Shown here in pieces: positions 1 through 39,228 of a DNA stretch of 39,228 nucleotides (positions within the stretch are counted from its first letter, which is position 1; the number at the start of each line of letters is the position of its first letter). The notes beneath the pieces were generated by a model that ran no database searches, was not told where the DNA came from, and worked only from the letters and a program-made list of their open reading frames with translations. The position numbers were made by a program, and so were the translations under genes. The stretch comes from a virus: UHGV virus genome UHGV-0211791. One strand, 5' to 3'.

Positions 1-18
1 CTGCATCGAGGAGGGGTA

Positions 19-696
19 ATGAAGACTGCGGAAAGGATTAATGAACTGTTAAAACTTAAAGGATGGAGTCAGGCAGAACTGGCCAGGCAGTTAGGCGTAA
101 CAGCGCAATCAGTCCAATACTGGACTACTGGCGAGACTTCTCCAAGAGGTAAACGGCTGGCAAAACTTTCTGAAATCAGCGGATTCCCCCAATCGTGGTT
201 TCTTGGTGAGTCAGAGAGCCCGACATTTCCTAATTCGCACAGAAATGAAAACCATACTGATAGCGTGAGGTTCAATGTGCTTGAAGTTGAGTTTAGTTGC
301 GGCGATGGCACCAGTGTTAAGGGAGACTTCATCGATGTAGTCAGGTCTATCGAACTTGATCCCGAATATGCGCGTCAACTAGTTGGAAACAGACCTTTCA
401 AAAATATTGAGATAGGTAATGCCAGAGGCGACAGTATGACTCCCACCATTTCTCCGGGAGATCTGCTTTTCCTTGATAAATCTGTCACTTATTTCGATGG
501 TGATGGCATTTATGCATTCTGCTTCGATGGTGAATGCTATGTGAAACGTCTTCAAAAAATGGGCTCTAAAATGGTAGTTCTTTCAGATAATTCAAACTAT
601 CAGCCCTGGAGCATTGAGAAAGAGGCACTCAACTTGCTTTACATACAATCCAAGGTAATCTCCTCAGTTCCGTTTAACATCAACAGATTTGGTTAA
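19..696 (+). CDS. cI: CI-type repressor (N-terminal XRE-family HTH, C-terminal S24 LexA-like autopeptidase)
   Basis: HTH segment WSQAELARQLGVTAQSVQYW. C-terminal GDSMTPTISPGDLLFLD...YVKRL matches the S24 Ser/Lys dyad region. RBS GAGGAGGGG lies upstream. Confidence 0.85.
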   Translation: MKTAERINELLKLKGWSQAELARQLGVTAQSVQYWTTGETSPRGKRLAKLSEISGFPQSWFLGESESPTFPNSHRNENHTDSVRFNVLEVEFSCGDGTSVKGDFIDVVRSIELDPEYARQLVGNRPFKNIEIGNARGDSMTPTISPGDLLFLDKSVTYFDGDGIYAFCFDGECYVKRLQKMGSKMVVLSDNSNYQPWSIEKEALNLLYIQSKVISSVPFNINRFG

Positions 697-710
697 CCAT
701 CTGAAATATA

Positions 711-734
711 ACGGGCTAATGCCCGTTTTTTTTG
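711..734 (+). terminator. Rho-independent terminator after cI
   Basis: ACGGGC-taat-GCCCGT hairpin followed by T8. Confidence 0.7.
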
Positions 735-760
735 TTTTGCCCTCTCCTTCAAAAAAAACA

Positions 761-822
761 TCAAGTTTAACTTGACGAAATCACATCCTCGCCATATCCT
801 CTAATCATCAAGTTAAACTTGA
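761..822. promoter_or_regulatory. OL-like operators: two perfect 15-bp palindromes (TCAAGTTTAACTTGA at 761-775, TCAAGTTAAACTTGA at 808-822). Candidate pL -35 TTGATA at 819-824.
   Basis: Both palindromes are perfect inverted repeats. The same half-site recurs before cro at the right end. Confidence 0.65.
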
Positions 823-861
823 TAAAACAAAAGTATTCATACATAGCTTGGGGATAAAAAT

Positions 862-1263
862 ATGCGTACTAAATCCACCATAGAACTTATTGCAATGGCG
901 CAGGCCGTATTAGTCTCTTTAATCGAATCTCACAAGGTTATCGAACCATGTGAAATCGAAGATAATCTTGTGGCTATTAACTCCCTCTTAGTTGATGCCT
1001 CAATTTCATCTTCTCAAAAAACAGTAACTACAAAAACAAATATAAAACCCAAATCGGCAACAGCAATGCTGGAAGATCTCGCTGCTGAAATTCAAGAAAA
1101 TACATCGTTGTTAGAATTAATATTTAAAAACTCTCCTGATATGGGTGAAACAGACAATGCTTTGTCTTGTCTCCTACGTTCAATGCTCAAGACAGGAGAA
1201 AAGGCTTATGGATATATCGAAGCGTTGGAAAAAAGCACGCAATACGCTGGAGATGAAAAATGA
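862..1263 (+). CDS. Hypothetical acidic protein, first gene of the early-left transcript, AT-rich
   Basis: ORF with upstream GGGGATAAAAATATG. About 35% GC against about 55% for the phage. ATGA overlap with the next gene. Confidence 0.5.
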   Translation: MRTKSTIELIAMAQAVLVSLIESHKVIEPCEIEDNLVAINSLLVDASISSSQKTVTTKTNIKPKSATAMLEDLAAEIQENTSLLELIFKNSPDMGETDNALSCLLRSMLKTGEKAYGYIEALEKSTQYAGDEK

Positions 1264-1595
1264 ACATTTCCGCAAACAACGCAATCGACCAAGCAGAGAA
1301 AATCATCACTGACATCTTCGAAAATGGTGAGCATGATAAACAGACTGGTGACGGTCTTTATCGGGTTATGACACTGCTAGCTGATGCACGTTCATCTATC
1401 GGCGACATTGATGATCTATTCTTTGACGCTGTCATTACGGCAAGAAAATTAGAAGCTCTTTCCTGTATTTATTGTGAACAATATTTCACTGATGAAGATA
1501 ATGAAAGGCAAGAAACATATTTAGCCGCTGCGATACATGAATATGCAGCAAAGTCATGCAATGAATTAAAAAGCATCGCAGAGAAGCTTAATTAA
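1260..1595 (+). CDS. Hypothetical acidic protein (AT-rich, coupled to the preceding gene)
   Basis: ATGA start/stop overlap at 1260-1263. The protein is acidic and predicted helical. Confidence 0.5.
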   Translation: MNISANNAIDQAEKIITDIFENGEHDKQTGDGLYRVMTLLADARSSIGDIDDLFFDAVITARKLEALSCIYCEQYFTDEDNERQETYLAAAIHEYAAKSCNELKSIAEKLN

Positions 1596-1705
1596 GTAAC
1601 GTAATAAATTTAATTACGCCTTAACTGGTGGGGCTTCCTGCAACCGGAAAACTGGATTGGTGAAAAAATGACATTCATCAAAGATAAAGCGGCATACAAA
1701 ACAGC

Positions 1706-2002
1706 ATGTCTTTTCTTTATGACCTATGGCGAGGAGTACCGCCATATATCAGACCTATTCATGCGCAAAGCCTATGGAGTATGAATATGAGCAAACGAAT
1801 CCCAACAACGGTAAACGCACGTAACTGGACAACGCAGGAAATGAGCGTGCATGCCGAGCAGCTTTATTACTTGCTTCAAACGATTTCAGAGAATTTCTTA
1901 AAAATGGATGATGCCCAGCGATTCGCATTGATTGAAATTGCTTGGAATCATTCATCGGATATTAACTCATGGTTTGGGGCGAATGAAAACAACAATGGAT
2001 AA
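1706..2002 (+). CDS. Hypothetical early protein (start uncertain, possibly 1781)
   Basis: ORF only. Confidence 0.3.
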   Translation: MSFLYDLWRGVPPYIRPIHAQSLWSMNMSKRIPTTVNARNWTTQEMSVHAEQLYYLLQTISENFLKMDDAQRFALIEIAWNHSSDINSWFGANENNNG

Positions 2003-2360
2003 CTTAATAACTACGTATCGTCGACGAATTTTAAAGGCAGCATTATTACGCCACCAGCGTAAAACAGGCAGTAACTGCCTTGTTATCAAACTCAATAAAG
2101 GCGGTATTAACACGGTCGAGTTAACAGAGATTTTACTTGATGGATTATTACGAAAATTCGAAAGGCTTGCGATCAGTGAGTACGGGAATGTCGAAGGCGT
2201 AAAAGCTATTAAGGGGATTTACAGCAGCTCTGTTGATGTTAATGGCAGCGGTGAGTTCCTGACAGAAAGCGGAAAGGCATTAATCGACGATCTCATTGCT
2301 GAGCTGGTCGAGTTTGCCAAGAAACAAAAATCAGTCACAGCGGAGACAAGCCATGAGTGA
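1983..2360 (+). CDS. Hypothetical early protein
   Basis: ATG at 1983 (MKTTMDNL...). The ORF-track start at 1932 would overlap the previous gene by 71 nt. Confidence 0.4.
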   Translation: MKTTMDNLITTYRRRILKAALLRHQRKTGSNCLVIKLNKGGINTVELTEILLDGLLRKFERLAISEYGNVEGVKAIKGIYSSSVDVNGSGEFLTESGKALIDDLIAELVEFAKKQKSVTAETSHE

Positions 2361-2565
2361 TCAGGCACCAATTATCACGCACGAACCAGTAAGTATCGTG
2401 CTGACGATCGAGAACGGGAAGGTTATCCACACGCGGCCGGTACATAATGGCGAGGTTACTGCATCGCTGGAGACGTTTTTATGGATGGCTGAACAAGCCG
2501 GTTACACGATCACCCCACCTGCAGGAGAGAAGGACAATGGCCCTGACCGCGATACGAATTCCTGA
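2353..2565 (+). CDS. Hypothetical early protein (70 aa)
   Basis: ATG at 2353, with GGAG 9 nt upstream. Confidence 0.4.
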   Translation: MSDQAPIITHEPVSIVLTIENGKVIHTRPVHNGEVTASLETFLWMAEQAGYTITPPAGEKDNGPDRDTNS

Positions 2566-2758
2566 GTGGGTACACCTGCAGGCGGTCCATGTACTCCGCC
2601 AGTTCAGAGCCAGACGAATTCATCCCTGCCGTATGCATGGTTCCGGAAACCTGAGCCTGAGGGTTAATCGCCGCTGGCGGCTTTTATCACGGGACGGCGG
2701 CCATAACTGGGAAGTAATGAGTCACGAACGATACAGCAAAATTAAGGACCGGAAATGA
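2537..2758 (+). CDS. Hypothetical early protein (73 aa)
   Basis: ATG at 2537 with RBS GGAGAGAAGG. Confidence 0.4.
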   Translation: MALTAIRIPEWVHLQAVHVLRQFRARRIHPCRMHGSGNLSLRVNRRWRLLSRDGGHNWEVMSHERYSKIKDRK

Positions 2759-3177
2759 ACGATAAACGCACCGTAAGCATGATTGATATGGCATTAAAGC
2801 GATACGAAACCCCGGTTGGTCCGTTGTTCGTGGCTCAACGTCATGGGCGCATCAAGAAATGCTTCAGCCGTGACACAGCGATCCGCTATCTGGCGTTTTT
2901 TATGACGACTTGGGCGTTTGAAGCCTCGGGTTTTCAATGTCGACACCCAGACGTACAGGCCGTCCACCCACTGAACCCGGATCTGAATTGCTGGCAACGC
3001 GGCGGTGTAACCCACGAATATTTCATGGCTCACCAGCGCTGTGTTCGCCGACTTCGCCTCATCCTTAAGCATAAACGTGAAGCGCAGAAATGGTGTGACA
3101 AGTGGGATGCCATGCATGACCGCTACATGAAAGAACGTGACGAACTCAAAGCAACAAAGCCTGTCGGGGTAGGCTGA
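2755..3177 (+). CDS. Hypothetical early protein (140 aa)
   Basis: ORF, ATGA overlap with the upstream gene. Confidence 0.45.
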   Translation: MNDKRTVSMIDMALKRYETPVGPLFVAQRHGRIKKCFSRDTAIRYLAFFMTTWAFEASGFQCRHPDVQAVHPLNPDLNCWQRGGVTHEYFMAHQRCVRRLRLILKHKREAQKWCDKWDAMHDRYMKERDELKATKPVGVG

Positions 3178-3402
3178 ATGAAAATCCGATACCAGGACTA
3201 TGGCGCTGTAGCGAATATCGTTATCACCAGCACCGTATTTGAGTTCCGTAAACATAATCGGGTGGTAGAAACAACGCTGTTTCTGGTGCCGTCCGTGGTC
3301 AGTTCGCGGCATGGAATCTTCATCTTGAAGACGGTTATCTCAGGTAAAAATCGCGATGCGCTGCGAGCTTACAGAACTGTACTCAGGGAGGCGGCACAAT
3401 GA
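3178..3402 (+). CDS. Hypothetical early protein (74 aa)
   Basis: ATG directly follows the upstream stop. Confidence 0.4.
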   Translation: MKIRYQDYGAVANIVITSTVFEFRKHNRVVETTLFLVPSVVSSRHGIFILKTVISGKNRDALRAYRTVLREAAQ

Positions 3403-3545
3403 ACACAGCGTTTGAAATGTGGGTTCGTAAGCGATACGGAAACCGCTACGACCTGACGCGGGATATTCAGGGGCTTTACAGCCGGGAAGTGGTTAAGCGG
3501 ATGTTTGAAGTGTGGTGTCACTGCCGTGGCCTTAATATGGTATGA
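3399..3545 (+). CDS. Possible small protein (48 aa, MNTAFEMWVRKRYGNRYDLTRDIQGLYSREVVKRMFEVWCHCRGLNMV)
   Basis: ATGA overlap with the upstream stop. Below the ORF-track length cutoff. Confidence 0.25.
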   Translation: MNTAFEMWVRKRYGNRYDLTRDIQGLYSREVVKRMFEVWCHCRGLNMV

Positions 3546-3553
3546 GGTGATAG

Positions 3554-3745
3554 ATGGCGACCCGATATATTGGTATGAAAGAAATGTGCGAGCTTACCGG
3601 GAAAAGTAAGCCAACTCTCTGGCGGATGTATGCGAAACGGAAAGAATTTCCTAAGCCAGAGAAAACACCCAGCGGTATTTTCCTAGGTTGGCCGGAGTCT
3701 GTTTACGAAGAATGGGTGAACAAAGAGAAAACTGCCGACTTCTGA
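3554..3745 (+). CDS. alpA: AlpA/Xis-like DNA-binding protein (excisionase/regulator family)
   Basis: 63 aa with the pattern ...TGKSKPTLWRMYAKRKEFPKPEKTPSGIFLGWPESVYEEWV, as seen in AlpA-family proteins. It lies immediately before attP. Confidence 0.7.
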   Translation: MATRYIGMKEMCELTGKSKPTLWRMYAKRKEFPKPEKTPSGIFLGWPESVYEEWVNKEKTADF

Positions 3746-3746
3746 T

Positions 3747-3766
3747 ACTTGACCCGTTACTTGACC
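3747..3766 (+). repeat. Arm-type repeat ACTTGACCCGTTACTTGACC (2 x ACTTGACC), attP left arm
   Basis: A near-identical 20-mer recurs at 3979-3998 on the other side of the tRNA-like core. Confidence 0.6.
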
Positions 3767-3816
3767 TTGTGCAGTAGCGGGTTCCCTATATTTACCGACT
3801 AACTTACTGATTTAGT

Positions 3817-3863
3817 TGGTACGCCCTGTAGGATTCGAACCTACGACCTACGGCTTAGAAGGG
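3817..3863 (-). other. attP core: 3' half (about 47 nt) of a tRNA-Arg(UCU)-like gene ending ...GGTTCGAATCCTACAGGGCGTACCA. Not a complete tRNA.
   Basis: The reverse complement reads CCCTTCTAAGCCGTAGGTCGTAGGTTCGAATCCTACAGGGCGTACCA. It matches the E. coli argU 3' half with compensatory T-stem changes. Upstream sequence cannot form an acceptor or anticodon stem. Confidence 0.65.
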
Positions 3864-3978
3864 CGAAAACAGACGGTTTCTTTAAACTTCCGTAGATTTC
3901 ACACGATTTCATAACGCTGATTATAAAGGATTTTTAGGTATTGATTGCTGTCACTTGGTTTCATACCATATCACCATA

Positions 3979-3998
3979 ACTTGACCCGTAACTTGACC
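3979..3998 (+). repeat. Arm-type repeat ACTTGACCCGTAACTTGACC, attP right arm, 9 bp upstream of int
   Basis: Direct repeat of 3747-3766 with 1 mismatch. Confidence 0.6.
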
Positions 3999-4006
3999 CT
4001 AAATCT

Positions 4007-5236
4007 ATGGCTAGTACTCTTCTGACAGACAGTAAAATACGTGGGCTGAAGCCTAAAAAATCTGCGTTCTACACCTGGCAGGCATCAGCCACCAGAGGAA
4101 CAGGAAGGCTTGGTGTGAAGACATACCCATCGGGCCGCAAGACCTTCGTTTACCGATACTTCCTCAATGGTAAAGAGAAATTCGTCAATCTTGGTGATTT
4201 CCCATCTGTGGCACTTGCCGAGGCGATAGAAAAAGCAAGTTCCGCCGCCAAGAATATTTCTGAGCCAGTTAAAGCCGTAACCGACCTTTCTTCCATTAAA
4301 CAACTTTTCGACGATTATATAGAAGATCAGAAAGCCCGTGGGAAACGTTCATACGAAAAAACGCAGAACCGGATTAACCAAGTTTTGGACAGCGAGCACA
4401 TTGATCCAGGAATGCTTGCGCGAGATGTCACCCCTGACCACATAAAACGAGTGTTATCAGAGTTCATCTCCCGGGGAGCCAAAGCCGGAGCAAACAAGGT
4501 TCGAGCCAATCTTCATGCAATTTTTAACTTTGGCCTATTTGCTGACAACGATCCGGCAAACATTGACAACAAGACCATATACGGGCTTGAACGCAACCCG
4601 GTATCTGTCGTTCCGGCCCAGCGTGGGGTCGATAAGGCACTGGATAGATTTCTTCCCTGGGATGAATTGTCCGAGTTGTTGGACATCCTTCATCGACCTG
4701 CATCGTCAGTTCCCATGAACAGCGATTTTGCCCAGCTTTTACTCTGTTGTATCCATACAGCAGGACAACGCCCTTGGGAGATAATGACGAATACCAAAAG
4801 CAATTGGGATAAGAAAGGAAAAGTGCTGACGGTTCCACCTGAAATCTCCAAAACTGGTGATTATCACGTCATCCCTTTAAGCGCTACAGCTACCAGCATT
4901 CTTGAAGAGATGGAAAAACGTTATCCTGAATCTGATTTTCTTTTCCCTGCGGAAACAGCTGAAGGACACCTACTTTCTGCCGAATACGGAAAGCAGCTAC
5001 GAAAATTCTGTGAACGCGAACCATTTAATAAATTTACGCCAAGGGATATACGCCGCACCTTTAAAACACTGGCCGGAGATATGGGTATAAGCACCGAGAT
5101 GCGCGACCGATTGCAGAACCATAAGCGGCCAGGAGTGTCAGCAAAGCACTATGACCGCTATGACTATCTTAAAGAGAAAAGGGAAATAATCGAAGAGTGG
5201 GAGCTGCGGCTTTTGTCTCTGCGGCAAGCACCTTGA
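4007..5236 (+). CDS. int: P4-type tyrosine integrase (N-terminal arm-binding DUF4102-like domain)
   Basis: N-terminus LTDSKIRGLKPKKSAFYTW...VYRYFLNGKEKFVNLGDFP. C-terminal catalytic R...HxxR...Y (HKRPGVSAKHYDRYDY). Confidence 0.9.
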   Translation: MASTLLTDSKIRGLKPKKSAFYTWQASATRGTGRLGVKTYPSGRKTFVYRYFLNGKEKFVNLGDFPSVALAEAIEKASSAAKNISEPVKAVTDLSSIKQLFDDYIEDQKARGKRSYEKTQNRINQVLDSEHIDPGMLARDVTPDHIKRVLSEFISRGAKAGANKVRANLHAIFNFGLFADNDPANIDNKTIYGLERNPVSVVPAQRGVDKALDRFLPWDELSELLDILHRPASSVPMNSDFAQLLLCCIHTAGQRPWEIMTNTKSNWDKKGKVLTVPPEISKTGDYHVIPLSATATSILEEMEKRYPESDFLFPAETAEGHLLSAEYGKQLRKFCEREPFNKFTPRDIRRTFKTLAGDMGISTEMRDRLQNHKRPGVSAKHYDRYDYLKEKREIIEEWELRLLSLRQAP

Positions 5237-5282
5237 CACTGGTTGGATATACAGATAAAAATAACTGTATATCCAACCAGTG
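5237..5282. promoter_or_regulatory. Perfect 18-bp inverted repeat (CACTGGTTGGATATACAG-N10-CTGTATATCCAACCAGTG). Each arm is a LexA-box-like CTGT-N8-CCAG element. Candidate SOS operator for dinI-like gene and int terminator.
   Basis: CTGTATATCCAACCAG closely resembles the E. coli dinI SOS box CTGTATAAATAACCAG. The hairpin starts immediately after the int stop codon. Confidence 0.5.
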
Positions 5283-5294
5283 AGTGAGGTTTAT

Positions 5295-5534
5295 ATGTTC
5301 GTTGAACTCGTCTATGACAAGCGTAATGTTGCAGGACTGGAGGGGGCCAGAGAGATCATCCTGGCTGAGCTGACGAAGCGAGTGCACCAGATCTTCCCTA
5401 ATGCCGAAGTGAAGGTGAAACCGATGCAGGCGAACGGGCTGAATAGCGACGCCAGCAAAAGCGATCGGGAAAAGCTGAACCGCATGCTGGAGGAAATGTT
5501 TGAAGAGGCCGATATGTGGCTGGTTAAGGATTGA
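5295..5534 (+). CDS. dinI: DinI-family protein (79 aa)
   Basis: Aligns with E. coli DinI (FP...E.L.R...EEADMWLV versus ESADDWFV). GAGG RBS 6 nt upstream of ATG 5295. Confidence 0.75.
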   Translation: MFVELVYDKRNVAGLEGAREIILAELTKRVHQIFPNAEVKVKPMQANGLNSDASKSDREKLNRMLEEMFEEADMWLVKD

Positions 5535-5598
5535 CGAAATGAGATATAACATAGTGCCATAGCTAAAGTGCGTAACCGCATAGTTTCGTGAGAAAATT

Positions 5599-6741
5599 GT
5601 GCGGCTAAGCTCACTTGCGATTATAATGGCATTATTTGCATTCAATGGAATAGATATGAAAGGGTTGGAGTCAAAATATATATCAAGGCTTGATCATTTA
5701 CGTTTCTTAGCTGCATCCTTAGTCGTATTTGTTCACGTATATAGTGCCTCAGGTGGGTATAGTGGGCATTCATCGAGTAACTTTTTTCTGAAGTTTTTTC
5801 TCTCTGGTAATACTGGCGTAACTCTTTTTTTAGTAATAAGCGGGTTCATATTTACAGTAATCACTAAAGCTGGAGCTAAAGAAATAGATTACAAATCATT
5901 TATTCTTAATAGAATAAAAAGGATCGCCCCTCTATTAATTGTAGCGCTTGTAATTTCTATATCACTAAATAGAGCAACAGTTACATTTAATGATGTAATG
6001 TCTATGTTCTTTCTATCTAACATGTCGGAATCCCCGCTTATAAAAACATTTGGCCCCACATGGACGATAGCAATTGAAACTCAATTTTATCTTATTGTTC
6101 CATTTTTATTAATCTTTCTTAATAAAAATGGCATTAAATACATTATTTCCCTTTCATTATTTTGGGTTCTGATTCGGGCTCTGCTAATACTAACTTATCA
6201 AAATAGTTTAGGAGCGGAACCTGAAGTTGGTCATTATTCTTATCTAACAATGATTGGCAGATTCGATCAATTATTAATCGGTATGATTGCTGGATATCTC
6301 TACCTCAACTACAGACACTTATTCACAAGTAAAATACTTTTTATAATATCCACCGTGATAGTATTTATCGCCATTAGCAGAATTTATAAACTTGATGCTT
6401 GGAACAGTCTAAAACCATCTTCTGTTCTCTTAACATATTTTGAAGCTCTCGTGTGGGCATTGTTTATTCTTTCATATATTTGCGTTTCTATAAAACTCCC
6501 TGATTGGTTAGATAATACCCTATCAAAACTAGGCGAGGTTAGCTACTCCCAGTATATTTTACATGTATTGCTAATTGGCTTCATTAACTCATACACTGGA
6601 TGGTTAGAACTAGTTGTCGATCCAAAATTAAATGCAATATTTAATTTCTTACTCTTTCTCCCTATCGTTCTCATCTTCTCAAAATTAAGCTATGAACTCA
6701 TTGAAAAACCGTTTTTACAAATGAGAAAAAAATACATTTAA
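5599..6741 (+). CDS. Membrane acyltransferase-3 family protein (Oac/OafA-like putative O-antigen acetylase). Start uncertain (GTG 5599, ATG 5626 or ATG 5656).
   Basis: About 10 TM helices. N-terminal R-x-D-x-LR-x-x-A...H motif (ISRLDHLRFLAASLVVFVHV). About 32% GC. Sits between int and the tail fibre genes, as seroconverting acetylases do. Confidence 0.7.
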   Translation: MRLSSLAIIMALFAFNGIDMKGLESKYISRLDHLRFLAASLVVFVHVYSASGGYSGHSSSNFFLKFFLSGNTGVTLFLVISGFIFTVITKAGAKEIDYKSFILNRIKRIAPLLIVALVISISLNRATVTFNDVMSMFFLSNMSESPLIKTFGPTWTIAIETQFYLIVPFLLIFLNKNGIKYIISLSLFWVLIRALLILTYQNSLGAEPEVGHYSYLTMIGRFDQLLIGMIAGYLYLNYRHLFTSKILFIISTVIVFIAISRIYKLDAWNSLKPSSVLLTYFEALVWALFILSYICVSIKLPDWLDNTLSKLGEVSYSQYILHVLLIGFINSYTGWLELVVDPKLNAIFNFLLFLPIVLIFSKLSYELIEKPFLQMRKKYI

Positions 6742-6745
6742 AGGA

Positions 6746-6767
6746 AAGCCGCACAAAAGTGCGGCTT
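6746..6767. terminator. Bidirectional rho-independent terminator between the convergent acyltransferase and tfa genes
   Basis: AAGCCGCAC-aaaa-GTGCGGCTT, a perfect 9-bp stem. Confidence 0.65.
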
Positions 6768-6775
6768 GTATGTTA

Positions 6776-7261
6776 CTACTTGCTATTAGGTAATGTAGGC
6801 CATTGAATATCTGGAGCAAGTGATGTATTCACCCGGCTAAGCTGAACACGGTACTTTTTCCACTCCAGGAGGCTATCTGACTCTTCATCTGTTGCGATGC
6901 CCAAATCTACCGCATCCTGCAGCGGTGCTATTTTGCTATTTGCCTGTTCAATCAATTTTTGTTTTTGCATTTCAGCTACGGCAATCTTATCCTCCGGGGT
7001 TGGTTCTGGAGCATCCACCCAAGCTGGCATTCCATCCTCACCAACGCCACGAACTTTTCCATTTCCATTCTGGAATGATGAGTATTCTGAGAATAATTCA
7101 TCAGAAACCTCTACTGCATCATCCGGCCAATTCCCGTTACGAACATAAACCAACAAATCAGAAATAAGATAAAATACATTTTTAGATGCTGACCAAGCAT
7201 AGTTACTTTGCCCACTGATTGTATAACATCCTGTATTTTTATTGTAAATTGACATTTTCAA
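6776..7261 (-). CDS. tfa: Tail fibre assembly protein (Tfa)
   Basis: C-terminal LEWKKYRVQLSRVNTSLAPDIQWP is a Tfa signature. Overlaps the fibre gene stop. Confidence 0.8.
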   Translation of the reverse strand: MKMSIYNKNTGCYTISGQSNYAWSASKNVFYLISDLLVYVRNGNWPDDAVEVSDELFSEYSSFQNGNGKVRGVGEDGMPAWVDAPEPTPEDKIAVAEMQKQKLIEQANSKIAPLQDAVDLGIATDEESDSLLEWKKYRVQLSRVNTSLAPDIQWPTLPNSK

Positions 7262-8622
7262 ACTCCTATGGCTTCAAAATATACACCGGACCACGGGATG
7301 TCGACATTCGAGCTCATCCCGCACCCAAAAGAAGAATTGCTTATCACTTTCCCTCCAGCTCCGCAGACATTACTGCCCATGAATGCGCCAGGCATAGCAG
7401 GAGTAACAGTTAACGATAAAAAAGAAGAAGGAAATGCAATAGGTAGGTTCACAGTTGTGTAAGAGTTGTCACCAACATCAACAAAACCCCATTGTCTAAT
7501 CACTCCGGTCTCAAGGTTTTTCTCCCAAGAGATGGTATTTAATGATTTGCTGAATTTATTAGGTGGTGGGTTGTTTGGACCATAAACGCGCTGACCGTTC
7601 TCATAAATATATCGAGAAGCCCAGATATCATTTTGTGATACAACATCCTTACCAGCACCCGAGCGAACAAAGCCACCAGCATAGACGTTTCCTGTAACAC
7701 CAACACTGCCTCCAACGGTCAAATCAGAACCGACTGATGCAATGGAAGTCACAATTAAATTTCGTTGAGCATGAATATCTCTGCCAGCCCATACATCCTG
7801 AGCTGATGAAATATCTTTCCCGGCCCCAGATGTCACACTACCCGTAGCGGACATATTGCCGTTAAGAATGCCACCAGTTAAAGGATATGCCCCTACATCA
7901 CTGGCTGTTGGTTTCCTTTGGTCATGATAAATCTCCGTTGTTTCAGGCTGACCTGAATATGATTTGTGAGCAGCAAAAACGCGAATAGTGTCACCATAGG
8001 AAACCGCAAACTGCCCCCACTCCTGTGTTGTGGGGCCTGCGGATTCGATGGCAACAACACTTTCAGGATAAAGGGTGCCAGGCTGGAAGGGTTCGTAGAA
8101 AAAACTACCAACATGCTCTTTGCTTGCCGCACTTTGGCTATCTCGTGACCCTAACCCATAAGCCCCCTTAACAAGAGCATTTTGTAACCCAAGATATTGT
8201 ACTACCTCGCTCACAGACCCCTTCCCTATGATATTTCTCCCCACTAAGGTCAGGTCTGTAAGTGCCGCAACATCCGCGTCCGTAAAATAGGGGACTTTAT
8301 TCGGGCCAGTTTGCAACCCGGCGAGCGCTGTAAGCGTGGCATCCAGCGGCTGTGAAAGTGCATTCAGGGCTGCGATCAGTTTCGTTTCAAATCCAGACAG
8401 ACTGCCATCATCCAGTACATCACTATTGGTTTTGTCACTGATAAACTGAGCAAGTGCAGCTGCAACGAAAGATGCCTGCCGCAGGACTTTGTTAATTTCG
8501 CTAGCTTTTGCAACTCCTGCGGTAAAACCGGTTGAAAGGGCTGCCAGAACCTCATAGTCAGCCTGTGAAATAACGTTAGCCCCGCCAGCTATGGAGAAGG
8601 GTTTAAACTCGTTTTTTGCCAT
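7258..8622 (-). CDS. Side tail fibre protein. Conserved N-terminus with an AT-rich, swapped C-terminal receptor-binding part and an internal tandem repeat.
   Basis: N-terminus MAKNEFKPFSIAGGANVISQADYEVLAA is tail-fibre-like. Two roughly 40-aa repeats (GSVTSGAGKDISSAQDVWAGRDI / GGFVRSGAGKDVVSQNDIWASRYI). Confidence 0.8.
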   Translation of the reverse strand: MAKNEFKPFSIAGGANVISQADYEVLAALSTGFTAGVAKASEINKVLRQASFVAAALAQFISDKTNSDVLDDGSLSGFETKLIAALNALSQPLDATLTALAGLQTGPNKVPYFTDADVAALTDLTLVGRNIIGKGSVSEVVQYLGLQNALVKGAYGLGSRDSQSAASKEHVGSFFYEPFQPGTLYPESVVAIESAGPTTQEWGQFAVSYGDTIRVFAAHKSYSGQPETTEIYHDQRKPTASDVGAYPLTGGILNGNMSATGSVTSGAGKDISSAQDVWAGRDIHAQRNLIVTSIASVGSDLTVGGSVGVTGNVYAGGFVRSGAGKDVVSQNDIWASRYIYENGQRVYGPNNPPPNKFSKSLNTISWEKNLETGVIRQWGFVDVGDNSYTTVNLPIAFPSSFLSLTVTPAMPGAFMGSNVCGAGGKVISNSSFGCGMSSNVDIPWSGVYFEAIGV

Positions 8623-8625
8623 TTA

Positions 8626-9282
8626 TTAGCTCCAGTATCCGGCGTCATAACCGGCGATAGCGATACTCTGTGTGTCAAAACCGAACAGAGGACGAGCGGG
8701 ATCAATGACATTGAGGTTTTTAACTCTCACGCCACCAGCTTTGATATTCAGCTCGCCTGCTTTGATAACGGAAATAAGCTCAGCCGATGTGTTTGCTATT
8801 CCATTAATGGCAATAGCATTTATCGTGATGCTCATGTCCTGGTTGTCGATGATCTGCATTTCTATTCCGGAACCGGCAAAGATGGTTTCGAGAATGTCCT
8901 CAAGATGGCCGATCGTGCCATCCCAGGTGTTAATCGCGATTTGCGCTTTCAGTACCACACGGTAGGTATCGTCACTCAGACGGGTGAAACCCGTATCAGG
9001 GTCGAATGGGCCTTGCCAGCTACCTTGATCCCATCCAAGCCCTTCGGTGTCCCAGGAGAAATAGACATCTGCGATAGGTACGCTTACTGTCCGGCCACGC
9101 CCAACCCACTCACCAACGACGTCAAGCTGCACACCTACGGCCCGATCGAGGTCAAACGCAGCTATAAAGCTTTCCTGTGCTTTTACGATGTCGGTGAACG
9201 GGCGGGTTATTAGATCAACGTGTTGTTCAAAAAGAGGCTTAGTAGCGTGGTAGTTCGTTATTCGTTCTGTGTATTTGCTCAT
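8626..9282 (-). CDS. Tail/baseplate protein (P2 gpI / Mu gp48-like)
   Basis: Position between baseplate J and the fibre. About 218 aa. Confidence 0.55.
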   Translation of the reverse strand: MSKYTERITNYHATKPLFEQHVDLITRPFTDIVKAQESFIAAFDLDRAVGVQLDVVGEWVGRGRTVSVPIADVYFSWDTEGLGWDQGSWQGPFDPDTGFTRLSDDTYRVVLKAQIAINTWDGTIGHLEDILETIFAGSGIEMQIIDNQDMSITINAIAINGIANTSAELISVIKAGELNIKAGGVRVKNLNVIDPARPLFGFDTQSIAIAGYDAGYWS

Positions 9283-10475
9283 ACCGGTGTCACCTTAATG
9301 TTGGCAACGTCCCCAGCAGCGGCTTCGTTAAACAGAATGTCCACGTTAGCCGCACTTACCCCGGCTGCCGTCTTACCAATTTTAAGTGAGGTGATATCGT
9401 AATACCGGCTGGCCCCTCCACTCATTACCCCGAGGTTAGCAGGTGAATAAATCCGGCTGATGAGTACATTCTCGCCAATACCAAGACTGTTGATGTACTT
9501 TGCAATCTCTACCTTCATCTGATCAGCAATCTGCGACGTATAGCCCGGGTAGGTGGTCAGTTCAATATCAACAAATATGTTGACGATTGTTGGCCTGCTG
9601 AACCTGATTGTTTTCGGTTCGCCGTACTTGCCGGTGATGTCGACGGCGGTAGTGCCAAAGGTGAAAGTACCCTGGTCCTTCTTCTTAGACAGGACAGTGG
9701 CTATTTCAGTAGCGTCGCCGCCTTCCACCACTGCACATATCGAGTGTTGCGGCAGACCATTGCTGTCAGAGGTGTCCGTGTCGTTCTCGTAAATACGTAC
9801 CCTTGTTACACCGGAAATATCCAGCAAAGACCCATCCATACCATCAATGGTCGTCTTGGAAGGTAATGCTGTGCTTCTTGACTGCCTGGCACGTAACTGC
9901 GGATCGTTTTCCCCGGGTTGCCCGAGCGTGGCCGCTGCCGGGTTGGTGGCCGTTCGCCAGCCGCGGGTAGGGGTTGCAATGTTCCTGATGGTACCAGCCA
10001 GTGCAGCAACGGCACCGGGTGTAGTACACGTAGCGGTTACGGTCACGGTCTCCGATGGCGGAATATTGATGTTTGTTGGTAGAGCCCATAGTTTCCCGTT
10101 TTCATCTCGCACCATGCCTGCAGTGATGAGCGTTCCGGGCTCACCTTCCAGAACAAGATCTGAAGTTGAGTTGGTGGCGCCCTTCCGGACAATGCCGTTA
10201 ATTTTAACGTTGCTTGAAAGTGCGCGACCGATACCAGTTGACGGAGAAAAGGAGTTATAGACCGCTATAGCCGTGTTGTTAGCATCGTGAATAGCCAGAG
10301 CATATATAGCCACCATCTGGCCGTCTTTGCTGTCCGGCTCCAGATAAGCGTCACTGCCATAAATCTGCTGGAAATAGCTCGTCAGGGTATCGAGTATCGT
10401 CTGGTAATCAGGCGCGCTGATACCCTCAGCGGTTACCGTTGCCGATAAGCCGAGTGTGTCCAAATTGAGGGCCAT
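9279..10475 (-). CDS. Baseplate J-like protein
   Basis: 398 aa. Position and size are typical of the Baseplate_J family. Confidence 0.65.
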   Translation of the reverse strand: MALNLDTLGLSATVTAEGISAPDYQTILDTLTSYFQQIYGSDAYLEPDSKDGQMVAIYALAIHDANNTAIAVYNSFSPSTGIGRALSSNVKINGIVRKGATNSTSDLVLEGEPGTLITAGMVRDENGKLWALPTNINIPPSETVTVTATCTTPGAVAALAGTIRNIATPTRGWRTATNPAAATLGQPGENDPQLRARQSRSTALPSKTTIDGMDGSLLDISGVTRVRIYENDTDTSDSNGLPQHSICAVVEGGDATEIATVLSKKKDQGTFTFGTTAVDITGKYGEPKTIRFSRPTIVNIFVDIELTTYPGYTSQIADQMKVEIAKYINSLGIGENVLISRIYSPANLGVMSGGASRYYDITSLKIGKTAAGVSAANVDILFNEAAAGDVANIKVTPV

Positions 10476-10829
10476 TTATGCCTCGCTGGTTACTGTCGTT
10501 GTTCCGTAGATAGTGTCGATTTCAGCGAAGAACTGGACGCGGCGCGTCGTCGTGTTCACTGTCGTATTGAAAGAGAGAATGGATTTAACGCCACGCGTTT
10601 CGAGGATGCGCTTACGGATCGCCAGGTTGTAGGTTTCTGGCTTCTGCTTACCGAGTACGGACTGAATCCACGGTGTCCCCTCGGTGGTGTCGAGAAACCA
10701 TTGCCCATACCACAATTCGAATCGTGTTTTCACAGCCTGCGCGACGGCCTCCGGTGAGTTAATCAGCCAGGTATCATCGCCGCTGCCAAAGGTGTAATCA
10801 CCGTCGGCGTCTTCACGTCTGTATCGCAT
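10476..10829 (-). CDS. Baseplate W/gp25-like small protein
   Basis: 117 aa, coupled between V and J. Confidence 0.5.
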   Translation of the reverse strand: MRYRREDADGDYTFGSGDDTWLINSPEAVAQAVKTRFELWYGQWFLDTTEGTPWIQSVLGKQKPETYNLAIRKRILETRGVKSILSFNTTVNTTTRRVQFFAEIDTIYGTTTVTSEA

Positions 10830-11584
10830 CAGTTTGGCGCTCCTGTGTTACCGCCGCCGGTCTGTACTCCGCCGTGCGTGTGCGTCATCAGGCTCTTGCC
10901 ACCGGCTTTCACATCGTTAGTCACCGCGACAGGACCGCGCATCGTTGCGGTACCGCCGCTTTCCCCCATACCCTGAGAAAGATTTCCGTTTATTGTCACG
11001 TTACCGTTTAGTGTAATGGTGGGCGACGTGATCGTGGTTCCTCCTTCTGCATTCGCTGTCAGCGTGCCGGGAGTTTTTACCGTGACGTTATGACCTGCGG
11101 TCACTTCCACAAACGCAGCACCATCATCAGTACGCAGCTGTGCGGCGTTGGTACTGATGCCGCTGATTTTCTGCGCCTGCGACTGCGGCCCGACGATACA
11201 GAACGCATCCGATAAATCATGCACCCGGTCGTCGACAGGCTCCTGTATCCCGCCATTCTGCCACCAGAAATCGATGCAGCGATCGGCAAAAATCACCAGG
11301 CATTCATCGCCGGCTTTCACCGGGAAAGTTAACGTGCAGCCGCCGCCGCGCGGAAATATCACCGGCACATCCACCAGCAGCGGGTAATTTTTGGTAACGC
11401 GGTTGCCGTCGTTGTCAGTTTCAACCGAACGGATTGCAGGCTGCACAACCGCCGTCACCGCGCCAGGATCGAATGACTGAACGATGCCAGGCAAAGCTAC
11501 GCGGATCTGGTTCTTTGTTGTGTCTCGCTCGGATTTGAATGTTTCGGCAAGGTCGCCGCTGCGGGTCTGGTCAGATACTGCCAT
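10829..11584 (-). CDS. Baseplate spike/assembly protein V (Gly-rich C-terminal beta-helix)
   Basis: C-terminal TITLNGNVTINGN...HTHGGVQTGGGNTGAPN. Likely start is ATG 11584 (RBS GGAG); the TTG at 11605 lies in a terminator T-tract. Confidence 0.65.
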   Translation of the reverse strand: MAVSDQTRSGDLAETFKSERDTTKNQIRVALPGIVQSFDPGAVTAVVQPAIRSVETDNDGNRVTKNYPLLVDVPVIFPRGGGCTLTFPVKAGDECLVIFADRCIDFWWQNGGIQEPVDDRVHDLSDAFCIVGPQSQAQKISGISTNAAQLRTDDGAAFVEVTAGHNVTVKTPGTLTANAEGGTTITSPTITLNGNVTINGNLSQGMGESGGTATMRGPVAVTNDVKAGGKSLMTHTHGGVQTGGGNTGAPN

Positions 11585-11606
11585 TTGATAGGCTCCAGAA
11601 AGCAAA

Positions 11607-11628
11607 AAACCCGCCGGGTGGCGGGTTT
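11607..11628 (-). terminator. Strong rho-independent terminator after the moron (AAACCCGCC-gggt-GGCGGGTTT + T6)
   Basis: Perfect 9-bp GC-rich stem followed by TTTTTTGCTTTCT on the minus strand. Confidence 0.75.
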
Positions 11629-11648
11629 GTATTTTTAGAAATTTCAGC

Positions 11649-12077
11649 TTATGCAGTTAACGAATCATCGCCAACCTTCAGCAGTTTATTAACGATTGCA
11701 TCGACCTCTTCCGCGTCCTGAATTGCACTTAGCGCGGTAATCCGGTTGATTTTCCGTTCAAGCTTGTAATCAGAATTAACACGTTGGGCATGCGTCATTT
11801 TCAGTTTAACGCCGATTTTTTTTACTGCGTTAACATCAACATCGTTCAGTGCTGCTGCCTCACCGCTACAAAAGACGGTATAGACTCGCATGTGAACTCC
11901 ACCTTTTAATTTTTCACCATCTTCTGTAGCAGTCGGTACAAGATTATTGGTAATCCTTAAGGCGGAATGGTACATGCCATAATATGCTCGGCTGATAGCG
12001 TTTCTTGTCCACATCTCACCGTTTAGAGTCAGGGAATGCTTCGCCAGTTCAAGGAAACAAGTATGCTCAACCGACAT
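11649..12077 (-). CDS. Moron gene 2: 142-aa protein with a HEPN-like R-x6-H motif (RAYYGMYH). Candidate toxin or abortive-infection effector.
   Basis: About 45% GC against about 58% for flanking tail genes. 1-nt overlap with the upstream gene. Followed by its own terminator. Confidence 0.45.
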   Translation of the reverse strand: MSVEHTCFLELAKHSLTLNGEMWTRNAISRAYYGMYHSALRITNNLVPTATEDGEKLKGGVHMRVYTVFCSGEAAALNDVDVNAVKKIGVKLKMTHAQRVNSDYKLERKINRITALSAIQDAEEVDAIVNKLLKVGDDSLTA

Positions 12078-12808
12078 TAAAGTTCCCCCGCCTCAAAACA
12101 TCCGACACATTCAGAATCTGCAAGACCAGCCATGATAATCTCATCAGCAAGGTCATTGTTCATCTGCGACAGGAGCGCTGGATCGTCTGTTTTGACTTCA
12201 ACAAACAATGTATCAAGCTCAGACATCACATAAAAAGCATGAGCACCAGCCAGGCGAACGCGATACTTATCAGATACGTTCAGCATAAGCTGCCCAATTT
12301 TTTTAAGATCCTGAGCATGCTCCTGATGGGTGTGCAGGTAATCAAGTGTGTCATACCACTTTGCCATGTCTTCAGGGCGAGGCACTTCCATAGCAGTCAG
12401 CATCGGCATCACCTTTTCAAGCAAATCGATATCAGCCCAGTATGCAGAAATTGTAGCAACTTCAGCCAGTATCGTTGGGTTAAGTGAGTTGGCCGCATTC
12501 TGAATCATCGCGTACTGGCGAGCGTGCAAACCTAAGTTACGTAGCGCTATCGTATAGTTACAGAAAGAAACTGAATCGTTAGGAGCGAGTCTTAACCCTT
12601 GCTCACAGAGAGAGCACCCTTCTTCGATTTCGCCAAGAACAAGCTTAGCTAAGCCTTCAATCGATAACCCCTGATAACGTTCCGGGATTTTCTTAGCTTC
12701 ACGAATGATTTGATGTACTTCAAATTCACTCAGAAGATTTTCACCCTTAGTTAATGAAGGGGTCAGAAGATCTAACAGTTCTCCTGATTTTGGCTGCGCT
12801 AAGCTCAT
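12077..12808 (-). CDS. Moron gene 1: 243-aa all-helical hypothetical protein (partner of the HEPN-like gene)
   Basis: AT-rich. Preceded by a 150-bp AT-rich intergenic region. Confidence 0.5.
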   Translation of the reverse strand: MSLAQPKSGELLDLLTPSLTKGENLLSEFEVHQIIREAKKIPERYQGLSIEGLAKLVLGEIEEGCSLCEQGLRLAPNDSVSFCNYTIALRNLGLHARQYAMIQNAANSLNPTILAEVATISAYWADIDLLEKVMPMLTAMEVPRPEDMAKWYDTLDYLHTHQEHAQDLKKIGQLMLNVSDKYRVRLAGAHAFYVMSELDTLFVEVKTDDPALLSQMNNDLADEIIMAGLADSECVGCFEAGEL

Positions 12809-12957
12809 GTTTTAGTTATTCCTGGCTTTTATGGGTGTGCATATCGATGGCAATTCACCATCAAAAAGTTAGAGCAGTGTAATCGCTAGCCTCAAAAAAC
12901 GACAGTTTTTAGAGCACGTTTTGTTGTTTTTCAGATGAGACAGCGTTCAGGTTCTCT

Positions 12958-13305
12958 TCACCCAGCGACTTTTTTACACGGGAAAGAACCGATGATTTTC
13001 GGCGCGTCCATACTGTTCTGCAGCAGCTGGACGTTCAGGAAAGCTTTTCCGTTACGCTTCACAAACTCAAAACCGTAATTATTTCCATCACGGGAAGGCA
13101 TCAGGCCCATGTCAGTTTTAACGTTGTCCCAGTCATCTTTCTTACCAAGAAATTTAATCTTCTGAGATGTTACCTGTTCACCGTTGATTTTAGTCCAACC
13201 GTTATCAGCTGCATGAAGTCGGTATCCGCCGCATTGCAAATCAGCGAAAGCCGCTGAGCAGGAGATCAGTAACGAAATTGTCAGAACTAACTTCATACGC
13301 TTCAT
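12958..13305 (-). CDS. Lipoprotein (signal peptide MKRMKLVLTISLLISC, lipobox LISC), 115 aa
   Basis: ATGA overlap with the stop of the upstream hub gene. The ORF-track 5' extension to 13383 is unlikely to be real. Confidence 0.6.
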   Translation of the reverse strand: MKRMKLVLTISLLISCSAAFADLQCGGYRLHAADNGWTKINGEQVTSQKIKFLGKKDDWDNVKTDMGLMPSRDGNNYGFEFVKRNGKAFLNVQLLQNSMDAPKIIGSFPCKKVAG

Positions 13306-14369
13306 GAATAAATCCTTTGCTGCGCTGAGGACGAGAGTAAATCCGCCGCGCCACGCGCTTCGCACATCATATCCATGTACCACGCCTGGCCCCTTGTGTC
13401 GCCAGTGTACATAATCCCGCGCACAATATAAACGCCATCCGTTGCGATGCTGGCAGGCTGCGCGGTGGTACCGCTGAGCGTGATATTCCCGTCCGTGTTC
13501 TGGTCGGTGATGCGGCCACCAGCCATCGCGATATCGTTGTTCGACAGCGCAGTGCGGAATACCGAAGCCTGATCCAACTGAATGAGCCCGTTAACCCGGA
13601 TGTTGGGGTTAATCAGCGCGCGGACGTTTACGCCGTTGCCGATGGTCTGCTGCGGCATACCGATAAGCCCCGTAGCGCTGTTGAGCACAATCGCGTCGTG
13701 AACATATTCGTTATTCGCCACCATCTGACGCTGACCGTCCACGAACTGCCATGTTGCGCCACATTGTCCGGCCACGTTATCCATAAGATGCCGTGTCATG
13801 CCGAACAGCACCCGGCCCCGGGGGAAGACGGTAGCAGGCATTTCAGGCGTCAGACCTTCGGTCGCGCCTTTGGCCTCGAAGTCTTTCATCAGCGCGCGGT
13901 TCACGTCTGCGACCGTATAACCGGCTGCGAGGGTCTGCGAGGTTATGCTGGTGGCAAACGCCAGATCCGTATCGGCTGCCTGAATCAGGACGTAGGAATC
14001 AATGGGGCTGTCTTTTCCTGTTACCGAGTAGCGAATTTCGCCGCTGAAAATCAGCCCGTAGTTGCGGCCGTCACTCTGGCCCACGTCCGCCGCATCGACT
14101 TCCCGCACGGTCCCAACGTCGCTGGCCGATACCTCCGGTGCGATACCGTCGTAACCGGCAATCAGCCTCACTTTCGAAAACTCCTGGCCGGTGATGCGGT
14201 TCACCGTATCAGCTGACAGGTTGTAGATTTTGAACGTACCCACCCGCGACGCGCTGCTGATGTTGAACCAGTCGATCGTGAAGGTCACTTTAAAATCGCT
14301 GAGCTCAATACCCTGCCCGTTCTCGTCCACGAGCTGCAGCTCGAAATGTCTCATCCAGTTCTGTGACAT
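13302..14369 (-). CDS. Tail/baseplate hub protein (Mu gpP / P2 gpD-like)
   Basis: 355 aa. Position downstream of the tape measure protein. Confidence 0.5.
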   Translation of the reverse strand: MSQNWMRHFELQLVDENGQGIELSDFKVTFTIDWFNISSASRVGTFKIYNLSADTVNRITGQEFSKVRLIAGYDGIAPEVSASDVGTVREVDAADVGQSDGRNYGLIFSGEIRYSVTGKDSPIDSYVLIQAADTDLAFATSITSQTLAAGYTVADVNRALMKDFEAKGATEGLTPEMPATVFPRGRVLFGMTRHLMDNVAGQCGATWQFVDGQRQMVANNEYVHDAIVLNSATGLIGMPQQTIGNGVNVRALINPNIRVNGLIQLDQASVFRTALSNNDIAMAGGRITDQNTDGNITLSGTTAQPASIATDGVYIVRGIMYTGDTRGQAWYMDMMCEARGAADLLSSSAQQRIYS

Positions 14370-14371
14370 GC

Positions 14372-14674
14372 TTACTCCGTTGATACCAGTAAATGACTGC
14401 GGCCGCCCAGGTCGGTTTTCGTCGGATAATCCTGTGTACTATCGTCACAGACCACCACCAGCTTAAAGCCGAGGCCCATATAGGCGTACTGCGCCAGCAG
14501 GTCAGCGCCGGTGACAAGAGGAATACCGGAGATCACCGGCTCCCCTCTGTCGTTCTGCAGGTCCATAATCCAGTACAGATCGCGCCATATGATGCTAATC
14601 CGCCAGGTGGTCCCCGCCAGGATGATGCTGAATTGCTGGTTATCCGCTGTTAGCGGGATTTCCTGAATTGCCAT
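14372..14674 (-). CDS. Small tail protein (100 aa)
   Basis: Position. Coupled. Confidence 0.4.
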   Translation of the reverse strand: MAIQEIPLTADNQQFSIILAGTTWRISIIWRDLYWIMDLQNDRGEPVISGIPLVTGADLLAQYAYMGLGFKLVVVCDDSTQDYPTKTDLGGRSHLLVSTE

Positions 14675-15261
14675 TAGCCGAGCCCCAGTAATGACGCCGC
14701 GTTACTCGATATGCTTTGCAGCAGTGAGGTATTTGGCGGCTTAGTGGTTTTGGTGCCAGTGTTGAGCACCGCCGAGGTGCTGGCCCCGTCCTTCATGTTG
14801 GTTTTATCCGCGACGGTGATCTGCTGCGTCTGCGAGATAAGAACCTCCCTCAGGGTGAGGACGGCGGACAGGACGTTTTCGGTTGCCTTGTCTGTCGTCA
14901 CTTCCAGCGCACGGATCAGCATATTGTTGTAAATCCGCTTGCCGGTCACCACATCGAAAGGAATACGGCTCGCCTGCAGGTCGAGTATCTCCTGATACGT
15001 CTGCTGAGGACTCAGCCCGAGCAGGCTGGTGGCCGTCAGGTTACTGGCAAAATCCAGCAACGATCCGCCACCAGCGAAACCGACCTCCATCACCACTTCA
15101 GATGGTTTTTTGTAGGCATGGTCAGCGATGGCGGCCCCGACCTCAACAGGGTGCTCTGTTATCTCCAGCGTGTCGGTATGCTTCTCAGAAACAACCACAC
15201 TGGGGACAATCATCCCTATTTTCCGGCTCTGCTGCTGAAAGAGCGTAGAGAGAATATCCAT
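14674..15261 (-). CDS. Tail protein (195 aa, directly downstream of the tape measure protein)
   Basis: 1-nt overlaps on both sides. Confidence 0.4.
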   Translation of the reverse strand: MDILSTLFQQQSRKIGMIVPSVVVSEKHTDTLEITEHPVEVGAAIADHAYKKPSEVVMEVGFAGGGSLLDFASNLTATSLLGLSPQQTYQEILDLQASRIPFDVVTGKRIYNNMLIRALEVTTDKATENVLSAVLTLREVLISQTQQITVADKTNMKDGASTSAVLNTGTKTTKPPNTSLLQSISSNAASLLGLG

Positions 15262-17270
15262 TAGCCCACCTTCGTTTGATTACCGCGCATGACCTGGGCG
15301 TTTGCCGACTGCTGCCGACGCTCGACCTCGGTACCGACAGAACGCGGGTCACCACCACCGTAAATGTGATAGGTGTTCTGTTGCTGTACCTGAGCCCCGG
15401 GCGCGGGCATGTTGCTTAACACTTTCGGAATGTAGTTGCGCGTTTCCTGAGGCATAAGAGCCATCCCGTGCTTCTGCACGTTCCCGATCCCCCAGTTATA
15501 AGAGGCCAGCGCCTTGCTCAGGTCACCGCCGTTCGCCTGCAGCAGTTGTGAAAGATACTTTGCGGCTGCCTGCGCGGCCTTCTCCGGGTCGAAAACATCA
15601 TTCCCGCGCAGTCCCATGTCGCGCGCCGTGCCGTCCATAAACTGAAACAGACCTTTAGCGCCAGCGCCTGAAACGGCGAACTGATTACCGCCCGATTCCG
15701 TGATGGCCACACTGCGCAGCAAACCTTCCGGAAGCCGGTAGAGCTGTTCCAGGTTGGTAAGCATCGGCTGCATCCATCCCAACAACTCAGAGCCCGCTTT
15801 GGTTGGCTGTGGCCGCTTTACTGACTGGCCGAGCTGTTCAGGGTCATCCTCACCAAACCAGCCGCGCACCGTTCGGCCCACGCTGCGAGGATCGAATCCC
15901 CAGTGCTCTTTAATCCAGTCGGCGGTACCGTTGGCGCTGTCTGTTACCATCGGCATCGCTGACGGATTTTCGCTGCCCTGATTGAGCATCTGTTTGCCGA
16001 TGCTGGCGGCATCAGCCCAGCGGCCATCTTTAATGGCGTTAAGCAGGTCGGCGATCATGTTCAGCATTTTGCTGAACTCGCCCATCTGGTCGATGAAGTT
16101 GCTGAAATCCCACTTCAGGGACCATGATTTGGGGTCAATATTGAGCACCTTCGCCAGCGCTTTCGCCAGGTCGTTAACGGTCGTTTTAAGGTCACGAACC
16201 ATTTTCAGCGCGGCGTCGACTTCCGGCTTCCACTTACCCCAGTCAATCAGACTATCCCCGCCTTCCTTCCAGGTCTGATAGTCCTCCCACAGGAGGGCAA
16301 TCCCCGCCGCCAGCGCCGTAATCAGGCCAATCGGCGACATCCAGAACGTACTGTTCAGAATGCGCAGCGCAATCGTCAGCGCGCCAAACAGCGAGATCAG
16401 CTCCCGCGTTTGCTTGTCGAGTGATTTCCACCAGGAGATAAGGCTGGATGTTCCCTCAATTAGCCTGAAGAACAGCCGCCCGATAATGTCCCCGAGCGCC
16501 AGAATTCCTTTTATGGCTTTCGTCAGGGTTTGCTCGATGCGAGGGAAGTTATCCAGGATGTGGCGGCGCAGCGTGTCCAGCGAACCCGCCAGTCCACCAG
16601 CAAGATTAGAGCCGATTTTGTCACGGGCCATGCCTGCCATCGCGCCGAACTCGCGCAGGGAGGTCATGAATTTGTTGGAGCTTCTGGCCGCCTCGTCAGC
16701 ATTGAAGCCGATAGCTTTCGCCATTGCGCTGTACTGCCCGGAGAAACCGCCCACACCCCGGCGCATTGCCATCAGGGTATTTTCGTCAATGCCCAGCATT
16801 TGCGCATACTGGTTAGCCCGGTAATACGGCATGCTGCTGAGCTTCTGGCCGACTCCCGTAAAGATAGCGGCCATGTCGCGCATGTTGCCGCTGGCGTCAC
16901 GGGTCTGTACGCCCAGGCGATTCAGGAAGCCTTCCGCGCCGGGATTGTTACGAACAAACCGGGAGAGGCTTTCCAGAGAGGAGCGCGCCGCGTCCACGCT
17001 GCCGCCCACCTGCGAAACCGCATAGCCAATAGACTGAATCCCCTGAACCGTCGCGCCGGTGCGCTGTGACGCCCAGTAGAGATTATCCAGCCCCGAGGCG
17101 ATCTTAGCCGTAAAGGCCACCACGGTAAGCGCGGCACCTTCGACGGCCAGCCCCATTTTGATGGCGTTTGCGGTCGTACCGGCGAGAACAGAGTCGAACT
17201 TTGACGCGCCTGCTTCATCGATATCGAATCCGAGCGAGACGAGGAAATCTTTAATAGTCTCAGCGTTCAT
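15261..17270 (-). CDS. Tail tape measure protein with a C-terminal lytic transglycosylase (SLT) domain
   Basis: SLT motif ITESGGNQFAVSGAGAKGLFQFMDGTARDMG. Long helical N-terminus. Likely start is ATG 17270 (RBS GGAGAGAGG). Confidence 0.8.
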   Translation of the reverse strand: MNAETIKDFLVSLGFDIDEAGASKFDSVLAGTTANAIKMGLAVEGAALTVVAFTAKIASGLDNLYWASQRTGATVQGIQSIGYAVSQVGGSVDAARSSLESLSRFVRNNPGAEGFLNRLGVQTRDASGNMRDMAAIFTGVGQKLSSMPYYRANQYAQMLGIDENTLMAMRRGVGGFSGQYSAMAKAIGFNADEAARSSNKFMTSLREFGAMAGMARDKIGSNLAGGLAGSLDTLRRHILDNFPRIEQTLTKAIKGILALGDIIGRLFFRLIEGTSSLISWWKSLDKQTRELISLFGALTIALRILNSTFWMSPIGLITALAAGIALLWEDYQTWKEGGDSLIDWGKWKPEVDAALKMVRDLKTTVNDLAKALAKVLNIDPKSWSLKWDFSNFIDQMGEFSKMLNMIADLLNAIKDGRWADAASIGKQMLNQGSENPSAMPMVTDSANGTADWIKEHWGFDPRSVGRTVRGWFGEDDPEQLGQSVKRPQPTKAGSELLGWMQPMLTNLEQLYRLPEGLLRSVAITESGGNQFAVSGAGAKGLFQFMDGTARDMGLRGNDVFDPEKAAQAAAKYLSQLLQANGGDLSKALASYNWGIGNVQKHGMALMPQETRNYIPKVLSNMPAPGAQVQQQNTYHIYGGGDPRSVGTEVERRQQSANAQVMRGNQTKVG

Positions 17271-17900
17271 TATCCTCTCTCCATTTCTCAATACGGCGCT
17301 GGTTGTCTGCCTTAACGGCCAGGTGGTCATTCATCAGCGCGATATCGCACAGATCAACTGATCCATCCTTCAGCGCGTAATAAGGGATTAACCCGGCGTC
17401 AACCGGGTCAAGGAGATAAGACAGCCCGTCAGGCAGGCTGTTGAGGGTTAACCCTGAGGCTGGCCCGGCGTCGCGCTGGTAGGGCTCACGGGCAAAAAAT
17501 TTCCCAGTGAATCGGCGACCACCCGCGCCACCAGCTGCAGCATGGTCAGCAGGTCGATATCATCGAACATCAGCTGACCGCTGTTGAATACCGGCGTCCA
17601 TCCGTCCATGTGCTTGCGTGATACCACGGCCAGGCACGGATGAATAATCGCGTTGGTGTCTTCTTCGGTCAGGGAAGACAGTTCCTCAGCGATGCGCGGG
17701 AGCAGGGTTTCAAACACCGGTTTCAGCTGTTCGAATTTCACGGTATCGATTTTGCCATCAGCAGGCAGGTGGGAGCGAATGCTCCCGAAATCTGACATCA
17801 TGCCCGCCAGCACCGGCAGCAGTTTGCGGGTCACTTTCAACTGGTCAAAAACGCTGAGTTTTGCCACGCGGTAATCGTGGCCTTTGATTGAGCATTCCAT
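17260..17900 (-). CDS. Tail assembly chaperone -1 frameshift fusion (GT-like), extended by about 75 codons
   Basis: The -1 frame is open from the slippery site to TGA 17262-17260, just past the tape measure start. Confidence 0.5.
17448..17900 (-). CDS. Tail assembly chaperone (G-like)
   Basis: 150 aa, between the tube and tape measure genes. Confidence 0.6.
   Translation of the reverse strand: MECSIKGHDYRVAKLSVFDQLKVTRKLLPVLAGMMSDFGSIRSHLPADGKIDTVKFEQLKPVFETLLPRIAEELSSLTEEDTNAIIHPCLAVVSRKHMDGWTPVFNSGQLMFDDIDLLTMLQLVARVVADSLGNFLPVSPTSATPGQPQG
17493..17499 (-). promoter_or_regulatory. Candidate -1 slippery heptamer T_TTT_TTG (within GGGAAATTTTTTG)
   Basis: X_XXY_YYZ pattern 14 codons before the chaperone stop. 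Confidence 0.45.
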
Positions 17901-17903
17901 CTG

Positions 17904-18344
17904 TTAAAACTCTCCGAGAACCTGGTCGATTTTGCCGCAGTCAAACACCCAGGGCATCGTATTACCGGCTTTAGCGTTGGCGTTATCCGGCTGTTTCTGG
18001 AACGCCACGCTGCGCGCCGTGATGATGTCTCCGCTCACCTTGTTTCGGATCACAATGACGTTGTTTCCCCAGGTACCTGAGGACTGACTCTGCGCGTTGT
18101 ACGCCAGCGACAGCTTTTTGTTTGTCGGCGAGGTCTTCAGCAGGTTGACGGTTACCGTGCCGCTTTTGTCCGCGTGCAGGCTGTGCATCACTTCGCCATC
18201 AGCGCCGATGGTCATGGTGTTTTTAGGGCCGCCCATTGCAACGGTGATCCCCTCCTCTGAACTGGCGGAACCGTAGCCCAGATCAATCTCGCCGGTCGGG
18301 CCGGAGAGGGACGCCGTGACGTCCATAAAAGAATAAGTAGCCAT
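17904..18344 (-). CDS. Tail tube protein
   Basis: 146 aa, directly downstream of the sheath gene. Confidence 0.6.
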   Translation of the reverse strand: MATYSFMDVTASLSGPTGEIDLGYGSASSEEGITVAMGGPKNTMTIGADGEVMHSLHADKSGTVTVNLLKTSPTNKKLSLAYNAQSQSSGTWGNNVIVIRNKVSGDIITARSVAFQKQPDNANAKAGNTMPWVFDCGKIDQVLGEF

Positions 18345-18355
18345 TCATGTTCTCC

Positions 18356-19501
18356 TTAGCGAACGACGTTGATCTGAACATCAGCGAAATGAACCGCGCC
18401 AGCCAGCTTACAGGCCACCTGAATAACCGGTGCCTTACGTGCTTCACGGTCTGCCTGCGCCTGCTCGGAAATCGGCTGCGCGTAGACGTAATAGCCTTTT
18501 GTCAGCGTATCGCCGGAATCCAGCTGCCCGATTGGGCCGCCGTTCCATACACCGGCAGCCACCAGCCCGTTTGTGACAGACTGATCCATCGACTGCTCAA
18601 CATTGGAAAGCAGACGCGTAACGCCAGCATCGGTCTGTGGGACTTTGGTTGTGCTGGTGTAGAGCAGGTTGTACAGGTTGGTCTGAACGTAGTTCTGCAG
18701 CCAGTCGAGCCCGTGGCGTTCGTCGAAGAAATCACCGCTGGACATGACGCCCTGCTGCAGGATGGCCGTATCGTTCTGGTAGTACACAAATACGTTGCAG
18801 TTTTTGGCATCCAGCGCCGCCGCCTGATTGGTGGTCAGGGTTTCATAGGTGATCCCCGGCTCCTGCTTGAATTTCAGGGTAATGGTGGTGTTGCTGCCGT
18901 TGAAATTCACCGTGAACGCGCGACCAAATGCAGACAGTGCGGCGTACTTGCTACTGGTGGAATATTGCACAAACGTGCGAGCGTATTTTGCCGCCTTCAG
19001 CTTATAAGCCAGGTCGGTAGTGGAGGTCGCGTTTACCGTCTCAGGCTCTGCAGTGGTAATCGCCAGAATTCGGCTGAGACTGGAGGCCTCGATCGCAGCG
19101 GCCACGCTCAGCCAGTCGGCATCGTCGATATCTTCATCGTCAGCCACGGCCAGACCGTACCAGTTCGTGTAATTCAGAACGGCGTTCACCGCCTGCAGCA
19201 GCGTTTCCGTCGAACCGCTTTCAGCCGATACCAGCGTTTTAGCCCAGCGACCGACATACACCTGCTGAGGTTTCGGTGACTGTGAGAAATACACGGTCGC
19301 GGCTTCATATTCCGGGCTATCCACGCCGAAATCAGAGCCGATATCTTCAGGGGATGAGTAGAGGCGAATACGCTCAGAAACCGGGATAACCGTCGAGCTC
19401 CCGAGAATAAGCAGTGAACCAAAGTTTCGACCAGTAGCCGCACGCGGCCCAATGATCACGTCGACATTAACGACGTTTGATACAGGTAATCCCTGCGGCA
19501 T
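18356..19501 (-). CDS. Tail sheath protein
   Basis: 381 aa. In a sheath-tube-chaperone-tape measure arrangement. Confidence 0.65.
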
Positions 19502-19504
19502 AAT

Positions 19505-20107
19505 TTAGTCTCCGAAAAATGAGACGGGCGCATCTTGCAGCGTCCGGACGTTGTAGGTACGAATGTTTTTACGGGACAGCGTGATAGTGAGGTCATACCG
19601 CCTCACCCACTGGTTGTTAATAAGCTCTGGCAGGTTGTAGATGGTCCCGGCATCCACCAGCGAAAGACCGGAGAGATTCAGCTCAGCGTTGTTCTGCTCG
19701 ACGAATATCCCCGCGCGGAAAGTTGATGCAATGTTGGCCCCCAGAGGGCCGTAAAAGCAGCAAATCACCGTGACCTGCTCCCATGTCCATTGCTCGGACT
19801 GTTCTTCCGAAACCTGAACATCGGACTGACTTAACGGCTGGGGAACAGTAGTGATACCGAAGGCGCACCACGTCACCCCGTTGTTGGGGATCTGCGGCTG
19901 TGGGTCAGTCCATCGGGGGAAAACAAGCGCAGCCGGCAGGCCAGAAACACCACGAATCCACCGGCTGATTTCACGCTCCAGCGCCTCGTCGTATTGGGGG
20001 AGATCCCCGACAGGCGTCAGATAACCGCGCGCGGTGCTGTCGTTACTCAACTGGCGTCCCTCCGTTAAAGTCCACCAGCTCACAATGTGCCTGGACGAAT
20101 CCGGCAC
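19505..20107 (-). CDS. Tail completion / neck protein (200 aa)
   Basis: Position. Confidence 0.35.
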   Translation of the reverse strand: MPDSSRHIVSWWTLTEGRQLSNDSTARGYLTPVGDLPQYDEALEREISRWIRGVSGLPAALVFPRWTDPQPQIPNNGVTWCAFGITTVPQPLSQSDVQVSEEQSEQWTWEQVTVICCFYGPLGANIASTFRAGIFVEQNNAELNLSGLSLVDAGTIYNLPELINNQWVRRYDLTITLSRKNIRTYNVRTLQDAPVSFFGD

Positions 20108-20447
20108 CGTAACGGGTGTACGGGTCGACGAACGTCACGCGATAGTCGCGTCCGCTATAGGTCACGATATCTGCATCAAGTCGCGGGGAGCTGTCTGAAC
20201 CGGGCTGGCCCTGGGTTAATCTGAACTGCGTCACGATGAGGATCGCGCCGCTTATGTTCTGGCCTGCTTCCATTCGCCTGGCTTCCAAGGAACGGTCAAC
20301 CGTCACCACGCCAGAGAATGGAATATCCTGAGCGGTGTTTTTCGTGAAATTGTCCTCATCCACCGTCTGAACCTGCCGGTGACACACCAGACTGGTGTCC
20401 ATGAAGTCGGGATCGAGAAGAACATCGCTCACATCGAGAAGAGGCAT
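20043..20447 (-). CDS. Head-tail joining protein (134 aa)
   Basis: Position. Confidence 0.35.
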   Translation of the reverse strand: MPLLDVSDVLLDPDFMDTSLVCHRQVQTVDEDNFTKNTAQDIPFSGVVTVDRSLEARRMEAGQNISGAILIVTQFRLTQGQPGSDSSPRLDADIVTYSGRDYRVTFVDPYTRYGAGFVQAHCELVDFNGGTPVE

Positions 20448-20992
20448 TATTTTTTCCTCACGACGTAGTTAATTGAGCGCAGCAGGTAACCGTGGGCATA
20501 CAGCGGCTTGTCGCCGGGAATGCCTTCGGCGCGTCTGCGTTCGAGGGTTTTCTCAGAAAGCGGGTGCAGTCGGTCGCCAGCCCCGATAACAGCTTTTGCA
20601 GCATCACGGGCAATCTGTCCGGCGCTCTCCAGCTCACGCACTGCTGCTTCAGTCTGCCCCTCCAGCGCGGCGGTTGCCGCTGCCTTCAGGTGCGCAGTGG
20701 TTCGGGGTTTTGAATCCTCGATCCCCATATCCAGAAAAGGACGCGGGGGGAGCGTGACCGTTGTACCGTCGATTTCCACCGTTGCGCCCGTCGAGTGGAG
20801 GTAGCCCAGTTCCGCGTTATTAATCGGGGAGCCATCCCCACGCCCTGCCTTGTCCTCAGGTATTCCCACCAGCACATCCATTCCGGATAGCTGCCGGAGG
20901 GATTCCAGAACAGCCACGGCGTTATCAGCGCGAACCGTTAACCCGCTTTTCATAGCAGCTGCCTGCCACCAGCGCCGAACATCGACCACCAC
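20447..20992 (-). CDS. Head-tail connector/adaptor protein (181 aa)
   Basis: Position. Confidence 0.35.
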   Translation of the reverse strand: MVVDVRRWWQAAAMKSGLTVRADNAVAVLESLRQLSGMDVLVGIPEDKAGRGDGSPINNAELGYLHSTGATVEIDGTTVTLPPRPFLDMGIEDSKPRTTAHLKAAATAALEGQTEAAVRELESAGQIARDAAKAVIGAGDRLHPLSEKTLERRRAEGIPGDKPLYAHGYLLRSINYVVRKK

Positions 20993-21360
20993 CAGTAGAA
21001 CTCGCGCCCGTAGGCGGTGCTGTTCCAGAAACCGGCATCCGGATTGATTACCCCGGACACGTCATAGCTCACTGAAACCTTATCCACTGATTTAGAGGAC
21101 ACGACACCTGCTGCGCCGTTGCTGTTCACACCACCAGCGGCAGCGGCGGCCAGCGTGCGGCCGCGCAGCTCCGTATAGTGAGCCGTGAATAATTCGGCCA
21201 GGTAGACGAACTGATCGCCCTGAACGTCCTGATTCAGAATCGAATCGGCCTGCCCCAGATAGAAATTCACTGAGGGGTCAGGGTAGCGGGTTTTATCGGC
21301 GAACTCGGGAAAGTCGGTGCGGAACTGCTCGTTAGTCGGAAGGCTGCTGTTTTTTGGCAT
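20950..21360 (-). CDS. Head completion protein (start probably the internal ATG near 21360)
   Basis: Position. Confidence 0.3.
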   Translation of the reverse strand: MPKNSSLPTNEQFRTDFPEFADKTRYPDPSVNFYLGQADSILNQDVQGDQFVYLAELFTAHYTELRGRTLAAAAAGGVNSNGAAGVVSSKSVDKVSVSYDVSGVINPDAGFWNSTAYGREFYWWWSMFGAGGRQLL

Positions 21361-21742
21361 TTTTCGCGTCCCCGCCGGTGTTATCGGTTTTGTCCGTGCT
21401 GTCGGCAGGTTTACCGCCTGCTGGTGCCTGAGCAACTGCCAGCTGCGCTTTCAGGTCTGTGTTTTCATTCCCCAGCGCGGTGATGGTTTTTTCATGCTCA
21501 GCCAGCTGCGCTTTCAGGGTGTTATTTTCTTCTGCTAAGAGAACAAGGCTCGCGGAAAGGTCTTCATTGCTCTGCTCGTTCGCCAGGTCGGCTTCGTCAA
21601 TCGGGCGCGCATAGGCTTTAAAGGCCCAGTGGTCCTTCACTTCTTTCGGGAAAGAGGAACTGTCGTGGATGCCCTGAGACAGCTCAAATTTAGAACCGTC
21701 GGCAAAGCTGAGAGTAGCGCCACCGGAAACAACGTATTTCAT
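21332..21742 (-). CDS. Head-associated coiled-coil protein (136 aa, Lys/Ala-rich C-terminus)
   Basis: Directly after the major capsid terminator. Confidence 0.35.
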   Translation of the reverse strand: MKYVVSGGATLSFADGSKFELSQGIHDSSSFPKEVKDHWAFKAYARPIDEADLANEQSNEDLSASLVLLAEENNTLKAQLAEHEKTITALGNENTDLKAQLAVAQAPAGGKPADSTDKTDNTGGDAKNAKKQQPSD

Positions 21743-21755
21743 GTTTTTTGCTCCA

Positions 21756-21780
21756 TAAAAAAAGGCGGGTTTCCCCGCCT
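21756..21780 (-). terminator. Rho-independent terminator after the major capsid gene (AGGCGGG-gaaa-CCCGCCT + T7)
   Basis: 7-bp GC stem followed by TTTTTTT on the minus strand. Confidence 0.65.
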
Positions 21781-21788
21781 GTTTCAGG

Positions 21789-22736
21789 TTAAGACGCCGG
21801 AACGTCTAGGTAAGAGATCGTATTGGAATACGGGGTTTCCACCTGGCCCAATTTGCCGTAGTAAGTGGTCAGCTGCTGCAGGCCGCGATACTCCAGCGGC
21901 GTGTTCAGCAGAGGAACCATAGGGAAGCGAACGTATTTTTCGTCCTGGGTGTAAGCAACGATACGATGCGCGCCACCAGCGCCACGCTTGGAGGCCCACT
22001 TCATGGAGACGATCTCCAGTGGTGTGCCGTTTTCCTGAAACGCGATGGTGTTAATCTTCACGTATTCCAGCACGGAGATATTCCCTGCAGAGGAAACCTT
22101 TTTGCTCGCCAGCAGGCCGAACAGCTCCGGAGCCAGACCGATTTTCGCCGGGCAGACCGCATAACCAGAACGAACCCAGCCATCAGACAGTACCAGGTTG
22201 ATATCCTGAACAATCACATCCGGATCGGTGGTTGCGGTCCACGCTGCAGCTGCAGCAACAGGAGTGACATCCGGCAGGTTCAGCAGGCCAGCAACGCCGA
22301 GCTCGTTATCACCGATATAAACCTGTTCGTCGGTGTCCATGTTCCACTTCAGCTTCATGCCTTCGTATTTCTGGACATCAACCGGACGGCCCAGTTTCTG
22401 GGCAGAAGCCAGTTCCGGCACCGTCCAGCTGATTTCCTGCCCCCACAAGGTGAGGTTGTTACGGGTAGGCTGAATATCGAGCTCGATACCAGGTATGGCA
22501 GTGGCTTTTTTACCGATCCAGTTTTTACCGTTAGGGTTTGGACCACCAACGCCCACGAAATCGGTATTAGTGAAGGATGACACTTCATCAGCGATAGAAA
22601 TGTCGCTGCGCAGCGGCATGTCGCGTGACCATTTGTAGGACACTAAAGGCATGTTCAGCGTCTGATCCATGCGCTCCAGTTCGCCGACGAGAAACGCGCC
22701 GGTGGAGTCGATGGTCGCTCTGTCAATTGTAAACAT
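21789..22736 (-). CDS. Major capsid protein
   Basis: 315 aa. Position after scaffold/decoration genes. Terminator downstream. Confidence 0.6.
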   Translation of the reverse strand: MFTIDRATIDSTGAFLVGELERMDQTLNMPLVSYKWSRDMPLRSDISIADEVSSFTNTDFVGVGGPNPNGKNWIGKKATAIPGIELDIQPTRNNLTLWGQEISWTVPELASAQKLGRPVDVQKYEGMKLKWNMDTDEQVYIGDNELGVAGLLNLPDVTPVAAAAAWTATTDPDVIVQDINLVLSDGWVRSGYAVCPAKIGLAPELFGLLASKKVSSAGNISVLEYVKINTIAFQENGTPLEIVSMKWASKRGAGGAHRIVAYTQDEKYVRFPMVPLLNTPLEYRGLQQLTTYYGKLGQVETPYSNTISYLDVPAS

Positions 22737-22747
22737 TAATTATTCCC

Positions 22748-23251
22748 TCAGATGTTATAAGCGATTTCAATACGGCCGTCGGCTTCACCCGGCCCCATGA
22801 CCTCTGCATTTGGCAGCTGAGGTGTATTTGATGCGGTAGAGTCCGGAGACAACACAAAGGAGCCAACCGGGCTTTGAGTGGTGCCACCAGCCACGCGAAC
22901 GTAAACCGGATCGCCTTTTTTCGCGGTCGCCGCGTTGCCTGCGGTAGCAGTTACGCAGATGTAACCGCGTTTCAGGTTGTCACCAACCTGATTAGCCGTC
23001 ACACCGATGTAAGCAAGGTCCAGAGCAGAGGTGATCGGGAACGGACGAACCAGAATCCCTTTCACTTTGCTGATGGTGTCGCCAGACTCCAGCGGAACGA
23101 ATTTATCGTTCACGTATTTACCTGGCAGCCCGTAGGACGCGAACTGCTTCGTGTGGTCCAGGCTAACCGGCTCGATGGTGAGATCACGAGGACGGGTAAC
23201 GCCCCCGGCAATGCCCAGGGGCATGCGCGTTAAATATGCAGTACCTGCCAT
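22748..23251 (-). CDS. Head decoration/structural protein (167 aa)
   Basis: Position between scaffold and major capsid genes. Confidence 0.4.
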   Translation of the reverse strand: MAGTAYLTRMPLGIAGGVTRPRDLTIEPVSLDHTKQFASYGLPGKYVNDKFVPLESGDTISKVKGILVRPFPITSALDLAYIGVTANQVGDNLKRGYICVTATAGNAATAKKGDPVYVRVAGGTTQSPVGSFVLSPDSTASNTPQLPNAEVMGPGEADGRIEIAYNI

Positions 23252-23262
23252 GATGATTTACC

Positions 23263-24534
23263 TTATTTGTTTTTTGCCCAGAATTCGGCGTTGACCTTGT
23301 TCAGTTCTGCCGGGGAAAGGTGCTTAGTGCTGATTCCGCTGTCCGTGGTGCGGGTGATGTTATTCAGCGGGGTCAGCTGATTTTTCGCCTTATGCAGCGC
23401 CACAGCGGCAGTAAATACCGCGTCGACCGTAGCCTTTGGCGCTTTGTAGAAATCATCCACTCCGAACGATTTCAGGCTGTCGCCGGTGCGCATTGCATGA
23501 CTCAGCACCTGACGCTTCAGACTCTTATCACCAGCAGGCTGGAAGCCAGGGCAGATAATTTCCGCATCGGCGATCAGGTTGCGCTTAAAGGCTGCATCAC
23601 CCGTCACTTTGCGGTTTTCTTCCTCGTCTTCATCAGTGGTCATGTTGCCCGGGTCCGGATCGCCGTCGGTGGTTTTACCCTCCAGCTTTTCCAGACGAGC
23701 CAGCAACGCTTTCGCCCAGGCCGGAATTTCTTCATCGCCGGTGCCGGTTTTGTCTTTGTTCGGATCGCCTTCGTCCGTAGTGGTGCGATTGCCTTCAGGT
23801 AAGGCTGTGGCCTGTGAAGGAATGTTGATGGTGATAGAGGAACCGGGGATTGAAGGCATGCCATCAGACGGCATATCCGGCGCTTCGTCGATGAGTTTTG
23901 CCAGTGCATCCTCATCTTTCGTCTTAATGGCCTGAGCCAGTTTTTTAAGCCATGACATTACAGGCTTCTCCTTTGTTGTTGATGGGATGGAATCCCCGAT
24001 TGCACAGCGGCCACCAGCACGCCCCCGGTCGATGCCGACAGCGAGGTGGTTACCTGTGATTTGGTATTGCTTGCCTTTGCCGGGTGCCAGCTGCTTGTAC
24101 TGCGCGTCATAGCCACAGCTGACATCGGTCAGGCCAGAATTCACCGCGTCGATTGCTTCCTGGCGTTTAATCAACACGTCAGCAATGAGCAGATCCGATT
24201 TATCGCCGGTGCCGCGCCGGACGTTCTGAATGTGTCCGTGCGCCAGCTCCGCGAAGTTAGAAGGGTTAACGAAAACGATGTTGCCCAGACTGTCCTCTGG
24301 ATGCCCCAGCGTGACGGCTACGCCCTCAAAGCTCGCCATCGTCTCCGGGGAAAACACCTCGTCTTCCGTTCGCCAGACTGTCACCGTGCCGGTGCCGTCC
24401 GGTTCGAGGTCGATTTCCTCAGGTAAATAGACCTGCGTCCCTGTGCGTGCGATCGGCACGTCTTTACACAGCAGCGAGCCGTCCGCCTGCAGATAGCGCG
24501 TTTCGCCCAGGCGTGTAGTGAAGAAATATTTCAT
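23263..24534 (-). CDS. Head scaffold/maturation protease-like protein. N-terminal globular domain followed by an acidic, low-complexity, helical C-terminal half.
   Basis: 423 aa. Composition DEGDPNKDKTGTGDEE...DEDEEEN is typical of scaffold proteins. Confidence 0.45.
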   Translation of the reverse strand: MKYFFTTRLGETRYLQADGSLLCKDVPIARTGTQVYLPEEIDLEPDGTGTVTVWRTEDEVFSPETMASFEGVAVTLGHPEDSLGNIVFVNPSNFAELAHGHIQNVRRGTGDKSDLLIADVLIKRQEAIDAVNSGLTDVSCGYDAQYKQLAPGKGKQYQITGNHLAVGIDRGRAGGRCAIGDSIPSTTKEKPVMSWLKKLAQAIKTKDEDALAKLIDEAPDMPSDGMPSIPGSSITINIPSQATALPEGNRTTTDEGDPNKDKTGTGDEEIPAWAKALLARLEKLEGKTTDGDPDPGNMTTDEDEEENRKVTGDAAFKRNLIADAEIICPGFQPAGDKSLKRQVLSHAMRTGDSLKSFGVDDFYKAPKATVDAVFTAAVALHKAKNQLTPLNNITRTTDSGISTKHLSPAELNKVNAEFWAKNK

Positions 24535-24557
24535 GGGTTACCTGCTCAATTACGGGC

Positions 24558-24582
24558 AACAAAAAAGCCGCCCAGAGGCGAC
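24558..24582 (-). terminator. Rho-independent terminator (GTCGCC-tctg-GGCGGC + T6) between dif-like site A and the scaffold gene
   Basis: Hairpin followed by a T-tract on the minus strand. Confidence 0.5.
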
Positions 24583-24618
24583 CTTGTGAGATGGGAAAAA
24601 TGTTCGAAATAACGGGCT

Positions 24619-24646
24619 ATTTAACATAAGGGTTCTTACCCGCACC
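24619..24646 (-). repeat. dif-like 28-bp site A: GGTGCGGGTAA-GAACCC-TTATGTTAAAT (minus-strand reading)
   Basis: XerD arm 11/11 and XerC arm 9/11 against E. coli dif GGTGCGCATAA-TGTATA-TTATGTTAAAT. Confidence 0.65.
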
Positions 24647-24795
24647 GACGAAAACGGACTCGATTAAAATGTCCCCTTAAAGCCGTAAAAGTAGCAATTA
24701 ACTGGGCTGAAAATCGGTCTTTTCGAATACAACATTTTCATAACATTTCGCGGGTATTGCAGTTCGCATGAAATGAATGCTCAAAGCCGTATTTT

Positions 24796-25548
24796 TCATT
24801 TTCTCGGTGCAGGAATCTGTACTTCAGGCCAGCATTTGCAGTTCGGCAAACATCCGGCGTGTCCGGTCATACCGTCCAGCGTCGGCGGGTTATCCCAGCG
24901 CACAAATTTATCTTTCATCTTGCGGTGAGTATCGCGCGTTCCGGCCCCCTCGATACGCCACCAGTAGCCCTCTGATCCAACCGAAAGGGCTCTGGCCTGC
25001 GTCAGCGCGCCGGTAGCTCGTCCAATCTCTGTACGGGCAATCAGCTGCGCCCTGCTGGCGGCCACGTCACCGGAGGCCATGATCATCTCGTAGAGCTCGT
25101 CCGGACGTTCACCAGTGATAACCGCCTGCATTGCGCGCTGTTGTATGTCCATCACGCGATCGGCTGCTTCCAGCGGCAGGGACTTCATCAGCTGAATCTG
25201 GCGGTACACGATATCCTGAGCCACCTGCCCGACGGGGGTATTACCCACCACATCGCGCAGGCCAGCGCCGATTTCCTCTGATACCGATTTCCACTGATTC
25301 CATTCCTCCTGCTCGACCTGGGCAAACATCCTTCGCCCGACCTGCTCTGCCCAGTCGCTGATTACCTCGGAATAGTCCACCAGCGTTTTCGAAATGCTGT
25401 CAGCGCTGGCCTGTGAACCATCGTAGGTACCATCGACGATCTGCCCTATCTGGTTTGCTATCGCCAACAGGCTTTTTCGATACTGGATCTCCGAACGGCG
25501 GCGGAGGGATAGTTTCAGGTTCATCCTCCTCCCACTGGGCCTTCGCAT
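24796..25548 (-). CDS. Head morphogenesis protein (Mu F-like / SPP1 gp7 family). Start uncertain; overlaps the portal 3' end.
   Basis: Position after the portal gene. About 250 aa. Confidence 0.5.
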   Translation of the reverse strand: MRRPSGRRMNLKLSLRRRSEIQYRKSLLAIANQIGQIVDGTYDGSQASADSISKTLVDYSEVISDWAEQVGRRMFAQVEQEEWNQWKSVSEEIGAGLRDVVGNTPVGQVAQDIVYRQIQLMKSLPLEAADRVMDIQQRAMQAVITGERPDELYEMIMASGDVAASRAQLIARTEIGRATGALTQARALSVGSEGYWWRIEGAGTRDTHRKMKDKFVRWDNPPTLDGMTGHAGCLPNCKCWPEVQIPAPRK

Positions 25549-26902
25549 CTTCTATGTCCTCGTCAGTGATAGAACCACCGATCCCAATCACATCAGAAAT
25601 GTTCCTGAGATCATTAAGCGCGGCTGCCGGAGGCATTCCGAGGTCACGAACGGCGGTACCGAGTGCAGTAACCACATTGTTCGCCATCGTTGCGCGGTCC
25701 ACGTCTGACATCTCCCAGAGCTTGTTAAACTCGAAAGTAAAATCGTCAGGTAGTGGTTCACCGAACAGAGAACGCCAGGAGATATCGAGCAGCCAGCGGA
25801 TATGGCGGCGTAAGCGTCTCTCCTGCAGCGAGTTAACCCGGCTGTAGTAGTTTTCCAGATCGCCGTCGCCGGTATTGAAACCAGCAGGGGACTGTCCAAA
25901 CAGACGGACAAGAGGAATTCCCGTCGCGCCAGAAACCTGCTCAGCGAAGCGCAGGAGGACATCCGCGATACCGGCGAACGTATAGCTGTGAGTCTCGAAT
26001 TTATCCCTTGAGTCCATCATGGTCATGCCTTCGATGGTCTGAAACTCACGAATCATGTCCATGTGCTTCATCAGCGACTTTTCCAGATCACCGCCTTTGG
26101 CAAGGATGTCACGAAGCTTTTCAATGCTGTAGGTTCGCAGATGTGCTTTGTGGATCAGCTGTGTGGTGCCGACCGTTGCAGTATCGAACGCCTCTATACG
26201 CTCGAAAATACGCTCGACAACAGACATCCCCCAGCCGTTTTCCGTTTGGGCCTGCTGGAAAGGTAGCGTATCACCCTCCATGCGGATAACGCGGCTATGG
26301 TGGATCTTCCAGGTGGGGATCCCCTGCTGGTTCGTGATTACCTTGTAATATTTCGGTTTCCCAAAATCGGGACCGTAATCGGTAACGAGATCGTAATAAC
26401 TCGGGTTAACCATCCAGCGGTCAAGGCTCATCACGCCCTTAAACTGCCCCTCTTTGATGCGATCCAGTTTCAGCGGGGAGGACATATCCTGCCCTTCAAG
26501 CAGGACCACCAGCACCGCGCCACCGTACAATCGTGACCATTTGAGGTTATCGTTAAGCCCATCCCATATAGCGAGCTCATCCCAGAAGGTTTCGAGCTTA
26601 CCCTTTTGTCCGGGTTTCAGCTTTGAGCTGATGTTAATCCCCTTGCGGGTCATATCATCGGCCATCGCATCCACACCGGCACCAACGAGGAACGATGAAC
26701 GATACGCAAACTCCAGCATCACCCTGTTACGGCTGATGTACCCGGGCATGTACATTCCGCCCGTCTGTATGTTTCTGGTGTCGCTGCCAAGTTTGGCCGT
26801 GAAATTGTTGTACCCGTCAGATGTCCTAACGGGCTGCTGTGCGCCGTTCTGGCGTTTCTTTCGGGACATGTCACGCTCCGGCCAGTTTGGCCCAGGTATC
26901 AA
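25400..26902 (-). CDS. Portal protein
   Basis: 500 aa, directly after terL. Confidence 0.65.
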
Positions 26903-28502
26903 GAGAGGAATCCATCGGCGCGTAATTAATCATTACGGCGTCTGCAAGGTTCGGCGATTTTGTGCCTTCCGGCTGTTTATCCACGAGGATTTTACCGACG
27001 GCGTTTTTCGACCATGTAGGCTGTGAAAGCTCCATCAGCAGGCGGTCAATATTTTCTATCTCGCAGCTTATCGAAATGATTTCGTCAGGGTTGTAGTCCA
27101 TCCCGTTCAGCGCGCGGAAGGTGTTACGAAACAGCTTGCGAAGATGCCACCAGCTCTGTGCTTTCGCGTTCGCGAAGAAGTCTTTATTCAGGCGCGCCGC
27201 TTTACCGTTATCACCAGGAACGGCTTCATCTTCCGGATCGAATACGCTACCGCTACCACGGAAAGGCGTAGCTGTGATTGTTCCCCGGCCTTCAGCCTGC
27301 CTGAGCTCGTTTATCACGCGAGCATCGCCACGCGCACCAGCACCCAGACCGTCCTCATCGAAACGGAACTCATCCAGACCGTAATCGTCACAGTACCCAA
27401 ACGATTTAACGACAGAAGCGTAGATGTCGCTGCCAATGCCAGACCATTCGTGAACGTTCTGCAGAAGGAAGCCATAGCGGCAAGAAAAGCCGTTTTTGTC
27501 TTTCCCTTCGTCTGCGATATCCATTGCGCCGAGGCGCTGGCCGCTGGGCTGAATACCCAGTTTGATATGCGCGTCGACGGCAGCCTGCACCCATTCAGAA
27601 GGAATGAGAATCCCCTCTGTGGATGCGCTGTAGTTCAGGTCCAGTTCCTGAGCAACGATAATCGGATCATCAATTTTCAGACATTCGTTGCGGTACCACT
27701 CATCATCCTTACGCGGGTCGCTGCGCCAGTGGAACGTAAACACCGGGATATTTCCGCTGTGGCGCTTTTTAGCAAACGGGTTATTCATGCCGTTGACCGA
27801 AGAGAGGTCTATACGGCAGCGGGTGGTCTGTGATAGCGCAGCATCGATGAGAAATGGCCGTTTGAGGAATGCCGACTCATCCACAAAATAAAGCGTGGTA
27901 CGGTCACCACGGCCAATGTTATCGCCAGCCTCTCCCTTAATTACCGCGCCCGTTTCCGGGAACTCCACGCGCATGTAAGGGGCATGTTTTTTGTCACTCC
28001 ATGAACCGCGAAACTCAACCGGCAGCAGCTCGACAAACTTACGCGCTTTCCAGAACAGTGCTTTCGGGTCGCCGGTACTGTCGACATATTCCTCTTTACG
28101 GGAACCGAACCCGATCACCATTTCTTTGTTGAACAGGCAAAGCGAACAGGCCAGACCGATAGAGGTCCAGCTCAGCCCCATTTCTCGGCTTTTTTCTGTC
28201 AGTCCATGCTCAAGACTGGCGCGCCTGTCCATGATCCAGTGAATCCATTCCTCCTGGCGGGGGAACAGCAAAAACGGGATGGTGGCAGGCAGGCCATAAT
28301 CGAGGTTACGCGGGTCCGTCGTCATACCCCAGTCGATGATGAACTGAGCCGGGTTAGTGCGGTAAAACTCACGGAGTGCCGGAAGCATTTCAGGCGCTTT
28401 CCTGATCCGCTCCAGCCTCTCCATTCTCCATTCAAACACGGCGGTATAGTCCGGTTTGCGGAAGTCAAAGGGGAACGGGATCGGCACAGAAAAATTCCTC
28501 AA
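26871..28502 (-). CDS. terL: Terminase large subunit
   Basis: 543 aa after terS. TTG start in the ORF track; the real start may be the internal ATG. Confidence 0.7.
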
Positions 28503-28512
28503 AAACGCCCCG

Positions 28513-28540
28513 ATTTAACATAATGGTCGTTACCCGCACT
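28513..28540 (-). repeat. dif-like 28-bp site B: AGTGCGGGTAA-CGACCA-TTATGTTAAAT, in the same orientation as site A
   Basis: XerD arm 11/11 and XerC arm 8/11 against E. coli dif. Sits 10 bp upstream of the terL start. Confidence 0.65.
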
Positions 28541-28685
28541 GGCGCAACAGCACCCATCACGCAAACGGCGTGAAGCCTCTGTTTTGAACAGAAAAGTGGT
28601 CAAATCGGGATGAATAAAACGTGCATAAAACGAGTCAAAAAGTGCATAGCGTTTTTACGGTTCGAAACGCCTGTTTTTGCAATTT

Positions 28686-29288
28686 TCAGCCCAGGTATTT
28701 TTTGTAGATATCTGCTGCTTCCTGCGGGGTCAGGTTCGCCGCGTCGGCTTTGGCTGCCTCGTCCATATTGTTGAACGGTTCGAAAATTTTCGGTGCTCCC
28801 AGCTCCATAAGCAGGGTTGCCGGAACTTTTACCCCCTCAGCCTCAAGCAGTTGCGCCGCCTCTAGCGCGGAGTATTTCCCGGCTACCTTGTGTTTCATCA
28901 CCTCGCGAAGCACATCACGCTGACGTTCTTCCTCGCTATAGACGCTGGTACCAAGACCGAGCGCTTTCGAGAAAACAGCAATATCGTTGTGCGTGGGCAG
29001 CACATCTTCAATTGTGGTTTTCACACCATCCGGCGATGTGGTGACAACTTTCCGTTTACGAACGTCCAGGCTCTTACCGGCGACGCGGTTTATTTTCTCT
29101 CTGAGAGCTTCGCGAGCCTCAGTAAAAGCGCGCTCAAACTCGATATTCTCTTTACGCCAGCGACGGATCGTCGTCTCGTCCACACCTAAGCGCTGAGCAA
29201 CCATCCGATTGCTGATTTTGCTACGGGCTAATGCCATGTCCATAACGATACCGACGTAGGCTTTTCTGAAGCTTTTTTTAGGAGCCAT
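28686..29288 (-). CDS. terS: Terminase small subunit (N-terminal HTH)
   Basis: 200 aa. HTH NRMVAQRLGVDETTIRRW. Position upstream of terL. Confidence 0.65.
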   Translation of the reverse strand: MAPKKSFRKAYVGIVMDMALARSKISNRMVAQRLGVDETTIRRWRKENIEFERAFTEAREALREKINRVAGKSLDVRKRKVVTTSPDGVKTTIEDVLPTHNDIAVFSKALGLGTSVYSEEERQRDVLREVMKHKVAGKYSALEAAQLLEAEGVKVPATLLMELGAPKIFEPFNNMDEAAKADAANLTPQEAADIYKKYLG

Positions 29289-29339
29289 ACTTCCGCCTAA
29301 GTCAATGTGATTATTTTTTGTTCAAAATCCAATTTCTCC

Positions 29340-29450
29340 GATCCGGGTGCGGCGTATCACGCGGTAAATTCTGGCGTGCAGGCCGCGTCCTCTCTGGTGC
29401 CAAGTGCGGCATATCAGAGGGGGTAAAAATGCGGCATATCCTTTTTTTCG
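29340..29450. repeat. Iterated GTGCGGC(A/G)TATC repeats (GGTGCGGCGTATCAC, AGTGCGGCATATCAG, AATGCGGCATATCC) including a degenerate dif-like 28-mer, downstream of the Xer-like recombinase gene
   Basis: Three direct copies within 110 bp. A fourth (GTGCGGCATCATC) lies at about 30416 inside the recombinase 5' end. Confidence 0.5.
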
Positions 29451-29532
29451 GGAAAACTGCGATTTGATGCCTGGAGGCCGCGCAGAATGGGGAGATAGTG
29501 GATCGCCCTAATATTTCCACTATGTGGATAAC

Positions 29533-30546
29533 TCAGTCCAAATCCATCTCCACCACTTCACCGAACAGGTGACCGTAAACGTCCATTGTGGTTTTGATGT
29601 TCGAATGCCCAATAAGTCGGGAAACCTTCAGAATATCGACGCCTTTGTTTGCCAGGCGAGATACAGCAAAGTGGCGAAGATGATGGAATCGCTTAATGCC
29701 ATAGTCGTTCAGGGTTCTGACGAGAACGCCCTGAGTGCCGTAGCTGGTAGCGAGGCATGCGCCGGTAAACTGGTTGCAGATAAGAGGCTCAGAGGTACCG
29801 AGTTTACTTTTATCCAGCAACGCGAAAAGCTCACGCGGCATCCTTACCCGGCGCTCCACGCCTCTTTTCAGCCCCTCATGTATAACGCCGTCAACAACAT
29901 GCCCCCGGATGTCGATCCAGTCGGCTGACACGTCGTTATAAGTAACCGCCAGAGCCTCACCGATGCGCAGGCCACAAATCCCGAGCCAGCACGCGATACG
30001 CTCACGAACTGGCGCGTTATTCAGTAGCTCCCTGACCGATGATGATGGCGGTATGGTGATGGGTCGACGCTTCCGGCGCACGGGACGGTCAACAGGGTTA
30101 AAAGTGATGAGCCGCTTTTCTACCAGTAGGAAGAAAGCCGAACGAATCCAGCGATGGCAGCCGGTGCGTACCGAATCAACAATATCGCGATGGCTGATAT
30201 GGAGAATATTTTTTTCCAGTATCAGCCCGTCTACAGCGAGAAGATCGTGACGGCATTTCGTATAAGACGATAGTCGTATGATATTTTTTTCCAGCTTGCC
30301 GGCCTGATACCCCAGATAAAACAAAATTAACTTTCGAAAAGTCCAGGAATGGTCTATTCCGGTCCAGCTGGCAGTTCGACAATCCAGCTCGATATTCTGT
30401 TTTTGCCAGAAAAGATGTGCGGCATCATCAATATTCTTAAAGATGCGGCGGCGTCCATGACCGGATTTTTCATCCTTCCAGTGGACGTAATATTTTGATT
30501 GTCCATTGACATCAGTGGATTCTTTTATCGAAGCCATGCTGAACAA
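29533..30546 (-). CDS. Xer-like tyrosine recombinase (second recombinase, in the late region)
   Basis: Catalytic motifs GLRIGEAL, HHLRHFAVSRL and LIGHSNIKTTMDVYGHL match the XerC/D pattern (LLGHS..TT..YTH). Confidence 0.75.
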   Translation of the reverse strand: MFSMASIKESTDVNGQSKYYVHWKDEKSGHGRRRIFKNIDDAAHLFWQKQNIELDCRTASWTGIDHSWTFRKLILFYLGYQAGKLEKNIIRLSSYTKCRHDLLAVDGLILEKNILHISHRDIVDSVRTGCHRWIRSAFFLLVEKRLITFNPVDRPVRRKRRPITIPPSSSVRELLNNAPVRERIACWLGICGLRIGEALAVTYNDVSADWIDIRGHVVDGVIHEGLKRGVERRVRMPRELFALLDKSKLGTSEPLICNQFTGACLATSYGTQGVLVRTLNDYGIKRFHHLRHFAVSRLANKGVDILKVSRLIGHSNIKTTMDVYGHLFGEVVEMDLD

Positions 30547-30604
30547 TCCTCACTCAAAAAACATTATCGAAGCCCCTCAGTGAAGGGCTCCTGTAATATC
30601 AGCT

Positions 30605-31009
30605 TTATAGAGGAGTAAAACGGAAATTAGTGACATATTTAGCCACCACGATAACCCGCCCTTTCAGATCTTTGGTAGCTGCACAGTGGTAATAATCTCC
30701 GTTCGCCTTCGGTTGGTCTTGATCCGAATAGCCCAGGATTTTTTTACCATCATTCAGTTCAAAAACTGCCTCATAAACGGTTTCCCCGGTATCGGCAGGC
30801 TCACTATCTGTTAAATGAAAGGATGATTCAGTTTCACGAAGTATATCCACGGATATTTCCTCGCCGATTTTCACCGCCTCTCTTGCTGCAATTTCAGTTG
30901 CGCATGAAAGAGCGCGAAGAATATTACCTAATTCACTTTTTTCCGGGCGATAGTCCACTTCCATTACAAATGGAGAAAGTCCCGATACGGTGACTGTTAT
31001 TTTTTCCAT
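30605..31009 (-). CDS. Hypothetical protein (134 aa)
   Basis: ORF with intergenic gaps on both sides. Confidence 0.45.
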   Translation of the reverse strand: MEKITVTVSGLSPFVMEVDYRPEKSELGNILRALSCATEIAAREAVKIGEEISVDILRETESSFHLTDSEPADTGETVYEAVFELNDGKKILGYSDQDQPKANGDYYHCAATKDLKGRVIVVAKYVTNFRFTPL

Positions 31010-31013
31010 CGCG

Positions 31014-31199
31014 TTAATCTCTCACTAAAGTAACTTTCGTTTTGGTAAACCGGCGCACCAGTCGAGCAGCCTCACGCTGGAGCTCACCTTCGATATGAGG
31101 AGTAAGTGGCTTACGTGCGTATTTCTGGCTTATTTCTTCAATCACCTGGTTTATTTGCTCATTACTCGGCGGGATTACTTCAATATTTAAGCTAGCCAT
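31014..31199 (-). CDS. Hypothetical small protein (61 aa, MASLNIEV...)
   Basis: GAGG RBS 7 nt upstream of ATG 31199. The longer ORF-track form would overlap the next gene. Confidence 0.4.
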   Translation of the reverse strand: MASLNIEVIPPSNEQINQVIEEISQKYARKPLTPHIEGELQREAARLVRRFTKTKVTLVRD

Positions 31200-31228
31200 C
31201 TGGCGACCTCTGTTTTTGTCACTTACCG

Positions 31229-31426
31229 CTATTTGTTCATTGGTGGAGTTTTTGGACCATTTGCCGGAGAACGCGGCTTTGGATAACAGTTCTGGCAATG
31301 GAGAGCTGGTGGATTTACTTGCACTCCACATTTATGACATTCACCTGGTGATTTGCCCTTAGCTGGGGCAGTGATCAAGACCACGATAAAAAGAGCCAGA
31401 ATTAAAGCGGGGATGGCAAGCATCAT
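31229..31426 (-). CDS. Small membrane protein with a C-terminal CxxC-x10-CxxC zinc ribbon (65 aa)
   Basis: N-terminal TM helix (LAIPALILALFIVVLITA). ATGA overlap with the Rz stop. Confidence 0.4.
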   Translation of the reverse strand: MMLAIPALILALFIVVLITAPAKGKSPGECHKCGVQVNPPALHCQNCYPKPRSPANGPKTPPMNK

Positions 31427-31938
31427 TTCCGGTCCTTCTCTATTTCACGTATTCCAGCCAGCTGGTTATTCGCTTTTTCGATAGCAGCCAGCAGCGGCTT
31501 GATCCAGAGAACAGCCTGGCAATACGTCAGCGTGCTGGGGGTAGTGGCGCTATCACCGGCTGCGTCAGCGTTGCCGGAATCAGTGTGCATTGCGCTGGCA
31601 CGTAGACGGTTCGTGTATTCGAGCAGCCCACCAGCGACATCAGCAGGAACAGGCAGATCACAGGTTTTTTCACGGCGGAGGATCTCCCGGTATTCGATAA
31701 CCGTGTTATCGGAGCTGGCATCAATCAGTGAATTGTTCCGGTTGGTATAGTCGGCAATCTGATTGAAACGATTGATGTTAAAAGCCTGAGTGGCTATCAC
31801 CTGCCGCTGGCCATCGACCTCTTGCTCTGCTTTTTCTGCCCTGCCACGCTGTTCGCTAACCTGCCCCAGCAGCACAAAAATAATGATTCCTGACAGCAGC
31901 AACTCAACGCCCAGAAGCAACCAGGTTTTCAGGGTCAT
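31423..31938 (-). CDS. Rz: Rz-like i-spanin
   Basis: N-terminal TM domain, coiled-coil periplasmic domain, position after the endolysin. Confidence 0.75.
   Translation of the reverse strand: MTLKTWLLLGVELLLSGIIIFVLLGQVSEQRGRAEKAEQEVDGQRQVIATQAFNINRFNQIADYTNRNNSLIDASSDNTVIEYREILRREKTCDLPVPADVAGGLLEYTNRLRASAMHTDSGNADAAGDSATTPSTLTYCQAVLWIKPLLAAIEKANNQLAGIREIEKDRK
31527..31724 (-). CDS. Rz1: Rz1-like o-spanin lipoprotein embedded in the +1 frame of Rz
   Basis: Lipobox LVGCS. Pro-rich C-terminus. Lies entirely within Rz. Start codon uncertain. Confidence 0.65.
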   Translation of the reverse strand: MMPAPITRLSNTGRSSAVKKPVICLFLLMSLVGCSNTRTVYVPAQCTLIPATLTQPVIAPLPPAR

Positions 31939-32465
31939 TTATCAAGCCCCCAGCACGCTAGTTCGGACTCCTGGTCACGACGTAGAACCTGCCCGTAACA
32001 ATTGTTAGAGCGGATACGACAATCGCGGCCACCGTCATAGATCCAGCGTTTTATCTCTGCGCAGGCACCGGTCCGATCACCAGCATTGAGTTTTCTCCAG
32101 AACGTTGACGGCAAACATTTTCCGGGACCGATGTTCCACGGGCAGAAAGACGCTATACCGACTTTTTGTGGCTCTGTCAGCGGAACTCGAACGTTTTTTT
32201 CCACCCAGGCCAAAGCTTTCGCCTGCTCAGCCTTGTCGATTTTGTCGCATTGCTCGCGAGTCAGCTGCATACCTTTAACAACTGGCTTACCATCGACGCG
32301 AGTTACGCCGCCGCAAATCGTCCATACACCACCGGCATCAGGGTAAGCTATCAGGCTTGTACCCTCTTTTTCTTCCTGAAACTGGCTCATAAGTACCGGT
32401 GCGGACGCGCCAGCGGCCAGCAGCCCAAGCATGGCAGCGCTGAGCTTGCTTTTAGTTGATGCCAT
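31935..32465 (-). CDS. R: SAR endolysin (P21 R21-like lysozyme with N-terminal signal-anchor-release domain)
   Basis: GVWTICGG and ACAEIKRWIYDGGR align with R21. N-terminal weakly hydrophobic Gly/Ala-rich SAR segment. Confidence 0.8.
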   Translation of the reverse strand: MASTKSKLSAAMLGLLAAGASAPVLMSQFQEEKEGTSLIAYPDAGGVWTICGGVTRVDGKPVVKGMQLTREQCDKIDKAEQAKALAWVEKNVRVPLTEPQKVGIASFCPWNIGPGKCLPSTFWRKLNAGDRTGACAEIKRWIYDGGRDCRIRSNNCYGQVLRRDQESELACWGLDK

Positions 32466-32467
32466 GA

Positions 32468-32716
32468 TTAGTTGTCCTGCGGTGGAGGGGTTACATAGCC
32501 ACGCGCCAGCGCTGCCTCATAGGCTTTTGTCTGGCGGCGTTTGAAGTAAAAGTTAACGAAGAAAGTCAGCAAGCCAATAACGAAGCCGCCGACGACTGCT
32601 ACAAGGTTCCAGTCAAGGTCATGTATCCATTTAGCTATGCCACCCCAGCAAATGAGGCCGCCGGATGTACAGTACCCCGCTATCGATGCGATTTTGTCAG
32701 GCATAGTTCTGTGCAT
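32468..32716 (-). CDS. S: Pinholin (S21-like, 2 TMD) with dual-start motif MHRTM
   Basis: LTFFVNFYFKRRQT against S21 LTYLTNLYFKIRED. Met1 and Met5 are separated by a basic residue. Confidence 0.75.
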   Translation of the reverse strand: MHRTMPDKIASIAGYCTSGGLICWGGIAKWIHDLDWNLVAVVGGFVIGLLTFFVNFYFKRRQTKAYEAALARGYVTPPPQDN

Positions 32717-32756
32717 TCCACACCTCCGGGTTCGGGGTGCTGTGTGTGAAAGGAAG

Positions 32757-33371
32757 TTAAATTCTGCGGAAAGCGTACGACGCGACGCCTTTACGCCCTA
32801 ACTGGCATTCGATTGTGTTTTGCTCTGCGCAGGTGAAGCCCTGCTCCGCAAACCAGCGCCTGATACCTTCATCAGTGAAATACCAGATATGCTCGTTCTT
32901 TCTGAAATGATGGGAACGGAGAATGTCACCGGCATCAGTGAAAATTGGGATCGACACGAATACGTATTCGCTGGCCTGCTGTACCGCCAGCTCTGGCTCG
33001 TCGATGTGCTCCAGTACATCCCACATCGTAAGAGCTCGCCACTGACAGGCGTAGAGGTCAGCGAATGCGCCCCGCTCGTTCAGCCAGGCGATACCAGCCG
33101 GATTAACGTCATACCCAAGCGTTCCCGGTCGGGTAGAAACGAACTGACCGGCACCGATACCAACGTCGAGAACAGGGCCGTGAAAATGGCGCTCCACCAG
33201 CTCAATACGTGATTGCGTTAAAGCTCTGCCCGTTTCGGTGTCGGCAAGTTGCTGATACTTCGCGAAATATTGTTCGTCATACGGGCGTGATGCCGGAACG
33301 GGGTAACGTCCGATCCCCAGCTCCGGTAAAAATACCAGCCCGCTTTCCAGTTCCTGATAAAACGACTTCAT
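32757..33371 (-). CDS. Class I SAM-dependent methyltransferase (start uncertain)
   Basis: Motif I VLDVGIGAGQF. Post-I DVLEHI. Confidence 0.7.
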   Translation of the reverse strand: MKSFYQELESGLVFLPELGIGRYPVPASRPYDEQYFAKYQQLADTETGRALTQSRIELVERHFHGPVLDVGIGAGQFVSTRPGTLGYDVNPAGIAWLNERGAFADLYACQWRALTMWDVLEHIDEPELAVQQASEYVFVSIPIFTDAGDILRSHHFRKNEHIWYFTDEGIRRWFAEQGFTCAEQNTIECQLGRKGVASYAFRRI

Positions 33372-34218
33372 GAAGCCAGGCCTCGAATTTATCGGAGAAA
33401 TTTGAAATCCGCTTGTCGCAGTGGTGATCCCATGCTTCACAGCGGCAGTAATTGTCGGGAATTGCCCAGCCAACCCGGGAGAGGTTCATCACTGGATCGG
33501 TGACGATTTCCGGCGCGTTATGACCACCGCGCCCACCAGCAACGACATACACCGGCGTTTTATAGGCAATAGCAGCAGGAAGCGCCCATCCCACCGGCGT
33601 AACCACCACGGCGGCATGTTCAACCAGGCGCATCAGTGATTTGAAGTTGAGCTGACCGGAGTGCATGCGCAGATCTGCTTCGGGAAGTTCACCGACGGAC
33701 CACTCCTCCCCCTCCTGCAGGTCAGCCACACTGATTACACAAAAATGCTTTCTCAGTAACCGGGATGCCTGCAACAGGTAATCTGGATCAGGATTACGGG
33801 AATCACTGCGCCATTCACTGCGAACAGTTGCCGGACGAATTACCGCGATCGGCTTTTCAGACGTAAATTCAGCTGGTCCGTAAGAGGGCAAATCAAGTTC
33901 TGACGGCTCGGTGCCAAACTGCTGGCGCATCGCGTCAAATATTGAACCGCGCCGAAGATGATCCGGACCGTAGAAAATCCGTTTTGTCTGGCGCATATCT
34001 GGCGACAGGTGAAAAGCGGCCTGCGTCCGGTACTCGTTTTTGCGCTGCGTGCGGAGCGTTGTAAAACTGCGAACGGGCAGAACGGGCAAATCTTCGTACA
34101 GTTCGGGCCAGGCGGTCCGGATATAAGTACCGGCGGGCAACTTCTTAACGAAAGCGCGCTGGTAGATGTTGTCACCCATGCCCAGCATGCCTTCAATGAA
34201 TAGAGGAACGTTCAACAT
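33277..34218 (-). CDS. GT9-like (heptosyltransferase-like) GT-B glycosyltransferase
   Basis: C-terminal VVVTPVGWALPAAIAYKTPVYVV resembles the GT9 motif ..NDSGPMHLAAALGTPTVAL. Confidence 0.5.
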   Translation of the reverse strand: MLNVPLFIEGMLGMGDNIYQRAFVKKLPAGTYIRTAWPELYEDLPVLPVRSFTTLRTQRKNEYRTQAAFHLSPDMRQTKRIFYGPDHLRRGSIFDAMRQQFGTEPSELDLPSYGPAEFTSEKPIAVIRPATVRSEWRSDSRNPDPDYLLQASRLLRKHFCVISVADLQEGEEWSVGELPEADLRMHSGQLNFKSLMRLVEHAAVVVTPVGWALPAAIAYKTPVYVVAGGRGGHNAPEIVTDPVMNLSRVGWAIPDNYCRCEAWDHHCDKRISNFSDKFEAWLHEVVLSGTGKRAGIFTGAGDRTLPRSGITPV

Positions 34219-34223
34219 GCTAC

Positions 34224-34763
34224 CTAGCGTAAAGCCTCATTGAGGCTGAGCCGCCGAAAGCACTTTAGCGCTGTCTGGTGGCTACTGTTGATAATATTAA
34301 CCTTCCCGGCCAGCGTTCTGGCGGTATTGGCAAACTCAGCGCGCCATCGCGTAACACTCTCTGCTGTAGGGTTATCCAGCCCGACGTGATCACCATGCCA
34401 GTGACTGCCGCCATTTATGGAGCAGTCAAACCCTAACAGGATGATGTTTTTTGCCCCCAAGCTGGCAGCAAAGAGAATCGAGCGCTGCCCGGAGTTGAAG
34501 GCCCAGCGGGTATCTGTATCAAACAGATTTAGCCCGTAGCGTTTATGAGCCCGGTAATTACAGGTCCAGCAAGAGGCAGAGGAAGGCAGAACATCGATGT
34601 TTGCATCCCACCAGCGCAGATCACCCGCGTAAATATATTCACAATCAGGCACGGCTCGCCAGGTGGAGTTAACAGCAATAACCGGCAGCCCCGATCCGGA
34701 GATCAGTTCGCAATCTGATTTATTGAGAGATGGGCCGGATGCACAAATGATGAATGTGTTCAT
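34224..34763 (-). CDS. DUF115/MptE-like (Maf-type) putative transferase, 179 aa
   Basis: N-terminal IICASGPSL resembles the G-x-GPSL motif of DUF115 proteins. From memory and tentative. Confidence 0.35.
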   Translation of the reverse strand: MNTFIICASGPSLNKSDCELISGSGLPVIAVNSTWRAVPDCEYIYAGDLRWWDANIDVLPSSASCWTCNYRAHKRYGLNLFDTDTRWAFNSGQRSILFAASLGAKNIILLGFDCSINGGSHWHGDHVGLDNPTAESVTRWRAEFANTARTLAGKVNIINSSHQTALKCFRRLSLNEALR

Positions 34764-34770
34764 GCATGAG

Positions 34771-35094
34771 CTACTTAATTTTATCTACCCATTCACGCCA
34801 GCGCGCCTCGCGAATTTCTGGGGGCAACCGCTGATCTTCAAAATGGTCAGACAAATTTATTGAATCTGGAAGCAACGCCCAGGCAACATAGAACTCATGC
34901 GGTTCGAACTCGCCACCAGCAAACTCGTATGCACCGACGTGGTAAACTTCACCATCTTCTTCGAATGCCAATACGTGGGCAATATGCCAGCCATCGCAGG
35001 GGTTAAGCAGAAGAACCCATTTACCGTCGAGTTCCTGCGTCAATTTTTCGCTGGCGGGACGAAAAACCAATTGCTCAGTAATTTGTTGAGACAT
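34771..35094 (-). CDS. Hypothetical protein, first gene of the late operon (107 aa from ATG 35094)
   Basis: ORF. The longer ORF-track form would overlap the pR'/tR' region. Confidence 0.4.
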   Translation of the reverse strand: MSQQITEQLVFRPASEKLTQELDGKWVLLLNPCDGWHIAHVLAFEEDGEVYHVGAYEFAGGEFEPHEFYVAWALLPDSINLSDHFEDQRLPPEIREARWREWVDKIK

Positions 35095-35099
35095 GCTGG

Positions 35100-35210
35100 C
35101 TCCAGAAACGACAAAGCCCCACCATTTCTGGCAGGGCTCGATTATTAAGCGTTGTGTCGAAGTGACCACTCTTAACAGGATATTCCGTTTTTTACGTACG
35201 TAAACACTTT
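35100..35210 (-). promoter_or_regulatory. Candidate late promoter pR'/qut and tR' region downstream of Q
   Basis: 110-bp AT-rich spacer with hairpin AGCCC-N14-GGGCT followed by TTGTCGTTTCT. Position analogous to lambda pR'. Confidence 0.3.
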
Positions 35211-35617
35211 TATTTACCAGCCACCAATTTAGTTTCTGGCTCCCGTGATACATACCTGTCCATCTCAAGCCTTACATCAAGCATCATCAACATGCCTTCA
35301 ACAACCCCTTCGGCCTTCTGAAGCTTTTTACCGATATGTCCGTCGGAGCAACCATGCTTGCGGGCCAGCGCCATAAACGTCATGCCCATCACATAATAAT
35401 CCACCAGCAAATCATGCAGGTCCTGGTTATTTTTATTCAGCCTGGCGATGCACCCGCAGATGACCATCGCATCATCATCACAACATTGTGGCCGCGATTT
35501 TACCCTGGCCGGAAGAAGTCCTTTAAATCCAGCGGCAATCGGTGCCCAGGCAACATCTTCATGATTATTGGCCGCCCATGCGCCCCAGCGTTCTAATACC
35601 TGTTGGATGTCCCGCAT
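35210..35617 (-). CDS. Q: Late antiterminator Q (21/82/DLP12 quuD-type)
   Basis: [21 protein letters not shown]...[12 protein letters not shown]...LVDYYV matches this Q family. TAATG coupling to the primase. Confidence 0.8.
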
Positions 35618-36591
35618 TATGCCGCCTCTTTTTGTTTCTTGTAGAAGACCAGCTCACGAACCTCATCGCCATTCATGAGCATATCGTTAAAGTCACCGTT
35701 GTCCGGCCAGCGTACGCTGACTTTCACAAGGTCATTTTTCGCCAGTAGATTGGCGTGGGCGCACTCAAACGCCGCAGCCTGCCCGGTGGCAGAGTGCTTG
35801 TCCATATCAGCGAAAACGATCAGATGTTTTACCCCTGCCGGCACCCGGAATTTTTTCATGAAATTGCTGTTCATTACCGCCCAGGTATTCACACCATAAA
35901 TCTGATAGCAGGAGAGCGCCGTTTCGATACCCTCTGCAATCCCCAGCGTTGAGGACACGGGAAACATACGGATGGCTACCGAGCGGGCATATTCGAGGTA
36001 GTTATCTTCCTGCAGGGATTTTTGACGTTTGGCGCTTTCACCCAGCGGCGCTTTGCGATCCCCGTCAAGTAAGGTTCGGTGGAGATAGCACAGCTCACCT
36101 TTATCATCGGTGGCAAGAGCGTAGAGGGCATGATAAATCCTGCCCGCATGACGCTGCTTTTCGCAGAACCGGATCGCCTCAGAGGGTAATTTGTTGATCC
36201 CGCGCTGGCGCAGATACCCTTCCCCGTTGGTACCGCGCAAGGGCAGCAGCTTCGCGAATTTGCTGATGGCGCGCTGACGTAGCTTCGCCGCCGAGCTGTT
36301 GACCGGGATTTTCTCCCGGCGGTAGTCATTGCCAATGAGCTGATCCACCTCCGCACAGAGTGCTGAGAAAGTCTTCCCGGTCTGCGTGAGGGAGAGTAGT
36401 TTCATGCCGTCACCGCTGCCACATACGCAGATCCACGTCCCGGCACCGTCGCGGTCGTCAATGCGAAACTTGCTGCGCGCGCCGCATACCGGACATTCTC
36501 CCTTGTAGTGATTTTTCCCGGTTATCGGCGGCAGGCCGTAATGTTCAAGAATTTCCGTCCAGCGGCCTTTTGCCGCTTCTGCTGTCTTCAC
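35617..36591 (-). CDS. DNA primase (N-terminal CHC2-type zinc finger + TOPRIM)
   Basis: [10 protein letters not shown]...WICVCG zinc binding. [16 protein letters not shown] and VFADMD. Confidence 0.75.
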
Positions 36592-38216
36592 GCTGTTCTT
36601 CTCCCCAGCATACTACGAATGTTTTCAACCTTTTGTTTTGCGCTGATGATCCGGGTTGTGGTGGCCGTGCTGTCGGTGGGCTCACTCGCCTTGCTGTCGG
36701 CCTTCTCCCGTCCCTTCGCAAATTTGATGAGTTTGTGCCTGATGTAGTTGTTTACCTCCGGGGTAATCTCCATCGGAAAATCGCTCAGCCCGTTGGGCCA
36801 TTCATTGAACTTTTCGCGGAATGTATGCGCACACCAGCCGTCACTGATGGGTTTCCCCATCGAAGTGCGCTGGCGCTGATAGAATTTGATCTGGCTCCAC
36901 CAGGACTGTTTGTCCGATTTGGTGTAAACCTTTTCGCCCTTGCTGAGCTTTTTGATATTGCGTTGCGTGTCGGTTTCCACATCCTCGCCGACCAGCGGCT
37001 TAAATCCGCATTTCGGGCAGACGTAGACACCTGCAGGTTTCATGAAATGACACTCCGGGCATTCCTTCGGGAGTTTTTCCTCCCGTTCTTCGGCTATGCG
37101 GGCTGCAGCTTCTTTCATCCCGTCGTTTTTCGAGGGCAGATCGTTGTACTCGATGGCATCAGGAAATCCCAGGCGATGGACGGTACCGCTGTGATCGAAG
37201 ATAAGGCAGGCATCTTTCCCCGGGGCAGTTCGCAGACCACGGCCCAGCGCCTGAAGCCAGCGAATTTCGCTTTTTGTCGGTCGGGCGTAAATGATGCAAC
37301 GAACGTCACTGTCGAAGCCCGCCACCAGTACGCCGACGCTGACGATGATTTTTGTAGCGCCCGTCTCGAAACGGTGGATCATCAACTGGCGTTCTTCGTG
37401 CGGCGTTTCAGCCACCATGACTTCGGCGTTAACACCGGCTTTGTTGAACTGCATGGTGACGTAATTGGCGTGGGCCTTATTGACGCAGAACGCCACCGTC
37501 GGCAGATCACGGCCATTACGCAGCCAGTTATCGACAATATCGCCCACCAGATCGGAGCCGCACATAATCTCCGCCAGCTGTGCTTCGTCGTAGTCGCTGC
37601 CATACTCCATCGAGGCTTTAGTCTTAACGCCTTTCAGATCCGGTTTAGTTGGTGCGAAAAATTCGTAATTACTCAGATCGCCGCGCTGGATAAGTTCTCC
37701 GATGGTGGTCGGCTTAATCAGACGCTGGTAGTAATTCCCCAGGAAGGGTGAAAACGGGGTTCCGGACAGGCCAATAACCTTCGCTTTGGTTTCTGTGGTG
37801 ATCCGTTCAATCTCTTTCAGAATGCGACGCTTGCGCAGGTGGGCTTCATCCACAATCAGCAGATCGATATCCTGAGGAAATTCGCGGCGGATCAGCGTAT
37901 CGGCGCTGGCTATCTGAATCTGCAGGCTGGGGTCATAGTTCGGATGGTCACGCCAGATAAAGCTGATCTGGTCCTCAGGGAGGCCATACTGAGCAAAACG
38001 CTGCGCCGTCTGGTTAATCAGAATGGTGTAAGGGGCGACAAACAGAACGCGCATACCACGACTTACCAGACCAGCAGCAACAAAAGCAGCCAGCCCGGTT
38101 TTACCGCTGCCAGTCGGCATATACATCATGAAAGATTCGTATGCCTTCCAGTCACGGCGCAGCATATTGAGTGCGCGTTCCTGTGCAAAATTCGGTGTGA
38201 TGTTCAGCATTATCAA
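36588..38216 (-). CDS. SF2 DEAD/DEAH-box replicative helicase
   Basis: Walker A MPTGSGKT. Motif II IVDEAHL. Motif VI QALGRGLR. C-terminal CxxC zinc ribbon. Confidence 0.85.
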   Translation of the reverse strand: MIMLNITPNFAQERALNMLRRDWKAYESFMMYMPTGSGKTGLAAFVAAGLVSRGMRVLFVAPYTILINQTAQRFAQYGLPEDQISFIWRDHPNYDPSLQIQIASADTLIRREFPQDIDLLIVDEAHLRKRRILKEIERITTETKAKVIGLSGTPFSPFLGNYYQRLIKPTTIGELIQRGDLSNYEFFAPTKPDLKGVKTKASMEYGSDYDEAQLAEIMCGSDLVGDIVDNWLRNGRDLPTVAFCVNKAHANYVTMQFNKAGVNAEVMVAETPHEERQLMIHRFETGATKIIVSVGVLVAGFDSDVRCIIYARPTKSEIRWLQALGRGLRTAPGKDACLIFDHSGTVHRLGFPDAIEYNDLPSKNDGMKEAAARIAEEREEKLPKECPECHFMKPAGVYVCPKCGFKPLVGEDVETDTQRNIKKLSKGEKVYTKSDKQSWWSQIKFYQRQRTSMGKPISDGWCAHTFREKFNEWPNGLSDFPMEITPEVNNYIRHKLIKFAKGREKADSKASEPTDSTATTTRIISAKQKVENIRSMLGRRTA

Positions 38217-38279
38217 CCCCTTTACGTTTCACTCTTCCAGGAAAAACCTTCCCGGTTTCATACCCGATCCACTGCGTAC

Positions 38280-38440
38280 CACTTTGCTAGTACAGTGGCG
38301 TTTTTGGGCTCTGTCTCTGAGATCTGCACCTACCTAACCAATGGAGCTGCCTTCTGGAAAAGGCCTATTCCCATCCCTCTCCGATCTCCCCCCTTACCCC
38401 CCTCTTACCTCTCCCTTACTCCTGTACTAGCAAACAAGTA
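38280..38440. other. Non-coding element: 10-bp inverted repeats GCTAGTACAG (38286-38295) / CTGTACTAGC (38422-38431) flanking a 55-nt polypyrimidine tract (G-run-rich on the minus strand). Candidate ori or structured RNA.
   Basis: A 320-bp gap between the 97-aa gene and the helicase. Minus strand carries GGG, GGGGGG, GGGGGG, GGG, GGG runs. Confidence 0.4.
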
Positions 38441-38537
38441 CATCGAGACAGAAAAAGGTAACCGGGAGTAACCACCCCACCAGCAGCTGACACCTTTAAG
38501 TCAGACTGCAACCAGGCACCTTTAAGCCCGGCATCCT

Positions 38538-38831
38538 TCAGGTGCGGTGTTGCGTTCCAGCTAGGGGAGGCAGAGCCGTATACCCCTGCATTGCACGGCC
38601 GTGTGTTTCAACGAACCGGCGAAGCCTCACATTGGCTTCATGCCTTGCCCGGTTCTCCTTGCGGTAGGACACGGGTTCAGCGTCAAACGTGATTTCGTAA
38701 ACCTCTGCATACTTCAGCGAGACTTTTCGCCTCAGGGATGGAGGTAAACCCAGTAGTTGCTGTTGTATCCAGGCTGCGTCTGCCTGGCTGTAAAGCGATG
38801 GCATTTCAACCTGCACATAATCCGGGTACAT
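38538..38831 (-). CDS. Hypothetical protein in the cII position (97 aa)
   Basis: ORF downstream of cro. Confidence 0.45.
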   Translation of the reverse strand: MYPDYVQVEMPSLYSQADAAWIQQQLLGLPPSLRRKVSLKYAEVYEITFDAEPVSYRKENRARHEANVRLRRFVETHGRAMQGYTALPPLAGTQHRT

Positions 38832-38857
38832 AACGCCTCCGGTAAAACCAGCCAGCC

Positions 38858-39097
38858 TTAGCTTTTTCGCCGCAGAAAATCAGGGATCCCATCGTCAGGC
38901 GATGGATACAGATCAGGACGAACATCATGAGGAACAATTTTCCAATCAGTCATTTCACATATAGTTAGAACATAACGTGGTGGGATAACCGATTTAGAGA
39001 ACCATTGGTTTACAGCTTGAGGTGAGATTCCAAGCACCTTAGCAATCGCTCTCTGAGAGACAGAACTCCGCAGTCGAGAACGGATTTTCTCATCCAT
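38858..39097 (-). CDS. cro: Cro-like HTH regulator (YdaS/Cro family)
   Basis: HTH VSQRAIAKVLGISPQAVNQW. Preceded by OR-like operators. Confidence 0.75.
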   Translation of the reverse strand: MDEKIRSRLRSSVSQRAIAKVLGISPQAVNQWFSKSVIPPRYVLTICEMTDWKIVPHDVRPDLYPSPDDGIPDFLRRKS

Positions 39098-39106
39098 ATG
39101 ACACCA

Positions 39107-39152
39107 TCAAGTTAAAATTGACAACACACCAAGAATATCAAGTTTAAATTAA
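39107..39152. promoter_or_regulatory. OR-like operators TCAAGTTAAAATTGA (39107-39121) and TCAAGTTTAAATTAA (39138-39152). A weaker third site may lie near 39181-39195.
   Basis: Same TCAAGTT half-site as the perfect palindromes at 761-822. Confidence 0.6.
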
Positions 39153-39228
39153 CATGCAAGATAGAATTTACTCATGTACACTTAAAATCAAGGTAAGCTT
39201 TACATTTTGGCGTTTGATGTCGTGACTA

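Follow-up and report, generated by a model that had tools for sequence, protein, structure and literature searches.

A candidate HEPN-T effector gene with a TPR-protein partner gene in a variable baseplate slot of temperate enterobacterial phages

The virus genome UHGV-0211791, a stretch of 39,228 nucleotides that we refer to as the window, carries two small genes, A and B, within its baseplate operon. In the order of transcription, the locus consists of the hub gene, a lipoprotein-like gene, a non-coding leader, gene A, gene B, a terminator, and the spike gene, all on the minus strand (Table 1). The original prediction, made from the letters of the window alone, described two overlapping genes of 243 and 142 amino acids in an AT-rich unit, and the coordinates, the 149-nt leader, and the base composition confirm this description. 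The GC content of 11607-12957 is 0.442, the minimum among all 1351-nt segments over 7258-30000 (median 0.544); that of the hub gene is 0.578 and that of the spike gene 0.570. The stop codon of A and the start codon of B have one base in common (TAATG), with a GGGGGA Shine-Dalgarno-like run upstream. The spike gene starts with the ATG at 11584 and has a GGAG ribosome-binding site. At the other end, the ATG of the lipoprotein-like gene overlaps the hub stop codon. The GC content of this gene is 0.451, so the low-GC island extends upstream beyond the A-B unit. The same gene is also found beside other cargos in relatives; it is a neighbor in the slot and lies outside the A-B module. An antisense ORF at 12005-12487 (+) is located entirely within A and B and was taken as spurious. 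The window itself is a temperate SEN34/YP3-like myovirus prophage, which also encodes a CI-like repressor, an integrase, an O-acyltransferase, and a ParE-like toxin.

Table 1. Positions of the A-B genes and of the features flanking them in the window.
Feature	Coordinates	Strand	Description
Baseplate hub gene, left flank of hotspot	13302-14369	-	phrog_196, E=3.4e-88; weak match to Pfam E217_GP41
Lipoprotein-like gene	12958-13305	-	115 aa from MKRMK; LISC lipobox; phrog_3443
Non-coding AT-rich leader	12809-12957	-	149 nt, GC 0.396, 5' of gene A
Gene A	12077-12808	-	243 aa; predicted N-terminal TPR-like domain and small C-terminal alpha/beta domain
Gene B	11649-12077	-	142 aa; predicted AF0298/UPF0332-type HEPN (HEPN-T, PF05168-like)
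Intrinsic terminator	11598-11628 (hairpin 11607-11628 and T-run)	-	9-bp GC-rich stem, 4-nt loop
Baseplate spike gene, right flank of hotspot	10829-11584	-	Pfam gpV-like N-terminal domain and Apex motif

The strong terminator that was expected to close the unit is present. On the gene strand, 11628-11607 reads AAACCCGCC-ACCC-GGCGGGTTT and is followed by TTTGCTTTC, closing the unit ~20 nt ahead of the spike start codon. Sub-threshold matches on this hairpin are all that an Rfam scan returned. SEN34 and 606R2 have a nearly identical hairpin before the spike gene, yet carry other cargo. The terminator at the hub/spike slot is therefore a boundary of the hotspot and not a property of the cassette. 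In a wider survey, a terminator-like hairpin with a T-run, located at most 150 nt from the B stop codon, follows 62 of 67 unique pairs (93%) versus 134 (20%) of the 675 other genes that a crude gene caller of our own called in these loci. The stems of these terminators vary between the contexts in which the pairs reside.

The promoter is another matter. The leader has a conserved TACACT hexamer at 12876-12881 and a small hairpin, GATGG-N7-CCATC, at 12846-12862, and blocks of it are conserved relative to the Salmonella allele. The window leader keeps TACACT but its -35 region is poor: the best sigma70-like PWM score in the window leader is 8.2 versus a mean of 8.4 for shuffles, and a consensus scan of its gene strand finds no promoter. 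Thus, of the promoter-genes-terminator architecture proposed for the unit, the terminator stands, as an element shared across the hotspot, and the promoter is putative. Several divergent alleles have in common TTGAAR-N17-TACACT at the equivalent place, with an inverted repeat in the spacer, and TTGANN-N16-18-TANANT occurs in 9 of 37 distinct leaders versus 1.1 expected from shuffles. The median length of the non-coding leader upstream of A-B pairs is 194 nt. A promoter is credible for many of the relatives, but not for the cassette in the window.

Comparison of related phages at the hotspot shows that the cassette is variable and does not consist of conserved structural genes. The close relatives SEN34, YP3, and 606R2 lack A-B and carry other, unrelated and unannotated genes between hub and spike, in agreement with the proposal of a moron inside the baseplate operon. 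In E. coli, 32 of 309 genomes that match the flanks have the cassette, as judged at megablast level. The same hub/spike slot holds A-B in E. coli, Salmonella, Ewingella, and Citrobacter prophages, and accounts for 35 of the 68 unique pairs, with B identities to the window protein from 100% down to 25%. In a Klebsiella siphovirus-type prophage, A-B is located between the genes for the tail assembly chaperone (TAC) and the tape measure protein (TMP), and in an Enterobacter/Serratia myovirus it is located in the tail region. Other neighbors of the pairs are CI-like repressors, UmuD-like genes, anti-repressors, lysis genes, tail fibers, and tape measures. In total, the pairs occupy at least four distinct phage contexts, and the gene upstream is co-oriented in 56 of 65 pairs. 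Deviant composition, presence or absence among relatives, and the terminator are the moron features observed at the locus. The variation at the slot supports the unit as an exchangeable accessory cassette in a variable hub-spike hotspot.

The two genes travel together. In an HMM scan of ~120 fetched loci, 93 of them from IMG/VR, an A-like ORF is located directly upstream of 116 of 118 B homologues; of the two without a clear A, one is at a contig edge and the other has a 257-aa ORF with a very weak match. The order, A then B, is strict in all contexts examined (68 unique pairs). Five deep B relatives, with profile E-values of ~1e-9 to 1e-11, each have an A-like gene of 248-275 aa upstream. A scan of genome contigs for related loci gave two close loci only, and for three distant B relatives no loci were found in IMG/VR. 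In phage backbones that match the window at 96-99% identity in hub and wedge proteins, the A alleles are only 26-29% and the B alleles 35-36% identical. Very divergent versions of the module have therefore been swapped between near-identical phages. Judged from these sequences, such allele exchange is what one would expect if diversifying or frequency-dependent selection acts on specificity or immunity cassettes.

The product of gene B is, according to its predicted fold and to the profiles of its relatives, an AF0298/UPF0332-type HEPN domain (HEPN-T). Its AF2 model, built like that of A from a shallow alignment of 24-26 sequences, has a pLDDT of 90.6 and consists of helices at residues 6-15, 21-43, 82-104, and 112-140, with an insert at 44-81. 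The nine best Foldseek matches of the model in the PDB are all HEPN domains (TM 0.40-0.67), with E-values that are weak (best 7.8e-3) and a ranking that is consistent; they include 2hsb, 1ufb, 2q00, sacsin 3o10, 1o3u, 1wty, and the HepT chains 7bxo_F and 8xeh_B. The B sequence alone has no Pfam match at E<=1, and a single-sequence search of the PDB finds nothing. A profile search of 1.84 billion representatives, however, returns 1167 relatives (clusters at 50% identity) at E<=1e-3. Pfam HEPN (PF05168) is matched by 16 of 64 sampled relatives (best 6.8e-07), and a joint profile of the relatives reaches PDB 9xbd, a 'HEPN domain-containing protein', at 4.9e-10 and the AF0298 UPF0332 protein 2hsb at 1.3e-6; the profile of the close family reaches 2hsb at E=0.15 only. 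The membership of B in PF05168/HEPN-T would thus be transitive and at the level of the clade. B homologues are labeled 'UPF0332 family' by JGI. The HEPN-like nature proposed for the second protein agrees with the model, the Foldseek ranking, the PF05168 matches of the relatives, and the joint profile alike.

According to Anantharaman et al. 2013 (PMC3710099), HEPN domains carry the Rx4-6H motif where helix 3 ends. In AF0298-type HEPNs, the motif has Asp where the His would be, a His in the insert between helices 2 and 3 compensates, and helix 2 has Ex3[KR] (PMC3710099). The corresponding site of B reads R99-V-N-S-D103-Y104 at the end of the helix 82-104, with no His within 4-6 residues. H62 in the insert could serve as the alternative His, and helix 2 has E21-x3-R25. 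This pattern of R99-x3-D103-Y104, H62, and E21-x3-R25 matches the alternative active site of AF0298-type domains (PMC3710099). R25, R30, Y32, Y33, H37, H62, R99, D103, and Y104 are invariant in 68 of 68 pairs, and E21 is present in 67 of 68. The identity of B across these unique pairs is as low as 21%, and conservation at such distance fits a catalytic or ligand site, as far as the alignment tells. The R-x6-H motif on which the original prediction relied does exist, as R30-AYYGMY-H37. It is located in helix 2 and not at the HEPN site at the end of helix 3; it falls within the 'SRAYYxMYH' signature of the clade and is invariant in the family, yet it is not the canonical site. Not every HEPN-T domain need be an enzyme, as some are thought to be non-catalytic binders or substrate-binding modules (PMC3710099).

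The AF2 model of A has a pLDDT of 91. TPR-like helical repeats occupy approximately residues 7-140 at the N-terminus and are followed by a helical linker and a C-terminal alpha/beta domain, with strands at 186-194, 198-205, and 234-240 and a helix at 210-226. The first protein had been described as all-helical, which the three beta-strands within residues 186-240 contradict. A single-sequence PDB search with A gives weak TPR noise only. The absence of an MNT motif, and with it the departure from a canonical HEPN-MNT pair, is borne out: A has no NTP_transf_2 or MNT Pfam match at E<=1, no GS...DxD motif in a beta-strand context, and no acidic pair conserved over the 68 pairs, and its fold is TPR plus alpha/beta. 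A is far more variable than its partner in the residues it retains, with only N84, N217, and F238 conserved at >=85% over 68 homologues. The identity of A falls to 14%, with a median of 28% to the window protein (34% for B). From its sequence variation, A looks like a binder and not an enzyme. Invariant positions in B next to a variable A would be the pattern expected if a fast-evolving binding partner accompanies a conserved enzyme or ligand site.

The novelty claimed for the module holds in the databases searched. Neither A nor B has a curated Pfam or NCBIfam match, and their PHROGs are annotated as of unknown function. In PADLOC-DB v2.0.0, nothing is found for A, and B matches only HEPN_IX at E=0.024 (12.8 bits). 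The DefensePredictor candidate DS-28, a HEPN protein with a 252-aa protein, was rejected as a match since its sequences and gene order differ, and neither of two common E. coli alleles, WP_000110002 and WP_000050470, was found in the DefensePredictor supplements examined. Literature searches for a two-gene phage cassette of TPR and HEPN proteins found none described. A-B thus appears to be a HEPN-T module in which a TPR partner replaces the MNT enzyme, claimed by no curated family or catalogued defense system.

Comparison with known systems helps to define what is particular to A-B. With the AF0298/UPF0332 HEPN-T proteins (PF05168; 2hsb, 9xbd), B shares the fold, the insert between helices 2 and 3, the SRAYYxMYH signature, and the Ex3R of helix 2. 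R30 and H37 are both invariant in B, whereas 2hsb (with T) and 9xbd (with Y) each differ at one of the two. In addition, the partner of B is a TPR protein, not an MNT, and B itself is below every Pfam threshold. Like type VII HepT/MntA, A-B is a two-gene operon with the partner upstream and an overlapping HEPN gene downstream, whose product is the presumed RNase toxin; like HepT, B also has a tyrosine, Y104, adjoining the active-site motif. HepT is of the DUF86 type with a canonical RxxxxHxY and is neutralized by an NTase through oligoAMPylation of that motif tyrosine (PMC13000451). The partner in A-B, instead, has no NTase fold or motif, that is, neither GSx(9-13)DxD nor a Pol-beta-like fold.

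The closest functional analogue is Tha/Ith of Staphylococcus aureus prophages, in which a HEPN RNase defends the lysogen, is controlled by a cognate, phage-encoded inhibitor, and is triggered by tail proteins of the incoming phage (PMC11087260). Tha is one protein, ~300 aa long, whose motif is the canonical R265-x4-H270, and Ith is small, Xis-like, and encoded antisense in the lysogeny module (PMC11087260). Tha/Ith has no TPR, and no sequence relationship to A-B was detected. AbiV is grouped with AF0298-type HEPNs as a protein that uses another His instead of the one in the motif (PMC3710099). This Lactococcus protein is an abortive-infection effector of ~200 aa encoded by a single gene, whereas A-B has two genes, and B matches neither PF18728 in Pfam nor AbiV in PADLOC. 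STAND/Avs-type proteins fuse a TPR that recognizes phage proteins to a HEPN nuclease effector (Table 1 of PMC3710099). Each of them is one large polypeptide with a STAND NTPase switch, whereas A-B divides TPR and HEPN between two small proteins and lacks an NTPase.

Taken with these comparisons, our analysis suggests that A-B may be a toxin-antitoxin-like (TA-like) or abortive-infection module, in which B is the effector, a HEPN RNase, and A, the TPR protein, inhibits it or acts as its sensor, a reading to which we give a probability of about one half. It is based on the invariant, active-site-like constellation of B, the TA-like grammar of the operon, the mobility and allelic diversification of the pair, and the precedent of Tha/Ith. 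The grammar consists of small, co-directional, overlapping genes with the partner first, which are always together and move between contexts. In this scheme, A would be made first and be translationally coupled to B. B would most likely be a dimeric, metal-independent RNase, with an active site formed by R99, D103, and Y104 at the end of helix 3, the alternative His62 from the insert, and E21 and R25 in helix 2. A would bind B and keep it inactive through the TPR and/or the small C-terminal domain, playing the role of the MNT nucleotidyltransferase by protein-protein contact rather than by AMPylation. A trigger would then remove or re-engage A, so that B cleaves RNA and the cell is arrested. 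The trigger could be the capture of a superinfecting phage's protein by the TPR, or the loss of a labile A, and the outcome might be an abortive-infection-type protection of the lysogen population or, alternatively, addiction. The scheme presupposes that B cleaves RNA and is toxic, that A binds B, that a trigger exists, and that the pair is expressed in the lysogen, all of which we infer. Against it stand the absence of the canonical His of Rx4-6H, a window leader without a convincing promoter, a terminator that belongs to the slot, and the marginal PADLOC match. A more ambitious version is possible, though on balance we doubt it: A-B might represent a large, unnamed class of phage immunity cassettes in which a stand-alone TPR protein replaces MNT as the controller of a HEPN-T RNase, the nuclease being held off by binding and freed when the fast-evolving TPR surface captures a protein of the incoming phage. 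The divergent alleles would then be specificity variants of an arms race.

An effector held in check is not the only way to read such a pair. A and B might benefit the phage without being toxic, B being a non-catalytic HEPN-T domain that binds a nucleotide, RNA, or a signaling molecule and A an adaptor, the two made late as a counter-defense or as a regulator of late genes. We consider this explanation, the main rival, rather unlikely, and it stays alive because of the missing canonical His and the weak promoter of the window. HEPN-T domains can indeed be substrate-binding modules (PMC3710099), the unit is embedded in the late operon in the same orientation, as are most pairs relative to their upstream gene (56/65), and rapid allelic turnover is likewise typical of anti-defense genes. 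However, the nine invariant Arg, Tyr, His, and Asp residues include the R...DY site and the compensating His and resemble an active site, many relatives have a sigma70-like promoter and a terminator of their own, and pairs also adjoin repressor and immunity genes.

Much less room is left for the other two readings. That A and B are conserved baseplate proteins with a role in structure or assembly, as their position between hub and spike on the same strand might suggest, is very improbable, and we reject it: the pair varies at the slot, where SEN34, YP3, and 606R2 have unrelated genes and just 32 of 309 flank-bearing E. coli genomes have the cassette, and it is also found in unrelated contexts, namely among siphovirus tail genes and next to genes for repressors and lysis; its composition looks foreign as well. 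Even less probable is a canonical type VII HEPN-MNT system (HepT/MntA), in which the upstream protein would AMPylate a tyrosine adjoining the HEPN motif. B does appear to fall in the MNT-associated HEPN-T clade, its invariant Tyr104 right after R99-x3-D103 corresponds to the AMPylated position of HepT (PMC13000451), and the gene order agrees. The fold and motifs of A contradict this reading, which was rejected: a TPR with a three-stranded domain offers no NTP_transf_2/MNT match at E<=1, no GS...DxD, and no conserved acidic pair over the 68 pairs.

Toxin-antitoxin and antiviral systems repeatedly use HEPN nucleases as effectors, and the key mechanistic question is by what means each of them is kept silent. 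If the TA-like or abortive-infection reading is true, A-B would place a HEPN-T nuclease under the control of a TPR protein and not of AMPylation, and its two proteins would make a compact model for the coupling of a sensor to an effector. If B is instead non-catalytic, the invariant constellation of residues would still mark an unexplored ligand-binding function. Candidate HEPN modules are common and the function assigned here is a candidate one; the comparative signal appears unusually clean and the family large. Because the unit runs in the same direction as the late tail operon, its expression may be mainly lytic. Should it act in defense or exclusion, it would add a common, prophage-borne factor to those that set how susceptible clinically relevant Enterobacterales are to phages; A-B pairs were found in temperate phages of Escherichia, Salmonella, Citrobacter, Klebsiella, Enterobacter, Serratia, and Providencia, as well as in many metagenomic phages.

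The spike start codon of the window lies ~20 nt downstream of a strong intrinsic terminator, and this terminator is kept in relatives that carry other accessory genes between hub and spike, namely SEN34 (locus L001, ~2600-2625) and 606R2 (L004, ~2440-2462). With a conserved terminator this close to the spike gene inside the late operon, the spike gene and the baseplate genes beyond it could be expressed only by read-through (antitermination) or after re-initiation.

The hub/spike slot upstream of the terminator exchanges its content. In L015, L070, and L072, three loci with relatives of the A-B gene pair, the hub and wedge proteins are 96-99% identical to those of the window, yet the A-B alleles in the slot share only 26-36% identity. 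The spike protein is mosaic too, with 59-93% identity to that of the window. The slot cargos of SEN34, YP3, and 606R2 gave no Pfam or PADLOC match; the slot houses further uncharacterised accessory genes. In the window, the lipoprotein-like gene is a second accessory gene of the slot. Low in GC as well (0.451), it begins with an ATG that overlaps the stop codon of the hub gene, and its product is a possible superinfection-exclusion lipoprotein.

Features of the window and slot cargos of comparison phages
Feature	Location	Strand	Detail
CI-like repressor	window 19-696	plus	HTH + Peptidase_S24
ParE-like toxin domain protein	window 2447-2758	plus	PF24732, E=3.3e-19
140-aa ORF	window 2755-3177	plus	directly after and overlapping ParE-like gene
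Tyrosine integrase	window 4007-5236	plus	
Acyl_transf_3 acyltransferase	window 5599-6741	plus	adjoins tail-fibre genes
Strong intrinsic terminator	window 11598-11628	minus	inside late tail/baseplate operon
Small hairpin	window 12846-12862	minus	downstream of putative -10
Lipoprotein-like gene	window 12958-13305	minus	MKRMKLVLTISLLISC lipobox; phrog_3443, function not annotated
SEN34 slot cargo	L001 2625-3296		138 aa + 77 aa
YP3 slot cargo	L002 2709-3509		266 aa
606R2 slot cargo	L004 2479-3323		170 aa + 111 aa

The leaders of divergent A-B alleles (L020, L019, L009, L062, L005, and L064) share a promoter-like element, TTGAAR-N17-TACACT (or TAAACT, or TATGCT), located ~70-150 nt upstream of gene A. 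Its spacer holds an inverted repeat, TTACC-N4-5-GGTAA, a candidate operator that could mediate autoregulation. Of this element, the window leader keeps only the TACACT hexamer (12876-12881). In the 5' UTRs of several relatives (L005, L062, and L065), 6-8 consecutive T residues come after the leader hairpin, an arrangement that looks like a transcriptional attenuator of the cassette.

Elsewhere on the prophage, the ParE-like gene and the 140-aa ORF, for which no family match was found, could form a second toxin-antitoxin-like pair. The acyltransferase gene probably serves lysogenic conversion by modifying the O antigen.

The metagenomic protein P0020 (243 aa) combines FAD/NAD-binding Pfam domains with a sequence that is 94% identical to the gene B product and covers 65% of it; this fusion probably arose as a chimera in assembly or gene calling.

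Follow-up and report, generated by a model that had tools for sequence, protein, structure and literature searches.

Introduction

Sites used by the host recombinases XerC and XerD are known from several kinds of replicons. Chromosomal dif lies at the replication terminus, has the central region TGTATA, carries no accessory arm and depends on FtsK. The site psi of plasmid pSC101 and the psi-like site of the IncN plasmid pABWA45_3 consist of an 11-6-11 core with an accessory arm on the XerC side that contains a TGTT(A/G)-N6-TGTT(A/G) box. ColE1 cer follows the same principle, combining a XerCD core and an accessory arm for FtsK-independent resolution; its central region is 8 bp long, and it carries an ArgR box. 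In Acinetobacter, exchangeable gene modules (pdif modules) are bracketed by Xer sites; these flanking sites are oppositely oriented. IMEXs such as CTXphi, TLCphi and the gonococcal genetic island are mobile, carry a dif-like attP and depend on host XerCD; they insert at dif, need homology of the central region and have no integrase of their own. Viral exploitation of Xer is known mainly from filamentous phages that integrate at dif.

We analyzed a window of 39,228 nt, the whole stretch of DNA available from virus genome UHGV-0211791, in which two dif-like sites, A and B, share features with each of these systems. They have the same core layout as psi and the IncN site, their XerD arm being identical to that of the IncN site and different from psi at the last base only; the accessory arm is likewise on the XerC side and the right flank is similar. 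However, the psi sites reside in plasmids, whereas the phage elements belong to late operons of tailed phages that integrate and to satellite-like islands, and phage genomes usually carry two copies with different central regions. The XerD arm is also identical to that of dif, and the phage sites differ from dif by their psi-like arms and central regions (GAACCC and CGACCA). The similarity of the phage arms to the cer arm is not significant (z 1.7 and 0.0). In contrast to pdif sites, the phage sites are direct repeats, co-oriented with transcription and equipped with long accessory arms. Unlike IMEXs, the phage has an integrase, and its central regions do not match dif.

Results and discussion

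Two dif-like cores in the late operon

The two dif-like 28-mers of the preliminary description were both recovered letter for letter, reading the minus strand. Together with the segment between them they are located as follows:

24619..24646, minus strand: core A, with XerC arm GGTGCGGGTAA, 6-bp central region GAACCC and XerD arm TTATGTTAAAT
28513..28540, minus strand: core B, with XerC arm AGTGCGGGTAA, central region CGACCA and XerD arm TTATGTTAAAT
24796..28502, minus strand: segment bracketed by the two cores, containing terL (26871-28502), portal (25400-26902) and MuF (24796-25548)

Both sites show the 11-6-11 bp layout of XerC arm, central region and XerD arm. Within the window A and B were the only matches to the 27-mer pattern as well as to the dif pattern with up to 3 mismatches, in each case with 0 expected (100 shuffles). 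The 11-mer by itself is weaker evidence: at least 2 matches with up to 1 mismatch occurred in 11 of 100 shuffles. The XerC arms deviate from dif by 2 substitutions in A and 3 in B, in agreement with the first count. Those of core A fall on positions 7-8 of the arm, which vary among the known sites as well: CAT in dif, TAC in cer and CGC in psi. All phage cores have a central region of 6 bp, like psi and dif. Core A is identical to the IncN psi-like core (GGTGCGCGTAA-GATCCC-TTATGTTAAAT) at 26 of 28 positions. Both sites are intergenic and in the same orientation, as had been stated, and both are co-oriented with the late genes on the minus strand. From the end of site B to the likely GTG start of terL there are 26 nt; site A lies 85 nt ahead of the DUF2213 scaffold/protease gene.

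An IMEX-like integration at chromosomal dif, which had been suggested for these sites, is unlikely because neither central region resembles TGTATA. The preliminary description also mentioned an integrase with a tRNA attP: the integrase is present at 4007-5236, and no tRNA gene was found in the window. The near-identical prophage of E. coli DX6 has the integrase at its end, and no entry of the locus table puts this prophage at dif.

The cores are part of psi-like elements

Each core is surrounded by a conserved noncoding element of 200-280 bp. With an nhmmer profile made from about 80 non-redundant elements, two copies only were detected in the window. These elements and the features associated with element A are:

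24565..24845, minus strand: A-type psi-like element (accessory arm, core A, right flank) between MuF and the DUF2213 scaffold/protease gene; nhmmer E 2e-54
28455..28721, minus strand: B-type psi-like element between terS and terL, with core B, right flank and an accessory arm that carries a TTTATGCA-N3-TTTATTCA box; nhmmer E 8e-55
24730..24745, minus strand: direct repeat TGTTATGAAAATGTTG with 11-bp pitch, ArcA-box-like, starting 99 bp upstream of the XerC arm
24564..24585, minus strand: terminator-like hairpin with a T-run in the interval from element A to the start of the scaffold gene, also found in Klebsiella phage Mulock

The A-type element can be aligned with pSC101 psi and the IncN psi-like site along its entire length. 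The blocks shared in this alignment comprise one at the left end (site A: GAAAAATAC..CTTTGAGC; psi: GAAGAAATAG..CTTTCAGCC), the box at -99/-96, a GAGT-N12-13 ahead of the core and the right flank. The similarity extends to the accessory arm when the core is excluded, with z values of 4.1 (psi) and 4.8 (IncN) for element A and of 4.1-5.4 for A-type arms against both sites. When element A was used in a BLAST search of plasmids, core A with about 25 bp of right flank was found in 88 plasmids, and the one inspected (IncN) has a psi-like site. Because the alignment with psi and the IncN site covers the whole length, the phage elements are probably full psi-type XerCD sites and not bare dif cores; judged by sequence, A and B would be the cores of complete psi-type sites for host XerC and XerD.

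Two differences from the plasmid sites count against a function in resolution. In A-type elements (window, L088) the TGTTA-N6-TGTTG box starts at -99; the corresponding start in pSC101 psi and the IncN site is at -96, with the box inverted relative to that of the phage. B-type arms show a weak likeness to psi (z 0.7-4.5) and lack this box, with a different direct repeat at the ArcA-box position. The B-type element is homologous to the element between terL and portal in Mulock and to an element downstream of Q in E. coli DEC5E (z 8.7 and 8.9). From the likeness of the A-type box to ArcA boxes we infer that ArcA may bind there. The hairpin belongs to the scaffold-gene leader and not to the psi-like element, because Mulock has the hairpin but no element A at this position.

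Distribution and variation among relatives

Related elements occur in many Enterobacterales phages, in satellite-like islands and in about 140 complete E. coli genomes. They are located at the junctions after Q/tR’, between terS and terL, between terL and portal and between MuF and scaffold. In the deposited phage records carrying the element we found no annotation of it. With respect to the late (head) genes, 177 sites are co-oriented and 2 are not. Identical central regions within a two-site locus were seen in 0 of 60 cases, many of these loci being close relatives and not independent events.

Loci were also retrieved via the protein sequence of a recombinase encoded in the window, a query independent of the sites. 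Here the XerD arm matched at 11 of 11 positions in every site, the site search having allowed up to 5 substitutions, or a XerD arm with up to 1 mismatch, so that more degenerate XerD arms would escape. The same loci contained about 15 XerC-arm variants and about 14 central regions (counted from the search output). Variation is concentrated at those XerC-arm positions where dif, cer and psi disagree, and in one relative (L055) both dif arms are exact (GGTGCGCATAA-GCACCA-TTATGTTAAAT). The related phage SEN34 has the same genes and no sites; the elements are thus dispensable, which counts against the resolution reading.

A natural deletion between the two cores

A junction formed by deletion between A and B, as predicted in the preliminary description, exists in nature. 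Locus L081 equals L217 and L218, its sister prophages, except that the 2295 bp from core B to core A are gone, and portal and MuF with them. The crossover lies inside a 13-bp stretch composed of CA and TTATGTTAAAT. This is one natural example, at the sequence level, of direct-repeat recombination with the crossover in the core (1090 bp of the L081 contig were read). In addition, chimeric element pairs have their similarity breakpoints at the core. Points against the resolution reading are that mosaic breakpoints are also found at junctions without a site and that L081 was the only deletion product found in the viral-contig collection. Complete psi-type sites at module junctions of tailed-phage late operons, together with a core-to-core deletion, differ from the filamentous-phage case and suggest tailed-phage genomes as substrates of a host site-specific recombinase.

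Proposed mechanism and alternative explanations

The best explanation, which we favor with modest confidence, is resolution by host XerCD and PepA between directly repeated psi-type copies. We infer the binding of XerCD, PepA and ArcA as well as the biological role. In each site the 11-6-11 core is preceded on the XerC side by an accessory region of about 160 bp and has a conserved right flank some 25 bp long. Only host proteins would be required: XerC and XerD would occupy the core, and the accessory arms would be wrapped by PepA together with an accessory protein of the response-regulator type, ArcA-like in the case of the A type. The reaction would be independent of FtsK and, as for plasmid psi, would take place only between direct repeats within a single molecule (mechanism and direct-repeat restriction: bioRxiv 10.64898/2026.02.23.706985). 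Since the central regions differ within a genome, A would seldom recombine with B, and the essential terL-portal-MuF block would therefore be retained. Dimeric circles and tandem prophages would bring A together with A and B with B, and would thereby be resolved to monomers. As a by-product the cores would serve as portable crossover points at late-gene module junctions, giving rise to occasional deletions and chimeric joints. If confirmed, this would provide a concrete, testable mechanism for some phage mosaicism and for prophage decay, and a new role for XerCD/PepA. The gain from multimer resolution is not obvious for an integrating phage that packages from concatemers, which is a point against this mechanism.

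It is also conceivable, although doubtful, that host XerCD and PepA-type factors swap or delete whole late-gene modules (lysis, terminase, portal-MuF, capsid) in a site-specific manner at the psi-type sites of enterobacterial temperate phages and their satellites, which would then be the “linker sequences” that the modular theory of phage evolution postulates, or that two heterologous sites undergo architectural synapsis without strand exchange.

The elements could also be selfish or neutral psi-type passengers that spread among phages, satellites and plasmids through homologous or Xer-mediated exchange and survive wherever an intergenic junction tolerates them, without benefit to the phage. 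Whole elements are indeed present or absent at otherwise homologous junctions (Mulock versus L130 and the window), some relatives such as SEN34 lack them entirely, left and right flanks reassort, moron genes accumulate beside the cores, and the element occurs in plasmids, phages and satellite-like islands. We nevertheless regard this as unlikely: in copies whose flanking proteins have diverged to 42-77% identity, the XerD arm does not vary and the XerC arm still looks functional. This conservation of the arms indicates purifying selection on Xer binding, which could itself act at the level of the element; the steady central-region heterology within genomes, however, implies selection at the level of the phage.

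Near-perfect co-orientation and the placement in late operons only are also compatible with a transcription-linked role, a point against resolution. The elements would then be cis-acting late-transcription signals (promoter, Q/Nus loading, insulator or roadblock), their likeness to psi being incidental, or XerCD/PepA binding would have been recruited for a regulatory or DNA-architectural purpose that involves no recombination. Besides the 177 to 2 bias and the restriction to late-operon junctions, including the one just after Q/tR’, a motif resembling an extended -10 element (TGTTAAAT) fits such a role, as does the right flank TTTTTTAACAAATTATCC, which contains the rrn boxA-like TTTAACAA and is kept despite differing downstream genes. 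Two heterologous sites per genome could moreover synapse without recombining. On the other hand, no sigma-70-type promoter was called at A or B, a classical Q-PR’-tR’ unit is located elsewhere in the window, which holds two element copies only, and in phages with an element after Q, that element lies beyond the terminator and not at the promoter. Apart from the terminator after A no conserved RNA structure emerged, the consensus energy of the A type being only -8.5 kcal/mol, and there was no Rfam match above threshold. Given further that the homology reaches plasmid psi sites working as DNA recombination sites, and that SEN34 expresses the same genes without elements, a transcriptional or architectural role appears distinctly improbable.

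The neighboring recombinase

Upstream of site B the window contains a recombinase gene, a packaging-like region and terS:

29533..30537, minus strand: integrase-type tyrosine recombinase, 334 aa, with arm-binding-like N-domain, core-binding domain and catalytic domain (Pfam, fold prediction)
29441..29532, minus strand: highly conserved noncoding block after the recombinase stop, with an inverted repeat ATAGTGGA-N13-TCCACTAT and GGGCGATCCACT
29347..29440, minus strand: three direct repeats GATA(T/C)GCCGCA (minus strand reading) with spacing of 25 and 57 bp, immediately upstream of terS, co-varying with terS
28686..29288, minus strand: small terminase-like helix-turn-helix protein (terS), 200 aa; matches to terS families are all weak

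The recombinase had been described as a Xer-like protein of 337 aa at 29533-30546. The ORF and the quoted motifs are present, but translation probably starts at the ATG at 30537, giving 334 aa. The protein matches Pfam PF00589 (E 2.6e-15), its catalytic R, K, HxxR, H, Y set is intact, and the motifs align with solved integrase and XerA structures. The Xer assignment did not hold: scores against the XerA, XerC, XerD and IntI models were 25-41 bits versus cut-offs of 220-435 bits (XerC 28.9 versus 335, XerD 24.9 versus 330). An AlphaFold2 model (mean pLDDT 89) predicts an extra N-terminal domain of three strands plus a helix, unlike the two-domain XerC/XerD. The best matches in a fold search were Tn1549 Int and full-length lambda Int, placing the predicted structure with unrelated integrases, and XerD was not among the top 50. 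The predicted three-domain fold with an arm-binding-like N-domain resembles these two proteins.

According to the preliminary description the recombinase would act as a XerC surrogate with host XerD on sites A and B and on the nearby repeats, in dimer resolution, IMEX-like integration or programmed rearrangement. The intact catalytic set about 1 kb from site B, the best NCBIfam partial matches (XerA, IntI, XerC, XerD) and the GTGCGG common to repeats and XerC arms are in line with this proposal. Set against it, together with the low Xer-family scores, the predicted fold and the central regions unlike that of dif, is a double dissociation. Sites without the recombinase are found in Mulock, E. 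coli prophages, satellite-like loci and plasmids, and the recombinase without sites in L038. The same GGTGCGGGTAA arm occurs in phages lacking the recombinase, XerC-arm variants are independent of its presence, and in the near-identical E. coli DX6 prophage it is truncated. The repeats, moreover, are oriented opposite to the cores and co-vary with terS, not with the recombinase. We therefore consider a XerC surrogate very unlikely; the recombinase is an ordinary integrase-type gene with no detectable link to the sites. It is separate from them and travels with the cos-like block and terS. For annotation this means that, among these phages, a “Xer-like” recombinase beside dif-like sites should not be taken, together with them, for one functional module. 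What stands of the earlier interpretation are the genuine Xer-type sites and the A x B junction; the recombinase link and the view of the iterated repeats do not, and the IMEX route is unlikely.

terS, the iterated repeats and a putative cos region

Three GTGCGGCRTATC repeats had been reported to flank the recombinase. They are present (29347, 29404 and 29429), but all on one side, between the recombinase stop and terS. Their spacing is constant in all relatives, and the repeat type is perfectly associated with the helix-turn-helix allele of terS (33 type-1 and 28 type-2, 61 loci). None of the alignment columns of the recombinase showed such an association, and one and the same recombinase sequence can accompany either type. 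Based on this co-variation, the repeats are probably terS recognition sites (cosB/pac-like).

A role of the sites in cyclising terminally redundant DNA after injection, as Cre-lox has in P1, with the sites positioned just past the packaging start, is extremely improbable: in window-type genomes they do follow the putative terS repeats in the packaging direction, at distances of about 0.8 kb and 4.7 kb, but in other phages an element is located about 2 kb upstream of terS, after Q, the layout of the packaging region is cos-like, and psi-type synapsis is known to require supercoiled DNA, which injected linear DNA is not.

The conserved block at 29441..29532 is possibly a cosN-like region, an assignment made from the layout and a weak resemblance to the lambda overhang. 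As in lambda cosN-cosB-Nu1, three direct repeats immediately precede a helix-turn-helix terS gene; in the phages studied here the repeat type co-varies with the allele of that gene.

Two dif-like sites in the late operon

The preliminary description had placed two dif-like 28-bp sites in the window, and we found both exactly at those positions. A 27-mer pattern common to the two sites, as well as the E. coli dif pattern with up to 3 mismatches, matched the window at A and B only; 100 dinucleotide-preserving shuffles of the window gave 0 matches to either pattern, so the sites are far beyond chance. The late genes are encoded by the minus strand, and ORFs and family searches give the gene order recombinase, 245-bp noncoding stretch, terS-like gene, B, terL, portal, MuF, A, DUF2213 and capsid, and the sites thus indeed bracket terL-portal-MuF. 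ARAGORN detected no tRNA gene in the window.

Features of the window (genes from ORFs and family searches)
24565-24845: element A
24619-24646, minus strand: core A, GGTGCGGGTAA-GAACCC-TTATGTTAAAT
After site A, before the capsid genes: scaffold/protease gene, DUF2213
28455-28721: element B
28513-28540, minus strand: core B, AGTGCGGGTAA-CGACCA-TTATGTTAAAT
28686-29288: helix-turn-helix terS-like gene
29347, 29404 and 29429: three GTGCGGCRTATC repeats, all between the recombinase stop and terS
29533-30546: recombinase, confirming the ORF described before
35094-35617: late-control unit with a Q-like antiterminator (PHROG_79), a PR'-like TTTACG-16-TATCCT and a terminator right before the next gene

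The sites are part of psi-like elements

Both cores lie in longer conserved noncoding elements, here called A-type and B-type. An nhmmer profile built from about 80 non-redundant elements found exactly two copies in the window (E ~1e-54) and no further degenerate copy. When the gap containing site A was compared with plasmids by BLAST, the core and its right flank over about 25 bp were present in 88 plasmids. The single one of these inspected is an IncN plasmid with the core GGTGCGCGTAA-GATCCC-TTATGTTAAAT, and its DNA upstream of the core shows clear homology to the accessory region of pSC101 psi (core GGTGCGCGCAA-GATCCA-TTATGTTAAAC).

A MAFFT alignment of window A, window B, the element of Klebsiella phage Mulock, pSC101 psi and the IncN site revealed a common block at the left end, GAAAAATAC..CTTTGAGC in the case of site A and GAAGAAATAG..CTTTCAGCC in that of psi. 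They also share a mid-arm box region, a GAGT that precedes the core by 12-13 bp, the core and about 20 bp of right flank. When 170-bp accessory arms were compared without the core, A-type arms reached z values of 4.1-5.4 and B-type arms of 0.7-4.5 against psi and IncN. Against the accessory arm of ColE1 cer, A scored 1.7 and B 0.0. The A-type box is TGTTA-N6-TGTTG and starts at -99 relative to the XerC arm; psi and IncN have a box of this kind at -96, but inverted relative to the phage A-type. B-type elements carry TTTATGCA-N3-TTTAT(G/T)CA in its place. In some B-type variants (L013 ~12000, L055 ~3455, L067 ~11992, L084 and L135) the XerC arm is preceded, 17 bp upstream, by an inverted XerD-arm-like ATTTAACGTAA; A-type elements have ACATTTTAAnCGA at this position.

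At psi, XerCD works on the core and the accessory arms are wrapped by PepA and ArcA; only sites repeated directly on the same supercoiled molecule react (bioRxiv 10.64898/2026.02.23.706985). From homology, A and B are predicted to be Xer sites of this host-dependent type.

The adjacent recombinase is not the partner of the sites

The preliminary description combined the sites and the neighboring recombinase into one Xer module. Their distribution argues against such a link. The lambdoid phage Mulock, whose only integrase is phiP27-like, carries GGTGCGGGTAA-CAGTCA-TTATGTTAAAT between terL and portal, and no homologue of the recombinase was found in it by tblastn. Conversely, in locus L038 a recombinase of 97% identity, together with the cos-like block and terS, is linked to an unrelated terminase, and the 10 kb downstream contain no site. 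In the E. coli DX6 prophage (L197) the recombinase, at 18448-19170, is cut to 240 aa; this prophage is otherwise near-identical, with several structural genes frameshifted.

The protein is not Xer-like either, contrary to the initial classification. It scored 25-41 bits against the XerA, IntI, XerC and XerD models, for which the cut-offs are 220-435 bits, and PHROGs assigned it to the general integrase family. Its catalytic residues are intact. In the AlphaFold2 model (mean pLDDT 89) the core-binding and catalytic domains are preceded by a domain of three strands plus a helix at the N-terminus; in Foldseek, Tn1549 Int and full-length lambda Int ranked at the top and XerD fell outside the top 50. 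The first interpretation was half right: the sites are of Xer type, and the adjacent recombinase is not their partner. In PADLOC neither the recombinase nor the two ORFs upstream of it had a match, and the terS-like protein had a weak mad1 match only (E 0.0015); a role in anti-phage defence was discarded.

Distribution of the elements

For a sample independent of the sites we retrieved 67 viral loci via the recombinase protein and searched them in two ways, for the site with up to 5 substitutions and for the XerD arm with at most 1 mismatch, settings that would miss more degenerate XerD arms. Every site found had an XerD arm matching at 11/11 positions. By our own count from the search outputs there are about 15 variants of the XerC arm and about 14 of the central region; in L055 both dif arms are exact.

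Scanning viral contigs for the site pattern yielded at least 120 stretches, which were sorted by flanking genes. Among the matches listed, at least 64 sites are located at the terS/terL junction, at least 64 at MuF/DUF2213 and at least 19 at terL/portal, and at least 177 sites are co-oriented with the head genes as opposed to 2 that are not; since many loci are close relatives, these counts do not represent independent events. In other loci the element directly follows the Q gene and terminator, before the lysis genes. B-type psi-like elements are also present in satellite- or PICI-like loci (L077, L135, L188) with the order P4-alpha-like primase, helix-turn-helix gene, element, small ORF and 540-aa portal-like gene. 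Salmonella phage SEN34 has an equal gene set, but neither sites nor intergenic gaps.

The B-type arm occurs in about 142 of 5426 complete E. coli genomes. In E. coli O55:H7 DEC5E (L198 3480-3700) the element lies between Q/terminator and holin, with a degenerate XerC arm (GGTTCCTATAA) and a perfect XerD arm; neither here nor in about 140 other complete E. coli genomes is the B-type copy annotated. Likewise, 16 of the 17 deposited phages with the element list no feature there. A GG-variant of the core was restricted to Enterobacterales, including two plasmids, in a collection with one genome per species. Taken together, psi-type sites appear from sequence comparison to be widespread at phage module junctions. 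Full-text literature searches, incomplete in coverage, turned up no account of psi-, cer- or dif-like sites in the late operons of tailed phages; an earlier one may exist.

In several relatives small ORFs, by eye on the opposite strand, lie between the 25-bp right flank of B and terL (L043 12006-12560, L174, L064 1590-1960, L149 and L181). They have no second flanking core, and insertion as a Xer cassette was rejected. On a 275-kb plasmid of Klebsiella sp. WOUb02 (L207) a B-type and an A-type core are 1.68 kb apart. Portal and MuF together are longer than this, which suggests a partly deleted phage segment.

Signs of recombination at the cores

A deletion junction between A and B had been predicted, and we found one in a viral contig. 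This contig, L081, has the order terL, B-type arm, GGTGCGGGTAA-CAGTCA-TTATGTTAAAT, A-type right flank, DUF2213, whereas in its sister prophages L217 and L218 from the same study, which keep the parental arrangement, terL is followed by B, portal, MuF, A and DUF2213. Identity between them is 96.1% up to the core and 97.7% from the core on (1090 bp of L081 read), and L081 lacks the 2295 bp located between the two cores of its sisters. The crossover falls inside a 13-bp identical stretch (CA plus TTATGTTAAAT), presumably the place of XerD exchange; 13 bp of identity is too short for ordinary RecA recombination. The sites thus seem able to delete the genes they bracket, with L081 as a natural example and the sole B x A junction that our search of the viral contigs detected.

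Central regions were identical in 0 of at least 60 two-site loci among the matches listed. Such differences within a genome would be expected if selection opposes self-deletion. Where non-redundant elements are alike on one side only, similarity changes at the core, in a small sample of 13 pairs and 8 pairs for the reverse case. Jumps in identity are also found at site-free junctions: the proteins of L113 are 90% (terL), 58% (portal), 88% (MuF) and 42% (DUF2213) identical to those of the window, which argues against a major role of the sites in mosaicism.

Possible functions

On balance we favour, with moderate confidence, a resolution of the host XerCD/PepA type that would act on copies lying as direct repeats. 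A single genome would be protected by the difference between its central regions, and crossovers and deletions at module junctions would arise as by-products. That the elements are selfish or neutral passengers we consider unlikely, even though the presence or absence of the entire element is polymorphic. A further unlikely alternative is that they serve as promoters or Q-loading signals, for which their orientation bias with the late genes and the conserved right flank TTTTTTAACAAATTATCC could be taken as indications. A sigma-70 scan, however, calls no promoter at A or B, 35.1-35.6 kb of the window is already occupied by a classical Q-PR'-tR' unit, whose motif GGTCACTTCGAC resembles the lambda 6S RNA motif, and where the junction after Q is used the element lies beyond the terminator. 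Nor was a conserved RNA structure or Rfam family found: at the gathering threshold the whole window gave no Rfam match, with chance-level matches only around site A, and, apart from the terminator hairpin behind A, the A-type element showed just a weak long-range helix. We therefore dropped the idea of an RNA element. Cyclisation of the DNA in the manner of P1 lox is very improbable, as it does not fit phages having the element upstream of terS. The IMEX-like integration at dif proposed earlier was rejected because the central regions mismatch and the DX6 prophage carries an integrase at its end; its locus table has no entry placing it at dif.

Repeats and a cos-like block beside terS

The three repeats had been described as flanking the recombinase. 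Three copies do exist, yet all are on one side of the gene. All relatives have three direct copies fixed at +105, +130 and +187 after a stop-proximal anchor; depending on the type, the copies read GATAYGCCGCA, GATATGTCGCA or an A/T-rich sequence with TTCCGCA at its end. The repeat type is perfectly associated with the helix-turn-helix allele of terS (DETTIRRWR in 33 loci, DEATIRNWR in 28 loci), while no column of the recombinase alignment separates the types and identical recombinases occur with both. This covariation rules out that the repeats are Xer arms or integrase arm sites and suggests that they belong to terS.

At 29289-29532 a 90-bp noncoding block, better conserved than the neighboring genes, is followed by the three repeats and then terS. 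The block contains an inverted repeat, ATAGTGGA-N13-TCCACTAT, and a GGGCGATCCACT resembling the lambda cohesive end. Block, repeats and terS are laid out like lambda cosN-cosB-Nu1, and the region may be cos- or pac-like.

Yersinia phage YP3 (L001, L196; PV092592) was considered as a case in which element A is simply duplicated on either side of portal-MuF, and rejected; the gene order of the record is scrambled around three element copies, so we did not use it as evidence. Each of its three A-type copies lies at a gene-order breakpoint, terL is joined to the cos-like block and terS is 15 kb off beside tail genes. The record is either a misassembly across repeats or a real rearrangement at the elements.
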